DNA from: an uncultured Acetatifactor sp.
Lineage (GTDB): Bacteria > Bacillota > Clostridia > Lachnospirales > Lachnospiraceae
Direction: 5' to 3'
DNA: 64,000 nt
Assembly: GCA_964524555.1 (NCBI GenBank)
Contig: CAZGGA010000008.1
Location: forward strand, 31,607-95,606
The notes beneath the pieces are model-generated. The model ran no database searches. It saw only the letters and a program-made list of their open reading frames with translations, and had not been told where the DNA came from. Positions 1 to 64,000 of this stretch are shown in pieces. Numbering within the stretch: the stretch's first letter is position 1; every line of letters begins with the position of its first letter. A program made the position numbers and the translations under genes.

Positions 1-150
1 TATTAAAGTTCCATAGTGTTTTGGATCTTTTTGTGTTGGATACACTTTTTCGCACGCATCTGTTATTGCATCCCACCCAAGTGCAGTGATTTCCTCTTGC
101 GACTCTGTATTATCTTTCTTTTTGCTTTTAAACTTATCAAACAATCCCAT
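1..150 (-). CDS. SUFU (suppressor-of-fused)-like protein, N-terminal 50 codons only; the gene runs off the window start
   Basis: Reverse-strand ATG at 150..148 opens MGLFDKFKSKKKDNTESQEEITALGWDAITDACEKVYPTQKDPKHYGTLI, with no stop before position 1. The GWDAI..YP..HYGT pattern matches my memory of bacterial SUFU-family N-termini. It is absent from the ORF track because it is truncated. Confidence 0.4.
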   Translation of the reverse strand, partial: MGLFDKFKSKKKDNTESQEEITALGWDAITDACEKVYPTQKDPKHYGTLI

Positions 151-255
151 ATTAATAACTATGCCTTTCCCGCAACCTGCGAACTTTAATGCACTTTAGT
201 GCTATGCCGCAGGCACAATATTCGCAAAACAAACAAGTTTGTTTTATCTCCACTC

Positions 256-1266
256 TCACTGCTGCCAAGGAATCTCTGTCACTTCTATCTTCTTGTCCCG
301 AAGCATCAAATCCTTTACCGCCACGGCGGCGCTTTTCCCTTCAAACAAAACCGCATTGACCTGTTCGATAATAGGTATCTGTACCTCATACTTTTGGGCA
401 AGAGCCATGGCTGCTTTTGCAGAGTATACGCCTTCCACCACCATCTGCACCTCATCCATTGCTTCTTTCATGGACTTACCCTGTCCTATCAGGATGCCTG
501 CACGGCGGTTTCTGGAATGCATGCTGGCACAGGTGACAATCAAGTCCCCAATACCCGTAAGACCGCAGAAAGTCTCAAATTTTCCGCCCATTGCCACTCC
601 AAGTCTGGCAATCTCTGTAATACCTCTGGTAATCAAGGCAGCCTTCGTGTTATCCCCATAGCCCAATCCGTCAGCGATTCCAGCAGCTAACGCTACCACA
701 TTTTTCAGGGCTCCGCCAATCTCTATTCCCAAAATATCAGGACTTGTATAGACACGAAACACCTCGCTCATAAACAGATTCTGGATGTATTCTGCCGTCT
801 CTTTACTCTTTGCGCCCACTACAATGGTGGTGGGAAGTCCCTGTATCACTTCCTCCGCATGGGTGGGGCCAGACAACACGGCTACATCCGCCTGGGGAAT
901 CTCCTGTTCTATCATCTGTGACAAAGTCATCAGGGTATCTTCCTCGATTCCCTTTGCCACATCCACAATCCTCTGTCCCGGAGCCACTAGGGAACTTATG
1001 CGCTGAGCTGTACTTCTGGTATAGGCGCTTGCCACCGCCATTACCAGCAAATCTTTTCCTTCCACAGCTTCTCTGTCATCTGCTGTAAATACCATATCCT
1101 CCGGCAGCTTTACCCCCGGAAACATTTTATGTTCATGGCAGCTGTTAAGCTGTTCCACCTCATTTCCAAGAGCGGACCACACAGTCACCTTATGTCCATT
1201 ATTATGTAACAGCACTGCCAAAGCAGTTCCCCATGTTCCGGCGCCCAAAATACTTATATTTGCCAT
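256..1266 (-). CDS. gpsA: NAD(P)H-dependent glycerol-3-phosphate dehydrogenase
   Basis: 336 aa. N-terminal Rossmann motif ILGAGTWGTALA, full-length GpsA-like sequence, and conserved der-plsY-gpsA synteny. Confidence 0.95.
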   Translation of the reverse strand: MANISILGAGTWGTALAVLLHNNGHKVTVWSALGNEVEQLNSCHEHKMFPGVKLPEDMVFTADDREAVEGKDLLVMAVASAYTRSTAQRISSLVAPGQRIVDVAKGIEEDTLMTLSQMIEQEIPQADVAVLSGPTHAEEVIQGLPTTIVVGAKSKETAEYIQNLFMSEVFRVYTSPDILGIEIGGALKNVVALAAGIADGLGYGDNTKAALITRGITEIARLGVAMGGKFETFCGLTGIGDLIVTCASMHSRNRRAGILIGQGKSMKEAMDEVQMVVEGVYSAKAAMALAQKYEVQIPIIEQVNAVLFEGKSAAVAVKDLMLRDKKIEVTEIPWQQ

Positions 1267-1285
1267 AACAACCTCCTAACTCAGA

Positions 1286-1684
1286 CTACTCTATTACCGT
1301 CTTGTAATATTCCTCACCGTCTTTTTCATAAGGAACCGCATAGAAGCGTTTCCCAATGACAGTTCTCAAATTCTGAATATCCTCCAAATCCCCTGAGCCA
1401 AATTCCTGATAGCACAAGGTTTCGCTTTTTGCATTTAACTCCTCATAAAAATCTGTGACATATACACAGAAATTATCTAATAAATCTTCAAAGGGAACCT
1501 GCGGAATATATTCGGGAGAACCATCCTCTTCCCCATAACATTCCGGCTCCAATTCAAAGGAAAGGGATGTCACATAAATTTCCTCATTTCCATAGGGATC
1601 TTTTGTCCGGTAAATTCCTTCTTCCACCTTTTGAAAGCCGGATTCAGAATATTTTTCTGCTGTGTAGTTGTTAAAGTTTTTCAT
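1286..1684 (-). CDS. Hypothetical small, strongly acidic cytoplasmic protein (132 aa)
   Basis: The ORF track gives 1286..1702. The ATG at 1684 (MKNFNNY) is preceded by GGAGGA at 8-nt spacing. No TM segment or signal peptide and many D/E residues. I recognise no family. Confidence 0.55.
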   Translation of the reverse strand: MKNFNNYTAEKYSESGFQKVEEGIYRTKDPYGNEEIYVTSLSFELEPECYGEEDGSPEYIPQVPFEDLLDNFCVYVTDFYEELNAKSETLCYQEFGSGDLEDIQNLRTVIGKRFYAVPYEKDGEEYYKTVIE

Positions 1685-2354
1685 GTGAGGGTTCCTCCAC
1701 ATCCAATTTATTTTTCTTGGTAAGGTAAGTCTTTCTCTCCACGCCCTTTACAAGTCTCTGAATATTTTCCCTGTGCTTCCAATAAGCCATCACGGTCAAA
1801 AACACGGTAATGCCATATAATTCATAGAGCTGCATCTGGTTTAACCCACCGAATACCCCAAGCTGCCCGCAGACTATCATTTCAATCAGAAAGCCTGCAT
1901 AAACCACAAGAGAGCCCAAGGACACATAGTGGGTGGTAAAGAAAATTCCAAAAAAGATAATGACCCCCATAGGAATAAAATAAGGGTGAAAAGATAAAAT
2001 CAATCCTGCCGTGGCCGCAATCCCCTTCCCCCCTTTAAAGTTCATGTAAAAGGGGAAATTATGACCCAAAACCGCACCGGCGCCGGCATACAGGCTCAAT
2101 AAGTAAATGATCTCCGGATGAGACTTTCCAAATATAAGATGAGTAATCCACACTGCTGCCATACATTTGAGACAGTCTCCTAAAAGCACAATGATTCCTG
2201 CCTTAGTTCCCAGCACCCTCAAGGCATTGGTGGTGCCGGAATTACCGCTTCCGTGTTGTCTGATGTCAATGCCGTGAGCCTTGCCATAGAAGTAAGCCGT
2301 CTGAAACATTCCCAGCACATATCCGATTGCAATACAAATTATGCGTTCTTTCAT
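1671..2354 (-). CDS. plsY: Glycerol-3-phosphate acyltransferase PlsY
   Basis: 227 aa polytopic membrane protein with the GSGNSGTTN motif typical of PlsY. 4-nt overlap with the der stop. Confidence 0.9.
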
Positions 2355-3685
2355 CGTTTATTGTCCTTTCTTTCTCTGATGATAAATCTCAGGGGCGTTC
2401 CCCTGAAACCAAAGGTTTCACGAATCTGATTCTCTATGTATCTGGTGTAAGAAAAATGCATCAATTCTTTGTCATTGACAAAAATCACAAAAGTCGGCGG
2501 TTTTACGGATGCCTGGGTGATATAATACAGTTTCAGGATTTTTCCTTTGTCGGAAGGCGGCTGCTGCATGGCAACTGCCTCCGTCATAATCTCATTTAAA
2601 ACGCCCGTAGCAACCCGCATGGCGTGATTTTCACTGACCATGTCTATGGTTTCAAAAAGCTTTGGCAGCCTCTGCCCGGTTTGGGCGGACACAAAAAGCA
2701 GTTCCGCATAAGGCATATAGGACAGGGTGTTCCTCACCTTCTCCGTAAATCGGTAAATGGTCTTGTCATCCTTCTCAATGGCATCCCATTTATTCACTGC
2801 AATAATCACTGCCTTGCCTCTGTCATGGGCAATTCCCGCAATCTTGGCGTCCTGCTCCGTAACGCCCTCCGTGGCGTCAATCACCAAGACTACCACCTCC
2901 GCTCTCTCTATGGCGCTGACGGTACGCACAATCATGAAATGCTCTAATTCTTCTTTTATTTTATTTTTCCGGCGAAGTCCCGCCGTGTCAATAAACACAT
3001 ATTCTTTGCCGTTGTAGACAATCTCCGCATCCACGGCATCCCTTGTGGTTCCTGCAATATCCGATACAATCAGTCTCTCCTCCCCCAAAAGCTTGTTTAT
3101 CAGGGAGGATTTGCCCACATTGGGCTTTCCTACAATGGCAATCCTCGGGCGCTCGTCCTCTTCCTCTTCGCCGGAATCTTTTGCAAAATAAGAGACCACC
3201 TCATCCAGCATATCCCCAAGTCCCATGCGGTTCAGCGCAGATACGGCGTGAGGCTCTCCAATGCCCAGATTATAAAACTCATAGACATCCATCATATGCT
3301 TTTTCACGCTGTCCACCTTATTGACCACAAGCACCACAGGTTTATGGGAACGGCGCAGCATATCCGCCACCTTAAAATCCGCATCCACCAACCCTTGCTT
3401 GACATCCACCAAAAAAATAATCACATCCGCCGTATCTATGGCAACCTGTGCCTGCCCCCTCATCTGGGAGAGAATCACATCCTTGCTCTCCGGCTCAATT
3501 CCTCCCGTGTCAATCAGGGTAAAATTCCTGTCAAGCCAATTTACATCCGCATAAATGCGGTCTCTGGTAATACCCGGAGTATCTTTTACAATAGATATAT
3601 CTGCACCGGCAAGGGCGTTAAACAACGTGGATTTGCCCACATTCGGTCTTCCTACCACAGCCACAATCGGTCTGGTCTTTGCCAT
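2351..3685 (-). CDS. der: Ribosome-biogenesis GTPase Der (EngA), double GTPase domain
   Basis: Two P-loops (GRPNVGKST and GKPNVGKSS) plus a KH-like C-terminus. The likely start is [12 protein letters not shown] at 3685, with GGAGG 8 nt upstream. Confidence 0.95.
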
Positions 3686-3689
3686 ATCG

Positions 3690-5057
3690 CTATACCTCCT
3701 TATCAATCTGCCCTCCGGACATAACCGCATCCAAAAAGTCGTATCCGCTTGATTTTACAATATAAATGGGAACTTGTAAAGCCTTTTCCAAATCCTTCAC
3801 CGTCAAATCATCCAAAAATACGCTTTCCCCGCTCCTTAAAACATTTTGCGGCAAAAGCAGTTCTTCTCCCAATTCCTTCCCCAAAAGCTGGTTACGGATA
3901 TCCTGTCCGGTAAGCAGCCCGCTGACAGTAATCCTCTCCCCAAAGAAATCATTGCGGATGGCATACAAATGGATTTGCACATGGGGATACTGCCTTTCTA
4001 TCTCCTGACACATCCTCTTTAAATAGGGATAAGCCAGATATCCTGTTGCAAGAGAAACTTTCCGACGAATCTTTGGACTTCCCATACCATCTTCGCCTGT
4101 TATGTCTTTTCTTGCCTTCCTCCTGTTCAAAGCATCCTGAAATTCATCTATCAGAAGTCTCAACATCCCAACGCCGTTCTCCAGCTGTAAATAGCCGTCA
4201 TAGCGAGCTTCCTCCGGAATCTCCTCTCCGGCCAGCACATACCATTCATCGCTGGCGTGTATAAAATGTATGCCATACTTTTCCATACAGACTGCCTGAT
4301 AGCGGTGAATTAAGTCCAGCACCTCTTTTGCATCCGCCTTTTCAAAGGCTTCAAGGGGCTCAAGACCCTCCCTGTATTTGGACAATCCCACCGGCACCAC
4401 GGACACGCTCTCCAGATTGGGAATATATTTCATCAACTCTTTTATACTGAATTCTAATTCTTCTCCGTCATTCATCCCCTTACACAGTACAATCTGCCCA
4501 TTCATCCGAATGCCTGCCTCATTCAGGACATCCACCTTTTTTAATGCTTCCCCTGCAAAACGATTGTTTAACATCCTGCATCTGAGCGCAGGATTCATGG
4601 TCTGAAAGGAAATATTAATGGGGGATAAATGATAACGGCAGATGCGTTCAATATCATGCTCCGACATATTGGTAAGGGTCACATAATTCCCCTGCAAAAA
4701 GGAAAGTCTGGAGTCATCATCCTTAAAATACAGGGTTTCCCTCATTCCTTTCGGCATCTGGTCAATAAAACAAAATACACATTTATTATGACAATGCCTG
4801 TACTCATCCATTAAGCCGCTCTCAAACTCTATCCCTAAATCTTCCTCCGGCTCTTTATCTATCTCCAAAAGCCACTGCTCCCCGTCCGCCTTCTCCACCA
4901 AAACTTCAATATAAGAATCCTGAATCAAAAACTGATAATCAAAAACATCCTCCAATTCCGTATTGTCAATCATAAGAAGCTTGTCCCCCGGCTCCATCCC
5001 CATTTCCTCGGCAATACTTCCTTCTTTTATTTTTTTGATGATATGCTGTTTTGGCAT
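3690..5057 (-). CDS. DUF512-type radical-SAM protein with an N-terminal PDZ-like domain
   Basis: 455 aa. PDZ-like [16 protein letters not shown] and the CxxxCxxC cluster motif CHNKCVFC. Its position immediately upstream of der is typical for Clostridia. Confidence 0.8.
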
Positions 5058-5185
5058 TTTCAGCCTCCTCTGCTTTCATTTTCTTCTTTCATTGTACAAG
5101 AAATCCCTTGACGTGTCACTACCATAATGTTATAAAATATATGTACTTTAACATTTGTTAGAGAGTGTTGTACGGAGGAAAATTT

Positions 5186-6379
5186 ATGCCTAATTTACAT
5201 GAACTTGAAAATGCAATGCCCATTGCACCCTTAAAAATCATAGCCCTGCCCTCTGCTGCCCAATTAGGTCACAGGGTCAACGACTATATGGTAGAATTTA
5301 GAAGGAACATTCATAATGACAAGGTAAAAAAAGATCCAGCTTTCCACGGCTATATTGAAAACAATTATCTGATGGAAGTAAATATTCCCCGTTTTGGCAG
5401 CGGCGAAGCAAAGGCAGTAATTGAAGAAACTATCCGGGGAAAAGATATTTTTATCTTGGTAGATGTGTGCAATCACAGCATTACCTACCAAATGAACGGC
5501 TACACTAATCATATGTCCCCCGATGACCATTATCAGGACTTAAAGCGTGTCATATCAGCCTGCAACGGCAAGGCAAACCGCATTAATGTCATTATGCCCT
5601 TCCTCTATGAGGGCAGACAGCACAAAAGAAATTCAAGAGAGTCCCTTGACTGCGCCTATGCTCTGGAGGAATTAAAAAATATGGGAATCAGCAATTTTAT
5701 CACTTTTGACGCCCATGACCCCAGAGTGCAGAATTCCACTCCTTTAAGCGGATTTGACAATTTCATGCCACCCTATCAGTTCATCAAAGCGCTGTTAAAC
5801 TCTGAAGATGACCTTTTGGTTGACAAAGACCATCTGATTGTCATAAGCCCTGATGAGGGCGCTTTGGACCGTGCCATCTATTTTGCCAGCGTTCTTGGCG
5901 TGGATACCGGAATGTTTTACAAGAGACGCGACTATTCCACTATTGTAAACGGCAAAAACCCTGTTGTGGCACATGAGTTTCTTGGCGACAATATTGACGG
6001 CAAAGATGTCATTATCATTGACGACATGATTTCTTCCGGCGGCAGTATGCTGGATACTGCCAGACAATTAAAGAAAATGAATGCCAGACGGGTGTTTATC
6101 TGCACCACTTTCGGACTTTTCACGGACGGGCTGAGTGCATTTGATATAGCATATGAGAAAGGGCATTTTGACAAAATCGTCACCACGGACCTTTCTTATC
6201 TCCCCCCTGAACTTCGCTCAAAACCTTATTTTATCGAAGCAGACATGAGCAAATTCGTAGCTTCCTTAATTGATTTTATGAACCATGACGCCTCTCTTTC
6301 CAATGTCATGGCTACCACTGAGAAAATGCATGGCATTCTGGAAGCTTATAACAATCGCACGGACATAGAATTTGAGTAA
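5186..6379 (+). CDS. prs: Ribose-phosphate pyrophosphokinase (long form)
   Basis: PRPP-synthetase-like sequence with the PRPP-binding loop VIIIDDMISSGGS. The ATG at 5186 is preceded by GGAGG; the track ORF begins earlier, at 5165. Confidence 0.8.
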   Translation: MPNLHELENAMPIAPLKIIALPSAAQLGHRVNDYMVEFRRNIHNDKVKKDPAFHGYIENNYLMEVNIPRFGSGEAKAVIEETIRGKDIFILVDVCNHSITYQMNGYTNHMSPDDHYQDLKRVISACNGKANRINVIMPFLYEGRQHKRNSRESLDCAYALEELKNMGISNFITFDAHDPRVQNSTPLSGFDNFMPPYQFIKALLNSEDDLLVDKDHLIVISPDEGALDRAIYFASVLGVDTGMFYKRRDYSTIVNGKNPVVAHEFLGDNIDGKDVIIIDDMISSGGSMLDTARQLKKMNARRVFICTTFGLFTDGLSAFDIAYEKGHFDKIVTTDLSYLPPELRSKPYFIEADMSKFVASLIDFMNHDASLSNVMATTEKMHGILEAYNNRTDIEFE

Positions 6380-6392
6380 CAATCAGACATGC

Positions 6393-6457
6393 AGAAATGC
6401 TCATACAAGATGCTCATGGGAGCTTGCTCACTAGGAGCATCTTGTATGAGCATTTCT
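6393..6457. terminator. 23-bp perfect inverted repeat (19-nt loop) between convergent prs and the histidine kinase; probable bidirectional terminator hairpin
   Basis: agaaatgctcatacaagatgctc (6393..6415) is the exact reverse complement of gagcatcttgtatgagcatttct (6435..6457). There is no clean U-tract on either side. Confidence 0.5.
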
Positions 6458-6477
6458 ATAGGGCGGATGCTTGGCAG

Positions 6478-9168
6478 CTAATTCTCCCGATATTGTGGGA
6501 AGCTGAGGATTACTTTAAAGACATCCCCGTCCAGCTGAATCTCAAAAGTTCCGCCCTGTACCTGAGTCAGACTTTTGGCAATAAATAATCCAAGACCGCT
6601 TCCTTCCGTAGTTCTTGAAGCATCTCCCCTGATAAACCGTTCTGTCAGTTCATCCCCCCGCATATTAATCTGCCGCTCTGAGATATTTTTGATGGAAAAC
6701 TCTATGGTATCCCCCACGGAAAGACCTATATATACTCTGCTATTCTCCAAGGCATATTTATATATATTGTGAAACAGGTTTTCTATAATGCGCCACATAC
6801 GGCGGCTGTCTGCATAAATATATGCCGGAATATCCTCATTCTCAAGTACCACCTGAAGCTTTTTCTCCTCCAACCTTTCGGAAAATTCTCCCACGGTCTG
6901 CTTTAAAAGCTCCGTCAGATTCAATTTTTCCATATCCAGAATAATATTTCCGGAAGAAATCTTGGAAGCTTCCACAAGGTCATCCGTGAGCTGTTTCAGC
7001 CTCTGCGCCTTGCTGTCCAGAATATCAATATATCCCTTCGCCGGTTCCTCTTCTATTTTCAGACGCTTTAACAAATCCACATAGTTGATAATGGAAGTAA
7101 GCGGTGTTTTAATATCATGGGACACATTCGTAATCAGGTCGGTTTTCATCTGCTCGTCCTTTATACTAGTGTCCACTGCCTTGCGGATGCCCTCGCCGAT
7201 ATTATTTACCGCATCCGCCAATTCTCTGCTTGTGCCGCTTAGAGAATCCAGATTTAACTTATAATCTACCTCCCCGTCACGGATGCGTTTAATACCCTCA
7301 ATAATACTGATACGCTCAGCATTTTGCTTAAACAGCCTTACACCTACCAATCCGTCCGCAAGCACTACTCCCAAAATTAGGAGTACTATCCGAAATCCCC
7401 CTGTATCCCGCAGTATCATGACTAAAAATACCGCAAACAGATTCATCATTAAAAACAGATTATAGGGAATCAGCGTTCTGACTGCCACATTCCTGTGGGA
7501 AAACACAAAGCGTATTCCTTTTATGATAAGCCTTATCAGACAATAACAGAAACTTCCCCTAAAAAGAATTCTGCTGCGAATGCGGCGGGCCAGACTATGC
7601 AGTACTATACTGACTCCCAGACTAAGAGAAGCTCCAAATACACCAAAAGTTCCATACTCATATAATTTTGTCTCACTGAGCGCCAATAATTCGGAATGAC
7701 TATGGTATACGGTGTTTGCCACTTCCTGCAGAATGGACATTCCAATGGAGCCGCCGTAAACCAAGGCGGCCGCAAAAAGAAGCAATAATTCTGTCCAAAT
7801 ATGATCAATAGCACTCAGTTGATACTTTTTCTCTCCCTCTTTGTTATAGCATTCCCCTGCCGTCACAGTGAGATAACCGCAAAGCCCCAGCCAGAGCAGG
7901 GAAAGAATTATGATAACAGCAATAATTTTTCTGATATTCGGAACAATCCTGCAAAACACTGCATTGGCGTCATAAAAAGCATCTCCCTCTATGGAATACG
8001 TCATATCCACCGCCATCCACATATGGGTTTTCTCCGGATATACATAACTGTAATTGTTTACATAGCGGTAAATATCTCCCTCGGTGATGCCGGCATTTCC
8101 TACAAATTCAAGATTCTCTAAATAGCAGACCAAATAGGTCCCATACTCCGAAAAATATTCCGTGATCTCACTATCCGCAATTCCCTTTATGACCGGCAGA
8201 TTTGTATAGGTGCTGGTAATCCCGTTTTCACCCTGCATTCGTATAGCATACTTAAAGTTCCCCTTGCCTTCTTCATAAAGCTCCTGACCCTTTTGATACA
8301 CTTCATAACTCTCAGAAAGATGCCCTATGGTATTAGTCACACTATCCTGCAATTTCAGATATTCAATCCAATCTCCGGCATAAGCAATCAGCTGGCGCTC
8401 CCTGTCCACCGTCTCATATCGGCAATTTAACATGGAAATATAAATGGTAAAGCTTCCGTCATCCTCTCTGGATACATTGATTTTATCGGAATCTCTTGCC
8501 ATAATATAAGAAAATGCCATATCCTCCAACTGCTCTACAGTCAACTGCTCCATAACTGTTCTTAACTGTTCCGCTTCTTTTTCGGAATGCCTGCTCTCTT
8601 TGTTTTCATCCGGCAGATAGACCGACTCTGCTCCGGCTTTCGGCACAAAAGCGCTGTCCAAAAATCCGACAAAATACAACTGCCCGTCTTCGTCCAATGC
8701 AAAATTTTCTATGGATGCAGCAGGTCCAAAATAATTTACAAAGTCAGACATACTCATGGCGCGATTGGTATACTCAATTCCATGCTTTCCCCATTTAATC
8801 AAGTCTTCCAACCTGTAAACTGCAGTAACATTCTCTTCCCCTTTAGCCATATTATGGCGGTTTGCATATTGAGTTACATCAATTTTTTTCCCTGCATCGA
8901 ATCGCCCCGCAGTCTCCATCTGATCCTTGATTACCACATATTCTATGATATCAGCGGCCGCCGTATTTACCATATCATGAAAAACCTGGGACTCTCCGAA
9001 TTCCGGTTCCGTGTCCAGAGGTGCAAGCCAATATATTTGGGACTTCTTCATGGAATCTACGCCCAGGTAGGAATTAAATAGAATGATTGCCAAAGCCACC
9101 ATGATTAATGTCGCCGTAAAATGTTGTAAAAGCCCTAATGCAAATCTCTTTAAAATGGGTTTTTTCAT
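6478..9168 (-). CDS. Sensor histidine kinase with a large extracytoplasmic domain and a multi-TM block
   Basis: 896 aa. One N-terminal TM, about 390 aa of predicted external domain, several further TMs, then the HisKA H-box NVSHDIKTPLTSI and a HATPase_c domain (GSGLGLFIAK). Confidence 0.85.
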   Translation of the reverse strand: MKKPILKRFALGLLQHFTATLIMVALAIILFNSYLGVDSMKKSQIYWLAPLDTEPEFGESQVFHDMVNTAAADIIEYVVIKDQMETAGRFDAGKKIDVTQYANRHNMAKGEENVTAVYRLEDLIKWGKHGIEYTNRAMSMSDFVNYFGPAASIENFALDEDGQLYFVGFLDSAFVPKAGAESVYLPDENKESRHSEKEAEQLRTVMEQLTVEQLEDMAFSYIMARDSDKINVSREDDGSFTIYISMLNCRYETVDRERQLIAYAGDWIEYLKLQDSVTNTIGHLSESYEVYQKGQELYEEGKGNFKYAIRMQGENGITSTYTNLPVIKGIADSEITEYFSEYGTYLVCYLENLEFVGNAGITEGDIYRYVNNYSYVYPEKTHMWMAVDMTYSIEGDAFYDANAVFCRIVPNIRKIIAVIIILSLLWLGLCGYLTVTAGECYNKEGEKKYQLSAIDHIWTELLLLFAAALVYGGSIGMSILQEVANTVYHSHSELLALSETKLYEYGTFGVFGASLSLGVSIVLHSLARRIRSRILFRGSFCYCLIRLIIKGIRFVFSHRNVAVRTLIPYNLFLMMNLFAVFLVMILRDTGGFRIVLLILGVVLADGLVGVRLFKQNAERISIIEGIKRIRDGEVDYKLNLDSLSGTSRELADAVNNIGEGIRKAVDTSIKDEQMKTDLITNVSHDIKTPLTSIINYVDLLKRLKIEEEPAKGYIDILDSKAQRLKQLTDDLVEASKISSGNIILDMEKLNLTELLKQTVGEFSERLEEKKLQVVLENEDIPAYIYADSRRMWRIIENLFHNIYKYALENSRVYIGLSVGDTIEFSIKNISERQINMRGDELTERFIRGDASRTTEGSGLGLFIAKSLTQVQGGTFEIQLDGDVFKVILSFPQYREN

Positions 9169-9181
9169 AGTTATTTTTCTC

Positions 9182-9874
9182 TCACTGCCTGTCTATTTTA
9201 TAGCCAACGCCCCAGACAACTTTCAGATATCTTGGCTCCTTGGGATTAATTTCAATTTTCTCACGAATATGACGGATATGCACTGCCACAGTGTTTTCCG
9301 CACCAATGGCATCCTCGTTCCAGATACTTGCATAAATCTCATTGATGGAAAACACCTTTCCCTGATTTTTTAATAACAACAACAGGATGTTATATTCAAT
9401 GGGGGTCATTTTAACAGACTCTCCATCCACCGTCACCTGCTTTGTGTCATCATTTACCACCAGACCACCTACCTGATAGATGGATTTATTATCACCATGC
9501 AGGCTGCCAAGAGATGTGTAACGGCGGAGATTGGATTTCACCCTTGCCGCTAGTTCCAGCGGATTAAAAGGCTTGGCAATATAATCGTCAGCTCCGATAT
9601 TCAATCCGAATATTTTATCCGTATCCTCCGATTTTGCAGACAATATAATAATGGGAATACTGCTGTTTTCCCGAATCTTAAGCGTTGCCCTGATCCCGTC
9701 CAATTTGGGCATCATCACATCCATAATCAACAAATGAATATCTTCTCTTTCCAAAACCTCAATTGCCTGCTGCCCGTCATATGCCTTGAAAATCTTATAG
9801 CCGTCCTGACTTAAATAAATTTCAATGGCATCTACAATTTCCCTGTCATCATCACATACTAATATATTTGCCAT
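9182..9874 (-). CDS. OmpR/PhoB-family response regulator
   Basis: 230 aa. Receiver domain (ILVCDDD ... DVMMPKLDG) plus a winged-helix C-terminus (VWGVGYK). Lies 13 nt upstream of the kinase. Confidence 0.9.
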   Translation of the reverse strand: MANILVCDDDREIVDAIEIYLSQDGYKIFKAYDGQQAIEVLEREDIHLLIMDVMMPKLDGIRATLKIRENSSIPIIILSAKSEDTDKIFGLNIGADDYIAKPFNPLELAARVKSNLRRYTSLGSLHGDNKSIYQVGGLVVNDDTKQVTVDGESVKMTPIEYNILLLLLKNQGKVFSINEIYASIWNEDAIGAENTVAVHIRHIREKIEINPKEPRYLKVVWGVGYKIDRQ

Positions 9875-9902
9875 AATTTCCTCTTTTCTGTGCTGTTTTG
9901 TC

Positions 9903-10856
9903 TCAATGGTTCTTTATCATTAAAAAGGCCCCCAGATTTCCCCGCTTTCCCTGACTCGCCCTATGGGAAAAAAGATACTCCGGATTATGGCAGGTACAGA
10001 TATCTGTAACCGCAATCTGTTCAGACAAAATCCCCGCCTTTCTGAGAATCATAAGATTAGCAAGCCATAAATCAAGCTGATATTTCCCCGCTTCTTTTCC
10101 TGCTTCCACCACATGGGTATACCTGCCCCCCGTGCCGCCTCTGTACCCCATCTGCATAATCTCTTGTTCCAGCGATTCCTCCCCTTTAAACATCTCCACA
10201 AATACCTGCGCCACTTCCTCGCTGACCTCATAACAATCCTGACAAATAGAAGGTCCAATGGCTGCATACAAATGCTCCGGCTTTGTTCCAAAATGTTTTC
10301 TCATGGCTTCCACCATGCAAGCTCCCATTCTATCTGCAGTGCCGCGCCAGCCGGAATGCGCCAGACCGATTGCCCGATGAACCGGATCCACAAAGTAAAG
10401 AGGCACACAGTCTGCATAAGATGTCACCAGAACAATCCCCGGAATATCCGTAATCAGACCGTCCACATCCGTATAATCTAAGGGCTTTATAATTCCTTTC
10501 CCCCTGTCAGCCTCCGTCACCAGCCTGATATTGGTAGTATGGGTCTGCTGTGACAGCACCATATCTTCAACCGAGCACCCCAATACCATTGCCACCCTCT
10601 CATAATTCATGCGGACTTTCTGCGGGTCGTCCCCCCTGTTGAAATTCAGGTTCAGACTCTGAAAAATCCCTTCACTGACACCGCCTGTTCTGGTGGTAAA
10701 CAGATGCTTCACCATTCCCGTATCCGCAAGCAGAGGAAACTCAAGATATTCCATAGAATATGATTCCGTGGGGACATCCTTCCCTACAAATTCTTTCTGA
10801 CACAATATATTTTCTCCGGTATTTTTTGTATGCTTTGCTCTTTTTACCTGATACAT
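9903..10856 (-). CDS. pgeF: YfiH/PgeF-family (DUF152) multicopper-oxidase-fold protein, peptidoglycan editing factor
   Basis: FTTRTGGVS and HSGWRG motifs. The true start may be the internal MEYLEFPLL (about 10754). Confidence 0.8.
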   Translation of the reverse strand: MYQVKRAKHTKNTGENILCQKEFVGKDVPTESYSMEYLEFPLLADTGMVKHLFTTRTGGVSEGIFQSLNLNFNRGDDPQKVRMNYERVAMVLGCSVEDMVLSQQTHTTNIRLVTEADRGKGIIKPLDYTDVDGLITDIPGIVLVTSYADCVPLYFVDPVHRAIGLAHSGWRGTADRMGACMVEAMRKHFGTKPEHLYAAIGPSICQDCYEVSEEVAQVFVEMFKGEESLEQEIMQMGYRGGTGGRYTHVVEAGKEAGKYQLDLWLANLMILRKAGILSEQIAVTDICTCHNPEYLFSHRASQGKRGNLGAFLMIKNH

Positions 10857-10889
10857 AATATCTTCCTGCCTGCTGCAATAATTTATGGT

Positions 10890-11258
10890 TCAGGGCTGTC
10901 TGCGGGTATAGATGTGTGGAAATGCATTGGGAATCCATTGTATTTCTTCACCTTCTATGGCCACCACATCATATCTCACCTTTGTCTCATCACTCAAATG
11001 ATGCAAAAAACGATAATAATCTGCAACCTTGCATATCTGCTGCTGTTTTCTGCTGCCCACAGCTTCTGCCGCACTTCCATAGGCTTTATTTTTTCTGTAT
11101 TTTACTTCCACAAACACAAGGTAATTCCCCTCATATCCTATGATATCAATTTCTCCTTGGCGCCCCCTGAAATTTCTCGCTACAATCCGCATTCCTTGCG
11201 CCGTCAAATACTCTGCCGCCATCTGTTCTTTGTCAGCGCCCAGACTTCTTTTGTTCAT
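10890..11258 (-). CDS. yraN: YraN-family (UPF0102) endonuclease-like protein
   Basis: 122 aa. AEYL..QG..I..RN.R...GEIDII...LVFVEVK pattern of UPF0102. Confidence 0.85.
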   Translation of the reverse strand: MNKRSLGADKEQMAAEYLTAQGMRIVARNFRGRQGEIDIIGYEGNYLVFVEVKYRKNKAYGSAAEAVGSRKQQQICKVADYYRFLHHLSDETKVRYDVVAIEGEEIQWIPNAFPHIYTRRQP

Positions 11259-11298
11259 GCATATTCCCCTTCACACGGTGTGAAATTCTCTCCACTTT

Positions 11299-11595
11299 TT
11301 ATTTAGACAGTTTTCCCTTAATTTTATCCATGGAATCAACAAATATCAAAATTTCCGCCACAACCTCATACAATTCCGGCGGTATCATCTCTCCAATTTC
11401 CAATTTGGACAAAGTATCCGCAAGCTTATCATCTCTGTGAATGGGAATATCGCTTTCCTTTGCCTTCTCTATCATCCGTTCCGCCACTAAGCCCCGCCCG
11501 CTGGCGATGACTTTAGGCGCATCTTCCTCAGGATTATACTCCAGAGCAATGGCCTGCTTGATTTTATTCTCTTTATTTTCCTTCTCTCCTGCCAT
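11299..11595 (-). CDS. FlhB C-terminal-subdomain-only protein (YlqH-like)
   Basis: 98 aa. ALEYNPEEDAPKVIASGRGLVAERMIEKAKESDIPIHRDDKLADTL...IPPELYEVVAEIL aligns to the part of FlhB/EscU that follows the autocleavage site. There is no TM domain and no NPTH motif. Confidence 0.75.
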   Translation of the reverse strand: MAGEKENKENKIKQAIALEYNPEEDAPKVIASGRGLVAERMIEKAKESDIPIHRDDKLADTLSKLEIGEMIPPELYEVVAEILIFVDSMDKIKGKLSK

Positions 11596-11654
11596 ATTCT
11601 GCTCCTTAAAATTGTCTGTTTTCTAAAAAATACTCACTTCCGAAAATGGACTTT

Positions 11655-13400
11655 TCACGCCCGCACATCAAAAGCATATTGTGAAAGTTTCATATTACCT
11701 GCCCGTGCAAGCAAACTTTGAATCACTCCGTTCGTCTGAGCAGCATCTTTTTCTCCATCCTCACTATTTCTTACCTGCATTTTACAATTACAGTCATAGC
11801 CCCTCTTTTTCAGGCGCTCCGTCAAAATATCCATATGCTCTTCCAAAAAATCCAGCATGGCGTCATCCTGAACATAGAACTGTGTATTGACGTTCTGACT
11901 CTGCATGGACACATACACATCCACAGGACCCAGATGATCCATATCCAGATGTAAAAGAGCGCTGACTGCACCATCTTTGGCGGCTAAATTTTTCTTGTTG
12001 GTATATACATACAATTCTCCATGGGCATTGCCCTGCTGTAGTTTCAAGGGCAGTTGGATATAAACGCATACCTGATTAATCTGCTGCATGAAGTCCAGAT
12101 TTCCACTCATGTTTGCAGATGCCTTATATGCTTCCGAGGAAGTCTGTCCCGCATTTTCCAATGCCTGCACCACACCTTTTATCTGCTTATCCAGCCGCTG
12201 ATACAACTCATCTACACGCTTGGAATCTGCCACGTCTTCCGGCTTTATGGTCCAAAGTCTCTGCAGATTACGGTTCACAATATTTTGTAAATTCTTATTT
12301 CCTAAAAGTTCCCGTAATAATTTCGTGTCGTGCTCCGCCATCCCTTTTTGCAGAAGCTGTCCGGTAAATGCAAGCAATTTTGAAGCATCCGCATTCTCCG
12401 GAAATTCCTGTCCTGTAAGGGCGGTAAGTTCCTTTGCCAGATTTTGAATCTGGGAGAGCTCCTCAGAAGAACTCTGGGAATGGATTCCCTGAGGGGATAT
12501 TTCCTCAGAAGGCATTTCTTCTAAAATCATTTCCTCGGAAGAAATTCCCTGAGGCAATAATTTTCCGGCATCCATAGTCACCGTTTCCTGCGCCGCGCTT
12601 TCCGGATTTGCGGCAGCAGCCTGCCCATCCTCATTTGCAGTCTGCAAGTTTGCAGTCTGCAAACCATCCTGCCCTTCCGGAAAAACTTCCAAAAGAGCCT
12701 CTGCAGGCAGTTCTGCCGCCATGGACAAAATCTCCTGATACAGTCCTGCTGCCCCCTCCACATTACCGGACTGTGCCATATTCTGCATCACATCAGGCAA
12801 AGCTTCCAGCACATCATTCATCCCATTCACCAGCTGGTGAGTGAGATTTTTATAGGATTCCAGCTGTTCTAAATTATTTGCTGTAACAGGCAGGGAAAGT
12901 TTGTGTAAATCTATAATATCTAAAATTTCCGCATCGGGAAAAGCCATTACTTCCCTAAATACCTGTTGCAGGGAATTTTTGTCAATGGGCAGTCCCGCTC
13001 CCATCATCTGCTTTGTCATTTCCACCGTAGTGTCATTCACTGGGAGAGATGCCATATCCAATGCTTTTAAGGTATTGGCATCCGTAGCCATATTGGCAAA
13101 CAATGGGCTTAAAACAAGGGCTTTGCCATTGTTCCGCACCTGAAAAGTCATGTTTTTTCCCACTTCGATATTGACACTCTGATCCAGCCTTGCGCTCATC
13201 AGAAAGTCTTCCAGAACCCTGATCTGCACATCATTGCCGCTCTTTGCTACTACCTCGCCCTGAATAGTCTGCCCCGGCACAAGAGAACGAATCTGACGGC
13301 TTATCTGAGCTGTCTTTGCAGGATCTGTCTGTGTCTGTGATACCGTCCTATCCGCATCAGCCGGCGGTCTATCGGTTTTAAAGAAATCCGTTAATCTCAT
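11655..13400 (-). CDS. FliK-like (flagellar hook-length control C-terminal domain) protein
   Basis: 581 aa, low-complexity Q/E/A-rich middle, C-terminal block GELYVYTNKK...ALLHLDMDHLGPVDVYV...NTQFYV resembling the Flg_hook domain. 4-nt overlap with the rnhB stop. Confidence 0.6.
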   Translation of the reverse strand: MRLTDFFKTDRPPADADRTVSQTQTDPAKTAQISRQIRSLVPGQTIQGEVVAKSGNDVQIRVLEDFLMSARLDQSVNIEVGKNMTFQVRNNGKALVLSPLFANMATDANTLKALDMASLPVNDTTVEMTKQMMGAGLPIDKNSLQQVFREVMAFPDAEILDIIDLHKLSLPVTANNLEQLESYKNLTHQLVNGMNDVLEALPDVMQNMAQSGNVEGAAGLYQEILSMAAELPAEALLEVFPEGQDGLQTANLQTANEDGQAAAANPESAAQETVTMDAGKLLPQGISSEEMILEEMPSEEISPQGIHSQSSSEELSQIQNLAKELTALTGQEFPENADASKLLAFTGQLLQKGMAEHDTKLLRELLGNKNLQNIVNRNLQRLWTIKPEDVADSKRVDELYQRLDKQIKGVVQALENAGQTSSEAYKASANMSGNLDFMQQINQVCVYIQLPLKLQQGNAHGELYVYTNKKNLAAKDGAVSALLHLDMDHLGPVDVYVSMQSQNVNTQFYVQDDAMLDFLEEHMDILTERLKKRGYDCNCKMQVRNSEDGEKDAAQTNGVIQSLLARAGNMKLSQYAFDVRA

Positions 13401-14188
13401 TTTGGCTCCTCTACAAAATTTTTGATAAAACTCCTCCTGTGAATAGGCGTGGGGCCATATTTTTTCAACGCTTCAATATGTGCGGCGCTGCCATAGCCTT
13501 TATTTCCTGCAAAATCATACCCCGGATATTCTTTGTCATATTCAACCATCATCCTGTCTCTGGTCACCTTTGCATAAATGCTGGCCGCCCCTATGGAAAT
13601 GCTCTTGGCATCCCCCTTGATAATCGGTACCTGTCTGATATCCACTCCCGGTATGGTCACTGCATCGTTTAACAAAATATCGGGCTTCACTGAAAGCTGC
13701 CCGATTGCCTCCCGCATAGCTTCATAAGTAGCCTGAAGAATATTAATTTCGTCAATCCGCTTGGGAGATGCATAGCCCACCGCACATGCCACTGCCTTTT
13801 CCTCTATCTCTAAAAAAAGCGCCTCTCTCATTTTTTCGGAGAGCTGCTTGGAATCATTAATATATAAAATATCACAATCTTTGGGCAGAATCACCGCCCC
13901 TGCCACCACAGGACCTGCCAGAGGACCTCTGCCCACTTCGTCAATGCCGCAGATAAATTGACAATCCCCATATTGTTTCTCGTACAGTTTAAGCGCCTCT
14001 ATCCGCTTTTTTTCCCTCTCCAACGCATCCTGTCTTTTCTGTGCCAAAAGCACTAATTTTTTGACGCCTTCCCTGTCATCCCCCTCATAGCACTGTATGA
14101 ACTGTAACAGTTCGTCCCTGCGAACCTCCTGAAGTTCTTCCTTTATCTCTTTCAGTGTCTTCATCTGTTTTTCGCCCCTGTTTTTCAT
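13397..14188 (-). CDS. rnhB: Ribonuclease HII
   Basis: GIDEVGRGPLAGPVV catalytic motif and the expected length. The start may instead be MKTLKE at 14164. Confidence 0.9.
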   Translation of the reverse strand: MKNRGEKQMKTLKEIKEELQEVRRDELLQFIQCYEGDDREGVKKLVLLAQKRQDALEREKKRIEALKLYEKQYGDCQFICGIDEVGRGPLAGPVVAGAVILPKDCDILYINDSKQLSEKMREALFLEIEEKAVACAVGYASPKRIDEINILQATYEAMREAIGQLSVKPDILLNDAVTIPGVDIRQVPIIKGDAKSISIGAASIYAKVTRDRMMVEYDKEYPGYDFAGNKGYGSAAHIEALKKYGPTPIHRRSFIKNFVEEPK

Positions 14189-14219
14189 ACATTTTCATTT
14201 TACTCTTCTCACACTAATG

Positions 14220-14759
14220 TCACAATATCCCGAATTTTGAAAAAGGCCAGATGCGTATCCACGCTCTTCCTACAATATCTTCCCTGCGGACATTTCCTAT
14301 TATTTCCCTACGGCTGTCGCTGCTGTTATTGCGGTTGTCACCCATCACAAAATATTCGTCCTCCCCAAGGGTTATGGGCTCTGCCGCAAGACCGACATTC
14401 TCCGCTTTAATAATTTCCCGTCCATAACTTTCCTCAAGGACCTCTCCGTTTATATAAATCTTGCCGTCCTCATCAATCTGCAGGGTTTCTCCCGGCATCC
14501 CGATAATTCTTTTGATATAATAGGTATTTTCCTGATATTTAAAAGGAAATACTATAATGTCATACCGCTTGGGATTACTAAATTTATAGGTCAGTTTATC
14601 CATGATCAACTGATCTCCCTCTGACAGAGTTGTCTCCATGGAGCTTTGCTGCACCTGTGTCCTCTGACCCACAAAGGTGATTATCAGATATGTGAGCAAA
14701 AGTACCACCAAAAAATAGAGACCTGTATTAAACAATTCCTTCATTACCTTACTTTTCAT
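14220..14759 (-). CDS. lepB: Signal peptidase I (copy 1 of a tandem pair)
   Basis: N-terminal TM, SM(E)TT catalytic-Ser box, KRIIGMPGE Lys box, GDNRNNSSDSR box. The ATG at 14759 has GGAGG 5 nt upstream. Confidence 0.85.
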   Translation of the reverse strand: MKSKVMKELFNTGLYFLVVLLLTYLIITFVGQRTQVQQSSMETTLSEGDQLIMDKLTYKFSNPKRYDIIVFPFKYQENTYYIKRIIGMPGETLQIDEDGKIYINGEVLEESYGREIIKAENVGLAAEPITLGEDEYFVMGDNRNNSSDSRREIIGNVRREDIVGRAWIRIWPFSKFGIL

Positions 14760-14803
14760 ACTAACCTCCACGCTGCCTCCTCAAAAAGGGATGTTTACAC
14801 ACC

Positions 14804-15349
14804 CTATTGATGTTCCAATATTCCAAACTTTGAAAAAGGCCAGATACGAAGCCATGCTCTTCCCACAATATCCTTCCTGTGGATATTGCCGATGATTTCC
14901 ATACGGCTGTCACTGCTGTTATTGCGGTTGTCACCCATCACAAAATATTCATCCTCCCCAAGGGTTATGGGGGTTGCTGCAATCCCTATATTCTCAGCTT
15001 TGATGATTTCCCGTCCATAGCTTTCCGTAAGAACCTCTCCGTTTATATAAATCCTGCCGTCTTCATCAATCTGCAGGGTTTCTCCCGGCATCCCGATAAT
15101 TCTTTTGATATAATAAGTATTTTCTTTATACTGAAAAGGAAATACTATAATATCATATCGCTTGGGGGCACTAAATTTATAGGTCAGTTTATCCACAATC
15201 AGATTATCTCCGTTGGAAAGAGTCGCCTCCATGGATTCCCCCTCCACTTCCGTCCTCTGACCCACAAAGGTGATTACCAGATATGTGAGCAAAAGTACCA
15301 CCAAAAGATAGAGACCTGTGTTAAACAATTCCTTCATTACCTTATTCAT
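14804..15349 (-). CDS. lepB: Signal peptidase I (copy 2 of a tandem pair)
   Basis: Same boxes as copy 1. By eye about 85 percent identical to copy 1 in both protein and DNA, offset by 584 bp. Confidence 0.85.
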   Translation of the reverse strand: MNKVMKELFNTGLYLLVVLLLTYLVITFVGQRTEVEGESMEATLSNGDNLIVDKLTYKFSAPKRYDIIVFPFQYKENTYYIKRIIGMPGETLQIDEDGRIYINGEVLTESYGREIIKAENIGIAATPITLGEDEYFVMGDNRNNSSDSRMEIIGNIHRKDIVGRAWLRIWPFSKFGILEHQ

Positions 15350-15356
15350 GATGCTG

Positions 15357-16214
15357 TTACGCCTCCCGTACTTTTTCAGGCAATTCCAATGTAATACGCC
15401 CTAATCTGCCGCTTCTGAAATCATCCAAAAAAATGGATGCGGCTCTCTCTAAGTCAAGCTGTTCGTTCTTTCGGTAACATTTACGGCTCTCGGCAATTAG
15501 GGACAGAATCTCCGCCTCTTTTCCTGCCGTTTCTATTTCATAACGCTCTGCAACCGCTTTCGGATACTGCTCTTTCAGCGCGCCGATAAGGTCACAGGCA
15601 AGCTCCTCCGCTATCATAATTTCATCGTTCATGGAGCCGATAAAAGCAAGCCTCATTCCCACCTGCTGATCCTCAAATTTTGGCCAGAGAATTCCCGGTG
15701 TATCCAAAAGCTCCAAGTTCTTATTCAGCCGAATCCACTGTTTCCCCTTGGTGACTCCAGGTTTGTTGCCGGTCTTGGCGCACGCTTTCCCGGCAAAAGA
15801 ATTGATGAATGTGGATTTGCCTACATTGGGGATTCCTGCTACCATGGCACGCACCGGACGATTCACAATTCCCCGCTTTTTGTCCCTCTCAATCTTTTCC
15901 TTGCAGGCTTCCTGAACCAGCATCTGCACGTTTTTAACGCCCTTTCCTGATTTAGAATTCAATTCCTGCACATGGGCGCCCTGCTTTTCAAAATAGTCCG
16001 TCCACTGCTGACTGACCTTGGGGTCTGCAAGATCCGCCTTGTTCAGTAAGACAATTCTGCTCTTATTTCTCCCCATTTCATCGATATCGGGATTGCGGCT
16101 GCTCATGGGAATCCTTGCATCCACAAGCTCAATAATCAAATCCACCAATTTTATATTCTCCTGCATCATACGTTTTGCTTTTGTCATATGACCGGGATAC
16201 CATTGATAATTCAT
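15357..16214 (-). CDS. rbgA: Ribosome biogenesis GTPase A (YlqF/RbgA)
   Basis: Circularly permuted GTPase (NKADL ... GIPNVGKST). The start MNYQWYPGHM at 16214 forms an ATGA overlap with the upstream lepB stop. Confidence 0.9.
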   Translation of the reverse strand: MNYQWYPGHMTKAKRMMQENIKLVDLIIELVDARIPMSSRNPDIDEMGRNKSRIVLLNKADLADPKVSQQWTDYFEKQGAHVQELNSKSGKGVKNVQMLVQEACKEKIERDKKRGIVNRPVRAMVAGIPNVGKSTFINSFAGKACAKTGNKPGVTKGKQWIRLNKNLELLDTPGILWPKFEDQQVGMRLAFIGSMNDEIMIAEELACDLIGALKEQYPKAVAERYEIETAGKEAEILSLIAESRKCYRKNEQLDLERAASIFLDDFRSGRLGRITLELPEKVREA

Positions 16215-16807
16215 TTCACAAAACCGATTCCATTCTTTTCTGTACCAAGATGGAACCATACCTTTCCGATAATGTTGTCTTTCCTGACGGGACCGATATT
16301 TGCCGAACGGCTGTCCTCACTGTTATTGGGATTATCCCCCATGCAAAAATACTCCTCGCTCTGCAGAGTAAACTCTTCGCCCGCAATTCCTGCATCCAGA
16401 ATTTTTTCCGTGGTCCACTTGCTTTCCTGTCCGTTTACATACAAAACGCCCTCCGACACCAAAACCTTGTCGCCGGGTACCGCCAAAACTCTCTTGGTAT
16501 GATAATGAGAATTTTCATTGCCGTTTGGCAGAAAAATAACCACATCCCCACTCCTTGGAGGCGAAATCACATAGATAAAACGGTCTACAAATATCTTCTC
16601 TCCATTGTATAGAGCAGGTTCCATGGAAACACCCACCACATTCGTAGTCATTCCAAAAAAATAGGTGATTACCCCTGCAAGAAAGACAGCCAGAAAAACA
16701 CAAAAAAACCAACTGAACACTTCCTTGACAATGGCAATATTTATCTTCTTTCTCCTTTTGTAAAAACTAAGTCCGTTGTGACGTGCCATACTCATTCCTT
16801 TGTACAT
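16211..16807 (-). CDS. lepB: Signal peptidase I (third, divergent copy)
   Basis: TM anchor, VSMEPAL Ser box, KRVLAVPGD Lys box, GDNPNNSEDSR box. Confidence 0.8.
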   Translation of the reverse strand: MYKGMSMARHNGLSFYKRRKKINIAIVKEVFSWFFCVFLAVFLAGVITYFFGMTTNVVGVSMEPALYNGEKIFVDRFIYVISPPRSGDVVIFLPNGNENSHYHTKRVLAVPGDKVLVSEGVLYVNGQESKWTTEKILDAGIAGEEFTLQSEEYFCMGDNPNNSEDSRSANIGPVRKDNIIGKVWFHLGTEKNGIGFVK

Positions 16808-16903
16808 AAAAGATTTAACACAATTATACCATATTTCTCACAAATAGAAAAGGGCAATTATCACGGTAGTCCTTACCGGAAATTGCCCTTCCTGATGTTT
16901 GCA

Positions 16904-17251
16904 TTATTTTACGATTTCTTTGACCTTTGCCTTCTTACCAACACGGCTTCTTAAATAGTTCAGCTTAGCGCGCCTTACTTTACCGCGTCTCACCACTTCG
17001 ATTTTCTCTACATTGGGAGAATGCAGGGGCCATGTTTTCTCAACGCCCACACCGTTTGAAATCTTGCGGACAGTAAAGGTCTCGCGGTTGCTTCCGCCCT
17101 GTCTCTTTAAGACAATACCTTCAAATACCTGTACTCTCTCTCTGTTTCCCTCTTTGATTTTACCGTAAACCTTTACGGTATCGCCAACAGAAAAGGTATC
17201 CACTGTTTCCTTCATCTGTTCGGCTTCGATTTCTCTGATAATATCACTCAT
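16904..17251 (-). CDS. rplS: 50S ribosomal protein L19
   Basis: 115 aa, textbook L19 sequence (FSVGDTVKV...[11 protein letters not shown]). Confidence 0.95.
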
Positions 17252-17380
17252 GACGAGCCTCCTTCATAAAATGGATGTTCTTAATACACTTGTGTAACAG
17301 AGGACCATCTCGTTTTCGCAACATGAAAAGTCTACCACATTAAGCACATAATTGCAAGAACTTTTTTTGCAGCAGCAATG

Positions 17381-19189
17381 TCAAATCAATATTGTCAGGT
17401 TGTTCATTCCAAAAGTGCGTTGGAATCTCACCTCCTTTGCCTGCTTGATAATCATTTCTATTCCAAGGCTGTCATCCATAAGCACTTCCCCGTTCCTCAT
17501 TGCCTCTGCCTTTCTTCTTTGGTAATAGTCAATGGGATCAAATAAGTTTCCTGCACATCTCATATAAAGAATTATTTTCTCCTCTGTCATCATAATGCGG
17601 ACATCCGCATATTGATTGCTCATATCCTCAAGACAATGCCCAAATATAATCAAAAGCATTTCCTCCACAGCAAGACTCATGGTCATCATAACCTTGGAAG
17701 ACATCCCCTTTTTCTTACAGAAATCGAAAATTTTTGCGGAAGCTTTTGCCGCTTCCGAAGCCGTATTTTTCACGGAAAATGCTAGGTATTTATCATCCTC
17801 CTCACAGCGCCTGTCCAATAAGAGCATACCCTGCAAATAGGGATTTGTACAGCACTTTTTCTTTGCAGTACCCCACATGATAAGCAAGGTTACAAACTCG
17901 GCAATGGCAAAAGAAAGCCATAATAACTGCGGAACTTTGCAATGGGAAAAGGCCCATGCTATAGGTACAACAATGGCAAATCCCCTTAAAAAAGTATACC
18001 AATTTGCCATGGCAATTTTTTCTGTGGTGAAATAGTAAAAAATATAAATATGGTTCAGCAATCCCGGTAAAATGCTGAAAGAAAACAGAATCACTGCCAA
18101 GTCTGCAGAAGGAAGTTTTTCAACGCCCAGAACTGTCCCGATTTGTCTGGCAAAAAAGCAGAGAAACACCATAATCACAAGAATTCCTTTGATTCCTTTG
18201 TCCATGGCTTCCCTCATCACAGTCTTAATGCTGAAATTATCCATCTCCCCATAAAAAACGCCAATGAGCGGCGTAACCGTCTGTGCAATTCCCGATATCA
18301 CTGCGCCGGAAAAATTGTTCACTAGTCCAATCACGGCAAACACTGTAAGCCCCTCCTCAGACAGCCCACGGAGAATAATATAATTCAGAGCAATGCTTTT
18401 AAAAATATTGCACAGATTATTCAGCGCCATGGAACTTCCCGTCATGATTGTCTCTATCGTACTTATCCACACATCTTCCATTTTTCCAAGGATCACCTCC
18501 GACTCACCACAAAATAAGACTAAAATTCCATAGACATCCCCAATCAAGGTACTTAACACATAAGCCAGAGCAATGCCCTTTATTCCCATATTCCATCTTC
18601 CCTGAAAAAGTGCGCATAGCATCAAATCTGCCATTAACATTACAAGAAACATATTAGTCCCCTGTCTGGGGCGTCCATCTGTTTTTAAAAATTGAAAGGG
18701 ATAATACATAAACGAAAATGCCGTGCCTCCCCACAACAAAATTCTCCCGTACTCCCACACATAAGGCTCTAAACGCCCTGTTGCCCCCAGAGCCTTTACC
18801 AGCATGGGAAAACAGAGAATACCTGCTATTGTAAGCAGAGCCGAAAACGTAAGGGTCAGCACAAGTGCAAGACTGACATAGGAATTTGCCCTGTTAATAT
18901 TACTTTTCCCGATACAGACAGAAGCATTGGATGCGGCGCCCACATTGATAAGGGCTCCCAATGTAGCAAATGCCAAGTATATGGGATTTGCCATATTTAA
19001 AGCTGCCAATGCATCCGCTCCAATATAATTTCCCACAATCATGCTATTTGCTGCTATAACCGTCGTAGTTCCCACAAGTGCTGCAACGGAAGGCAGTATA
19101 TACTTTTTAACTGTTGCTTTGATAAAGGAATCATTGGCTGCAAAGCTTTCGGAACGTTCTATATTTTGTGTATTTTCTTTCATACTCAT
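17381..19189 (-). CDS. MATE-family efflux transporter fused to a C-terminal SpoIIAB/RsbW-like (GHKL) domain that appears degenerate
   Basis: 602 aa. The first ~450 aa are 12-TM MATE-like. The last ~150 aa align by eye to anti-sigma serine kinases (SLAVEEMLLIIFGH, VRIMMTEEKIILYMRCAGNLFDP, DSLGIEMIIKQAKEVRF), but the N-box Asn and G1-box Asp positions are substituted. Confidence 0.7.
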   Translation of the reverse strand: MSMKENTQNIERSESFAANDSFIKATVKKYILPSVAALVGTTTVIAANSMIVGNYIGADALAALNMANPIYLAFATLGALINVGAASNASVCIGKSNINRANSYVSLALVLTLTFSALLTIAGILCFPMLVKALGATGRLEPYVWEYGRILLWGGTAFSFMYYPFQFLKTDGRPRQGTNMFLVMLMADLMLCALFQGRWNMGIKGIALAYVLSTLIGDVYGILVLFCGESEVILGKMEDVWISTIETIMTGSSMALNNLCNIFKSIALNYIILRGLSEEGLTVFAVIGLVNNFSGAVISGIAQTVTPLIGVFYGEMDNFSIKTVMREAMDKGIKGILVIMVFLCFFARQIGTVLGVEKLPSADLAVILFSFSILPGLLNHIYIFYYFTTEKIAMANWYTFLRGFAIVVPIAWAFSHCKVPQLLWLSFAIAEFVTLLIMWGTAKKKCCTNPYLQGMLLLDRRCEEDDKYLAFSVKNTASEAAKASAKIFDFCKKKGMSSKVMMTMSLAVEEMLLIIFGHCLEDMSNQYADVRIMMTEEKIILYMRCAGNLFDPIDYYQRRKAEAMRNGEVLMDDSLGIEMIIKQAKEVRFQRTFGMNNLTILI

Positions 19190-19409
19190 TTGTTCCTTCC
19201 CCCGATGCTTGTATCTTAATTATGGAATATTATAATCTATCAAAATACAATGCGGAACTAGTCATTCATCCGTACAAATGACCAACGACCAACGGAACAT
19301 TTAAGCCCCTGCTATGAGGTAAAATTCCACATAACAGGGGCTTAATAATACAACAAAAATTAATGGGTGTCATTGAAGAAAATTCAATATCACATTTTAT
19401 ATTAGTCTT

Positions 19410-20054
19410 CTATTTATGATTAGCTTCCAATCTATGCTGCGCTTTGTGAATTACTAAATTGACTGAAATACCAAGTGCAGCATAAACAATCCAGAATAAG
19501 GCATACATTATCATGGGACGGCTTAAAACCGGATATGGCGCCGGTCCCTTCCCTCCGCTTAATACATTATAGGCAAGCGATAAAGGGATAAAAGTAAGCA
19601 TCCATGTATTTATGCGCCAAAACATCATTCTTGCTCTGTTTTTTGTTTTCTGATTGGACATCGTCATCCCCGTTCCATATACCACACAGCCTGCTGCCAT
19701 AAAAAACAACCCTAAAGCTGTTGCATCTGCTGTCTGTTTCTCATACCATATCGTGACAGCGATAATCAATCCTATAAAATTCCATGCCGTTCCCATAATA
19801 GCAAAAATAGCCGCATCAGGCTTTTCTTTTACCACTGCTGCTTGGTCAGCCACAGGCTCTATACCTTTTAACAGGTAATCTGTGGTGACTCCAAAATAAT
19901 CGCTTAAAAGAATGATTTTTTCTATTTCCGGTAAACTTTGTCCGCTCTCCCACTTGGAAATTGCCTGTCTCGAAACCCCTATTTGGTCTGCCAATTCCTC
20001 CTGAGACATCCCTTTTGATTTTCGTATGTTGGATATTCTATCTGCCGTATTCAT
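19410..20054 (-). CDS. XRE-family HTH regulator fused to a 4-TM membrane domain
   Basis: N-terminal [29 protein letters not shown] helix-turn-helix, followed by four hydrophobic segments. Confidence 0.75.
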
Positions 20055-20103
20055 AATGACCCTCCTATCATTGATATTGATGATATTATTATAGCAAAAT
20101 AAA

Positions 20104-20152
20104 TGGTTGCCAAACCACCATCTGACGCTATCTTTTTGTCAACCAAAGGTTG
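20104..20152. promoter_or_regulatory. Two short palindromes sharing GGTTG/CAACC half-sites, 50-100 nt upstream of the XRE-membrane regulator (candidate operators)
   Basis: TGGTT-gcca-AACCA at 20104..20117 and CAACC-aaa-GGTTG at 20140..20152. Confidence 0.25.
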
Positions 20153-20292
20153 CATTGGCGCCATTAGCCCCAAAATATGTATCTGATAAGTGGAAATCAA
20201 CTTGTACCATCATGCAAATTAATCAGGCTGGATACTCCAAATGAGTTTCCAGCCTGTCAATTATCATAAATGTCATTTTTTAACGGCGCTGT

Positions 20293-21078
20293 CTATGCTT
20301 CCGACACAGCCTCTTTCATGCTCCGCACATATTCGTAAATCTGGGGGGCTGCATCCCTACCATGCTTTGCAATCAGCTTGACAATGGCACTGCCCACAAT
20401 GGCACCATCAGAAAGTCCCGCCATCTTTTTTGCCTGCTCCGGAGTGCTGATGCCGAAACCGATGGCACAGGGAACCTGCGATACGGTTCGAATACTTTCC
20501 ACTATAGCACCCAAGTCTGTCTTGATTTCACTTCGCACGCCTGTTACACCCATGGAGCTTACCACATAGATAAAGCCCTCTGCACTAGCGGCAATCTCCT
20601 GTATGCGGCTCTCGGAGGTTGGTGCAATCATAGAAATCAACGCCACATTATGGGCGGCTGCAGACACTGCTGCCTCTTCCTTTTCCTCATAAGGAAGGTC
20701 AGGAATGATAATGGCATCTATTCCTAGTTCTTCACATCTTTCAAAAAACCTGTCATACCCATAATGAAACACCGGATTTACATAAGTCATAAATGCAAGG
20801 GGAATTTGTGATTGTTCCCTTACCCTTCGCACAATTTCAAATGCGCCGTCCGTGGTCATGCCGCCCTTCAAGGCCCTGATACTTGCCTCTTGAATCACCA
20901 CGCCCTCTGCGGTCGGGTCTGAAAAAGGAATGCCTATTTCTACCAAATCTGCTCCTGCTTTTTCCATTTCCAAAATAAATTTTACCGTACTGTCAGCATC
21001 CGGGTCTCCTGCCGTAAGAAAAGCGATAAACGCCTTTTTATTTGGTGTATCAAATACTTTGCTTAATTTGTTAGTCAT
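20293..21078 (-). CDS. trpA: Tryptophan synthase alpha chain
   Basis: The track ORF extends to 21396, but the TrpA-like sequence starts at [10 protein letters not shown] (ATG 21078), overlapping the trpB stop by 8 nt. The upstream extension lies inside trpB. Confidence 0.9.
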
Positions 21079-22255
21079 GGATATCCACCCCCCTGTATCT
21101 TGCAATCGCTGCCACATCTTTGTCGCCTCTTCCGGATACGCATATGATAATGCTCTGGTCCGAACTGTAATTTTTCGCAATCTTCTTCGCCTGAGCAATG
21201 GCGTGGGCACTCTCGATTGCCGGAATGATGCCTTCCATTCTGGACAGATACTCAAAAGCTTCCACTGCTTCCTCATCTGTAATCGGCACATATTTTGCCC
21301 TGCCGATATCATGAAGATATGCATGCTCCGGTCCGATTCCGGGATAATCCAGACCTGCAGAAATGGAGTAAACTGGTGCAATCTGACCGTATTCATCCTG
21401 ACAGAAATAGGATTTCATACCATGGAAGATACCAATGCTTCCTTTTGCTATGGTTGCTGCATGCAATTCAGTATCTACGCCTTTTCCCGCCGCTTCGCAG
21501 CCAATTAACTCCACATCCTTATCCTCAATAAAATGATAAAACATCCCCATGGAATTGCTGCCGCCGCCAACACAGGCAATCACGGCTGCGGGAAGCTTGC
21601 CTTCTGCTGCAAGTATCTGCTGTTTTGCCTCCCTGCTGATGACACTTTGGAAATCACGCACAATCATGGGAAAAGGATGGGGACCCATAACAGACCCCAG
21701 GCAGTAATGGGTGTCAGATACCCTGTTGCTCCACTCTCTCATGGCATCATTCACTGCATCCTTTAAGGTCTGGGTTCCTGTGGTCACTGCATTTACCTTT
21801 GCTCCCAGAAGCTCCATGCGATATACATTAAGCGCCTGTCTGTCCGTATCTTCCTTGCCCATGAATACCTCACATTCCATGTCAAGGAGCGCTGCTGCCG
21901 TAGCCGTAGCCACACCATGCTGTCCTGCGCCGGTTTCTGCAATCAGCCGGGTCTTTCCCATTTTCTTTGCCAAAAGCGCCTGACCCAGCACATTATTAAT
22001 TTTGTGGGAGCCCGTATGATTCAAGTCCTCCCTCTTTAAATAAATCTTTGCTCCGCCTAAATCCTTTGTCATCTTCTCCGCATAATACAAGCGGGATGGT
22101 CTGCCTCCATATTCATTTAACAGCTTGGTCAGCTCCTCATTAAATTCGGGGTCTTCTTTATAATGCTCATAAGCCTCTTCTAGTTTAATCAACTCATTCA
22201 TCAAAGTCTCAGAAATATACTGTCCTCCGTGAATTCCATAACGTCCTTTACTCAT
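21071..22255 (-). CDS. trpB: Tryptophan synthase beta chain
   Basis: 394 aa. PLP-lysine region HTGSHKINN and full-length TrpB similarity. Confidence 0.95.
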
Positions 22256-22299
22256 CCTATTAATCCTTTCTTATGAATGCTCCTTTTTAACATTTTCTT

Positions 22300-22908
22300 T
22301 TATTTCATTTCATCAGACAGGCTTCGTATTAACTGAACCGCCGCCTTTATCTTGTCAAAATCCTTCACCTTGTCTGTCTCCACGCCTGAACTGAAATCAA
22401 AGCCATAGGGCTGTAATTTTGCTGCTGCCGGAATATTTCCCTCTCTCAGTCCGCCGGCCAAAAAGAATTCTCTGTCAATGCCTTCTAGTAAGCTCCAATC
22501 AAAGGTCTTGCCAGAACCTGCACCGCTGTCAAACAACAGATAATCCGCTGCAGAATCCAGCCATGCCTCCACTTCAAAGCGATCATGCACCTTTACTCCC
22601 TTGATAACCGGCTTTCCCGTGACTGCTTTGACATACAGAATATCCTCCTCTGTTTCATCCCCATGAAGCTGTGCCATATCTATAACATTTTCCTGAAGGA
22701 ATGAAATGACTTCCTCCATGGGTGCGTTTAAAAATACGCCAACCACCTGAATGCCTTCCTTTAAGTTTTCCCTCAGCGCCTTTGCCTGCTTTTTTGTTAC
22801 ATAGCGATGGCTTTTTTCATAAAAGACAAATCCAATATAGTCGGGCTGTACCTGATTTACATACTCAATATCTTCTGGGCGGAATAAACCGCAAATTTTT
22901 ATTTTAAT
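22300..22908 (-). CDS. trpF: Phosphoribosylanthranilate isomerase; start inferred at a non-canonical ATT codon
   Basis: The track ORF (22300..22746) lacks the N-terminal third of TrpF. The same frame reads (I)KIKICGLFRPEDIEYVNQVQPDYIGFVFYEKSHRYV upstream with no ATG, GTG or TTG. GGAGG at 22920..22916 lies 7 nt before the ATT at 22908. Confidence 0.75.
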   Translation of the reverse strand: MKIKICGLFRPEDIEYVNQVQPDYIGFVFYEKSHRYVTKKQAKALRENLKEGIQVVGVFLNAPMEEVISFLQENVIDMAQLHGDETEEDILYVKAVTGKPVIKGVKVHDRFEVEAWLDSAADYLLFDSGAGSGKTFDWSLLEGIDREFFLAGGLREGNIPAAAKLQPYGFDFSSGVETDKVKDFDKIKAAVQLIRSLSDEMK

Positions 22909-22953
22909 ATGGATACCTCCCCTCTTGACTTGACATGAATTCCACTTTGCATT

Positions 22954-23748
22954 TTAGCAAATCTCTTGCTCCCTTCCTGCAAGCTCCTGCAACATATGTG
23001 CCTTGTCAGGACTTCGCATCAGAGTTTCCCCAATCAACACCCCATTGGTGCCGTTCTCTTCCAGCTTAATGATATCCTCTCTGGTCTTCATGCCACTCTC
23101 CGATACAAACAGGATGTCTGGCGGTACTAATTTCCGCAGTCTGGCGGAGTTGTTGATATCCACACAAAAATCTTTCAGATTGCGATTGTTTGCCCCGATA
23201 ATTCGTGCTCCGGCAGCTTTTGCCATCTCTACCTCACTCTCATCATGGACCTCAACAAGGGCGGAAAGCCCCAATTCATTTGCTATACCTGCATATTCCT
23301 CCAATTGACTCTGGGACAGGATGGAGCAGATAAGCAAAATAGCATCCGCACCGATTACCTTTGCCTCATAAATCATATAGGAATCTACGGTAAAATCCTT
23401 TCGCAAAAGAGGAATTCCCACCTCCTTTTTGATGGCAGTCAGGTAATCATTATTTCCTTGGAAATAAAAGGGTTCTGTCAGCACCGATATGGCATCTGCC
23501 CCTGCCTTTTCATATTCCTTTGCAATCTCCACATAAGGAAAATGCTCTGCAATAACTCCCTTGGAGGGAGATGCTTTCTTGACTTCACAGATAAAGCTCA
23601 TTCCCTCTTTTGCAAGAGCTTTCTCAAAGGGAAATCCCGTATGCAACTCACAGGCATAAGCCTGCGCCCTTATCTTCTCCAAGGATTTTTGAATCTTTTG
23701 CGCTTCTATCCGCTTTTGAGTTGCTGCTGCAATCTCATCCAAAATCAT
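22954..23748 (-). CDS. trpC: Indole-3-glycerol-phosphate synthase
   Basis: 264 aa. IAEVKKASPSKG-type motif (ICEVKKASPSKG) and TIM-barrel TrpC signature. Confidence 0.9.
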   Translation of the reverse strand: MILDEIAAATQKRIEAQKIQKSLEKIRAQAYACELHTGFPFEKALAKEGMSFICEVKKASPSKGVIAEHFPYVEIAKEYEKAGADAISVLTEPFYFQGNNDYLTAIKKEVGIPLLRKDFTVDSYMIYEAKVIGADAILLICSILSQSQLEEYAGIANELGLSALVEVHDESEVEMAKAAGARIIGANNRNLKDFCVDINNSARLRKLVPPDILFVSESGMKTREDIIKLEENGTNGVLIGETLMRSPDKAHMLQELAGREQEIC

Positions 23749-23796
23749 ATGCGCTGCTCCTTTCTCTGTTTTATCAAATTGATTGCGAAACTCAGT

Positions 23797-25398
23797 TCAT
23801 TGATTACTGCACTCCACAAACTGCTCCATTTTCTCTAACGCCTTCCCGCTGTCAATGGTCTCTTGCGCCAACTTTACGCCATCTGCAATGCTTGCTGCCT
23901 TGCCTGCCACATAGAGCGCTGCGCCTGCATTTAAAACTGCTGCATCCCGCTTAGCGCCTTTTTCACCTTTAAGGATTGCCTTGGTGATTTCTGCATTTTC
24001 CTGGGGCGTACCACCTAGTAAATCAGTTTTTGCACATCGGGAAAGGCCAAATTCCTCCGGCGTAATGACATACTTTTTAAAATTGCCATTGTCAATCTCA
24101 CAGACACTAGTGGGGGCACTAGCAGAAATCTCATCCAGCTTATCCTGTCCATAAACCACCATACCACGTCTCACACCCAAGTTGGAAAGCACTTTTGCCA
24201 TGGGTTCCAGCATACTTTCTTCATAAACTCCCATAATCTGCAAAGAAGGATTGGCAGGATTTGCCAGAGGTCCCAAGATATTGAAAATCGTGCGGATTCC
24301 CAACTCTTTGCGGATGGGTCCTACAAATCTCATTGCAGTGTGATATTTTTGTGCAAAAAGGAAGCAAATCCCTGCCTGCTTGAGCACCTTTTCATTCTTT
24401 TCAGGCTCTAGTGCAATATCCACTCCCAAGTTCTCCAGACAATCAGCTGCCCCAGACTTTGAACTTGCTGCACGGTTTCCATGCTTTGTAACCGGAACGC
24501 CTGCCGCTGCAATAATCAGGGAAGCCGTAGTGGAAATATTGAAGGAATTGGAACCATCTCCGCCTGTTCCCACAATTTCCAACGTCTCTTCATCGGTATT
24601 CAATTTAAGTCCATGACTTCTCATAACTTCCGCCGAACCTGTGATTTCTTCAATTGTTTCTCCCTTCATTGCAAGAGCTGTCAGATAAGCGCTCTTCTGC
24701 ACATCATCCGCCTCTCCGCTCATAATCTCATTCATAACATCCTTTGCCATCTCATAACCAATATCTTCTCTTTTAACTAGTTTTTGGATTGCTTCACTGA
24801 TAACCATTTTTTTCTTCTCCTTTTGTAAATTTTGTATTTTTAAAAAGTTCTCCATAATCTTTTTACCTTCCGGTGTCAACACGGATTCCGGATGGAACTG
24901 CACGCCATATACCGGAAGTTCTCTGTGTTCCACCGCCATGATTTCTCCGTCCTTTGTGGCAGCAGTAACTGACAGCTCTTTTGGCATACTATCCGAAGCG
25001 GCTGCCAGGGAATGATATCTTGCCACTGTGATTTCCCTGTCCATCCCTTTAAATAAAGCACTCTCCGTATCCAACACTGCCACGGACTGTTTCCCGTGCA
25101 TCAATTGACTTGCATAAGTGACGGTAGCTCCAAATACCTCACAGATTGCCTGATGTCCCAGACAGATTCCTAAAATGGGGATCTTTCCTGCATAATATTT
25201 TACTACCTCTTCGCAGATGCCTGCATCCACAGGTCTGCCGGGTCCCGGCGACAAAATAATATGGGAAGGCGCAAGTGCCTCAATCTGTGCTATGGTCATC
25301 TCATCATTTCTGATTACCCTGATATCGGGATTTACAGAACCCACAAGCTGATACACATTGTAGGAAAAACTGTCATAATTATCAATCAAAAGTATCAT
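23797..25398 (-). CDS. trpGD: Fused anthranilate synthase component II (glutamine amidotransferase) and anthranilate phosphoribosyltransferase
   Basis: The N-terminal half has the GATase catalytic triad (GICLGHQ, HPES). The C-terminal half has TrpD motifs (GTGGDG, KHGNRA). The start MILLIDNYDSF at 25398 forms an ATGA overlap with the trpE stop. Confidence 0.9.
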   Translation of the reverse strand: MILLIDNYDSFSYNVYQLVGSVNPDIRVIRNDEMTIAQIEALAPSHIILSPGPGRPVDAGICEEVVKYYAGKIPILGICLGHQAICEVFGATVTYASQLMHGKQSVAVLDTESALFKGMDREITVARYHSLAAASDSMPKELSVTAATKDGEIMAVEHRELPVYGVQFHPESVLTPEGKKIMENFLKIQNLQKEKKKMVISEAIQKLVKREDIGYEMAKDVMNEIMSGEADDVQKSAYLTALAMKGETIEEITGSAEVMRSHGLKLNTDEETLEIVGTGGDGSNSFNISTTASLIIAAAGVPVTKHGNRAASSKSGAADCLENLGVDIALEPEKNEKVLKQAGICFLFAQKYHTAMRFVGPIRKELGIRTIFNILGPLANPANPSLQIMGVYEESMLEPMAKVLSNLGVRRGMVVYGQDKLDEISASAPTSVCEIDNGNFKKYVITPEEFGLSRCAKTDLLGGTPQENAEITKAILKGEKGAKRDAAVLNAGAALYVAGKAASIADGVKLAQETIDSGKALEKMEQFVECSNQ

Positions 25399-26879
25399 TC
25401 TTCCAAGCCCTCCTGCGCTAAATTGATTGCCGTCATTACTGCGGCTGCTTTTTGGATGCACTCCTTATATTCCCGTTCAGGAACGCTGTCCGCCACAATG
25501 CCTGCCCCGGAACGGATGAATACCTTGCCGTTTTTGGAGAAGGCAAGCCGGATTGCAATGCAGACATCCAGATTTCCCGTAAAGGACAAATAGCCGATAG
25601 CTCCTCCATAGATGCCGCGTTTATTATTTTCTAGTTCATTGATGATTTCACAGGCCCGTAACTTCGGCGCCCCAGAAAGAGTTCCTGCGGGAAGTATGGC
25701 ATCTACCGCATCCAAAGCATCTCTGTCCTCTCTGATACTTCCCACCACGGTGGAACCAATGTGCATCACATGAGAATACCTTTCTATGGACATATATTTT
25801 TCTACCTTCACACTTCCAATCTGGCTGATTTTGCCAATGTCATTTCTTCCCAAATCCACCAGCATATTATGCTCTGCCCGTTCTTTTTCATCTGCCAGAA
25901 GCTCCGCTTCCAATGCCAAATCCTCTTCCTCCGTAGCCCCTCTGGGTCTTGTTCCCGCCAAAGGAAAGGTGTGGAGTGTACCCTGTTCCAGCTTTACCAA
26001 AGTTTCAGGGCTTGCACCTGTGATTTCTCCGTCAGCCCCCGAAAAGTAAAACATATAGGGTGAAGGATTGGTGGTTCGAAGCACTCTGTAGGCATCAAGC
26101 AGGCTTCCTTCCATGGGCGCCTCCAGACGATTGGACAGCACCACCTGAAAAATATCCCCTTCTTTAATGTAATGTTTCGCCTTATCCACCATTTCACAAT
26201 ATTCGCTTTGATTAAACAGAGGTGTAAATTCCGCCTTTAGCTTTAAGGGGATGTGAGGCGCCTTCTCTCCCTTCCCCAGCAAAAGCTTCATATTCTCCAA
26301 TTCCAAAACCGCTTTGTGATAATTTTCCTCCAAGTCATCTGTTTTTACATTGACAATCAAAATAATCTTTTGTCTGTAATTATCAAAAGCAATGACTTTA
26401 TGAAACAGCATCAGATTCACATCCTGAAACCCTTCCTCATCCTTTGCATCCAGCTTTAGGGTGGGCTCGCTGTACTTGATATAATCATAGGAAAAATATC
26501 CCACCAAACCGCCGGTAAAAGAAGGCAGATGCTCAAACTTTGGACTTTTGTTCTCCTTTATGATATTCCTGATATAGCTGCGCACATCCTCTTTTACAGT
26601 TCCGGAAGTCATTGTAGATTTTACAGTGGTTTCTCCATTGTAACAGGTAATTTCCAATATAGGGTCATATCCAAGGAAAGAATATCTGCCCCATTTTTTG
26701 TCCGCCTCCGCACTTTCCAGCAAATAAACATGGCGGCTTACATTTTTTAAGATACGAAGTACCTCAATGGGGGTTACTGCATCTGCATAAAGCTCCGTAC
26801 TGATGGGAATCACCCCATAAGAATCAGATGCTGCTATTTTTTTACACTCTTCCAAATCAGGTTTGATTTTCATATTCAT
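25395..26879 (-). CDS. trpE: Anthranilate synthase component I
   Basis: 494 aa, chorismate-binding family (GAIGYLSFTGNLD, RGIYGG). Confidence 0.9.
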   Translation of the reverse strand: MNMKIKPDLEECKKIAASDSYGVIPISTELYADAVTPIEVLRILKNVSRHVYLLESAEADKKWGRYSFLGYDPILEITCYNGETTVKSTMTSGTVKEDVRSYIRNIIKENKSPKFEHLPSFTGGLVGYFSYDYIKYSEPTLKLDAKDEEGFQDVNLMLFHKVIAFDNYRQKIILIVNVKTDDLEENYHKAVLELENMKLLLGKGEKAPHIPLKLKAEFTPLFNQSEYCEMVDKAKHYIKEGDIFQVVLSNRLEAPMEGSLLDAYRVLRTTNPSPYMFYFSGADGEITGASPETLVKLEQGTLHTFPLAGTRPRGATEEEDLALEAELLADEKERAEHNMLVDLGRNDIGKISQIGSVKVEKYMSIERYSHVMHIGSTVVGSIREDRDALDAVDAILPAGTLSGAPKLRACEIINELENNKRGIYGGAIGYLSFTGNLDVCIAIRLAFSKNGKVFIRSGAGIVADSVPEREYKECIQKAAAVMTAINLAQEGLEE

Positions 26880-26927
26880 TCCTCCTCATTTTTCATCATG
26901 ATTGACGCTTCCCTGCATCACAACCAT

Positions 26928-26971
26928 AAAAAATCCCATCCTGACAGATTAATTACTGTCAAGGACGGGAT
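26928..26971 (-). terminator. Intrinsic terminator of the T-box leader
   Basis: Minus-strand RNA UCCCGUCCUUGACAG-uaauuaau-CUGUCAGGAUGGGA followed by U6. The single non-Watson-Crick pair is G.U only on the minus-strand transcript. Confidence 0.8.
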
Positions 26972-27221
26972 GCAAATTCAATCATCTCGCGGTGCCACCT
27001 TGCTTCACGCTTACTGCGTGCTCTTATAGGATACCAACATATCCCCGGCAACTGACGTATGCCTTACGTCGCAGAATACTAAGTATAATAACTGTTCCCT
27101 GCGCCCTCCGTGGTCCATTTGCCAGCCTGCTTTCCTGACCTTTCTCAGCCTCCGGTCTCTCTGTAAGTGCATATACTGACGTTATCTCCACATCTACGGT
27201 TTCGTGTTCACTTATTTAGTT
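26928..27221 (-). promoter_or_regulatory. T-box leader (tRNA-Trp responsive) of the trp operon
   Basis: Minus-strand AAGGUGGCACCGCGAG (26986..27000) matches the conserved T-box sequence. There is an AGAGAG motif near the 5-prime end, and a candidate specifier in the context AAA-UGG-A (UGG = complement of 27115..27117). The terminator lies 3-prime. UGGC would pair with a G73-CCA acceptor end. Confidence 0.8.
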
Positions 27222-27227
27222 TTTTAT

Positions 27228-27256
27228 ATCATATACCTCAATAAATAAACTGTCAA
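27228..27256 (-). promoter_or_regulatory. Sigma-A-type promoter of the trp operon leader
   Basis: On the minus strand: TTGACA (27256..27251), 17-nt spacer, TATGAT (27233..27228). Confidence 0.6.
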
Positions 27257-27291
27257 GGGAATTGTGATATTTTTTTGCAGAATTTTTGCAG

Positions 27292-27345
27292 AACATAGGG
27301 TATGATCATTATGATAATGGCATCTCTTAGGGTATCATATTACAG
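27292..27345 (-). pseudogene. Relic fragment (~50 nt) of an Rpn/YhgA-like nuclease gene
   Basis: catagggtatgatcattatgataatggcatctcttagggtatcata closely resembles 27836..27888 inside the intact Rpn gene. The reverse strand translates to YDTLRDAIIIMIIPY, against DYDTLKDVIIIMIMPY in the gene, and is bounded by stop codons. Confidence 0.5.
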
Positions 27346-27368
27346 AGTTTCCAAAAGCTGGATATCCT

Positions 27369-28325
27369 TTAAGTGTGCTCTGCCGGCGCTCCCATGCCTT
27401 TTACCTGTGCAAGTTCTTCTTTCAGCTTTGCGATTTCCTCCGCCTGCCTTGCGTTTTCTTCCGCCTGCTTTGTGTTTTCTTCCGTCAGTTCTGTGATTTC
27501 CTGCGCCTGCTTTGTAATTTCCTCAGTCAATTTTGCGTTTTCTCTCTCCATTTTTATAATGTCTTCTACCATCTGTATGTGCATTTCTGCCACCTCCGGG
27601 TCTTCCTTCACAGTCTCCACCATTCTGTGGATTTCACGCAATTCCTTGTTCACGGCATTCTCATAGGTCGTATCTTCCATGTAGTGCAGCAGCTGCCTCA
27701 CTGCCTCATTGGGAATTCCCACCGTCCCTCTCGTATACAGAAACAGGGTACTTGCCCCGTCCTCGTATTCCATCTCCGGTACTTCCACACATTTGTTTTT
27801 CACGGTGTATACCATGCGGTTCAGCCCGAAGGGGTCATAGGGCATAATCATTATGATGATGACATCTTTCAGGGTATCATAGTCTGCTCCTGAATTTAGG
27901 CTTCTGGCAGCAATCTTTCCGTGATAGAAACGAACCCTGCGGGGCAGCGCCCTAATATCGGCAGGACTGCCTTTCCGGTCAGGCTCTATATCATAGACTG
28001 TGACCCGCTCTTCCACATCCGCCCTGGCATCCGGCTCCATATACACATCTAGTCTGGCACCATGCAGCTTGGTATCTGCGCCATAAAATACTTTCTGTGC
28101 TGTGACAGACAGGTGCTTAAACTCCCTGCCGAAAATAGTCTTCAGCAGGCTTCTTACAAATCGTTCCCCGATTTCCGGATAAGACACCACTGAACCAAAC
28201 AGAAAATCATCCAAAAGGTTCATCTCCGCCAGAGTTTTGATTTGTGCAGCCTGCTCCCCGACAGCTGCTTTTTCTGCAGTCTGTTCCATGGAATGCTCCC
28301 ATCTCATTACATCACTTTCTTTCAT
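27369..28325 (-). CDS. Rpn/YhgA-like PD-(D/E)XK recombination-promoting nuclease (putative transposase family) with a C-terminal heptad-repeat coiled coil
   Basis: LLDDFLFGSV...HGARLDVYME...VYDIEPD...RRVRFYHGKI pattern of the family. The ATG at 28325 (MKESDV) has AAGGAG 6 nt upstream; the track ORF starts further upstream, at 28424. Confidence 0.75.
   Translation of the reverse strand: MKESDVMRWEHSMEQTAEKAAVGEQAAQIKTLAEMNLLDDFLFGSVVSYPEIGERFVRSLLKTIFGREFKHLSVTAQKVFYGADTKLHGARLDVYMEPDARADVEERVTVYDIEPDRKGSPADIRALPRRVRFYHGKIAARSLNSGADYDTLKDVIIIMIMPYDPFGLNRMVYTVKNKCVEVPEMEYEDGASTLFLYTRGTVGIPNEAVRQLLHYMEDTTYENAVNKELREIHRMVETVKEDPEVAEMHIQMVEDIIKMERENAKLTEEITKQAQEITELTEENTKQAEENARQAEEIAKLKEELAQVKGMGAPAEHT
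27409..27555 (-). repeat. Seven tandem 21-bp (heptad-coding) repeats inside the Rpn-like gene
   Basis: Units start at 27409, 27430, 27451, 27472, 27493, 27514 and 27535, for example gcgatttcctccgcctgcctt then gcgttttcttccgcctgcttt. They encode ...ENAKLTE EITKQAQ EITELTE ENTKQAE ENARQAE EIAKLKE... Confidence 0.85.
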
Positions 28326-28488
28326 ACAGTTCTCCTTCCGTATCCAGCGGAAAGAAGAAACTGTATGACAACCTGTAAAAACAGCCCTTTTATCACACCA
28401 TTCCCTGCAATCCGCCATATTCATTTGTTATATAGGGATTGTCAGCCGAAATGGTTTGAAATGTTAGATGCTTCCCTAGATATTTGTA

Positions 28489-28517
28489 ATATTAACATAT
28501 AATGTGCGAGATGTCAA
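28489..28517 (-). promoter_or_regulatory. Candidate sigma-A promoter for the Rpn-like gene (would give a ~160-nt 5-prime UTR)
   Basis: On the minus strand: TTGACA (28517..28512), 17-nt spacer, TAATAT (28494..28489). Confidence 0.35.
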
Positions 28518-28642
28518 ACAGAAATTGCCATTTTGGTACCACTGAAATCACTAATTAAAAAATGATAGGCAGGAACCCAATTTCTTTTTTCATCCCCATC
28601 AACAGTTTTCTCTAATAGTATTTGTACTTCATCAGTACTGAT

Positions 28643-29275
28643 TTATGGGGAAGTATAGAATTCATGTCCACCATGGGCAAAAAGAAAGGACAGATGATTA
28701 TCAAACCAGCTCATAGTGCTGCTGTCGGCATACTGCCTTGCGGCAAAGTACAACGCTCCCTGAGAAATATCCTCACCCTCAAGCGCCCTTTCCACCGCCT
28801 GACAGGTCTCCTGACTGACCTTTACACGATAGTAGTTTCCATCCGCCACGGGGGAGAATTGATAAACCCCCTGTTCTTCCTGAAACACCACCTCTCTCAC
28901 GGTATTGGGAAAATGCTTGTCTTCCACTCTGTTTAGCACTACATTTGCCACCAACAGCTTACCTTCCTCATCCTCTGAGCCTGCTTCCGCTTCCACGATA
29001 CGGCAGAGGGTCTCCTTGTCCGACTCGTTCAGTTCTATTACGCTTTCTTTTACTAGTACCTCATAATCCACCACACGCTGTCCTGATGCCGCAGTCTTCA
29101 AAATCCCTATCAAACTGTTATTTTGGTCTGCTGCCAGGGTCTCGTCCATCTTTACCTCACAGACAGGCGCTGCCGTCACAGTCAGTCTGTCCTCCTGCAT
29201 ATTCCTGATTCCCCAGAAACTGCATAAGCATAAAAAGTTAGCCGCTGCCAATACTGTCATTGCTTTTTTATACAT
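28643..29275 (-). CDS. SleB/CwlJ-family (Hydrolase_2) cell-wall hydrolase with an N-terminal signal/anchor
   Basis: LCRIVEAEAGSEDEEGKLLVANVVLNRV...FPNTV..VV.Q..QF... block typical of spore-cortex-lytic-type hydrolases. Confidence 0.8.
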   Translation of the reverse strand: MYKKAMTVLAAANFLCLCSFWGIRNMQEDRLTVTAAPVCEVKMDETLAADQNNSLIGILKTAASGQRVVDYEVLVKESVIELNESDKETLCRIVEAEAGSEDEEGKLLVANVVLNRVEDKHFPNTVREVVFQEEQGVYQFSPVADGNYYRVKVSQETCQAVERALEGEDISQGALYFAARQYADSSTMSWFDNHLSFLFAHGGHEFYTSP

Positions 29276-29451
29276 TTTGATTTTGTCCTCTCTTACAATT
29301 AAAACATTACGGTTCTAATGGAACCGCCTGCCTATTGGCACTTTCTGCCAAGATACACTTTATAGTTTATGAGGACAACCTCCAAAATATGCCAACGTAT
29401 TACTCGAATTTCTGAATTGTACAAATTTATATAAAATGATATAATGATTTC

Positions 29452-30312
29452 ATGACAGAAAATAAAAAAGAACACTCAGTCAACAAAATAAAACAAAAAA
29501 ACTCCCTTCCCAATCATTATGCAGGGGTATTTTCTGCCCGCAAAAAAAACGGGGATATTTATTATCGCGCATCTTTAACCCACCGCAAAAAACATATCAG
29601 CCTTGGGAGTTATTCTTCCGCCCAAAAGGCGCACAAAGCGTATCTGGAGGGTTCCCGACTGCTTGCGGATTCTCGTATCACCCTTATGGATTTTACAGAG
29701 GAATCTCCTCTGCCTTTTGAAAAATGGGTATCTTTGATTAATTTCAGAGACAATGGCTTATATCTGGGCAATCCCATTTATATTGGTCAGAGGCTGTTCT
29801 ATTATTATATGACCCCCTTACATGTGTTAAAATTTGACATGGATGATTTGTTTTATTATTCTTCTCACAAAATCATGCAGCGGGGAAATCATTATTTTGT
29901 AGCGGATTATGGCATGCAGGTAAATCTGGCTTCCCGATACGGTATCAAGAATTATGCGATATGTGGTGTGGACTTTTGCTTCCGCAATGGGGACAACACG
30001 GACTTCAGGCGGGAAAATCTGGAAATTATGAATTCTTATCACGGCGTCCGTTTCAAGCAGCAAAAAAACGGACAGTATTGTTATACTGTCCGCATTCATG
30101 TACGAGGCAATCTTCTGGTGGGGAATTATGCCACGGAGTTAGAGGCTGCCATTGCCTACAACAAAGCCATTGATATCTTATTACAAAATGGGGTGCGAAA
30201 AAACTACACTCCCAATTATATTGACGGCCTATCCCCTGCCAAGTATGCGGAAATCTACACTTCTCTGGAAATTTCTCCAGGCGTTTTGAATTTCCGCCCC
30301 CAATCTTCCTAA
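29452..30312 (+). CDS. AP2-domain DNA-binding protein: AP2, degenerate HNH-like segment, AP2
   Basis: Residues ~22-66 (HYAGVFSARKKNGDIYYRASL..ISLGSYSSAQKAHKAYLEG) and ~196-245 (YHGVRFKQQKNGQYCYTVRI...LVGNYATELEAAIAYNKAIDIL) fit the AP2 pattern YRGV..(x)..W.A.I...LG.F.T.EEAA.AY. Residues ~170-192 (CGVDFCFRNGDNTDFRRENLEI) resemble an HNH_3 box with the catalytic His replaced. Confidence 0.65.
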   Translation: MTENKKEHSVNKIKQKNSLPNHYAGVFSARKKNGDIYYRASLTHRKKHISLGSYSSAQKAHKAYLEGSRLLADSRITLMDFTEESPLPFEKWVSLINFRDNGLYLGNPIYIGQRLFYYYMTPLHVLKFDMDDLFYYSSHKIMQRGNHYFVADYGMQVNLASRYGIKNYAICGVDFCFRNGDNTDFRRENLEIMNSYHGVRFKQQKNGQYCYTVRIHVRGNLLVGNYATELEAAIAYNKAIDILLQNGVRKNYTPNYIDGLSPAKYAEIYTSLEISPGVLNFRPQSS

Positions 30313-30337
30313 GCACATCTCTTCTGATTTTTAGGGC

Positions 30338-31459
30338 TTATTTCTCTGTATAATCGATAAAGCTGATATTCAGGCTGGCATATCCGGCAATTCCGTCAAT
30401 GGAAGCATCCTGTTTATACTGCCACATAGTGAATTTATATGGGTAATCCGGAATATCCTGAAGCTGGGACAGCCATACATCATACGCCGTCAGCTTGGAC
30501 ATATCAATTTCTTTTATCAGCCACTCCTTATTCCCATAAATCATGGCTTTGTGACCGGAATTTTGAATGGTATCCAAAAATGCCTTGGCAATGGTAGTCT
30601 TTTCCGTCTTACTAAGACCGTCAATCCTCGCATTGTCGTTCTCAATATGCTCCATGTCAAAGGCAATGGGATAATCTATGCGGTAATCGCCAATATGCTC
30701 AAGCACCATGTTGGCTTCCTCCACAGCCTCCTCCGCCGTGATTGCCTGTGAGAAAAAGTAAAGTCCAATCTGGAGCCCCGCATCGCTGGCACGCTTGATA
30801 TTATCCTCAAAATACTCATCCAATACCAGCTGCCCGCTGCCATATCCTCTTGCCCCCACGCGAATCATGACAAAATTCACGCCAGCCTTTTTCAGCTTTA
30901 TAAAATCCACATAGTCCTGATATTTAGAGATATCCGCCCCCACAAAGGAAGTCTGTTTTCCGTCCACATAATATTTCATCAGGTCGGACTGACACACAAG
31001 CTTGGTAAAATCATATTCATGCTTGGGCAGATAAGGACTGATAAGCACCCACTCCTCCTTGCCGTTTGCATAGGTCACAAGGGTATGTTTTCCGTCCGTT
31101 GAAGGGTCATTCTCCACGGGTTCCGGCGATTTGGAGGGTTTGGATGCTTCCGACTCCTTAGACGCACTGCTCTGCGTCTGATAGTATTCCCAAAAATCCA
31201 AATCCTGTGGTTTTAGTTTTCCGCCGCTGGAAGGCTTGTCCGTACCGACATTCAAAGGGCTGTCCACACTGTCCGTCTCGTCCAGAATCACCCCATGAGA
31301 AGCACTAGAGGGAACTTTGTGACTTTTATTTCCCTCTTGATTATTCATAAGAAGCACTATCACCAGAATCGTTCCCACAAACAAAGTAACTGCCATAACG
31401 GCGGATATCACCGTTGGGGTAATTCCGGAATGGTCTTCATAATCGTCAGGTAACTGCAA
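30338..31459 (-). CDS. Membrane-anchored GH25 muramidase (lysozyme)
   Basis: N-terminal TM, S/P/E-rich linker, then GADISKYQDYVDF..AGVNFVMIRVG...DAGLQIGLYFF...AFDMEH, typical of glycoside hydrolase family 25. Confidence 0.85.
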   Translation of the reverse strand: MQLPDDYEDHSGITPTVISAVMAVTLFVGTILVIVLLMNNQEGNKSHKVPSSASHGVILDETDSVDSPLNVGTDKPSSGGKLKPQDLDFWEYYQTQSSASKESEASKPSKSPEPVENDPSTDGKHTLVTYANGKEEWVLISPYLPKHEYDFTKLVCQSDLMKYYVDGKQTSFVGADISKYQDYVDFIKLKKAGVNFVMIRVGARGYGSGQLVLDEYFEDNIKRASDAGLQIGLYFFSQAITAEEAVEEANMVLEHIGDYRIDYPIAFDMEHIENDNARIDGLSKTEKTTIAKAFLDTIQNSGHKAMIYGNKEWLIKEIDMSKLTAYDVWLSQLQDIPDYPYKFTMWQYKQDASIDGIAGYASLNISFIDYTEK

Positions 31460-31510
31460 ATTTTACACCTCCCTTCCTTCTTACGTAAAGGATTTGTTTC
31501 TTTCTGTTTT

Positions 31511-32308
31511 TTATACTTTTACAATCGCTTTCTTAGGACATTTTTCCGCACAGGTACCGCAGCCTGTGCATTTTTCCTGGTCAATCACCGCATGGAAATC
31601 CGTAACCCGGACAGCCTCATGGGGACAATTCTTGACGCAGATGCCGCAACCGATACAGCCTGTCTGGCAAGCCTTCATGGTCACCGGTCCTTTGTCCGTG
31701 GAACTGCATGCCACCACCTGTTTTGCACGATAAGGAATAAGGGAAATCAAGTGCTTGGGACAAACATCTACGCATTTGCCGCAGGCCTTGCACTTTTCCT
31801 TATCAACAACTGCCACGCCCTTTATCACCGAAATCGCATCAAAAGGACAGACCTGCACACAACTGCCATAACCCATGCAGCCGCTGTTACAGGACTTGGG
31901 GCCTCCCCCCGGCACAAATCCCATCATCCGGCAGTCAGTAACCCCAATATAATCATAGTCCACTCCCGCCTTGTCACAGTCTCCCTGACAGTGGACATAG
32001 GCAACCATTTTCTCTGTATTTTCAGCGGTTACGCCCATAATCTGCGCAATTTTCTGTCCGACAGCTTCTCCTCCCACCGGACAGGCATTTGTGGGAGCTT
32101 CCCCCTTGGCGATGGCGGCAGCCAGACCGGAACAGCCCGCAAAACCACAGCCGCCGCAATTATTGCCGGGAAGGACGCCAAGCACTGCCTCTTCTTTCTC
32201 ATCCACTTCCACTTTGAATTTGATACCTGCCACGCCCAGAAACAGTCCTACAAAGATGCCTACTGCTCCTACAATGGCAGCCGCTGTTATGATACCCACT
32301 ATATTCAT
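31511..32308 (-). CDS. rnfB: Rnf electron-transport complex subunit B (polyferredoxin)
   Basis: N-terminal TM and multiple CxxCxxCxxxCP motifs. Last gene of the rnfCDGEAB order. Confidence 0.9.
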   Translation of the reverse strand: MNIVGIITAAAIVGAVGIFVGLFLGVAGIKFKVEVDEKEEAVLGVLPGNNCGGCGFAGCSGLAAAIAKGEAPTNACPVGGEAVGQKIAQIMGVTAENTEKMVAYVHCQGDCDKAGVDYDYIGVTDCRMMGFVPGGGPKSCNSGCMGYGSCVQVCPFDAISVIKGVAVVDKEKCKACGKCVDVCPKHLISLIPYRAKQVVACSSTDKGPVTMKACQTGCIGCGICVKNCPHEAVRVTDFHAVIDQEKCTGCGTCAEKCPKKAIVKV

Positions 32309-32353
32309 ATGAATAACCTTGCCTTTCTATTTCAAGCGTAAAGTTTTAGATTT

Positions 32354-32938
32354 CTATAGAAGCCCTGAAAATCCACAAAATGCAATGGCCATAAGCCCTG
32401 CGGTCAGCAGCACCATGGGCATTCCTCTGAAAGCTTTCGGCACATCATTATACTCCATCTTCTCACGCAGCCCTGCGAGAATCACGATTGCTATGGTAAA
32501 CCCTAGTGCCGTGGCAAAACCGTTCACAATGCCGGTAAGAATTCCGTATTCCTTCTGTACATTGGTGATGGCAACGCCCAAAACAGCACAGTTTGTGGTA
32601 ATCAAGGGTAGATAAACCCCTAACGCCTCATAAAGCGAGGGCATGGCTTTCCTTAAAAACATTTCCACAAATTGTACCAGAGCAGCAATCACCAGAATAA
32701 ATACAATGGTCTGCAAATACTCAATATGTAACGCCTGCAATACAAATTTATAAATCACACCCGCTACTGCGCTTGCTAGCGTAATGACAAAAATCACGGC
32801 CGTTCCCATGCCCGCAGCAGTCTTTATTTTTTTCGATACCCCAAGGAACGGGCACAGTCCCAGAAATTGGCTTAATACTACATTGCTTATCAAGGAGGAG
32901 CTGATGAGCAGAATCAATAAATCCTTTATACTTTCCAT
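32354..32938 (-). CDS. rnfA: Rnf complex subunit A
   Basis: 194-aa six-TM protein with RnfA/NqrE-like sequence (LGLCPFLGVS). Confidence 0.9.
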   Translation of the reverse strand: MESIKDLLILLISSSLISNVVLSQFLGLCPFLGVSKKIKTAAGMGTAVIFVITLASAVAGVIYKFVLQALHIEYLQTIVFILVIAALVQFVEMFLRKAMPSLYEALGVYLPLITTNCAVLGVAITNVQKEYGILTGIVNGFATALGFTIAIVILAGLREKMEYNDVPKAFRGMPMVLLTAGLMAIAFCGFSGLL

Positions 32939-33682
32939 CTACCTATCCTCCTTTTCCAAGTCAATAAAGTCTATCGTCTCTTCCTCACCGTAAAACCGTT
33001 TAGAACAGCCGCTTTCCGAACAGTTCATGCAATCCTCACTGCATCCCGACTGTATCTTGCTGTAATCTTTTCCCTTTTTGGCCCCTGTAAACTTCACATA
33101 ATTCTGCAGCGCCGTCAGTCCCGCCAGCACGAAAAATGCTCCCGGTGCCAGCACAAATATATTAATGGGAACATAGGATTCAGGCATAATGCCATATTCA
33201 AAAATGGTTCCTGCACCCAGAATTTCCCTGACTGCGCCGATACAGGTCAACGCCAGAGAAAAACCAAGCCCCATTCCAAGCCCGTCAAAGAGAGCGGGAA
33301 TCGGTGGATTGGAATAAGCATAACTTTCGGCTCTCCCCAAGATAATGCAATTCACCACAATCAGGGGAATGTATACTCCCAGCGCCTTATTTAAAAAGGG
33401 CAGATAAGCTTCCAAAAGCAACTGCATCACTGTCACAAAGGATGCGATAATCACAATAAATGCCGGAATCCGGACCCTGCCCGGAATCACCTTGCGAAGT
33501 AGGGAAATAATCAGATTACTGCAGACAAGGACAGCCGCCGTAGTAAGTCCCATCCCAAGACCGTTTATTGCGGATGTAGTGACAGCCAGCGTGGGACACA
33601 TGCCCAGCATCAGCACAAGGGTAGGATTTTCTTTTACAATGCCGTTATAGAGTCTCTCTCCTGCACTATTCATGGCTTCCAC
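32939..33682 (-). CDS. rnfE: Rnf complex subunit E
   Basis: RnfE/NqrD-like (LGMCPTLAVT), followed by a Cys-rich C-terminal tail. Confidence 0.9.
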   Translation of the reverse strand: MEAMNSAGERLYNGIVKENPTLVLMLGMCPTLAVTTSAINGLGMGLTTAAVLVCSNLIISLLRKVIPGRVRIPAFIVIIASFVTVMQLLLEAYLPFLNKALGVYIPLIVVNCIILGRAESYAYSNPPIPALFDGLGMGLGFSLALTCIGAVREILGAGTIFEYGIMPESYVPINIFVLAPGAFFVLAGLTALQNYVKFTGAKKGKDYSKIQSGCSEDCMNCSESGCSKRFYGEEETIDFIDLEKEDR

Positions 33683-34289
33683 CTCCCTGTATCAATTTTG
33701 CAGCGGCCTTCAGCCCGCCATTTACGGCATTGGTCACTGCCTTCGTGGTAATGGTGGCACTGCTGATGGCATCTATCTCGCTTTCCATCTTACTTCCCAA
33801 TTTTGTATAGGTAAATTCGGATACCTTCTTTTGATGAAACTGCGGCGTAAGCACCTTATCCGCACGCATACCAAGTCCCGGCGTCTCAGAAATCTCCAAA
33901 ATGGATATGTCATTTAAGGTACCATCCAAAGAAACGCCTATGTACAAGACTATATTTCCGCCATAACCTTCCGTGGATGTGGTCTCAATCACATACCCTA
34001 ACAGTGTGTTCCCCGCATCCTTCGCCTCAAAAACGGTCCCCAACTTTACTCCCTCCGCCGCCAATTCCGCTGCAAAGTTTTCATCCGGCACATAGGAAAT
34101 CTCAATAAACTGCGCCGCATCCGAAAATACCGCCGCACAAGCCTCCTGCACCGCTTTTTCCTGTTGGAGTCTTATTGGCTCCTTGGTTAATTCATATACA
34201 AATCCAAGCATCAATCCTGAAATCAGGGTGATCACAAACAGAATTCCCGCTTCTTTCAGCATCACTTTGATATCATTATTTTTCTGCAT
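33666..34289 (-). CDS. rnfG: Rnf complex subunit G (FMN-binding)
   Basis: Single TM plus the FMN_bind motif DAISSATITTKAV. Confidence 0.85.
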   Translation of the reverse strand: MQKNNDIKVMLKEAGILFVITLISGLMLGFVYELTKEPIRLQQEKAVQEACAAVFSDAAQFIEISYVPDENFAAELAAEGVKLGTVFEAKDAGNTLLGYVIETTSTEGYGGNIVLYIGVSLDGTLNDISILEISETPGLGMRADKVLTPQFHQKKVSEFTYTKLGSKMESEIDAISSATITTKAVTNAVNGGLKAAAKLIQGGGSHE

Positions 34290-34305
34290 ATTTTCTCCAT
34301 TTTTT

Positions 34306-35241
34306 CTATATTTTTTGCCTTTCCGGCTTCATGCCAAAGGCAGTGGGCTTCGTAACACGCTCTATCAGCGGCACCAAGAGATTCCCCAAAATAATGGCAT
34401 AGGACACACCCTCGGCTCCCGGTCCGAAAATACGGAAGATTCCCGTCATAATCCCTAAAAAGATGCCGAACAGATATTGTCCTTTTATTGTGACAGGTCT
34501 TGTCACATAGTCCGTTGCCATAAAGAATGCTCCCAGCATCAGACCTCCCCCCGCAAGATGTGCGGACAGATATGCCGGATCAAAGCCCCTTCCTCCAAAA
34601 ATACTGACAAACAGCACAAAACTTACAATATAGCTGCCCGGAATGCGCAGGTCGATTACCCCGAGAAGTATCAGGAAGCAGGCGCCTGCCATAATGGCAA
34701 TCATGGAGGTTTCTCCTATGGTTCCTGCCGTATTTCCCATAATCATATTCCTTACATTCACTGCCTCCCCCGCCTTAAGTGCCGCAAGAGGCGTGGCTCC
34801 CGTATAGGCATCACAATCAAAATTTATCATCTGGGAGGGAAAAGAAATCAAGAGGAAACATCTTGCCGCCAGCGCCGGATTCATAAAATTCTGACCCAGC
34901 CCTCCAAACAGCATCTTTACTACCAGAATGGCAAATACTCCTCCTAAAGCCGCCATCCATAAAGGGATGCTCACCGGCAGATTAAGCGCTAATAACAATC
35001 CTGTGACTACTGCCGACAAATCCGTAACAGTTGTCTTCTTCCGGCACAGTCCAAACAAAAACTCCGTCAGCACAGTAGCTGCCACTGTAACTAATACTAC
35101 CACAAACGCCCTTGGTCCAAAATTGTAAATACCATAACCCATAGCCGGAAGCAGGGCGATAATCACAGCCGTCATGATTCCGCTTGTGGTGACTTTGGAA
35201 CGGATATGCGGATTGGATGATACTTTAAAAAGCTCACTCAC
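34306..35241 (-). CDS. rnfD: Rnf complex subunit D
   Basis: 311-aa polytopic NqrB/RnfD-like protein (SNPHIRS, FFMATDYVT). Confidence 0.9.
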   Translation of the reverse strand: MSELFKVSSNPHIRSKVTTSGIMTAVIIALLPAMGYGIYNFGPRAFVVVLVTVAATVLTEFLFGLCRKKTTVTDLSAVVTGLLLALNLPVSIPLWMAALGGVFAILVVKMLFGGLGQNFMNPALAARCFLLISFPSQMINFDCDAYTGATPLAALKAGEAVNVRNMIMGNTAGTIGETSMIAIMAGACFLILLGVIDLRIPGSYIVSFVLFVSIFGGRGFDPAYLSAHLAGGGLMLGAFFMATDYVTRPVTIKGQYLFGIFLGIMTGIFRIFGPGAEGVSYAIILGNLLVPLIERVTKPTAFGMKPERQKI

Positions 35242-35254
35242 CTTCTCTTCCTCC

Positions 35255-36580
35255 TTATTTCTTTCTCTTGGAAAGCTGTATCTTACGCATCGACTTAATT
35301 TGCTGAGTCAGCTGCCTTTTTGCCGGACAGACAAAGCTGCAGCAGCCACATTCACAGCACTCCATTCCATGATTCAGCAGGAATGCCTCCTCGTCAAAAT
35401 GTTCCGCATAATCCGCCAGCTTGCTGGGCATTACTCTGCCGGGACACACCTCTAAACATCTCCCGCAGTTAATGCAGGGCCCCGGCTTTGCATCAGCCAC
35501 ATCATCTTCCAGAAATGCTAACAATGCCGTGGAAGTTTTGGTAGTGGGCACATCCAGACCAAACATGGCAAAACCCATCATGGGACCGCCACAGATGATT
35601 TTCGCAGGTGATTTCTTAAAGCCTCCTGCCTCCTCCACCAATTCCTTATAACTAGTACCGATGCGGATGCGGAAATTTCTGGGAGTCCGTACGGCATCTC
35701 CCGTCACCGACACAATCCTCTCCATTAAAGGCCGCCCCTCAAATACTGCCCGATAAACTGCCACCACCGTATCCACATTGTTTACGATGCAGCCCACATC
35801 TGCAGGCAGCATGGACGAGTTGATTGTTCGTCCCGTTGTTGCATAGATAAGCTGTCTTTCTGCCCCCTGAGGATATTTTGTCTTTAAAGCTTTTACGCTG
35901 ATTTTTGTCTCATTTTTCGTCATCTGCCTAAGCAGAGCAATACAGTCCGGCTTGTTGTCTTCCACAGCCAGAATACCCTGTGCATTCCCAAAAAGGCTCA
36001 ATATCGCCTTCAGACCGCCAATAAGCTTTTCCGGTTCCTCCAACATTCTGCGATAATCAGAAGTCAGATAGGGCTCACACTCGGCGCAATTTACAATACA
36101 GTAATCTATCTTGTCCGGTTCCTTGGGAGAAAGCTTTACATGGGTGGGAAAACCCGCTCCGCCCATACCTACGATTCCCGCTTCCTGTACCGCCTTAAGA
36201 ATCTTATCCCTGTCCATATTGTCAGGAGTAACAGCCGGCGAAAAAGGCACTTCTTTATAAAATTTATCATTTTCCAGAACAATGCTCATAACCATATCCC
36301 CCGTAACCACCCTGCGAGGTTCAATGGTCTTTATGACACCGGACACGGAAGCATAAATCGGCGCAGATACAAATCCTCCGCTCTCCGCAATCTTCTGTCC
36401 TGCCAGCACATGGTCACCCTTTTTAACAATCGCCTTGGCGGGCGCGCCGATATGCTGAGAAAGCGGAAACACCAGCTCGTCTCCCGGAAGCACATCTTTG
36501 ATAGGCTTGTCTTTGGATAAATCCTTGCCGTCATAGGGGTGAATCCCTCCTGCGAATGTAAACTTTGCCATATGTCCCAT
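35255..36580 (-). CDS. rnfC: Rnf complex subunit C (NADH-binding, 2x[4Fe-4S])
   Basis: GMGGAGFPTHVK NADH/FMN motif and two CxxCxxCxxxCP motifs. The start is at 36580 or 36571. Confidence 0.9.
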   Translation of the reverse strand: MGHMAKFTFAGGIHPYDGKDLSKDKPIKDVLPGDELVFPLSQHIGAPAKAIVKKGDHVLAGQKIAESGGFVSAPIYASVSGVIKTIEPRRVVTGDMVMSIVLENDKFYKEVPFSPAVTPDNMDRDKILKAVQEAGIVGMGGAGFPTHVKLSPKEPDKIDYCIVNCAECEPYLTSDYRRMLEEPEKLIGGLKAILSLFGNAQGILAVEDNKPDCIALLRQMTKNETKISVKALKTKYPQGAERQLIYATTGRTINSSMLPADVGCIVNNVDTVVAVYRAVFEGRPLMERIVSVTGDAVRTPRNFRIRIGTSYKELVEEAGGFKKSPAKIICGGPMMGFAMFGLDVPTTKTSTALLAFLEDDVADAKPGPCINCGRCLEVCPGRVMPSKLADYAEHFDEEAFLLNHGMECCECGCCSFVCPAKRQLTQQIKSMRKIQLSKRKK

Positions 36581-36686
36581 TCCTTTCTTATCATTACTTT
36601 AAATATACTATTTTTTTTGTCAAAATACTACTGCATTTTTAAAATTTATGTTATTATATTATATAGAAAAAGATTGGAGGGTCATT

Positions 36687-37790
36687 ATGAGAATTTCAGA
36701 AGAGACTTTGGAGCATTTTTCCATCTCCTATCCTTTGGAAAAAATCGCCCCTTTAGAACAGTTTTTATTTATTGATATAGAAACCACCGGGTTTACCGCC
36801 AAGTCTGCATATCTCTATCTGATAGGCTGTGCTTATTATTCGGAGGGGAATTGGCATACCATTCAATGGATGGCAGAAAATTATGAGGAGGAGGGAAGCC
36901 TTCTGTCGGCATTCTTTACCTTCACGGATTCTTTTACCTACCTGGTGCATTTTAACGGCAACAACTTTGATTTGCCTTTTATCACCCAGAAATGTGAAAG
37001 TCTGTCCCTGCCCTATCATTTTGATAATTTAGTCGGCATTGATTTGTACAAGAGGATTTCCCCATACAAGTTTTTCTTAAAGCTTCCTAACTGCAAGCAG
37101 AAAACCTTGGAGCAGTTCCTTGGCATCAACCGCAAGGATGTATTTTCCGGCGGAGAACTGATTGGTATTTATCACGATTATGTGAAAAATCCTTCTGAAT
37201 TTTCAGAAAAATCCCTCTTCCTTCACAATGCCGATGATTTGAAGGGAATGCTGGAAATCCTGCCCATGCTGGCTTATTATGATATTTTCAATGAGACGGT
37301 GAAAGCAAGAAAGGTACAAGCTAACTATTATAAGGATTACGCAGGGAATAAGCGAAAAGAACTGTTGATTACCGTCACTCTGCCCCTGCCCCTGCCAAAG
37401 CCCGTTTCTTCTTTTGCCAATGACTGTTACTTCCGCGGAGAGGATTCGGAGGCAACTTTGAGGGTTCCTATCTATGAGGAGGAGTTAAAATATTTTTATA
37501 AAAATTATCAGGACTATTACTATCTCCCCTCGGAAGATGTATCCCTTCATAAATCTGTGGCTACCTTTGTGGAAAAGGAAAACCGCATACAGGCTTCCGC
37601 CGCCAACTGTTATACCCGAAAGTTTTCCCTCTATCTTCCCCAATGGGGCACTCTGTTCAAGCCGTTTTTTAAGAGAGATTACAAGAGCCGGGATTTGTTC
37701 TTTGAACTGACGGATGAATTAAAGAGGGATCGTGCCGCTTTTACACAATATGCAAATCATATTCTGAACATGATTGCATCGGTATATTAA
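36687..37790 (+). CDS. YprB-like RNase H-fold (DnaQ-like exonuclease) domain protein with an uncharacterised C-terminal half
   Basis: LFIDIETTGF...HFNGNNFDLPFI acidic motifs of the RNase_H_2/YprB type. The ATG at 36687 has GGAGGG 5 nt upstream. Confidence 0.65.
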   Translation: MRISEETLEHFSISYPLEKIAPLEQFLFIDIETTGFTAKSAYLYLIGCAYYSEGNWHTIQWMAENYEEEGSLLSAFFTFTDSFTYLVHFNGNNFDLPFITQKCESLSLPYHFDNLVGIDLYKRISPYKFFLKLPNCKQKTLEQFLGINRKDVFSGGELIGIYHDYVKNPSEFSEKSLFLHNADDLKGMLEILPMLAYYDIFNETVKARKVQANYYKDYAGNKRKELLITVTLPLPLPKPVSSFANDCYFRGEDSEATLRVPIYEEELKYFYKNYQDYYYLPSEDVSLHKSVATFVEKENRIQASAANCYTRKFSLYLPQWGTLFKPFFKRDYKSRDLFFELTDELKRDRAAFTQYANHILNMIASVY

Positions 37791-37828
37791 AAAAAGGGGA
37801 TACCGTGATAATTCGGTATCCCTTTTTA
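37789..37828. terminator. Bidirectional intrinsic terminator between the convergent yprB-like gene and cheR
   Basis: A-run, GGGGATACCG-tgataatt-CGGTATCCC, then T-run. Confidence 0.75.
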
Positions 37829-37851
37829 TGTACTTTTATGAAATATTACCA

Positions 37852-38628
37852 TCACACTTTCACATAGAAGAAAGAACTCTTCCTGTCATAACCGATTTCC
37901 TTGTAATTAATCACCTGCTCGGTATTGCCAATAAAGAGAATTCCTCCTTTTGACAGGGAACTGCAGAACTTGCGGAAAACTTCGTCCTTAGCTTCCTCTG
38001 TAAAATAAATCAGCACATTTCTGCACACAATCATGTGATAATCCGTAGGATATTTATCCTTTAACAGATTATGCTCATGAAATTCCACTCGTGACTTGAT
38101 TTCGTCTGAAATCTTATAAGAGGGTCCCACCTGAGTGAAATATTTCCTTTTGAATTCATCCGGCACAGCGGCTATACTCTTTTCCGAATACAGTCCCGTC
38201 TTTGCCTTGGCAATCACCTGCTTATCCAAATCCGTGGCATAAATCTTAATCTGGTTCATAGGAATATGCTTGGACAGTGCCATCACCAGAGAATATGGCT
38301 CGTCTCCGGTAGAGCAGGCTGCACTCCAGATTTTCAGGTTTTTCCCATATTTTTGAATCAACTCGGGAATAATCTCTGTATCCAATAACTTCCATTGTTC
38401 CGGATTACGGTAAAATTCCGATACATTGATAGTGATATAGTTGACAAATTCATCAAATAACGCTTTGTCGGTTCTCAATGCCTCCACATACTTATCATAA
38501 CCTGAAATATTATGCTTCGTAATCAAGGTATCAATCCGACGCTTCATCTGTGCTTGCTTATAGGCATTCAAATCTATGGTAGTAAGCGCCAATACTTCTT
38601 TTTTCAGATATTCATAGTCATATGTCAT
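37852..38628 (-). CDS. cheR: Chemotaxis protein-glutamate O-methyltransferase CheR (stand-alone)
   Basis: ITINVSEFYRNPEQW and IWSAACSTGDEPYSL motifs. Confidence 0.85.
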   Translation of the reverse strand: MTYDYEYLKKEVLALTTIDLNAYKQAQMKRRIDTLITKHNISGYDKYVEALRTDKALFDEFVNYITINVSEFYRNPEQWKLLDTEIIPELIQKYGKNLKIWSAACSTGDEPYSLVMALSKHIPMNQIKIYATDLDKQVIAKAKTGLYSEKSIAAVPDEFKRKYFTQVGPSYKISDEIKSRVEFHEHNLLKDKYPTDYHMIVCRNVLIYFTEEAKDEVFRKFCSSLSKGGILFIGNTEQVINYKEIGYDRKSSFFYVKV

Positions 38629-38736
38629 ATTCTATACCATCCTATATTCATTTATTTTGAATATATCTCTATTTTATTATGACTGCCGCTTAAGTTATGC
38701 ATAGATAATTGGCTCACAATACTTTATTGTACGAAA

Positions 38737-39846
38737 TTATTCATTGTCCTCAGAAACCTCGGCTTCTTCGCCGCCCTCTTCCTCAGAAGCTTCCGGCTCC
38801 AGCATTGCCTTGATACTCAGGGAAATCTTTCTGTCTGCCTCATTGAAATCAACTACCTTTGCAGTCACTTCATCACCGATTTTTAACACATCGGCGGGCT
38901 TCTCAATATGTTCTTTGGCAATCTGGGATACATGAAGCAGAGCATCCACACCCGGCTCTAACTCAATAAATGCGCCAAAATCCGTCATTCTGGCAACCTT
39001 TCCCGTCACCACGGTCTCCACTGCATATTTATCCGCTGCGTCCTTCCAAGGATTTGCATCATCAAATTTTAAAGACAATGCAATCTTGCTTCCGTTAATC
39101 TCTTTAATCAGGACATTCAGCTTGTCCCCAATCTTAAATACTTTCTTGGGATGCTCCACTCTGCCCCATGACATCTCAGAGATGTGAAGCAGTCCGTCTG
39201 CACCGCCCAAGTCAATGAATGCGCCAAACTCTGTTACATTCTTTACGGTACCTTCCACCACATCGCCTTCTTTAATTCTGGCAAACAACTCCTTCTGAAG
39301 CTCCGCCTTCTTAGCTGCAACCAGCTGTCTGCGGTCACCGATATATCTTCTCCTCTTGGGATTGTATTCGCTGATAACAAACTCAATCTCCTGCCCTGCA
39401 TACTGTGTAAGATCTCTCTCATAAGTATCGGACACAAGACTTGCCGGAATAAAGATTCTCACCTCATCCACAATCACACTTAAGCCGCCTTCCAACACCT
39501 GTGTAACAGTAGCCTTCAGCACTTCCTGACTGTTATATGCCTCTTCAATTCTCTTATTACCCCTGTCAGCCGCAAGACGCTTGTAGGTAAGAAGAACTTG
39601 TCCCTCGCCGTCATTGACCCGCAATACCTTGGTCTCCATGGTATCGCCAATCTTGGCAACAGTGGTCAAATCGACACTAGAATCGTTGGTGTATTCGTGT
39701 TTGGTAAGAATACCGTCTGACTTATAGCCGATGTTAAGAATGATTTCATCCGGTTTCACATCGATAACTGTGCCTTCCACTACCTCTCCTGCATGTATTG
39801 TTTTTAATGATCCTTCCAACATTTGTTCAAAAGTTAATTCTGACAT
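38737..39846 (-). CDS. rpsA: 30S ribosomal protein S1 (four S1 domains)
   Basis: Repeated S1 OB-fold motifs (G.V..V..FGAF.DLGG.DGLLH.S). The ATG at 39846 (MSELTFEQML) has GAGGAGG 8 nt upstream. Confidence 0.9.
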   Translation of the reverse strand: MSELTFEQMLEGSLKTIHAGEVVEGTVIDVKPDEIILNIGYKSDGILTKHEYTNDSSVDLTTVAKIGDTMETKVLRVNDGEGQVLLTYKRLAADRGNKRIEEAYNSQEVLKATVTQVLEGGLSVIVDEVRIFIPASLVSDTYERDLTQYAGQEIEFVISEYNPKRRRYIGDRRQLVAAKKAELQKELFARIKEGDVVEGTVKNVTEFGAFIDLGGADGLLHISEMSWGRVEHPKKVFKIGDKLNVLIKEINGSKIALSLKFDDANPWKDAADKYAVETVVTGKVARMTDFGAFIELEPGVDALLHVSQIAKEHIEKPADVLKIGDEVTAKVVDFNEADRKISLSIKAMLEPEASEEEGGEEAEVSEDNE

Positions 39847-40687
39847 AATTTTGAACCTCCTCAATTAATTTATTTGGGGTGGAAGCCCCCGCAGTAATAC
39901 CCACCAGTCGAACAGCTTTAGGTAGTTCTAAATGCAAGTCATCCAGTGTCTGTATAAAATAGGTTTTTGCACATTCGCTGTTGCATATCTCATAGAGTTT
40001 TCGCGTGTTGGAACTGTGCCTGCCTCCTATTACTATCATCATGTCAGCCTGAGCCGCAAGCGCCTTTGCTGACTGTTGTCTCTCCTCTGTCGCATTGCAG
40101 ATAGTATTGACGACATTATCATTGTAACCTTTTTTTTCAAAAATTTCAACTATCTGATGAAATTTATTGTAATTAAATGTCGTTTGGGAAACAATACAAA
40201 GCTTTTCCCCCTTCTTAAGCGTGAATTTTTCCGCTTCTTCACAGGTTTCCAATACTGTTACCAAACCATTACACCATCCCTTAATTCCTTCCACTTCGGG
40301 ATGTCCCGGGTTTCCTACAATCACAATATGCATTCCCTCATTGCTTGCCTTTTCCACTATTCCATGGATTCTTTTTACAAAAGGACAAGTGGCGTCAATG
40401 CATTCCATTCCGTTTTCTTCCAAAATGTCATAAATTTTTCGGGGAACACCGTGAGCTCTAATAATCACGACTCCATTGCCTTTTGACAAAGGCATGCCTC
40501 TCAGTTCTTCCTCCGTCTCTATGACCCGCACTCCCCGTTCTTCCAAATCCCTGACCACTTCCTCATTATGGACAATCGGACCGTAAGTATATATAGTTTT
40601 CCCTGTTTCTATCTGCTCATACACAGTGTCAACTGCCCGCTTTACCCCAAAGCAGAACCCTGCGCACTCCGCCAATTTCACTTCCAT
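39827..40687 (-). CDS. ispH: 4-hydroxy-3-methylbut-2-enyl diphosphate reductase
   Basis: 286 aa. LytB/IspH pattern (GFCFGVKRAV, CPFV, SSNT). The 3-prime end overlaps the rpsA start by 20 nt in another frame. Confidence 0.9.
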   Translation of the reverse strand: MEVKLAECAGFCFGVKRAVDTVYEQIETGKTIYTYGPIVHNEEVVRDLEERGVRVIETEEELRGMPLSKGNGVVIIRAHGVPRKIYDILEENGMECIDATCPFVKRIHGIVEKASNEGMHIVIVGNPGHPEVEGIKGWCNGLVTVLETCEEAEKFTLKKGEKLCIVSQTTFNYNKFHQIVEIFEKKGYNDNVVNTICNATEERQQSAKALAAQADMMIVIGGRHSSNTRKLYEICNSECAKTYFIQTLDDLHLELPKAVRLVGITAGASTPNKLIEEVQNYVRINF

Positions 40688-40714
40688 AATTATACCCCGC
40701 AGTTAAATTCTTCG

Positions 40715-40799
40715 GTGTGAGACTTAGAATTTCTCCGCAAAACAGCTAAGCCTGAGAATCAGGCTATTGGCTGTGAGCGGTTAGAAATTCTTCTCACAC
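40715..40799. repeat. Copy A of an imperfect-palindrome (rod-like hairpin) element, between cmk and ispH
   Basis: GTGTGAGA-ctt-AGAATTTCT-CCGC ... inner hairpins ... GCGG-tt-AGAAATTCT-TCTCACAC. Confidence 0.7.
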
Positions 40800-41473
40800 T
40801 AAGTTGTATGCACTTTTCCTTCACAGATGCTCAAAATCGCTGCTATGACTTCCTCTATACCCATATCAGAGCTATCCACCAAAACGGCATCCTCCGCCTG
40901 TCTTAAAGGAGAATGCTCCCTATGCATGTCACGGTAATCCCTTTCCTCTACATCTGCCAAAATCTGCTCCAAATCACAGGCAACACCCTTTTTGGTAAGC
41001 TCGTCAAAACGCCTTTTGGCCCGCACTTTACTGTCTGCTGTGAGATAAATTTTCACCTGGGCATCGGGCAAAACGCAGGTTCCAATATCCCGCCCGTCCA
41101 TCACACAATCCTGCTTGGCCGCAAGAAGCTTCTGCAACTCCACCAACTTCTCTCTGACTGTCTGATAGGTGCTGATGACAGAGGCCATATTTCCCACTTC
41201 CTCCGTCCTTAAGAAAGCGCTGACATTTTCTCCGTTTAAACAGACTTCCTGTTCACCGCTCTCATGGTGGATGGTGATGTATGCTTCTTTACACTTAACG
41301 CTGACGACTTTTTCATCCTCTGGAGAAATTTTCTCCCGCAGCATAAACAAAGCCATGGCACGGTACATTGCCCCTGTGTCTATGTAAATCATTTCAAGTT
41401 TTTTTGCCACTGCCTTTGCTATGGTGCTCTTTCCCGCTCCCGCAGGCCCGTCTATGGCTATATTATATGACAT
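40799..41473 (-). CDS. cmk: Cytidylate kinase
   Basis: IAIDGPAGAGKST P-loop and full-length Cmk similarity. Confidence 0.9.
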   Translation of the reverse strand: MSYNIAIDGPAGAGKSTIAKAVAKKLEMIYIDTGAMYRAMALFMLREKISPEDEKVVSVKCKEAYITIHHESGEQEVCLNGENVSAFLRTEEVGNMASVISTYQTVREKLVELQKLLAAKQDCVMDGRDIGTCVLPDAQVKIYLTADSKVRAKRRFDELTKKGVACDLEQILADVEERDYRDMHREHSPLRQAEDAVLVDSSDMGIEEVIAAILSICEGKVHTT

Positions 41474-41551
41474 ACTGCTTTTCTCCTCTCAGTTTTTGTG
41501 TTATTAGGCAATTACAAAGTTTCGCAATTGTCTATTATACACATTCTTGCT

Positions 41552-41617
41552 GCGCAAGACTTAGAACTTCTCCGCGAAATGCCCTCTGGCATGAGTGGTT
41601 AGAAGTTCTTCTTGCGC
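41552..41617. repeat. Copy B of the same palindromic element, between the flavoprotein gene and cmk (overlaps the last 19 codons of the flavoprotein ORF)
   Basis: GCGCAAGA-ctt-AGAACTTCT-CCGC ... TGCCctctGGCA ... GTGG-tt-AGAAGTTCT-TCTTGCGC. Confidence 0.7.
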
Positions 41618-42853
41618 TGCGTTCTCCCCAGCCAGATGCCCGGTTGACCATGCAATCTGTAGATTATAGCCCCCTGTCAGTGCATCCAAATCCAAGACCT
41701 CCCCTGCAAAATACAGATTTTTCACCAGCTTCGACTCCATGGTGGAGGGATTTATGTCCTTTACGGACACACCGCCTTGAGTGATGATTGCCTCCTCAAG
41801 GGAGCGTGTACCTGTCACGGTAAGGGGCAAATTCTTGATTATCTCCAAAAAGCCCTGTCGTTCTTCCCGGGTAATCTCATTTACTTTTTTATCGGGATGA
41901 ATGTCCGAAAGTTCTATCATCACCGGAATTAATTTTGCCGGGAAAAGCCCCCCAAGAGCATTTTTAAACTGCTTGTTTTTATTTTCCTCAAAATCCCTTA
42001 ACAGACGTTTGTCCAGCTGTTCCCTGCTAAGAGCAGGCTTTAAATCAATGAAAAGCTGTACCGCCTCGCCTGACTTACGCTTTGCATAAAAGCTGCTTGC
42101 ACTTAAAACCAACGGTCCGCTGACTCCGAAATGGGTAAAGAGCATCTCTCCAAAGCCGCTGTACAGCTCTTTTCTGCCATCCACCATGCGCAGGGACACA
42201 TTTTTCAAGGATAAGCCCATTAAATCCCTACACCAGCCTTCCGCCGTCTCCAAGGGCACCAGCGCGGGTCTTGCCTCCACCAATTTATGCCCCTTTTCCC
42301 GGGCAAAACGGTAGCCATCTCCGGTGGAGCCTGTTGCCGGGTAGGATATCCCACCGGTACAGACAATGCATTTATCTGCCTTGAGCATACTGCCGTCTTG
42401 AGCTACTGCGCAAATTTGAGCGTTCTCATCACAATCCCTGTCTATCCAAAGGTCTTTCACCTCTGTGTTCAGCAGCACCTTGACCCCCAGCCTGTCAAGC
42501 TCTCTTTTCAGGGCTCCAATCACATCCGAGGAATGGTCGGACACCGGAAATACCCGTCCTCCCCTCTCTGTCTTCAGGGGACATCCCGCCCCTTCCAGAA
42601 AATCCATCATTGCCCTGTTATCATAGCCATAAAAAGCGCTGTAAAAAAATTTGGGGTTGGTACAGATATTGGCAAAAAAATCCTCCGCATCCCCTTCATG
42701 GGTAACATTGCAGCGGCCTTTGCCGGTAATAAAGAGCTTTTTCCCCAATTTTTCATTTTTTTCAAGCAGCGTGACGCTTCCTCCCGCCGATGCCGCCGCA
42801 ATGGCTGCCATCATGCCGGCTGCGCCTCCGCCTATTACGATTATGCTCTGCAT
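41561..42853 (-). CDS. HI0933/BaiN-like NAD(P)/FAD-dependent oxidoreductase
   Basis: VIGGGAAGMMAA dinucleotide-binding motif, KGRCNVT motif, and a length typical of the family. Confidence 0.8.
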   Translation of the reverse strand: MQSIIVIGGGAAGMMAAIAAASAGGSVTLLEKNEKLGKKLFITGKGRCNVTHEGDAEDFFANICTNPKFFYSAFYGYDNRAMMDFLEGAGCPLKTERGGRVFPVSDHSSDVIGALKRELDRLGVKVLLNTEVKDLWIDRDCDENAQICAVAQDGSMLKADKCIVCTGGISYPATGSTGDGYRFAREKGHKLVEARPALVPLETAEGWCRDLMGLSLKNVSLRMVDGRKELYSGFGEMLFTHFGVSGPLVLSASSFYAKRKSGEAVQLFIDLKPALSREQLDKRLLRDFEENKNKQFKNALGGLFPAKLIPVMIELSDIHPDKKVNEITREERQGFLEIIKNLPLTVTGTRSLEEAIITQGGVSVKDINPSTMESKLVKNLYFAGEVLDLDALTGGYNLQIAWSTGHLAGENAAQEELLTTHARGHFAEKF

Positions 42854-42860
42854 ATTCCGC

Positions 42861-43841
42861 TCAGTCTTTCTTTTTATGCTTTCGCCTGTCCGGCTTTTCC
42901 TTTATGGTATCCTCATCCTTGTACAGGGAGTAATTCAAAATAGGGTCATCATTGATAAAGTCAATCTCATCATTTAAGTAAACCTGATAATTATTCCATA
43001 CCTCTTCCAGCGTTTCCAGATTGTCCTTTACCTCCTTAGGACATTTGATGCAAAGCGCCACCACAATGGCATTGATAACACTCAATGGAGCCACAAGGGA
43101 ATCCACAATGGACACCATATCGCTTCGGGCAAAAAGATTGCAGGAGGAATACAAATTCATGGGAGAATGGATGTTATCCGTGATGGCGATAACCTTGGCA
43201 TTCCTGTCATTGGCAAACTCCATAGCCTTTAAGGTACGCATGGAATATCGTGGAAAGCTGATGCCGATAAAACAGTCCCTCTCGCTTATGTGAATCATCT
43301 GCTCAAAAGTCTCTGTCACGCTTGTAGTATCGATTAAAACCACCTTGCCCCGTATCATATTCAGATAAAAATGCAGGAAAGCTGCCAGAGGCTCATTACT
43401 TCTAAGTCCCATAATATAGACAATGTCCGCCTCCAAAATAGTGGACACCGCCATTTCGAATGCCGCCGGGTCTAAATTGTGTATGGTATCTTCAAGCTTT
43501 TCAATATCCGCATTTAACACGGATGTCAAAATCTCCGACTGCGTGCTCCTGCCGTATTTTGCATCCATTTTCTGAATGGTGCTTAACTTGCCCTTCACAC
43601 ACTCTTCCAACGCCTTCTGAAATTCCTGATATCCTTCATAACCGATGCCCATGGCAAAACGTACCACGGTGGATTCGCTGATGTCCAGGGTTTCTCCCAG
43701 CCTTGCGGCAGTCATAAACACTGCCTGGTCATAATGCTCCATAATATAATTGGAGATGAGCTTATGACTCTTACTCATATGCCCATATTTCTCTTTAATT
43801 CTGTTTAAGATATCATATTGTTCTTCCTGCTGTCTCTCCAT
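42861..43841 (-). CDS. MurR/RpiR-family transcriptional regulator (HTH + SIS) with a ~45-aa charged C-terminal extension
   Basis: N-terminal HTH_6-like region (SESTVVRFA) plus a SIS domain. Confidence 0.8.
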   Translation of the reverse strand: MERQQEEQYDILNRIKEKYGHMSKSHKLISNYIMEHYDQAVFMTAARLGETLDISESTVVRFAMGIGYEGYQEFQKALEECVKGKLSTIQKMDAKYGRSTQSEILTSVLNADIEKLEDTIHNLDPAAFEMAVSTILEADIVYIMGLRSNEPLAAFLHFYLNMIRGKVVLIDTTSVTETFEQMIHISERDCFIGISFPRYSMRTLKAMEFANDRNAKVIAITDNIHSPMNLYSSCNLFARSDMVSIVDSLVAPLSVINAIVVALCIKCPKEVKDNLETLEEVWNNYQVYLNDEIDFINDDPILNYSLYKDEDTIKEKPDRRKHKKKD

Positions 43842-43878
43842 TCATTTCTCCATTATCCGCAGGCAATGCCCACGCTTC

Positions 43879-44454
43879 TCACGCTTCGTTATTCTTTCCC
43901 GCAAAGGATGTATAGGACTGTTCCAAAAGCTCCATAGTTTCTTCGTCCGACAAATCATAATCCCCCGTCAGTGTCATACACGCCGAACCGTGAATAAAAA
44001 TCCACATCCTCATAAACAATTCGCTGGGATTTGTACATCCCTGCGCCTTGGCAAGATTAATCTCGTAGACCACATTGCCCTTGTCTCCGTTTAAAAGCTC
44101 ATAGATGCTCTTTTTTGCGGAACCTTCCGGAGCGTCCGTCAGCAAAAAGAGCAATTCAAAGAGGTGCTTTTCCTCTCTGGCAAAAGCTATGTACGCCATT
44201 CCCAGCCGTACAAAGGGAGCCTTTCCCTTTGGCGGATATTTATTATAATAATCCAAAAAGAATCCTGCAGCTCTGTCATATACCGCCTGCCACAATTCCC
44301 CCATATTTTTATAGAGACGAAAAATAGGCTGTGTAGAACAGCCCGCTCTTGCTGCAAGTCTCCTTGCCGTCATTCCTGCCATGCCCTCATCTCTCACCAT
44401 GGCAAATGCAGTATCTAAAATATTTTCTCCTGTAATTGTCTCCTTACGAGCCAT
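43879..44454 (-). CDS. TetR/AcrR-family transcriptional regulator
   Basis: N-terminal TetR HTH (GMAGMTARRLAARAGCSTQPIFRLY). Confidence 0.8.
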   Translation of the reverse strand: MARKETITGENILDTAFAMVRDEGMAGMTARRLAARAGCSTQPIFRLYKNMGELWQAVYDRAAGFFLDYYNKYPPKGKAPFVRLGMAYIAFAREEKHLFELLFLLTDAPEGSAKKSIYELLNGDKGNVVYEINLAKAQGCTNPSELFMRMWIFIHGSACMTLTGDYDLSDEETMELLEQSYTSFAGKNNEA

Positions 44455-44535
44455 ACCTTCGTCCCTTCTTCTGCAAAATGCGGAAACACAACACCATTAT
44501 AACACTTGTTATTTTACAGTGTGCAGAAAGTATTG

Positions 44536-45081
44536 TCAAGACAAAGATGATAAGCCTTCAGCATATTGCAGAAATTCTGAGGTTTTAGACCAATATTTTA
44601 TGCCCCAATTTTCAAAATTCCACTGCTCCGAATAGTCATTGCACTCAAAATCCACATAATAGATTTCTCCATCCTGCACTACGAAATTGGTGGGGAAATA
44701 GTCAATATTTGTATCTGCCGCATATAAAAGGGCGCACATATCTTGTATTTGTTTCAAATAAGAGGGCTCCATTTTATCCTGAAGCACCAATTCATAAATA
44801 GTCTGCCCCTCTATATATTCCTTGAGAATCCTTTCCTTTTCCGTATCAATGTCCAGCATTGCGGGCATTCTGATACCGATACCCTTAAGCCTCATATAAT
44901 CCCGTATCTCCGCCTCTATCTTATTTTCGAACGGAAAACAGGCGCAGGATTCATGATGTATCTGCTTCAGCACATATCTGCTGATGCCGTCCGTCACAAG
45001 ATAAGAATAGCCTCCCTTGCCCTTTCCCAGCATTTTTGTCACGGAAAAAACTTTACCATTTACGGATGAGGTTGTTTTCAT
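44536..45081 (-). CDS. Minimal protein-kinase-like fold protein (Bud32/RIO/APH-like, ~181 aa)
   Basis: Gly-rich loop LGKGKGGYSY, VLKQ lysine, catalytic-loop-like NIDYFPTNFVV, and YYVDFE in the DFG position. The ATG at 45081 has AGGAGG 7 nt upstream. Confidence 0.5.
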   Translation of the reverse strand: MKTTSSVNGKVFSVTKMLGKGKGGYSYLVTDGISRYVLKQIHHESCACFPFENKIEAEIRDYMRLKGIGIRMPAMLDIDTEKERILKEYIEGQTIYELVLQDKMEPSYLKQIQDMCALLYAADTNIDYFPTNFVVQDGEIYYVDFECNDYSEQWNFENWGIKYWSKTSEFLQYAEGLSSLS

Positions 45082-45251
45082 CTGTTTTCCTCCTGCCATA
45101 TCCTGCCGCCTCCAATGCATATATCGGTTATTTGGCAGTATACTGAAAATTATATCTTTTGTACAAGTTGCTTCATAGGCATTTTAGACCAATATGGGCT
45201 AAAAGTCAATAGAACAAATTGGACTATGGTAGGATAAGATAAAGATTAAAT

Positions 45252-45470
45252 GTGGGGGATGAGAAATTGTACCATCGAATTAAAGATTTAAGGAAAGACT
45301 CGGATTTGACTCAAAAAGAAATCAGTATACAGCTGAATATCTCCCAGCGTGCATATTCACATTATGAAAACGGCACCCGGGACATTCCCACGGACATTCT
45401 CATCCGTCTGGCTGATTTTTATTCTGTCAGCATTGATTATTTATTGGAGCGAACAGACCGCAAGGCATAA
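45252..45470 (+). CDS. Small XRE-family HTH transcriptional regulator
   Basis: LRKDSDLTQKEISIQLNISQRAYSHYENG helix-turn-helix. The true start may be the TTG at 45267. Confidence 0.75.
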   Translation: MGDEKLYHRIKDLRKDSDLTQKEISIQLNISQRAYSHYENGTRDIPTDILIRLADFYSVSIDYLLERTDRKA

Positions 45471-45483
45471 AAACTGTTTAAGC

Positions 45484-45525
45484 AAAAACAGAGCCAGACT
45501 TTTCATAGTCCGGCTCTGTTTTTTT
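45484..45525. terminator. Bidirectional intrinsic terminator between convergent genes
   Basis: AAAAA-CAGAGCCaGAC-ttttcata-GTCcGGCTCTG-TTTTTTT. Confidence 0.8.
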
Positions 45526-45562
45526 GAAAGAGACAATCCTCTTCTTTTATCAAAAAGTACAT

Positions 45563-46993
45563 TTATACAGGATAAGACCCTGTCTTGGTATCCGCCTGAG
45601 TCATGTCAACCTTCTCCTGCTGTGCCTGACGATACTTAAAGAAGTCTGTTGCAACCTGAGGGAACAGTGCATAGCTGAGCACGTCCTCATCCTGCTGCTT
45701 CCATTCCTTCATCTCGCTCTCCAGCTTGGAAAGCTCGTTTTCAATCTTGTCGGCATAACGGCAGGTGATTCTCTCCTCGCCGGGAATAACCTTATCGATG
45801 ACTTCCTGACTCATGGGCTTTACGGTTTGACCATATTCGCCGCGAAGCATTCCCTTGGTCTCCTTGGTAGCAACCTTGTATCTCTCTCCCATCAGCACAT
45901 TGAATACTGCCTGCGTGCCCACAATCTGGGAAGAAGGAGTAACCAGAGGCGGCTCGCCCAAATCCTTGCGCACACGAGGAACTTCCTCAAGCACTTCGTA
46001 GTATTTGTCTTCTGCATTCTGCTCTTTCAACTGACTCACCAGATTGGAAAGCATACCGCCGGGTACCTGATACAACAGAGTCTTGATGTTTACGCCCATT
46101 ACCTTGGGATTTAACAGACCGCTCTTTAAGCACTCTTCCTGATAAGGTCTGAAATAATCGGCAATCTCAGCCAACAGATTCTGGTCAAAACCAGTGTCAT
46201 ATTCTGTTCCACGGAAGGTCTCCACCATAACCTCAGTAGCGGGCTGTGAAGTACCCAGAGCGAAGGGGCTCATAGCAGTGTCAATCACATCCACGCCGGC
46301 CTCTACAGCCTTTAAATAAGTCATGCTTGCCACACCGGAAGTATAGTGGGTGTGAAGCTGGATGGGCAGCTTGGTAGCGCTCTTCATAGCAGAAATCAGC
46401 TCGGTTGCCTTATAGGGAACCAAAAGTCCTGCCATATCCTTGATACAGATGGAATCAGCACCCATTTCCTCAATCTTTTTCGCCATATCCGTCCAATATT
46501 CCAATGTGTAAGCATCGCCCAAGGTATAAGACAGAGCTACTTGTGCATGACCCCTGCCCTCTTTTGCCTTGAAACGGTTGGTGGCATTTACTGCCTCCTG
46601 CAAGTTGCGCAGGTCGTTTAAGCAGTCAAAAATACGGATAATGTCAATACCATTAGAGATGGACTTCTGTACAAAATAATCCACCACATCATCTGCATAG
46701 GGTCTGTAGCCTAAGATATTCTGTCCGCGGAAAAGCATCTGCAGTTTGGTATTCTTGAAACCATCACGCAGCTTTCTAAGTCTGTCCCAAGGATCTTCCT
46801 TCAGGAAACGCAGGGATGCGTCAAAGGTTGCGCCGCCCCAGCACTCCACGGAATGATAACCAACCTTATCCATCTTATCAATGATGGGAAGCATGAACTC
46901 GGTGGGCATTCTGGTAGCAATCAGAGACTGATGGGCATCACGTAAAACGGTTTCCGTAATTTTAATCGGTTTCTTTGCTTGTTCTTCTGACAT
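45563..46993 (-). CDS. Oxaloacetate decarboxylase alpha / transcarboxylase 5S-type carboxyltransferase (no biotinyl domain)
   Basis: ITETVLRDAHQSL...WGGATFD...HTHYTSG pattern of the HMGL-like pyruvate carboxyltransferase fold. The protein ends without an AMKM motif. Confidence 0.85.
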   Translation of the reverse strand: MSEEQAKKPIKITETVLRDAHQSLIATRMPTEFMLPIIDKMDKVGYHSVECWGGATFDASLRFLKEDPWDRLRKLRDGFKNTKLQMLFRGQNILGYRPYADDVVDYFVQKSISNGIDIIRIFDCLNDLRNLQEAVNATNRFKAKEGRGHAQVALSYTLGDAYTLEYWTDMAKKIEEMGADSICIKDMAGLLVPYKATELISAMKSATKLPIQLHTHYTSGVASMTYLKAVEAGVDVIDTAMSPFALGTSQPATEVMVETFRGTEYDTGFDQNLLAEIADYFRPYQEECLKSGLLNPKVMGVNIKTLLYQVPGGMLSNLVSQLKEQNAEDKYYEVLEEVPRVRKDLGEPPLVTPSSQIVGTQAVFNVLMGERYKVATKETKGMLRGEYGQTVKPMSQEVIDKVIPGEERITCRYADKIENELSKLESEMKEWKQQDEDVLSYALFPQVATDFFKYRQAQQEKVDMTQADTKTGSYPV

Positions 46994-47051
46994 TTACGAA
47001 ATTCCTCCATTTCATTCATATATTCAAACAGTTAAACGTACATAATTACAA

Positions 47052-48203
47052 TCAAAATACTCCAAAGATAGCCATAAAGGTACCGGCTGCCACAGCAGTT
47101 CCGATAACGCCTGCCACATTGGGTCCCATTGCGTGCATCAAAAGGAAGTTCGTAGGATCAGCCTCCGCACCAACCTTCTGGGATACGCGGGCTGCCATGG
47201 GAACAGCAGACACGCCTGCGGAACCAATAAGGGGGTTCACCTTGCCCTTTGTTGCCCAGCACATCAGCTTTCCGAAAACTACGCCTGCAATGGTTCCGAA
47301 AACAAATGCCGCAAGACCAAGTCCTACAATCTTCAAGGTGTCAAGATTCAAGAACGCCTCTGCGCTGGTGGTAGCACCTACGGAAGTTCCAAGCAAGATA
47401 ACCACAATATACATCATGGCATTGGATGCCGTCTCCTGAAGCTGTCTTACTACGCCGGATTCCCTGAACAGATTTCCCAGCATCAGCATACCAACCAAGG
47501 GAGCCGTAGTAGGAAGAACCAAGCATACCACAATGGTAACGACAATGGGGAACAAAATCTTCTCCAATTTGGATACAGGACGAAGCTGTCCCATTTTAAT
47601 CTTACGCTCTTTCTCACTAGTAAAGAGTTTCATAAAGGGCGGCTGAATAATAGGCACCAATGACATATAAGAATATGCCGCCACTGCAATAGGTCCTAAG
47701 ATTGCCGTCTGTCCCAGCTTGCCTGCCAGGAAAATAGAGGTAGGACCGTCTGCACCGCCGATAATGGAGATTGCTGCTGCCGCCATATCATTAAATCCAA
47801 GGAGAATTGCTCCAAAGTAAGCGGCAAAAATACCAAACTGCGCCGCTGCCCCCAAAAGGAAGCTCTTGGGATTTGCAATCAACGGGCCAAAGTCCGTCAT
47901 AGCGCCTACACCCATAAAAATCAGGGATGGCAGAATTGCCAGCTCGTCTAACTTATAAAAATAATACAATAATCCGCCTGCGCCGTTCGCAGCATCTTCC
48001 GGATGCAGCATAATATCAGGATAGATATTTACAAGCAGCATACCGAATGCAATGGGAAGTAAGAGTAATGGCTCAAACTCATGGCGGATAGCTAAATAAA
48101 GGAAAAAGCATGCAACCAATATCATGAGATAGTTTCCCCAAGTCAGGTTGAAGAACGCTGTCTGATGAATCAGGTTGTTTAGCGTTGAACCTATATAATC
48201 CAT
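47052..48203 (-). CDS. Sodium-ion-translocating decarboxylase beta subunit (OadB/MmdB/GcdB family)
   Basis: 383-aa polytopic protein with family-typical blocks ([19 protein letters not shown]). Confidence 0.9.
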
Positions 48204-48234
48204 TTGTTGACCTCCTGTTGTGATTTGCTTGTTT

Positions 48235-48606
48235 TTAATTTAATGTTGCAAGCAAAGCACCGGCTTCCACAGCATCACCTACTGCTACATTGATGCTTGC
48301 TACAGTACCATCCTGAGGTGCTACTACGGGAATTTCCATCTTCATGGCTTCCACGATTACTACAGGATCTCCTGCCTTAACTGCCTGACCGACAGCTGCT
48401 TCAATCTTAAATACCTTGCCTGCTGCGCCGGCTTCAATCTTTACGCTGCCTGCTGCACCAGATGCTGCTGCAGGTGCCGGAGCTGCCTTAGGTGCAGCCT
48501 TCGGTGCTGCAGGAGCCTTCGCTGCCACGGGAGCGCCGCTAGAAGCACCCTCTTCCACTACTACATCATATACATTTCCGTTTACGGTAATGGTATAATT
48601 CTTCAT
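48235..48606 (-). CDS. Biotin carboxyl carrier protein (1.3S/MmdC/GcdC-like)
   Basis: Ala/Pro linker and the biotinylation motif EAMKME. The ATG at 48606 has GGAGGA upstream. Confidence 0.85.
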
Positions 48607-48678
48607 TTCTTTATCCTCCATACTATAAAGCTTACGCCTTAGATATTCTTTAATTTCTATCATACATCAATTAATAAA

Positions 48679-49491
48679 TCACACTGCTCTCCTGCGGATA
48701 GACCGAACCACAAAACCATCCGTGGAAGAAGCGCCTTCGCTGGCTGCTATCGCTGCCGCTATAACCGCCACCAGCTCCAAATCGTCTGCTGCATCGACTG
48801 TCTGTTCCTGCTGTGCAATCTGTGCCACTGCATTATCAACGCTGGAAGCACTTGTTTCCTTCTTCTTGGAGAAAGCCGCCTGCATCTTGGGAATAATGGC
48901 AAACCAGGATATGATAATGCTGATTACAATCAACACTGCAAACACGGTTCCCATACCGATCACGGTATTCAATGCCGCTTTCGTCATCATTTCCCCAAAA
49001 GAAGAGATGGGATTTAATGCTGCCGATTCTAGGGTCAGAAACATATCATTGGTAAAAATAATTTCTGCCTCTGCATCCTTTTTCTCACCCTCTACTTGAA
49101 AAGTTATGATAATCTGATTGCCGTCAATCTTAGCATGCACATCGGAAGAATCTGCAGCAGGACTCTTTGTGATTCTGCCCACAGATTTCTGAGCAGAACG
49201 GAAAGAACTTGTTGCACCGAGAAAGGCATATCCGTCTGTTTTAAAACCATAGTTACCAGAAACCAAGTGCTCAATCTCTTCGCTGGTATACTCATCAATA
49301 GTGTAATCGCCAAGTTTCAGATTCTCATCATTCATGAACAATTCAAAAGTAGGCAGGACTTCCTCAACGGCACGTTTTTTTGCCGAATCCACCTTTTCCT
49401 GTTCATGCGCTGTCAGCTTCTCTTCACTTCCACAAGCCGTCAATCCAAAAACGCAGGTAATTACGCCTAATAAAGTTAAAAATTTCTTCAT
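48679..49491 (-). CDS. Lipoprotein domain fused to an OadG-like (decarboxylase gamma/delta) membrane segment
   Basis: The start MKKFLTLLGVITCVFGLTAC (lipobox LTAC) is at 49491. The C-terminal part, LNTVIGMGTVFAVLIVISIII followed by an Ala-rich tail, resembles OadG. Confidence 0.6.
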   Translation of the reverse strand: MKKFLTLLGVITCVFGLTACGSEEKLTAHEQEKVDSAKKRAVEEVLPTFELFMNDENLKLGDYTIDEYTSEEIEHLVSGNYGFKTDGYAFLGATSSFRSAQKSVGRITKSPAADSSDVHAKIDGNQIIITFQVEGEKKDAEAEIIFTNDMFLTLESAALNPISSFGEMMTKAALNTVIGMGTVFAVLIVISIIISWFAIIPKMQAAFSKKKETSASSVDNAVAQIAQQEQTVDAADDLELVAVIAAAIAASEGASSTDGFVVRSIRRRAV

Positions 49492-49507
49492 CCTATAATC
49501 ACCCTTT

Positions 49508-50938
49508 CTAGACGGTTCCATGCTTTTTTGCAGGACGGTCCTCGCGTTTTGTGAACAGCATTTCAAATGCGCCGATTACATACTTTCTGGTATCTGCTGC
49601 ATCTACAATCTGGTCCACATATCCTCTCTTGGCAGCGCTTGTGACATTTAATGCCAACGTTTCGTATTCAGCCGCTTTCTGTTCAATCACATCAGCGCCC
49701 TGTCCGTCATACATAATCTTTGCGGCAAGCTTGCTGTCCATGGTTCCAATCTGTGCATCAGGCCATGCAATAGTGATGTCTGCGCCCACAGACTTGGAGT
49801 TCATTGCCACATATGCGGTGCCGTAAGCTTTTCCAACCACTACATTAACCTTGGGAACAGTAGCATTTGCAAACGCATAAGTAAGCTTTGCCACTGCCTT
49901 TGCGATTCTTTTCTCGGAACATACGGTAGCCTCATAACCCTTCACATTGGTAAGTGTCAGCACAGGGATGCCGAATGCATCACAGAAGTTTACGAAATCT
50001 GCTGCTTTCTCACTGCCCTTTGCAGTAAGTACGCCGTCAAACTTCTCCACCACTTTGCCTGCCTCATCACAAACCTCGCTGCGATTTGCCACAGCGCCCA
50101 CAGTTGCTCCATTTAACTTGATAAAGCCGGTCACCATCTCTTTTGCATACTCTGACTTCACTTCAAAGAAATTGTTGTCATCTGCAAGAATGGAAAGCGC
50201 GATGGAGGTATCGCCCACACAGTTTGCAATCTCCGGATTCACACGGTTCAAATCATCATTACATTCTTCAAAGCTTGCGCAGTCCTCATTGTTGGCGGGC
50301 AGGAAACCGATAAGCTCCCTAATCTTGCCCAGAATGGAAGCCTCGTCAGCCACCACATCCACAATGCCGCTCTCCTGCGCCTGGAATTTTGCCGAGGAGG
50401 TGTCGTTTTTCGTAATAACATTGCCATCCAATGCATTGGGCGCATTGACAAAGAGCTTGGCATTCTTCTCCTCCATAAAGGTAAAGTCGGTCATCGTAGG
50501 AAACAGTGCAAGTCCGCCTCCACAGGTTCCAAAGATTGCCGTAATCTGAGGAATCACACCAGATGCCATTACCTGTTTTGCATAGATTCCGCCAAATGCC
50601 GCAAGGGCATCCGTTGCCTCCTGAAGTCTGAGACCGGCGCAGTCTAACAGTCCGATAACCGGCGCTCCCATCTTCATGGCCAAATCATAGAGGCCTGTAA
50701 TCTTCTTTGCATGCATCTCGCCGATAGTGCCGCCGAGTACGGAAGCATCCTGACTGTACACATACACAAGATTACCGTCAATCACTCCATAGCCGGTGAT
50801 AACGCCGTCTGAAGGAGTTTCTGTTGGTTTCTGATTGAAGTCAGTAGTTCTTGCCGTCACAAGACCGCCGATTTCAACGAAACTGTTGTCATCGAGCAAA
50901 GCTGCTATTCTTTGGCTCGCTTTTGAAGTAGTACTCAT
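49508..50938 (-). CDS. Acyl-CoA carboxyltransferase (MmdA/PccB 12S-like), substrate uncertain
   Basis: 476 aa, carboxyl_transferase-domain similarity over the full length (DGVITGYGVIDG..., MGAPVIGLLD, IFGTCGGG). Shorter at the N-terminus than the MmdA sequences I remember. Confidence 0.8.
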   Translation of the reverse strand: MSTTSKASQRIAALLDDNSFVEIGGLVTARTTDFNQKPTETPSDGVITGYGVIDGNLVYVYSQDASVLGGTIGEMHAKKITGLYDLAMKMGAPVIGLLDCAGLRLQEATDALAAFGGIYAKQVMASGVIPQITAIFGTCGGGLALFPTMTDFTFMEEKNAKLFVNAPNALDGNVITKNDTSSAKFQAQESGIVDVVADEASILGKIRELIGFLPANNEDCASFEECNDDLNRVNPEIANCVGDTSIALSILADDNNFFEVKSEYAKEMVTGFIKLNGATVGAVANRSEVCDEAGKVVEKFDGVLTAKGSEKAADFVNFCDAFGIPVLTLTNVKGYEATVCSEKRIAKAVAKLTYAFANATVPKVNVVVGKAYGTAYVAMNSKSVGADITIAWPDAQIGTMDSKLAAKIMYDGQGADVIEQKAAEYETLALNVTSAAKRGYVDQIVDAADTRKYVIGAFEMLFTKREDRPAKKHGTV

Positions 50939-50997
50939 GCTTTCTGCCCTCCGTTTATAATAAATAGATAATATATCCTAACCCAAACAGTATAACA

Positions 50998-51037
50998 TAA
51001 AAAATGCAACTCGCAAAGAACGAATTGCATTTTTTTA
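50998..51037. terminator. Hairpin flanked by A-run and T-run downstream of dac (terminator), upstream of the decarboxylase operon
   Basis: AAAAAA-TGCAAcTCG-caaagaa-CGAaTTGCA-TTTTTTT. Confidence 0.6.
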
Positions 51038-51055
51038 CAATTTTTCCATTTTTCA

Positions 51056-52510
51056 TTAAAAAATATATTGTTGAAATACATACATCATCACAAAAGAAAA
51101 GTCTTTTTGGGCAATGCTCTCACCTGTATATAATCCCTCTTCCCTAAGATAACGCTCCTCTCCGCTTTTATCAATCAGATAATAGGAAATCTTTCCCACC
51201 TTACTTCCCTCTGTTACAGGTGCCGGCAGGCTTTTCGGACAGTCTAGTTTTGCTATCACATTCTCTCCCTCACTGACCAACAGCCGGATGGGCTCCTCTT
51301 TTTCCTTTCTGACAATAGGAATGCTTACGGAATGATAAGGATTTCCATCTCTTGCGGCGCCGTTTGCCACATAGAGGCTGCCCCATGTCACTTCGGGTGA
51401 AAATTCCCGATATTCATAATGCTTAAGACCATACTCCATAAGTTCTCTGGTATCGCTCCACTTATAAGACTTATTATTGGGCCAGCCGCAGCCCAAAAGC
51501 GCCACAATAAATGTGCGTTCATCCCTGCGAAGCGCTCCCACATAACAATATCCCGCTTTATTAGTAAAACCTGTTTTGCCGCTTAAGGCCCCCTCCATCA
51601 TACCCAGAAAGGAGTTATGATTGTTACAGGTAAAGTTCCTCTTGTTTCGATAAAAACTGTAGGACGCCGTCCTTGTAATTTCCAGAAATAAATCCCGCTT
51701 GGAGGACTCGGTAATGCAGTATGCCATTATCCTCGCAAGGTCAGTCGCCGTAGTGTGATGCTCTTTCAAGGCGCTCTCCCCATTGTCAAATGTTACAGTC
51801 TCTGTGGCATCCAATCCGTTTGGCGTAATAAAATAGGTATCCTGACACCCAAGCGTATCCGCCTTCCCATTCATCAAGGCTGCAAACGCCGCCACCGCCT
51901 GTTTGCTCTCCTCCACCGTAAAATCCGCCGTGTCTTTATTTTTCAGTTCCTCTGACAAATACCTCTTGCCCACATACTCTGCAAGCGCCACTGCAGAATC
52001 ATTGTGTGATTCTAACATCAGGGAAAACAATAGTTCTCTCACTTGGTACTGTTCCCCTTTTTTTATGTACAGCTTTACCTTGGGCATGCTGGCTGCATAG
52101 GAGGAAACTGTCAGCATCTCGCCTAAATCCTCCACATGCTCCAGCACCGTGATACAGGTCATGATTTTAGTAGTGCTGGCCATGGCAAGTGCCGTATCTT
52201 CATTTTTGCCATAAAGCACCCTGCCGGAATCCGCATCTATCAATACTGCCGCTGTTGCATATAAGGACAGCTCCTCCTGCGTCTGTCCCTGTACTGCTGC
52301 CCATTCATTGGTCCGTGCTGACCCATTGTCAAGCATCACCGTCCATTTACTCCTCTGCACTACTCCATTGTCAGGCTCCATCGTCCATTTACTTCTCTGC
52401 ACCGTCGCACTGATGAGCACCGCTAATGCACATATCCCTGCTGCCCCAAAAAGCCCGCAAAAAAAGCCCCTTATTGTCCTCTGCCCAAACATCCTGATTC
52501 GCATTCTCAT
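51056..52510 (-). CDS. D-alanyl-D-alanine carboxypeptidase (S11, PBP5-like) with an N-terminal anchor and repeat
   Basis: SxxK motif ASTTK, SHN-type motif ESHND, and KTGFT (KTG box). Confidence 0.8.
   Translation of the reverse strand: MRMRIRMFGQRTIRGFFCGLFGAAGICALAVLISATVQRSKWTMEPDNGVVQRSKWTVMLDNGSARTNEWAAVQGQTQEELSLYATAAVLIDADSGRVLYGKNEDTALAMASTTKIMTCITVLEHVEDLGEMLTVSSYAASMPKVKLYIKKGEQYQVRELLFSLMLESHNDSAVALAEYVGKRYLSEELKNKDTADFTVEESKQAVAAFAALMNGKADTLGCQDTYFITPNGLDATETVTFDNGESALKEHHTTATDLARIMAYCITESSKRDLFLEITRTASYSFYRNKRNFTCNNHNSFLGMMEGALSGKTGFTNKAGYCYVGALRRDERTFIVALLGCGWPNNKSYKWSDTRELMEYGLKHYEYREFSPEVTWGSLYVANGAARDGNPYHSVSIPIVRKEKEEPIRLLVSEGENVIAKLDCPKSLPAPVTEGSKVGKISYYLIDKSGEERYLREEGLYTGESIAQKDFSFVMMYVFQQYIF
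52323..52406 (-). repeat. In-frame 42-bp tandem duplication in the 5-prime part of dac
   Basis: Units 52323..52364 and 52365..52406 share 33 of 42 positions by my count. They encode (V)VQRSKWT(M/V).(P/L)DNG twice. Confidence 0.8.
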
Positions 52511-52593
52511 TCTTTCCGGCTTTTTAACAATATATGAGGCTCTTGTATCAAATTATTCTTATTCTCATACAGGGCGTTTCACTGATTCTTTTG

Positions 52594-53163
52594 TCACACA
52601 TCCAGCTGGAGCTGAATCTCTTCCTCCGCCTGCTGCTTAAATTCTTCCACCTGAACCGGATTCACCTTGGGCAGCTCCTCAAGACTTTTTACCCCAAAGC
52701 AGCGCAGAAACTGCTCCGTGGTACCAAACAAGAGCGGTCTCCCCGGCGCATCCAGCCGTCCCAGCTCCGTAATCAGGTCATATTCCAAAAGCTTGTTGAT
52801 AGCATGGTCACAGCTGACTCCGCGCACGCTTTCCACCTCGATTCTGGTGACGGGCTGTTTGTACGCAATGATGGAAAGTGTCTCAAGCACCGTATCCGTA
52901 AGGGTCATCTTTCTGGGCGCCTTGGCAATCTTAATCAGATATTCGTACATATCCGCCTTGGTACAAAGCTGTACTGCATTGTCAAACCATGTCAGGGTAA
53001 TACCTCTGTCCTCCTGTTCATAGCGCTTTTCCATCTGTTCTAAAATCTGTCTGGTGGTCTTTACATCCTCTTCTATCACGGCGGCAAGCCTGCTCACCTC
53101 CACGGATTCTCCCATGGTAAACAGCACCGCTTCCAACACCGCCTCCGCCTTTGTTCTATCCAT
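52594..53163 (-). CDS. scpB: Segregation and condensation protein B
   Basis: 189 aa, ScpB winged-helix repeats (LEAVLF, ETLSIIAYKQPVTR..E..RGV). Confidence 0.9.
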   Translation of the reverse strand: MDRTKAEAVLEAVLFTMGESVEVSRLAAVIEEDVKTTRQILEQMEKRYEQEDRGITLTWFDNAVQLCTKADMYEYLIKIAKAPRKMTLTDTVLETLSIIAYKQPVTRIEVESVRGVSCDHAINKLLEYDLITELGRLDAPGRPLLFGTTEQFLRCFGVKSLEELPKVNPVQVEEFKQQAEEEIQLQLDV

Positions 53164-53217
53164 AGTTTTCTTTATCCTCTTCTTGCTTTCCTTTTATCCT
53201 GCCATTCCTTGCAAAAC

Positions 53218-53964
53218 TTATGCCACATTAGAGGTAATCATAATGTCGTCAAAAATCTCTTCCTGACTGATTACGATGTCCCCTGTCTTCATCAGCTCCA
53301 AAATAATCAGAAAAGTCACAATGATTTCCATTTTGCTCCTCTGCTTTTCCAACAGCTTGCGGAAACTAAAAATTTTATGTTCTCTGGCATATGCAGCCAC
53401 GTAGAGGGTTTTGACCTCCATGTCAATCTCATCCTTCTCGATATTGCCGTATTTGCTTCGAATGGGGTCAATCTTGTCCTCCTGTTTTTTCACAATGGAC
53501 TTAAAGATATCCTGAAGCTTGCTTAAATTCATATCCCCGATTAATTCCGCATAATCAATAGGCTGACGGTACGCAGCCACTTCCTCCGGAAGTTTCTGCT
53601 CTCTGTAGAGATTCCTCGCCGCATCCACCTGCCTGTCCCGCAGTTCAAAGGACATATATTTGTAAAGCTTGTACTCCAACAGCTTTTGTACCAATTCCGC
53701 TCTCGGGTCTTCTTCCTCTCCCTCTTCGTTCACTTCTCTGGGCAGAAGCATCTTGCACTTAATGTCCACCAGAGTAGCCGCCATCACCAGAAACTCGCTC
53801 ATGATGTTCATGTCCCTCTCCTGCATCTGCTTGATATAGTCAAGGTATTGAGCCGTAATTTCCACAATGGGGATATCATAAATGTCTATTTTGTTTTTCT
53901 CAATCAGATGAAGCAGAAGATCCAAAGGCCCTTCAAATGCTTCCAATTTTACCGGTATCGCCAT
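53218..53964 (-). CDS. scpA: Segregation and condensation protein A
   Basis: FEGPLDLLLHLI motif at the N-terminus, 248 aa. Confidence 0.9.
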   Translation of the reverse strand: MAIPVKLEAFEGPLDLLLHLIEKNKIDIYDIPIVEITAQYLDYIKQMQERDMNIMSEFLVMAATLVDIKCKMLLPREVNEEGEEEDPRAELVQKLLEYKLYKYMSFELRDRQVDAARNLYREQKLPEEVAAYRQPIDYAELIGDMNLSKLQDIFKSIVKKQEDKIDPIRSKYGNIEKDEIDMEVKTLYVAAYAREHKIFSFRKLLEKQRSKMEIIVTFLIILELMKTGDIVISQEEIFDDIMITSNVA

Positions 53965-54024
53965 ACTTACACTCCTCGCACGAATGGTATTATAGCAGTT
54001 TTTTGGACAAAATGCAAATTTAAC

Positions 54025-54885
54025 TCATGAATTGGACACCAAATCTATCACTGCCACTTCCCCTGGATTAAAAAGGCGGACGGGAATGGTGTGCATACCA
54101 AGCCCCCTGCTCAGTACCATAACGGACTTGTCCTCTCTGTAAATACCTCCGGTATATTGGGGAAACAGACGAATGGCGGGGGATGCCACCCCTTTCTTTA
54201 AAAAAGGGATTCTTATAATTCCCCCATGAACATGACCGGACAGCACCAAATCCGCTCCCCATGCGGCATACTGCTTAAAATAATCCGGATTATGGGCAAT
54301 CAATATATTATATTGTTCTTCCGAAGGATTTCCAAGAATACTCCCCAGATACTCTTCACCCATGGGCCATATCCTAAAACGCTTATAATACAATTTATCA
54401 ATTTCCGCCCCATAGACCATAATGCCATACTCTGCAAGGGCTATATGTTCATTCACCAGAGGCCTGATACCGCATTTTTTCAAAGCTTCATCGTATCTTT
54501 CTGCCATATCTCCATAAGTTCTGGGATATAATTTCATGCGATGCTCATGATTACCGTTGCCGTAATACACCGGATATTCCTTTGCCAATTCCTCCATAAA
54601 ACTGACTGCCACATCCAGACTTTTTCCCGGCTTTGCCGTGGGGATATCCCCCGCTACCATAATAAAATCCGGCTTGCACTCTCTGACAGCACGCAGCAAC
54701 CGCTCGTTATTTTTTCCGTAACACTTGTTATGAAGGTCTGCCAGCATCACCATCCGGCAGCCCTTCTTTATTCTTTTATCTGCAATTTCATACTGACTAA
54801 TAACAAAACGGTTGCTATCATACAATATCCACCATAGCATCACCATTACAATAACGCATGCTATTACCAAAAGTATATCCCACAT
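54025..54885 (-). CDS. Membrane-anchored metallophosphoesterase (YkuE-like)
   Basis: DLH, GDI, GNHE and GH.HGG calcineurin-like motifs after one TM. Confidence 0.75.
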   Translation of the reverse strand: MWDILLVIACVIVMVMLWWILYDSNRFVISQYEIADKRIKKGCRMVMLADLHNKCYGKNNERLLRAVRECKPDFIMVAGDIPTAKPGKSLDVAVSFMEELAKEYPVYYGNGNHEHRMKLYPRTYGDMAERYDEALKKCGIRPLVNEHIALAEYGIMVYGAEIDKLYYKRFRIWPMGEEYLGSILGNPSEEQYNILIAHNPDYFKQYAAWGADLVLSGHVHGGIIRIPFLKKGVASPAIRLFPQYTGGIYREDKSVMVLSRGLGMHTIPVRLFNPGEVAVIDLVSNS

Positions 54886-54915
54886 AGTTTCTCCCTGTGC
54901 AGTTTTTATATTGCG

Positions 54916-56091
54916 TTAATTTACCAGAAAATATCCCCAGACCTTTTTCAGATAATCCCGGTAAACTGCTTTCTCCACGCTTCCGGCATACAGAATGGGA
55001 GTGCTTCCGATTTCAACACCGTTTAGCAGATAACGCGCCCTTCCAGCTTCCATGCCTTCCTTAATGGGAGCTTGCACCGCCTCCGGCAGTTCCACAACTT
55101 TCTCCACCTGCTCCAGACTACTTCCTTGAATATCCAGATACCTGAATTCTCCCTCATACCTGATGGGAACCTGTTCCTTCACGCCGCCTTCCACCTTCAG
55201 CGGGTTTAAAACCTCCGTATTATCGTCTATGTATAGCTTGCATACGCTGAAACCATAATTCAACAGCGCCTGTGCATCTCCGAAACGCACCTTTGTGTCC
55301 GGCGCTCCCATAACCACTGCAATTAAATCAATATTATCCCTGCTGGCGGTGGCGGAAAGACAGAACTTTGCCTTGCTGGTGGAGCCCGTCTTTAACCCCG
55401 TTGCCCATTGATACTGCTTTAAAAGCTTGTTGGTGCTGTTCAGAGTAAAGATACTGCTTCCCTGCCTGGTCTCATGGGTAATATCTTCCATCCATATCTG
55501 AGTGTACTCAAAGACCTCCGGATATTTAACGGTAAGCTCTCTTGACATGATTGCCACATCTTTTGCAGAAGAATAATGATTATCCGAGTCGGTAAGTCCG
55601 CAGCAGTCCTCAAAATGAGTGTCCTCCATGCCAAGCTCTGCCGCTTTCTTGTTCATCAGCTCCACAAAGGCATCCTCACTGCCTGCAATATGTTCTGCTA
55701 CAGCCACACTAGCATCATTGCCTGAGGCAACTGCAATGCATTTTATCATGGTATCCAGAGTTTGAATCTCCCCTTCCGCCAAAAAAACCTGTGAGCCTCC
55801 CATGGAACTTGCATGTTCACTGACCAACACCTTGTCATCCAATTTGATGTTGCCTGCCTTTAGCTTTTCAAAAGTCAAAAGCAGGGTCATAATTTTGGTA
55901 ATGCTTGCAGGACTGCGCCTCTGTGTAGAATTCTGCTCATAAATAACCTGTCCTGTGGATGCCTCAATCAAAATCACCGATGGCGAAGTAATGCCCATTT
56001 CTGCCCTTACGGGCAGTGCATTCCCGAACAGCATTGTAATACACAGCAGTACACTGCAAAGAAAAGCTTCTGTTCTCTTAACAAATTTCAT
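54916..56091 (-). CDS. D-alanyl-D-alanine carboxypeptidase (DacB/DacF-like, S11)
   Basis: Signal peptide from MKFVKRTEAF (ATG 56091), then SITK, SGND and KTG motifs. Confidence 0.85.
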   Translation of the reverse strand: MKFVKRTEAFLCSVLLCITMLFGNALPVRAEMGITSPSVILIEASTGQVIYEQNSTQRRSPASITKIMTLLLTFEKLKAGNIKLDDKVLVSEHASSMGGSQVFLAEGEIQTLDTMIKCIAVASGNDASVAVAEHIAGSEDAFVELMNKKAAELGMEDTHFEDCCGLTDSDNHYSSAKDVAIMSRELTVKYPEVFEYTQIWMEDITHETRQGSSIFTLNSTNKLLKQYQWATGLKTGSTSKAKFCLSATASRDNIDLIAVVMGAPDTKVRFGDAQALLNYGFSVCKLYIDDNTEVLNPLKVEGGVKEQVPIRYEGEFRYLDIQGSSLEQVEKVVELPEAVQAPIKEGMEAGRARYLLNGVEIGSTPILYAGSVEKAVYRDYLKKVWGYFLVN

Positions 56092-56182
56092 ATAGAAAAT
56101 GCCACACTCCCATGCTCTTTCTCTATTACAGAATATGGAAGTATGACATTTAATATGCATAATAATAACCTAAAACTGTGGC

Positions 56183-56776
56183 TCAATACCACCTTGCAAT
56201 AAAGGATTGGCATCTCTCCACAAACTGATTTCTTTTCTCCCTCACATCGATGTCAAACACCTGTATCAGCTGAATGGCATAGTCCACTGCCACAGCAAAC
56301 AAAATTACCTCTAACAGCCGAATACCCAGACTGATGCTGAATCTGTCAATAAAATGATATACTGTATCCTGTAAAAACTGTACCACGCCAATGGCATAGA
56401 ACCCCCATGCCACTGTGCTTTCCAAACAGATAATGCCCTGATAATTAAAAGGCTTTTCATTATAGTCCCACCAGAGTTCGCCCAGAAACCGTATCATGCC
56501 CCTGCCCACAATATATTCAAAAATTGTGGCCAGCACGGCGCCTAACAGATAAATCTTCACGTAATGCCCTCTCAAGGGACTTAATATCAGGGACCCTATC
56601 ACTGCGCCAAATCCATAGATTGGACAGAAGGGACCTTTTCCAAACCCCCTGTTTGTAATCTTTCGATTGCAGAAAGACATATAGATGGATTCCACGAGCC
56701 ATCCTAAAATACTATACACCACAAAAGCTGCTACCAGATGATAAACATCTGTTCCAAACATCTCTTTTGTCCACAT
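56183..56776 (-). CDS. Polytopic membrane protein of the 'putative ABC-transporter type IV' (CmpB-like) family
   Basis: 197 aa. YSILGWL.E.. and PIYGFGA blocks as I remember them for that family. Confidence 0.55.
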   Translation of the reverse strand: MWTKEMFGTDVYHLVAAFVVYSILGWLVESIYMSFCNRKITNRGFGKGPFCPIYGFGAVIGSLILSPLRGHYVKIYLLGAVLATIFEYIVGRGMIRFLGELWWDYNEKPFNYQGIICLESTVAWGFYAIGVVQFLQDTVYHFIDRFSISLGIRLLEVILFAVAVDYAIQLIQVFDIDVREKRNQFVERCQSFIARWY

Positions 56777-56900
56777 ATTGATACCCTCTTTGCATTATAG
56801 GAACCTTTCTAATCCTATAATTATGTACCGCAAGCCATGCTTATGATATTGTGCCAATTCGTTCTCCCCCCAAAACCAGAGAACCTGTCTTACACTAAGT

Positions 56901-56934
56901 AAAGTCCTTAAACCATACATAGTTCAAGGACTTT
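56901..56934 (-). terminator. Hairpin immediately downstream of rpsU
   Basis: AAAGTCCTT-16 nt-AAGGACTTT. Weak U-tract. Confidence 0.4.
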
Positions 56935-56942
56935 GCCTCATT

Positions 56943-57119
56943 TTAGTTATATTTCCGCTTTCTTGCTGCCTCAGACTTCTTTTTGCGCTTTACGCTTGGT
57001 TTCTCGTAATGCTCTCTCTTACGAATCTCCTGCTGAATACCAGCTTTTGCACAGCTTCTTTTGAAGCGGCGCAATGCGCTGTCTAAAGTCTCGTTCTCTT
57101 TTACGATTACATTCGACAT
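56943..57119 (-). CDS. rpsU: 30S ribosomal protein S21
   Basis: Not in the ORF track because it is 58 aa. The reverse strand reads [58 protein letters not shown], a textbook S21 sequence. Confidence 0.9.
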
Positions 57120-57203
57120 CTCTGCACCCGACCTCCCTTCAGTCCCTCTAGTACATGACTGATTGGGTTATTCTTTTATGCATCATTCCTATGCACATAT
57201 CAC

Positions 57204-57231
57204 ATTATACCATATATTTGAAATTCGTCAA
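57204..57231 (-). promoter_or_regulatory. Candidate extended -10 promoter for rpsU
   Basis: On the minus strand: TTGACG (57231..57226), 16-nt spacer ending in TGG, then TATAAT (57209..57204). Confidence 0.45.
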
Positions 57232-57291
57232 CTGCTTTTTTGCAAAATTAGGGAAATTAGGCAAAAACAGCGTCTAGTAGTAAACGCCCCG

Positions 57292-58797
57292 TCAATTCCA
57301 AGATTCCACCGCCTTATTGTAATACTCCATCAAAACCGGCTTCGTGAGACGATTGATTTCCACATCATCATCTATCTCATCCTTTCCGAACCGAAAGAGA
57401 GCTGAAACATTTTCTCTGGTCAGATACTTTGTGTCCACATCAAAGTCCAGATCTTCCGTGAGTTCCCTCCTGCTTGCCATGTTAAATCCCCAATCCCCAA
57501 ATGCGGGAACCTGCAGGTGATAGGCTTTTACATACAGGCCTTCGCTCTTGATGGTTTTATTGATACACCAGAATGCTTTTGCCGCATAATAGGGGCTGGT
57601 GGACTGCACCACCATCACGCCGGTATCCTTCAGGCGGTTTTTGCACATCCGATAAAATATATTGGAATACAGTTTGTTCAGGGATTCACTGTTGGGATCA
57701 GGCAGATCCACAATAATCAGGTCATATTGTTCCTTGGAATCCTCCAGATACTCATATGCGTCCATATTGTAAATATTCAGCTTGTCCGATTCCAAACTGT
57801 TTTGGTTAACAGCAGTGATATTTTGATTGGTGGAACAGATTCGAATCATCTCTGCATCCAGATCCACCAGATCTATTCTTTCCACCTCGTCATATTTCAG
57901 AACTTCGCGAACCGCCATTCCATCCCCGCCCCCCAGAATCAACACATGGCTTCGGCTGTCCAATTCGCTCATGGGAATATGCACCAATGCTTCATGATAA
58001 CGGTATTCATCGGCCGTGGAAAACTGGCAGTTCCCATCAATGTAAAGTCTCACGTCATCCCGATGCTTTGTGAGTACGATTTTTTGATATTCCGTCTGTT
58101 CCATGTAAATAATCTGATCCCTGTACAGACCACCCTCTACGCTCTCCGAGATGTTATCCGCAAACACAATTCCGATGATCATCCCTGACGCAATGAAGAT
58201 GGCAAGAACGCGATAAATCCAGATATGCTTAACCCGCTCTCCAAAGCGCTGCAGAATCAGGATGGCGGCGGTAATATTTAACAATCCACAGAGAAAAGAT
58301 GTCGAAAAAAAGCCCAGATGCGGAAGCAATAGGAGCGGAAAAGCAATGGCTCCCAGCAATCCCCCAATGTAATCAAAACTGAAGATAGAGGATAGGGTCA
58401 CAGACAGGTTCTTCTCGTCCTCTTCAATAATTCTCGTCATAATCGGGATTTCCGCCCCTGCCAGCATACCGATCAGTATAATTTCCAGATACATCACTAC
58501 CACATAATTGGAAATATAAATATTGGACAGGAAAAGCAGCAGGGAGCTTAAGCCCCCCGCCACACCAATACTCAGCTCGATTGTCACAAAGACATTAAAC
58601 AGATTTTTCTTGAAATATCTGGAGATATAGGATCCAAATCCCAATGCCGCCATATAAAGCCCGATGGTTATGGAATACTGCAGAGTGCTGTTTCCCTGAA
58701 GATAGGAACTCACTGCGCTGATGATCAGCTCATAACACATGGAGCACCCTGATATAATCAGAGTGGTCAGCATCAGAAGCCTGTACTTCCTGCTCAT
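57292..58797 (-). CDS. Spermidine-synthase-like aminopropyltransferase fused to an N-terminal ~200-aa polytopic membrane domain
   Basis: About 7 TM segments, followed by a SpeE-like domain (VLILGGGDGMAVREVLKY, DLIIVDLPDP). Confidence 0.8.
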   Translation of the reverse strand: MSRKYRLLMLTTLIISGCSMCYELIISAVSSYLQGNSTLQYSITIGLYMAALGFGSYISRYFKKNLFNVFVTIELSIGVAGGLSSLLLFLSNIYISNYVVVMYLEIILIGMLAGAEIPIMTRIIEEDEKNLSVTLSSIFSFDYIGGLLGAIAFPLLLLPHLGFFSTSFLCGLLNITAAILILQRFGERVKHIWIYRVLAIFIASGMIIGIVFADNISESVEGGLYRDQIIYMEQTEYQKIVLTKHRDDVRLYIDGNCQFSTADEYRYHEALVHIPMSELDSRSHVLILGGGDGMAVREVLKYDEVERIDLVDLDAEMIRICSTNQNITAVNQNSLESDKLNIYNMDAYEYLEDSKEQYDLIIVDLPDPNSESLNKLYSNIFYRMCKNRLKDTGVMVVQSTSPYYAAKAFWCINKTIKSEGLYVKAYHLQVPAFGDWGFNMASRRELTEDLDFDVDTKYLTRENVSALFRFGKDEIDDDVEINRLTKPVLMEYYNKAVESWN

Positions 58798-58825
58798 AAT
58801 AATACCCGTTTCTTTCCTATGGTGT

Positions 58826-59248
58826 TTATTGGATCACACCGCTGACAATAAAGGCAATTCCCACAAAAATACCGAATATCATGATTCCCGCTGCTTCATT
58901 CTTCTCCTTAAGCGCAACGCCGAAATTAAACTTTCTGTTGACAATATCCACAAGAAAATATGCCAATATGAATGTGACAACACCAATTATGGCATAGACT
59001 ACGGTGTCTATCACTCCCGCCAAAAGCTCCATGGCTTCACCAACTCCACCAGAGATGATTGCAGAGCGGATCACAAAGCCAAGACCTGCATAAATTCCCG
59101 CAGACACCCAGCCCACCGCTTTGTTCCCCTCGTTAATCTCCTTCGGGAAATCCACCGGGATTGCCAGATCAATCAGCCAATACCCCAACAGCATCATAAT
59201 CAGTCCGATACAAAAATAAACCCCTGTCTCCATTATAACTGTCAACAT
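58826..59248 (-). CDS. DUF350-family small membrane protein
   Basis: 140 aa, four TM segments, internal duplication typical of DUF350. AGGAG lies 7 nt upstream. Confidence 0.7.
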   Translation of the reverse strand: MLTVIMETGVYFCIGLIMMLLGYWLIDLAIPVDFPKEINEGNKAVGWVSAGIYAGLGFVIRSAIISGGVGEAMELLAGVIDTVVYAIIGVVTFILAYFLVDIVNRKFNFGVALKEKNEAAGIMIFGIFVGIAFIVSGVIQ

Positions 59249-59307
59249 AATTTTTCTCCTTTTCTTAAATTACCAATTTTCCCTTCACTAGTTTTCTTCT
59301 CCCGCAT

Positions 59308-60390
59308 TTATTTACCACTGCTCAATCCACCGCTTGATGATTTCCGGCTGTTGATGCTTGACTGCCGAATGGAGCTGGAATAGCTGTCAAAGTAACCGTT
59401 TCCGATATTGTGAATCGTTGTCCCATTATACATGGAATAGGCCGACGGCGTACCCTTATAAGAAGAGGAATCCGCTGAGTATCCTGAGCTGTAATAATGA
59501 CTTCGGTACCATGTAGAACCGGCGCTTGAGATTCTGTAAGGGGCATTATCCGATGTGTAATTATACTTTCTGTTTGACACTTGAACATATACCTTTTTCT
59601 CTTCGTTCTCCGGATGATACACAAGGCAGTATTCTTTATCAGTCAAAATGGCAATCTCCTGATTATTCGTGTCATCCTTCTGAGTCACCGATTGGGTATT
59701 TCCCTCAATGCCCTGAATGATATCCTTGGCCACATCATCCGTTGTGGCAGATGTCCGATAGGCATATACCGTTGCCTTCTGCTTCTCATTGCCGGACAGG
59801 GAAGTTTCATACACATATTTCCCAGACTCCTTCAGATAGTTGGCAATTCTCTTGTTTGCGTTCAGATTTGCAACAATAATGTTTCCCATTATCCCTAAGA
59901 ATGGAAAACCAAAGGCAAAAATCAGCAGCACCGCCGTCAGATTTATTCTCTTTATCACAGACGGCTTTTCATATCCGGTCTCCACAATATCGCTTTTTTC
60001 AATGTACTCCCCCGTGGAAAATTCGGTTCCATCGCTCCAAATCTCAACGGAAAGCGTGTGATCCTCTGATGCATCCTCATATTCTACAAAAGAAGCTCTC
60101 TCCCCCGGGTCCACATCCACATCCCCGCTGCTGAAGCGGACCACCTGAGTCCCCTCGTCCACCTTATGCCATTCCGGACCAATCTGCCCCCTGATATTGT
60201 TCGCAGGCCAAGAAATGGAATATTCGTCATAAAACTCATCACAGGAAAGCCAGCATTCTCCTCTTGCTGTTTTTAACCGATACTCAGTCCAGAATTTTCC
60301 GGCATCTTGTATGTTTTCGTATTGGATGTACCCGATAACCTTTCCCGACAAGCCGTTTATATTAAGCAGCGTACCTACATCATAAAACAT
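59308..60390 (-). CDS. DUF4178-like N-terminal domain, one TM, then a C-terminal domain ending in a Ser/Tyr/Gly-rich tail
   Basis: N-terminus G.....G....V.G..QYE......W.EY.L (NINGLSGKVIGYIQYENIQDAGKFWTEYRLKT) as I remember for DUF4178. TM at about residues 150-175. GGAGG lies 6 nt upstream. Confidence 0.6.
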   Translation of the reverse strand: MFYDVGTLLNINGLSGKVIGYIQYENIQDAGKFWTEYRLKTARGECWLSCDEFYDEYSISWPANNIRGQIGPEWHKVDEGTQVVRFSSGDVDVDPGERASFVEYEDASEDHTLSVEIWSDGTEFSTGEYIEKSDIVETGYEKPSVIKRINLTAVLLIFAFGFPFLGIMGNIIVANLNANKRIANYLKESGKYVYETSLSGNEKQKATVYAYRTSATTDDVAKDIIQGIEGNTQSVTQKDDTNNQEIAILTDKEYCLVYHPENEEKKVYVQVSNRKYNYTSDNAPYRISSAGSTWYRSHYYSSGYSADSSSYKGTPSAYSMYNGTTIHNIGNGYFDSYSSSIRQSSINSRKSSSGGLSSGK

Positions 60391-60429
60391 ATTCCGCCTC
60401 CATCTTTCCTCTCAAAACATCCTAACAGT

Positions 60430-60786
60430 TTAACTGCGCCCTGATGCCGAATGACCGCTGATATCGCGCTGTATGGTTTGAACCCGGATGTTCCTTGAGC
60501 CAAACAAATCCTTCAACACCTGTGCAATTCCATCCGCCACTTCGTCCCTGCAGGAAAAAATATCGATTGCCGCATATTGGTATTCCGGCCATGTATGTAT
60601 CGAAAAGTGGGAAGTGGAAATAATGGCAAAATAAGTGATTCCAATGGGTTCAAATTTATGAATACATTCTTCCACAATCTGTGCGCCCACATATCCGATT
60701 GCTTTATGGGCGGCCTCCCTCACTGCTTCCGTGTCATCAATCATCTCCGAACAGTCATATAAATCCGCGATAAGCTGTACTGCCAT
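60430..60786 (-). CDS. speH: Class-1 SpeH/SpeD-like pyruvoyl-dependent decarboxylase proenzyme (AdoMetDC family)
   Basis: HKFEPIGITYFAIISTSHFSIHTWPEYQYAAIDIFSC aligns to the B. subtilis SpeD processing region (..ISESHLTIHSFPE..). The Ser and His are kept, but the residue before Ser is Thr. Confidence 0.75.
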   Translation of the reverse strand: MAVQLIADLYDCSEMIDDTEAVREAAHKAIGYVGAQIVEECIHKFEPIGITYFAIISTSHFSIHTWPEYQYAAIDIFSCRDEVADGIAQVLKDLFGSRNIRVQTIQRDISGHSASGRS

Positions 60787-60823
60787 TTTTATACCCCAAT
60801 CATTCACTTCTACAAACTACTTG

Positions 60824-61216
60824 TCAATCCTTTCTGCCAAATAATATGCCAGTCAGCTTGTGAAGCATCCCGTAATCGGACTTCGACTCCGTCCTGTCCC
60901 CGCCGCATTTTGTACAACGGAAGATATCCGCACGGTTATAGGAACCGCAATAATCGCACAGCCAATCCGGTGCATTTGTGGTTTTCGCCTTTTCCTCCTG
61001 TGTCAAAGTCGCTGCATCCAAATCTTCGGGCAGATAAAAAAGAGTGTCAATCCCCCGGGGTCTCCCACACGACATACAGGCATCATATCTTGCCTTGATT
61101 GCTTTTCGCCCGCAATATGCGCAGTCCCACAAGCCTTCTATTCTTCTCTCTTCCATCTGTCCCGCTCTGACCGCCGCCGGCAATATACTCCCTGCCGCCG
61201 GCATTTTCCTTTCCAT
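60824..61216 (-). CDS. Small protein with two zinc-ribbon / RanBP2-type zinc-finger motifs
   Basis: WDCAYCGRKAIKARYDACMSCG and WLCDYCGSYNRADIFRCTKCG. The second fits W-x-C-x2-C-x3-N-x6-C-x2-C exactly. The start codon is uncertain (61216, 61204 or 61156). Confidence 0.6.
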   Translation of the reverse strand: MERKMPAAGSILPAAVRAGQMEERRIEGLWDCAYCGRKAIKARYDACMSCGRPRGIDTLFYLPEDLDAATLTQEEKAKTTNAPDWLCDYCGSYNRADIFRCTKCGGDRTESKSDYGMLHKLTGILFGRKD

Positions 61217-61237
61217 CGTTGCTATAGTCCAAACTGT

Positions 61238-63892
61238 TTACGCAAGCTGTCCTTCCAGCACTTTCCCAGCCTCTGCAATCGCTGCGGGAATGCCTGCAGG
61301 ATTCTTGCCGCCGGCCTGCGCCATATTAGGTCTGCCGCCGCCTCCGCCGCCTACCAATGCCGCAATACCCTTAATCAGGTTGCCGGCGTGTGCGCCTTGC
61401 TTCACAGCGCCCTCCGTAGCCATGGCAATCATATTTACCTTGCCGTCCTGATTGGATAAGAGCACTACCACGCCTTCCTGCAGTTTTTCTTTTAATTGGT
61501 CTCCCAAATTCCTCAGCTCGTTCATATCCACGCCGTTCACGCTTACAGCTAACAGCTTCACGCCCTTTACTTCCGTGACCTGATCCATTACATCTCCCAA
61601 GGCATCCTTCGCCGCCTTGCTCTTCAAAGACTCATTTTCGGAAGAAAGCGCCTTCATCTCCGCCATAATATGCCCGCATTTTTCTATCAGGGAACCCGGA
61701 GTAGTTTTTAAAATTCTGCTTGCCTCCTCCAAGGTCTTTTCCAAATCCCTGTAATATGCGGTCACGCCATTTCCTGTCAGAGCTTCAATCCTGCGGATTC
61801 CAGCGGCCACGCCATTCTCTGAAAGAATCTTGAAATTGGAAATAACGCCCGTATTTTTAACATGGGTTCCTCCGCATAATTCCACGGAAAAATCTCCCAT
61901 TTTCACCACTCTTACTTCTTCGCCATACTTCTCGCCAAAGAGCGCCATAGCACCTGTTTTCTTTGCTTCCTCAATTCCCATGATCTGTGTCACCACAGGC
62001 AGATTCTCCGCAATCTTTTCATTGACGATATCTTCCACTTTTCTCAGCTCTTCCGCCGTCATGGGAGCAAAATGGCTGAAGTCAAATCGCAGTCTTTCGC
62101 CGTCCACATAAGAACCGCTCTGTTCCACATGGGTACCCAGAACTTCCCTGAGAGCTTTTTGCAGCAAATGGGTTGCGCTGTGGTTCTTACAGGTATCCGC
62201 TCTGTTATCCGCATCCACTGTAAGCGTAACAACATCTCCGACTTTAATCATACCGCTTGTGACAGTTCCCACATGTCCTACCTTGCCGCCCAAAAGCTTA
62301 ATGGTGTCTTTGACGGCAAAACTTCCGTCCTTTGTGGTAATCACGCCGGTATCGGCATTCTGTCCACCCATGGTGGCATAGAACGGAGTCTCCTCAACGA
62401 TAATGGTGCCAACCTGTCCATCTGTCAATGCATCCACAAGCTCTGTATCAGTGGTCAGCACAGTTACTTTGGATTCATGCTGCAGGCGGTCATATCCTAC
62501 AAATTTAGAGGTTATATTCACATCAATGGACTCATATATGGTGGCATCCGCTCCCATATAATTGGTTGTCTTACGGGCTTTTCTCGCCTTTTCTCTCTGC
62601 TCTGTCATGCATGCGTCAAATCCCGCCTGATCTATGGAAAATCCTTTCTCCTCCAGAATCTCCAAGGTCAGATCTACAGGGAATCCATAGGTATCATAAA
62701 GCTTAAACACATTTTCGCCGGAGAGGCACTTCTCGCCGGAAGCCTTCATTTCCTCTTCCATCTCTCCAAGGATGCTTAATCCCTGATCGATGGTCTTATC
62801 AAATTTATCCTCCTCCTGAGTCAACACATTCAGAATAAAATCCTTCTTCTCCTCAAGCTCGGGATAACCGTCCTTACACTCTGCAATCACCGTCTGGCTT
62901 AACTTGGCCAAAAACTTTCCGTCTATGCCGAGAAGCCTGCCATGTCTTGCAGCCCGGCGAATCAGACGGCGCAGCACATAGCCCCTTCCCTCGTTAGAGG
63001 GCAGAATGCCGTCGCTGATCATAAAGGTGGAAGAACGGATATGGTCTGTAATCAGTCTGATGGATACATCCTTTGCCTCATCCTCCTGATATGTTACCCC
63101 GGCAATCTCACAAATCCTGTCACGGATAGCCTTCATGGTATCCACATCAAACACGGAATCCACATCCTGCACCACTACTGCCAGACGCTCCAGCCCCATG
63201 CCAGTATCAATATTTTTCTGGGAAAGTTCTGTATAATTACCCTTTCCGTCATTATCAAACTGTGTGAATACATTGTTCCACACTTCCATAAAACGGTCGC
63301 AATCGCAGCCCACCTTACAGTCAGGCTTACCGCAGCCATATTTCTCACCCCTGTCATAATAAATCTCGGAACAGGGACCGCAGGGACCTGCGCCATGCTC
63401 CCAGAAATTATCACATTTGCCGTTCTCGTCACGGTAAAAGCGGGTAATTTTTTCCCCGGGAACACCTATCTCCTTAGTCCAGATATCATATGCCTCATCA
63501 TCTTCACAATAAATGGAGGGATAGAGCCTCTCCGGCTCCATACCTACTACCTCGGTAAGGAATTCCCAGCTCCATGCAATGGCCTCATGTTTAAAATAAT
63601 CTCCGAAAGAAAAATTCCCCAGCATCTCAAAGAAAGTAAGATGTCTGGCAGTCTTACCCACATTCTCAATATCTCCCGTGCGCACACATTTCTGACAAGT
63701 GGTAACCCTGCGCCTTGGAGGGATTTCCTGTCCTGTAAAATAGGGTTTCAGGGGTGCCATACCGGAATTGATAATCAACAGGCTGTTATCATTATGGGGC
63801 ACCAAAGAAAAGCTCTTCATTTTCAGATGATTCTTGCTCTCAAAAAAATCCAAATACATTCTTCTTAATTCGTTTACGCCATATTTCTGCAT
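61238..63892 (-). CDS. alaS: Alanine--tRNA ligase
   Basis: 884 aa, full-length AlaRS (class II motifs, HxxxH editing domain, C-terminal DHHA1-like GGGGGRP). Confidence 0.97.
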   Translation of the reverse strand: MQKYGVNELRRMYLDFFESKNHLKMKSFSLVPHNDNSLLIINSGMAPLKPYFTGQEIPPRRRVTTCQKCVRTGDIENVGKTARHLTFFEMLGNFSFGDYFKHEAIAWSWEFLTEVVGMEPERLYPSIYCEDDEAYDIWTKEIGVPGEKITRFYRDENGKCDNFWEHGAGPCGPCSEIYYDRGEKYGCGKPDCKVGCDCDRFMEVWNNVFTQFDNDGKGNYTELSQKNIDTGMGLERLAVVVQDVDSVFDVDTMKAIRDRICEIAGVTYQEDEAKDVSIRLITDHIRSSTFMISDGILPSNEGRGYVLRRLIRRAARHGRLLGIDGKFLAKLSQTVIAECKDGYPELEEKKDFILNVLTQEEDKFDKTIDQGLSILGEMEEEMKASGEKCLSGENVFKLYDTYGFPVDLTLEILEEKGFSIDQAGFDACMTEQREKARKARKTTNYMGADATIYESIDVNITSKFVGYDRLQHESKVTVLTTDTELVDALTDGQVGTIIVEETPFYATMGGQNADTGVITTKDGSFAVKDTIKLLGGKVGHVGTVTSGMIKVGDVVTLTVDADNRADTCKNHSATHLLQKALREVLGTHVEQSGSYVDGERLRFDFSHFAPMTAEELRKVEDIVNEKIAENLPVVTQIMGIEEAKKTGAMALFGEKYGEEVRVVKMGDFSVELCGGTHVKNTGVISNFKILSENGVAAGIRRIEALTGNGVTAYYRDLEKTLEEASRILKTTPGSLIEKCGHIMAEMKALSSENESLKSKAAKDALGDVMDQVTEVKGVKLLAVSVNGVDMNELRNLGDQLKEKLQEGVVVLLSNQDGKVNMIAMATEGAVKQGAHAGNLIKGIAALVGGGGGGRPNMAQAGGKNPAGIPAAIAEAGKVLEGQLA

Positions 63893-63936
63893 GGCAATCC
63901 CTCCCTTTATAGAAGCATTTTTATAATGGCGGCTCT

Positions 63937-64000
63937 TTAGTCGTCTTCTTCCTCTAAAATCTCATTCAGTTCGTCTCTGGCATCCATGATTCCCTCATGG
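63937..64000 (-). CDS. 3-prime end of an unidentified upstream gene (runs off the window)
   Basis: The reverse frame reads ...HEGIMDARDELNEILEEEDD then stops (TAA at 63939..63937). Only 21 codons are visible. Confidence 0.3.
   Translation of the reverse strand, partial: HEGIMDARDELNEILEEEDD

Follow-up and report, generated by a model that had tools for sequence, protein, structure and literature searches.

The window, a stretch of 64,000 nucleotides, carries between alaS and rpsU a conserved cassette of five genes centred on a membrane-anchored, spermidine-synthase-like enzyme. The ORFs of this interval all lie on the minus strand, as does every feature given below, and they encode, in order, a double zinc-ribbon protein (ZnR), an S-adenosylmethionine (AdoMet) decarboxylase (SpeH), a DUF4178 protein, a DUF350 protein, and a fusion of seven transmembrane (TM) helices to a SpeE domain (TM-SpeE); an earlier note on this DNA, which had placed five same-strand genes downstream of alaS, is thus borne out. 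It is postulated, tentatively and with somewhat less than even confidence, that the cassette is a self-contained system for envelope-directed aminopropylation, acting on an amine other than putrescine at the outer face of the membrane, rather than a bulk spermidine pathway. The core of the cluster has already been published (Li et al. 2019, as represented in the literature citing it; Ravi et al. 2024, PMC11237479), and what is presented here is a rediscovery, in the form of a gut-type variant of an enigmatic cluster. The earlier note was fair in stating that it knew of no assigned function for these genes, but the cluster itself had been described.

The cassette is compact, with gaps of 21, 16, 39, 59, and 28 nt around its genes, and the good Shine-Dalgarno sites previously noted for the DUF4178 and DUF350 genes are present as GGAGG and AAGGAG. 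The sole intergenic terminator-like element of the module, a weak hairpin at 57269..57288 (an 8-pair stem with 3 GC pairs and a T-rich tail), lies directly 3' of the TM-SpeE stop codon and probably marks where the module ends, in agreement with the claim that no terminator intervenes until the region before rpsU. A strong sigma-70-type promoter with an extended -10 precedes rpsU (57204..57231; TTGACG-16-TATAAT, 11 of 12 matches, TG present) and sets rpsU apart as a transcription unit of its own. The upstream neighbour, alaS (61238..63892), lies outside the module. The description of the module as alaS-linked fails outside the two closest genomes: alaS flanks it only in the window and in loci L001 and L003, with other neighbours elsewhere, and the linkage is incidental.

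The arrangement itself is far beyond chance, given that the order is identical in approximately 38 of 46 Lachnospiraceae loci, where the flanking genes differ in almost every species, and that a four-gene core recurs in most environmental loci seeded on TM-SpeE. Of the environmental loci seeded on TM-SpeE alone, 35 were evaluable; in 34 of them TM-SpeE is immediately preceded by a DUF350 gene, often encoding a single 70-aa repeat, and in 32 a DUF4178 gene is likewise directly upstream, while SpeH is found in 20. These co-occurrence counts show that, across phyla, TM-SpeE is nearly always partnered by DUF350 and DUF4178 proteins. TM-SpeE is also present in DUF4178-family contexts of Bacteroidales, Enterococcus, Synergistaceae, and Paludibacteraceae, and the proposed recurrence of the module in distant phyla is confirmed by named records for Bacillota, Bacteroidota, and Synergistota and by source names for Acidobacteriota and Pseudomonadota. 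The notion of a five-gene module stands for Lachnospiraceae but not beyond them, where the general unit is SpeH–DUF4178–DUF350–TM-SpeE; judging from its homologues, the stand-alone ZnR is a lineage-specific add-on confined to Lachnospiraceae, a point that is new here.

The catalytic domain of TM-SpeE (aa 215-501; 57292..58155, stop codon included) matches PF01564 Spermine_synth (E=5.8e-41, aa 265-445) and NCBIfam NF002956 (603.6 bits, cutoff 472), and it can be aligned to B. subtilis SpeE (1IY9). Here, as for the other proteins, profile-HMM searches of Pfam and NCBIfam upheld every domain call. YHE, GGGDG, D312, D346, and D364-L-P-D367-P are invariant among Bacillota, Bacteroidota, and Synergistota at 48-61% identity and can be aligned with solved SpeE structures; TM-SpeE retains all of its dcAdoMet (decarboxylated AdoMet)-binding and catalytic motifs. 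Such conservation, which includes the D-x-x-D-P amine-binding loop, would also be expected if the cassette were simply a membrane-anchored version of the ordinary polyamine pathway, in which a diamine is converted by SpeH and TM-SpeE to spermidine or some other free polyamine, perhaps in conjunction with uptake or export, and DUF350, DUF4178, and ZnR are accessory or unrelated. The NCBIfam equivalog name of TM-SpeE ('polyamine aminopropyltransferase') and the adjacent speH gene favour this explanation, and diamines are abundant in the gut. Nevertheless, it is considered improbable. According to PMC12803844, which cites Li et al. 2019 on this point, bacterial fusions of a membrane protein to a spermidine synthase-like domain play no part in making spermidine or spermine, and a canonical soluble SpeE adjoins the module in loci L067-69; both observations argue against bulk polyamine synthesis. 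Furthermore, DUF350 and DUF4178 are tied to TM-SpeE in 32-34 of the 35 loci, and no diamine-supplying gene is present among the window ORFs scanned. The earlier statement that no other polyamine genes lie nearby agrees with the scan of 30 other window ORFs, in which neither a polyamine gene nor a PspA gene was found.

The membrane domain of TM-SpeE (aa 1-214; 58156..58797) had been described as a polytopic domain of about 200 aa fused to SpeE; the fusion is confirmed, and the domain is now refined to seven helices across approximately 214 aa. Its AF2 model (pLDDT 93.4, pTM 0.89) has as its top Foldseek matches only MFS transporters, at a probability of 1.0 and a TMq of 0.5-0.63 over approximately 200 residues, and the relatives by fold include NorA, VMAT2, LmrP, and the lipid flippase LtaA. 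The model indicates, as a new result, that the domain comprises one six-helix MFS half-bundle followed by a weakly conserved helix 7. Four acidic residues embedded in the membrane (E23, E74, E116, and D142) are invariant. Across 121 homologues, the mean K+R count is 2.4-2.6 at the N-terminus and in L2, L4, and L6 versus 0-0.5 in L1, L3, and L5. Helix 7 has the lowest conservation (0.39, versus 0.56-0.72 for the other helices), is hydrophobic in 95% of the sequences, and is flanked by K+R of 2.6 before it and by K+R of 0.59 and D+E of 2.36 after it. Because of this charge bias, and because helix 7 is hydrophobic with an acidic C-terminal flank, topology rules predict that the SpeE domain lies outside the membrane, a placement that is also new here. 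In addition, an MFS half normally begins and ends in the cytoplasm, so that helix 7 would be expected to take whatever domain comes after it to the other side.

This topology is a prediction, and should helix 7 fail to cross the membrane, catalysis would be left to a domain in the cytoplasm. In that case, a cytoplasm-facing catalytic domain might use cytoplasmic dcAdoMet to modify an amine in the cytoplasm or inner leaflet, and the MFS half with DUF350 would export or flip the cationic product in the manner of MprF, with oxidation of the product outside in environmental species. MprF and other synthase-flippase fusions provide an established precedent for this arrangement. Moreover, dcAdoMet and SpeH, which has no signal peptide, are cytoplasmic; the MFS-type fold and embedded acidic residues resemble those of the cation exporters and flippase named above; and the amine oxidase with a twin-arginine signal in environmental loci, described below, needs only an externally located product. 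The cytoplasmic production of dcAdoMet also counts directly against an outer-face reaction, as does the point that no bacterial AdoMet-derived transferase is known to work outside the cytoplasmic membrane. This export model is nonetheless judged rather unlikely, given the seven hydrophobic helices with their very strong and consistent positive-inside pattern, the hydrophobic, poorly conserved helix 7 with acidic residues C-terminal to it, and the usual cytoplasmic location of both ends of an MFS half.

The putative source of dcAdoMet is a class-1b pyruvoyl AdoMet decarboxylase (SpeH/SpeD; 60430..60807), which matches PF02675 AdoMet_dc (E=1.6e-32) and TIGR03330 (96 bits, cutoff 75.65) and for which the ATG at 60786 is the most likely start codon, giving 118 aa. 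When it is aligned to T. maritima AdoMetDC (1TLU), the Ser, His, and Cys of processing and catalysis are kept (residue list from PMC10407285), and every residue needed for dcAdoMet production is present. However, Thr, rather than the usual Glu, precedes the pyruvoyl Ser in this and all other gut-type copies, a substitution that may count against the preferred explanation. The DUF350 protein (58826..59248), a 140-aa integral membrane protein of the YjfL family, has four hydrophobic segments, corresponding to two 2-TM repeats, and matches PF03994 over the entire length of the model (E=5.6e-27). In environmental loci, an FAD amine oxidase gene overlaps the 3' end of TM-SpeE in 29 of 80 cases, and approximately 23 of these carry a twin-arginine (Tat) signal; the addition of a Tat-signal amine oxidase in many environmental loci is new here.

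The DUF4178 protein has three parts. Its beta-rich domain (aa 1-140; 59971..60390) matches PF13785 (E=1.8e-13, aa 5-131), is all-beta at residues 7-140 in the AF2 model (pLDDT >90), and gave no convincing or informative match to a fold in the PDB; a cytoplasmic location is predicted for this acidic domain, which is rich in aromatic residues and lacks a signal peptide. A single TM helix follows (aa 151-180; 59851..59940), seen in the AF2 model and hydrophobic in the alignment. The strongly conserved C-terminal region (aa 181-360; 59308..59850, stop codon included), an alpha/beta domain with a Ser/Tyr/Gly-rich tail, matches no Pfam family and is predicted to be extracytoplasmic. In the window protein the tail ends ...SSGGLSSGK, its final 10 residues having a pLDDT <50, and a GK terminus is found in 95 of 105 family representatives and in 63 of 63 locus proteins. 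The conserved, predicted outer domain of the gut-type protein, ending …SSGGGxSxGK, is new here; DUF4178 partners of TM-SpeE always have a predicted extracytoplasmic domain.

The ZnR gene (60824..61216) has a maximal ORF of 130 aa with two CxxC...CxxC ribbons, CAYC-x11-CMSC and CDYC-x10-CTKC, and only sub-threshold matches in Pfam (DZR, RanBP-type). Since nearly all of its 58 homologues, each at least 58% identical, are 110 aa long, M21 (ATG at 61156) is the most likely translation start and would yield a protein of 110 aa; the few homologues with source-named records are all from Lachnospiraceae. In nearly all environmental loci, a zinc ribbon (CxxC-x15-19-CxxC) is fused to the N-terminus of the DUF4178 protein, and the ZnR gene is paired with a DUF4178 gene without SpeE in loci L036, L038, and L040, which together argue for a link between the two.

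The accessory proteins have led to another hypothesis, in which DUF4178, DUF350, and ZnR sense polyamine or the state of the envelope and tune membrane properties together with PspA-type proteins whose genes lie elsewhere; what TM-SpeE aminopropylates would then be a signal rather than a structural modification. The abundance of conserved Trp, Tyr, Asp, and Glu in the DUF4178 domain would suit this idea, such richness being typical of polyamine-binding sites, a likeness that is our own interpretation. In addition, a PspA-family protein is encoded beside the DUF350 gene of E. coli, a Band-7/SPFH protein with a zinc ribbon is present in 9 environmental loci, and Ravi et al. (2024) found the same genes in PspA-CesT/Tir dyad operons and proposed monitoring of polyamine levels or aminopropylation (PMC11237479). 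However, neither the module nor the window ORFs scanned include a gene for PspA, a Band-7 protein, or a regulator, DNA-binding and kinase domains are absent from all five proteins, and the fully conserved catalytic machinery is left unexplained. A signalling role thus seems quite unlikely, and the envelope-stress response suggested earlier, for which the evidence is the PspA association in other lineages (PMC11237479), is not upheld.

Taken together, the report on the fusions in PMC12803844 (citing Li et al. 2019), the topology, and the partner evidence fit the earlier proposal of aminopropyl transfer at the membrane or envelope, and the Tat-signal amine oxidase, the DUF4178 outer domain, and the lipoprotein partners reported by Ravi et al. 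(PMC11237479) suggest that the chemistry takes place outside the membrane. In this outer-face model, SpeH would make dcAdoMet, and TM-SpeE would dimerise via its SpeE domains such that two MFS halves shape a transporter-like cavity. On the cytoplasmic side would lie the N-terminus and the even-numbered loops, with helix 7 bringing the catalytic domain to the outer face, and the cavity, possibly with DUF350, would conduct dicationic dcAdoMet outward to it. The SpeE domain would then aminopropylate an extracytoplasmic amine other than free putrescine, for example that of a lysine in a protein, or one carried by an envelope polymer or a lipid head group. Judging from its architecture, the DUF4178 protein may be a regulatory or scaffolding subunit that connects conditions in the cytoplasm with the catalytic site outside, its cytoplasmic acidic beta domain cooperating with the zinc ribbon, which is separate here and fused elsewhere.

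Among the closest known systems is the second-group PSP-associated polyamine operon of Ravi et al. 2024 (mSystems, PMC11237479; Shewanella AAN56744-AAN56747), for which membrane-associated aminopropylation or polyamine monitoring was proposed. It shares 7TM-SpeE, YjfL/DUF350, and DUF4178 with the window module. The latter has neither the CesT/Tir-PspA dyad that defines the operon nor its Ctha_1186 lipoprotein and RHH regulator, but it has SpeH, a zinc-ribbon protein, and a TM helix and outer domain on its DUF4178 protein. The clusters of Li, Kurihara, Kim, Liang & Michael (2019, Biochem J 476:2579), as described in citing literature, likewise have a class-1b AdoMetDC, an adjacent DUF350, and a fusion protein whose N-terminal membrane domain is MFS-like and whose C-terminal domain resembles an aminopropyltransferase; that literature does not ascribe to them the DUF4178 partner, the separate ZnR, the GK-tail outer domain, or the outside-facing topology. 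The parallel drawn earlier with the E. coli yjf cluster (DUF350, a PspA-like protein, and a glutathionylspermidine-synthase homologue) is correct. In yjfIJKLMC, DUF350 (YjfL) lies beside a polyamine-conjugating enzyme, and the membrane-anchored or lipoprotein YjfM (DUF1190) has a Ser/Gly/Arg-rich C-terminal tail similar in composition to that of the window DUF4178 protein. However, YjfC is not an aminopropyltransferase but an ATP-grasp peptide-spermidine ligase (Pederick et al. 2023, as cited in PMC11762307), the PspA-family YjfJ is present, and SpeH, SpeE, and DUF4178 are absent.

Both window enzymes are homologous in fold and catalytic motifs to canonical SpeD/SpeE (SpeE of B. subtilis and T. 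maritima; AdoMetDC of T. maritima), but canonical SpeE is soluble, cytoplasmic, putrescine-using, and without DUF350 or DUF4178, whereas TM-SpeE is a seven-helix fusion predicted to face outward. Among eukaryotes, the lysines of diatom silaffins bear long aminopropyl chains that are built in a lumenal, and thus topologically outside, compartment. Outside bacteria, the only homologues of the bacterial fusions are fungal fusions of a membrane protein to an APT-like domain, and the APT-like domain of P. oryzae made no spermidine or spermine when expressed in E. coli (PMC12803844); unlike the window module, the silaffin and fungal systems have no known DUF350 or DUF4178 partners. Finally, the window fusion resembles the MprF synthase-flippase, NorA, VMAT2, and LtaA in having a transporter-type domain fused or coupled to a transferase that would alter envelope charge, and in having an MFS domain with embedded acidic residues. 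It differs in having a single six-helix MFS bundle instead of two, in a kinship with these proteins by fold rather than by sequence family, and, relative to MprF, in domain order and in the predicted side of the catalytic domain.

Five open reading frames, all on the minus strand, occupy the interval between alaS (61238-63892) and rpsU (56943-57119), as the earlier note had observed, and profile-HMM searches (Pfam, NCBIfam) agree with its domain calls, including DUF4178, DUF350, Spermine_synth and AdoMet_dc. In order, this cassette (57292-61216) encodes a double zinc-ribbon protein (ZnR), which has two CxxC...CxxC ribbons and only sub-threshold Pfam matches; SpeH (60430-60807), a class-1b AdoMet decarboxylase (PF02675, E=1.6e-32; TIGR03330 above cutoff); a DUF4178 protein (PF13785 matched over aa 5-131, E=1.8e-13); a DUF350 protein covering the whole two-repeat model of PF03994 (E=5.6e-27); and TM-SpeE, a 501-aa aminopropyltransferase (PF01564, E=5.8e-41) in which a seven-helix membrane domain is fused to a SpeE domain. 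TM-SpeE scores above threshold with two NCBIfam models, the equivalog NF002956 (603.6 bits vs 472) and the 'fused MFS/spermidine synthase' model NF037959 (45.6 bits vs 40), and falls below the cutoffs for canonical soluble SpeE (161 vs 249.55 bits for TIGR00417; 186.6 vs 260 for NF002010). The most likely start of ZnR is M21, which would give the 110-aa length of nearly all its homologues, and that of SpeH is the ATG at 60786.

Gaps of 16-59 nt separate the cassette genes, the DUF350 gene lying 28 nt upstream of TM-SpeE, and good Shine-Dalgarno sites stand ahead of the DUF4178 and DUF350 genes. The claim that no terminator intervenes until the region before rpsU also holds: the sole intergenic terminator-like hairpin is a weak one just 3' of the SpeE stop codon, and it is directly followed by a strong, near-consensus, extended -10 promoter for rpsU (57204-57231, minus strand; TTGACG-16-TG-TATAAT). 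The terminator scan returned 11 sites against 6.0 +/- 2.6 expected; one of them, a GC-rich hairpin of 12 pairs followed by a T-rich stretch at 58536-58563, within the part of the TM-SpeE coding region that specifies helix 3, is probably fortuitous. Rfam gave no riboswitch or leader RNA at E<=0.1 in window 56-64 kb, and none upstream of the module in eight related loci. Less than 6 kb downstream of the cassette lie two D-alanyl-D-alanine carboxypeptidase (Peptidase_S11) paralogues (51056-52510 and 54916-56160), with scpA, scpB and a metallophosphoesterase gene between them. Such genes belong to routine cell-wall housekeeping, and their position beside the cassette is not conserved in other species.

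A scan of one genome per species yielded 46 loci, all in Lachnospiraceae save one short contig, and the order ZnR-SpeH-DUF4178-DUF350-TM-SpeE is kept in about 38 of them. The alaS and rpsU flanks are found only in the window and its two closest genomes, and the immediate neighbors of the cassette, surveyed in 39 loci, belong to about 35 different families per side. Consequently, the link to alaS named in the earlier note is rejected as a functional clue, the flanks differing in about 35 of 39 species, and the module behaves like a movable cassette. The exceptional contig (CAZGGR010000045.1, 2.6 kb), from a MAG labeled Akkermansia, carries a Lachnospiraceae-type ZnR-SpeH-DUF4178 segment 63-79% identical to the window, and is probably a binning contamination rather than an occurrence in Verrucomicrobiota. 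One divergent copy (L046) is without ZnR. The 58 ZnR homologues in the database are all at least 58% identical, and the few source-named records are from Lachnospiraceae; as judged from these sequences, ZnR is a lineage-specific addition.

The core of the cassette extends much farther. An exhaustive search with the DUF4178 protein gave 187 representative clusters, whose named members are from Bacteroidales, Paludibacteraceae, Enterococcus and Synergistaceae, and in every context retrieved a TM-SpeE gene is adjacent, with SpeH and DUF350 variably present. A metagenome scan seeded on TM-SpeE alone recovered 80 loci, with 40-84% identity, from environments that included soil, water and gut, and the flanks of these loci were searched with custom-built HMMs. 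In the 35 whose upstream sequence reached 4 kb or more, DUF350 was found upstream of TM-SpeE in 34, DUF4178 in 32 and SpeH in 20, all on the same strand and in the order seen in the window. Furthermore, when 8,000 candidates were scored in a profile search with the membrane domain, no fewer than 1,958 proved to be homologues, with source names that include Acidobacteriota, Bacteroidota and Pseudomonadota. The Lachnospiraceae TM-SpeE is 59-61% identical to the Bacteroidales and Paludibacteraceae copies, an identity across phyla that suggests exchange of this 'gut-type' cassette between them. The SpeH-DUF4178-DUF350-TM-SpeE cassette is thus encoded in very many bacteria, including common gut Lachnospiraceae and Bacteroidales, and published accounts add pathogens such as M. 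tuberculosis.

The two enzymes of the cassette look active, as judged from their conserved residues. When SpeH is aligned with the T. maritima AdoMetDC (1TLU), the pyruvoyl/processing Ser, the His and the Cys, which are essential in the T. maritima enzyme (PMC10407285), are all conserved. The residue before the pyruvoyl-forming Ser is Thr (or Lys, Asn or Ser) in gut-type SpeH and Glu in the environmental versions from metagenomes, giving the motifs xTSH and xESH, respectively; the window protein is of the gut type. In the SpeE domain, YHE, GGGDG, D312, D346 and D364-L-P-D367-P are invariant across phyla, and the dcAdoMet (decarboxylated AdoMet)-binding and catalytic motifs, the acidic ribose/adenine ligands and the D-x-x-D/E-P loop align to B. 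subtilis SpeE (1IY9).

Such conservation might be taken to indicate a conventional polyamine synthase with a membrane anchor. In 2019, Li and colleagues reportedly found that thousands of genomes encode a class-1b AdoMetDC together with an MFS::SpdSyn-like fusion, with DUF350 clustered, and that the AdoMetDCs are active and spermidine is absent. According to a later summary of that work (PMC12803844), other members of the cluster make no spermidine, and their fusions do not rescue an E. coli strain mutated in speE. The fusion also has fungal homologues; the one tested, an APT-like domain from P. oryzae, made no Spd/Spm (PMC12803844). In addition, three gut-type loci (L067-L069) carry a 282-aa canonical soluble SpeE (L067:4738-5586, L068:4738-5586, L069:4737-5585) 2.4 kb upstream of a DUF4178-DUF350-TM-SpeE module, so that some genomes hold both enzymes side by side, which argues that they are not redundant. 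Given these results, a conventional synthase is very improbable, and the idea that this is not a bulk spermidine pathway holds, at least as the 2019 work is summarized.

Where the catalytic domain lies is suggested by the membrane domain. An AlphaFold2 model of TM-SpeE residues 1-228, built on 119 sequences (pLDDT 93.4, pTM 0.89), has seven long helices, and a Foldseek search of the PDB with it returned almost only MFS transporters (G6PT1, POT/PepT, NorA, FLVCR, LtaA and VMAT2; probability 1.0, TMq 0.5-0.63, TMt 0.2-0.38). The approximately 190-210 aligned residues correspond to one of the two six-helix bundles of an MFS protein rather than to the full 12-TM, two-bundle fold. Because the matches span a single bundle, the model points to an MFS half plus one extra helix; a second bundle could come from a TM-SpeE dimer. 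E23, E74, E116 and D142 are invariant and lie inside helices 1, 3, 4 and 5, respectively, an arrangement of embedded acidic residues that resembles cation-coupled MFS exporters.

An MFS bundle starts and finishes in the cytoplasm. Consistent with this, in 121 homologues K+R averages 2.4-2.6 for the N-terminus and for loops 2, 4 and 6 vs 0.0-0.5 for loops 1, 3 and 5. Helix 7 is the least conserved helix (0.39 vs 0.56-0.72), yet 95% of sequences have a hydrophobic segment there (mean Kyte-Doolittle 2.07); K+R is 2.6 on its N-terminal side and 0.59, with D+E at 2.36, on its C-terminal side. Given a bundle that ends in the cytoplasm, the charge bias, and the hydrophobicity and flanks of helix 7, this helix would put the SpeE domain on the outer face. 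Such a location, predicted from model and sequence, runs counter to the expectation that an enzyme using dcAdoMet is cytoplasmic. That expectation would be satisfied if the catalytic domain instead faced inward and the MFS half exported or flipped its product, as in MprF; with the charge distribution pointing the other way, we consider this unlikely, if the most serious of the alternatives. A conserved disulfide in the SpeE domain was considered as a sign of an outside location and dropped: C321 and C411 are not co-conserved, and the cysteines are therefore no evidence for or against it.

The environmental loci add a further indication. In 29 of the 80, an FAD amine oxidase gene (PF01593; approximately 510-560 aa, e.g., L126:9445-11076 and L110:9485-11014) overlaps the 3' end of TM-SpeE, and about 23 of these 29 oxidases bear a [ST]RRxF[LI] twin-arginine (Tat) signal near the N-terminus. 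In those organisms, the amine made by the system is therefore processed outside the cytoplasm. Eleven loci also encode, further downstream, a polytopic membrane protein of 361 aa without a Pfam family. In nine environmental loci (e.g., L084:457-1443), a gene upstream of SpeH specifies a Band-7/SPFH (Band_7_1) protein that ends in a zinc ribbon, and this protein is another zinc-ribbon partner in the neighborhood.

The DUF4178 protein also appears to span the membrane. Its model (pLDDT 88.4) consists of an all-beta N-domain (7-140), a long helix (151-180), an alpha/beta C-domain (192-279) and a Ser/Tyr/Gly-rich tail; because there is no signal peptide, the N-domain should be inside and the C-domain outside. 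A fold assignment was dropped, the Foldseek matches in the PDB being weak and of low TM-score (MucB/RseB/VioE, E ~3e-4, TM ~0.1; lipoproteins PA1624 and LppA over short stretches), and no Pfam family matched the outer C-domain even at E<=10. The tail, ...S[IV]RQxS..R.SSGGGxSxGK-COOH (59308-59400), is nearly invariant: the final two residues are Gly-Lys in 95 of 105 family representatives and all 63 locus proteins. Modification or recognition might take place here. In the environmental versions, the layout is a zinc ribbon, DUF4178, a TM helix, a domain of about 130 aa and a second TM helix, and a second, soluble ZnR-DUF4178 protein is often present beside it. Thus, the zinc ribbon is encoded by a separate double-ribbon gene in Lachnospiraceae and is fused to DUF4178 elsewhere, in what reads as an architectural link of the Rosetta-stone type. 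Homology between the stand-alone and fused ribbons was not accepted as proven (hhalign gave a probability of 76% across 32 columns, chiefly matching the spacing of the Cys residues). The conserved principle, as modeled, would be a ZnR+DUF4178 unit in the cytoplasm that is connected across the membrane with a domain on the outside.

In three Lachnospiraceae species, only the DUF4178 protein (DUF4178-TM-C-domain) and ZnR are kept, as an adjacent pair (L036:8001-9415, L038:8001-9405, L040:8001-9408); SpeH, DUF350 and SpeE are all missing within 8 kb. This pair is flanked by PAP2 phosphatase and DegT/DnrJ aminotransferase genes, and two lipoprotein-like genes lie upstream. Retention of the pair without SpeE, beside PAP2/DegT genes, suggests that it is able to work with other envelope enzymes. 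One could also postulate that the module works in sensing or in the stress response, in the style of PspA, a proposal compatible with the other readings. Related operons that include PspA partners would favor it; in the window, no PspA/IM30 or CesT match was found in Pfam among the five cassette proteins, the flanks are alaS and rpsU, and neither PspA nor further polyamine genes occur among the 30 other ORFs scanned. As an account of the module, we regard it as improbable.

Taken together, these results lead us to favor, at a little under an even chance, a model of outward aminopropylation in which dcAdoMet is passed through a cavity in TM-SpeE and ZnR/DUF4178 is a trans-membrane subunit. SpeH would make dcAdoMet in the cytoplasm; TM-SpeE would dimerize in the manner of SpeE enzymes, its two MFS halves jointly enclosing a cavity with acidic residues in the lining; and this cavity, possibly with DUF350, would hand dicationic dcAdoMet to the outward-facing catalytic domain, which would aminopropylate an extracytoplasmic amine other than free putrescine. 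The ZnR/DUF4178 protein would serve as a regulatory or scaffolding subunit. As candidate acceptors we consider envelope polymers, amino-lipids of the outer leaflet and lysines in proteins. A speculative candidate in the gut-type cassettes is the partner's own nearly invariant C-terminal lysine in the DUF4178 tail; the idea does not extend to the environmental versions, since they are without the tail. If this lysine were the acceptor, the reaction would be a bacterial counterpart of silaffin-type lysine aminopropylation. The full combination, in which TM-SpeE is the first bacterial outer-face aminopropyltransferase, a half-MFS dimer (with or without DUF350) exports dcAdoMet, and an envelope amine is modified, with the SSGGGxSxGK lysine as the silaffin-like gut-type candidate, is more tentative still, and we hold it to be rather doubtful.

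If the SpeE domain is indeed outside, an acceptor need be sought only among envelope polymers, lipids of the outer leaflet and exported proteins, an unrecognized export route for a SAM-derived cofactor must exist, and there would be a new kind of cationic envelope modification, likely to affect antimicrobial-peptide resistance, stress tolerance and host interaction. Concrete experimental handles are offered by the connection between zinc ribbon and DUF4178 and by the conserved GK tail.

Among known systems, canonical SpeE (TIGR00417) has the dcAdoMet-binding and catalytic motifs in common with the window TM-SpeE, which differs in its sub-cutoff score and its seven membrane helices. The earlier note's statement that DUF350 sits in the E. 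coli yjf cluster with a PspA-like protein and a glutathionylspermidine-synthase homologue was correct: yjfIJKLMC is annotated with PspA-family YjfJ, DUF350 YjfL, DUF1190 YjfM and YjfC, the last now as a peptide-spermidine ligase (Pederick et al. 2023, as related in PMC11762307). Of these, only DUF350 is shared with the window cassette, whose five proteins include neither a PspA-family protein nor an ATP-grasp ligase; the gut-type DUF4178 tail and YjfM are alike in their Ser/Gly/Arg-rich C-terminal composition. Operons of 7TM::SpeE, YjfL/DUF350, DUF4178, a lipoprotein and a CesT/Tir-PspA dyad, and related ones in which DUF350 is combined with an ATP-grasp ligase, AdoMetDC and polyamine oxidase, have been described, and polyamine monitoring or aminopropylation of other substrates was proposed as the role of these systems (Ravi et al. 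2024, PMC11237479, which cites Li et al. 2019, Biochem J 476:2579). The cluster was pointed out in 2019 and, as far as the summarized work goes, is not a polyamine pathway. Thus, the domain calls of the earlier note, its recurrence across phyla (including Bacteroidales, Enterococcus and Synergistaceae contexts) and its rejection of bulk spermidine synthesis stand, and its alaS link and novelty do not. The window cassette shares 7TM-SpeE, YjfL/DUF350 and DUF4178 with the group 2 operon of Ravi et al., whose CesT/Tir-PspA dyad is missing from its five proteins; it has no separate gene for a lipoprotein such as the Ctha_1186-domain one of that operon, and the outer C-domain of its DUF4178 protein matches no Pfam family. 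It also shares a class-1b AdoMetDC, an MFS-like::SpdSyn-like fusion and a clustered DUF350 with the cluster of Li et al. Because these two papers already describe the core, the window cassette is a rediscovery: it is the gut-type variant of a known cassette, in an unremarkable genomic position.
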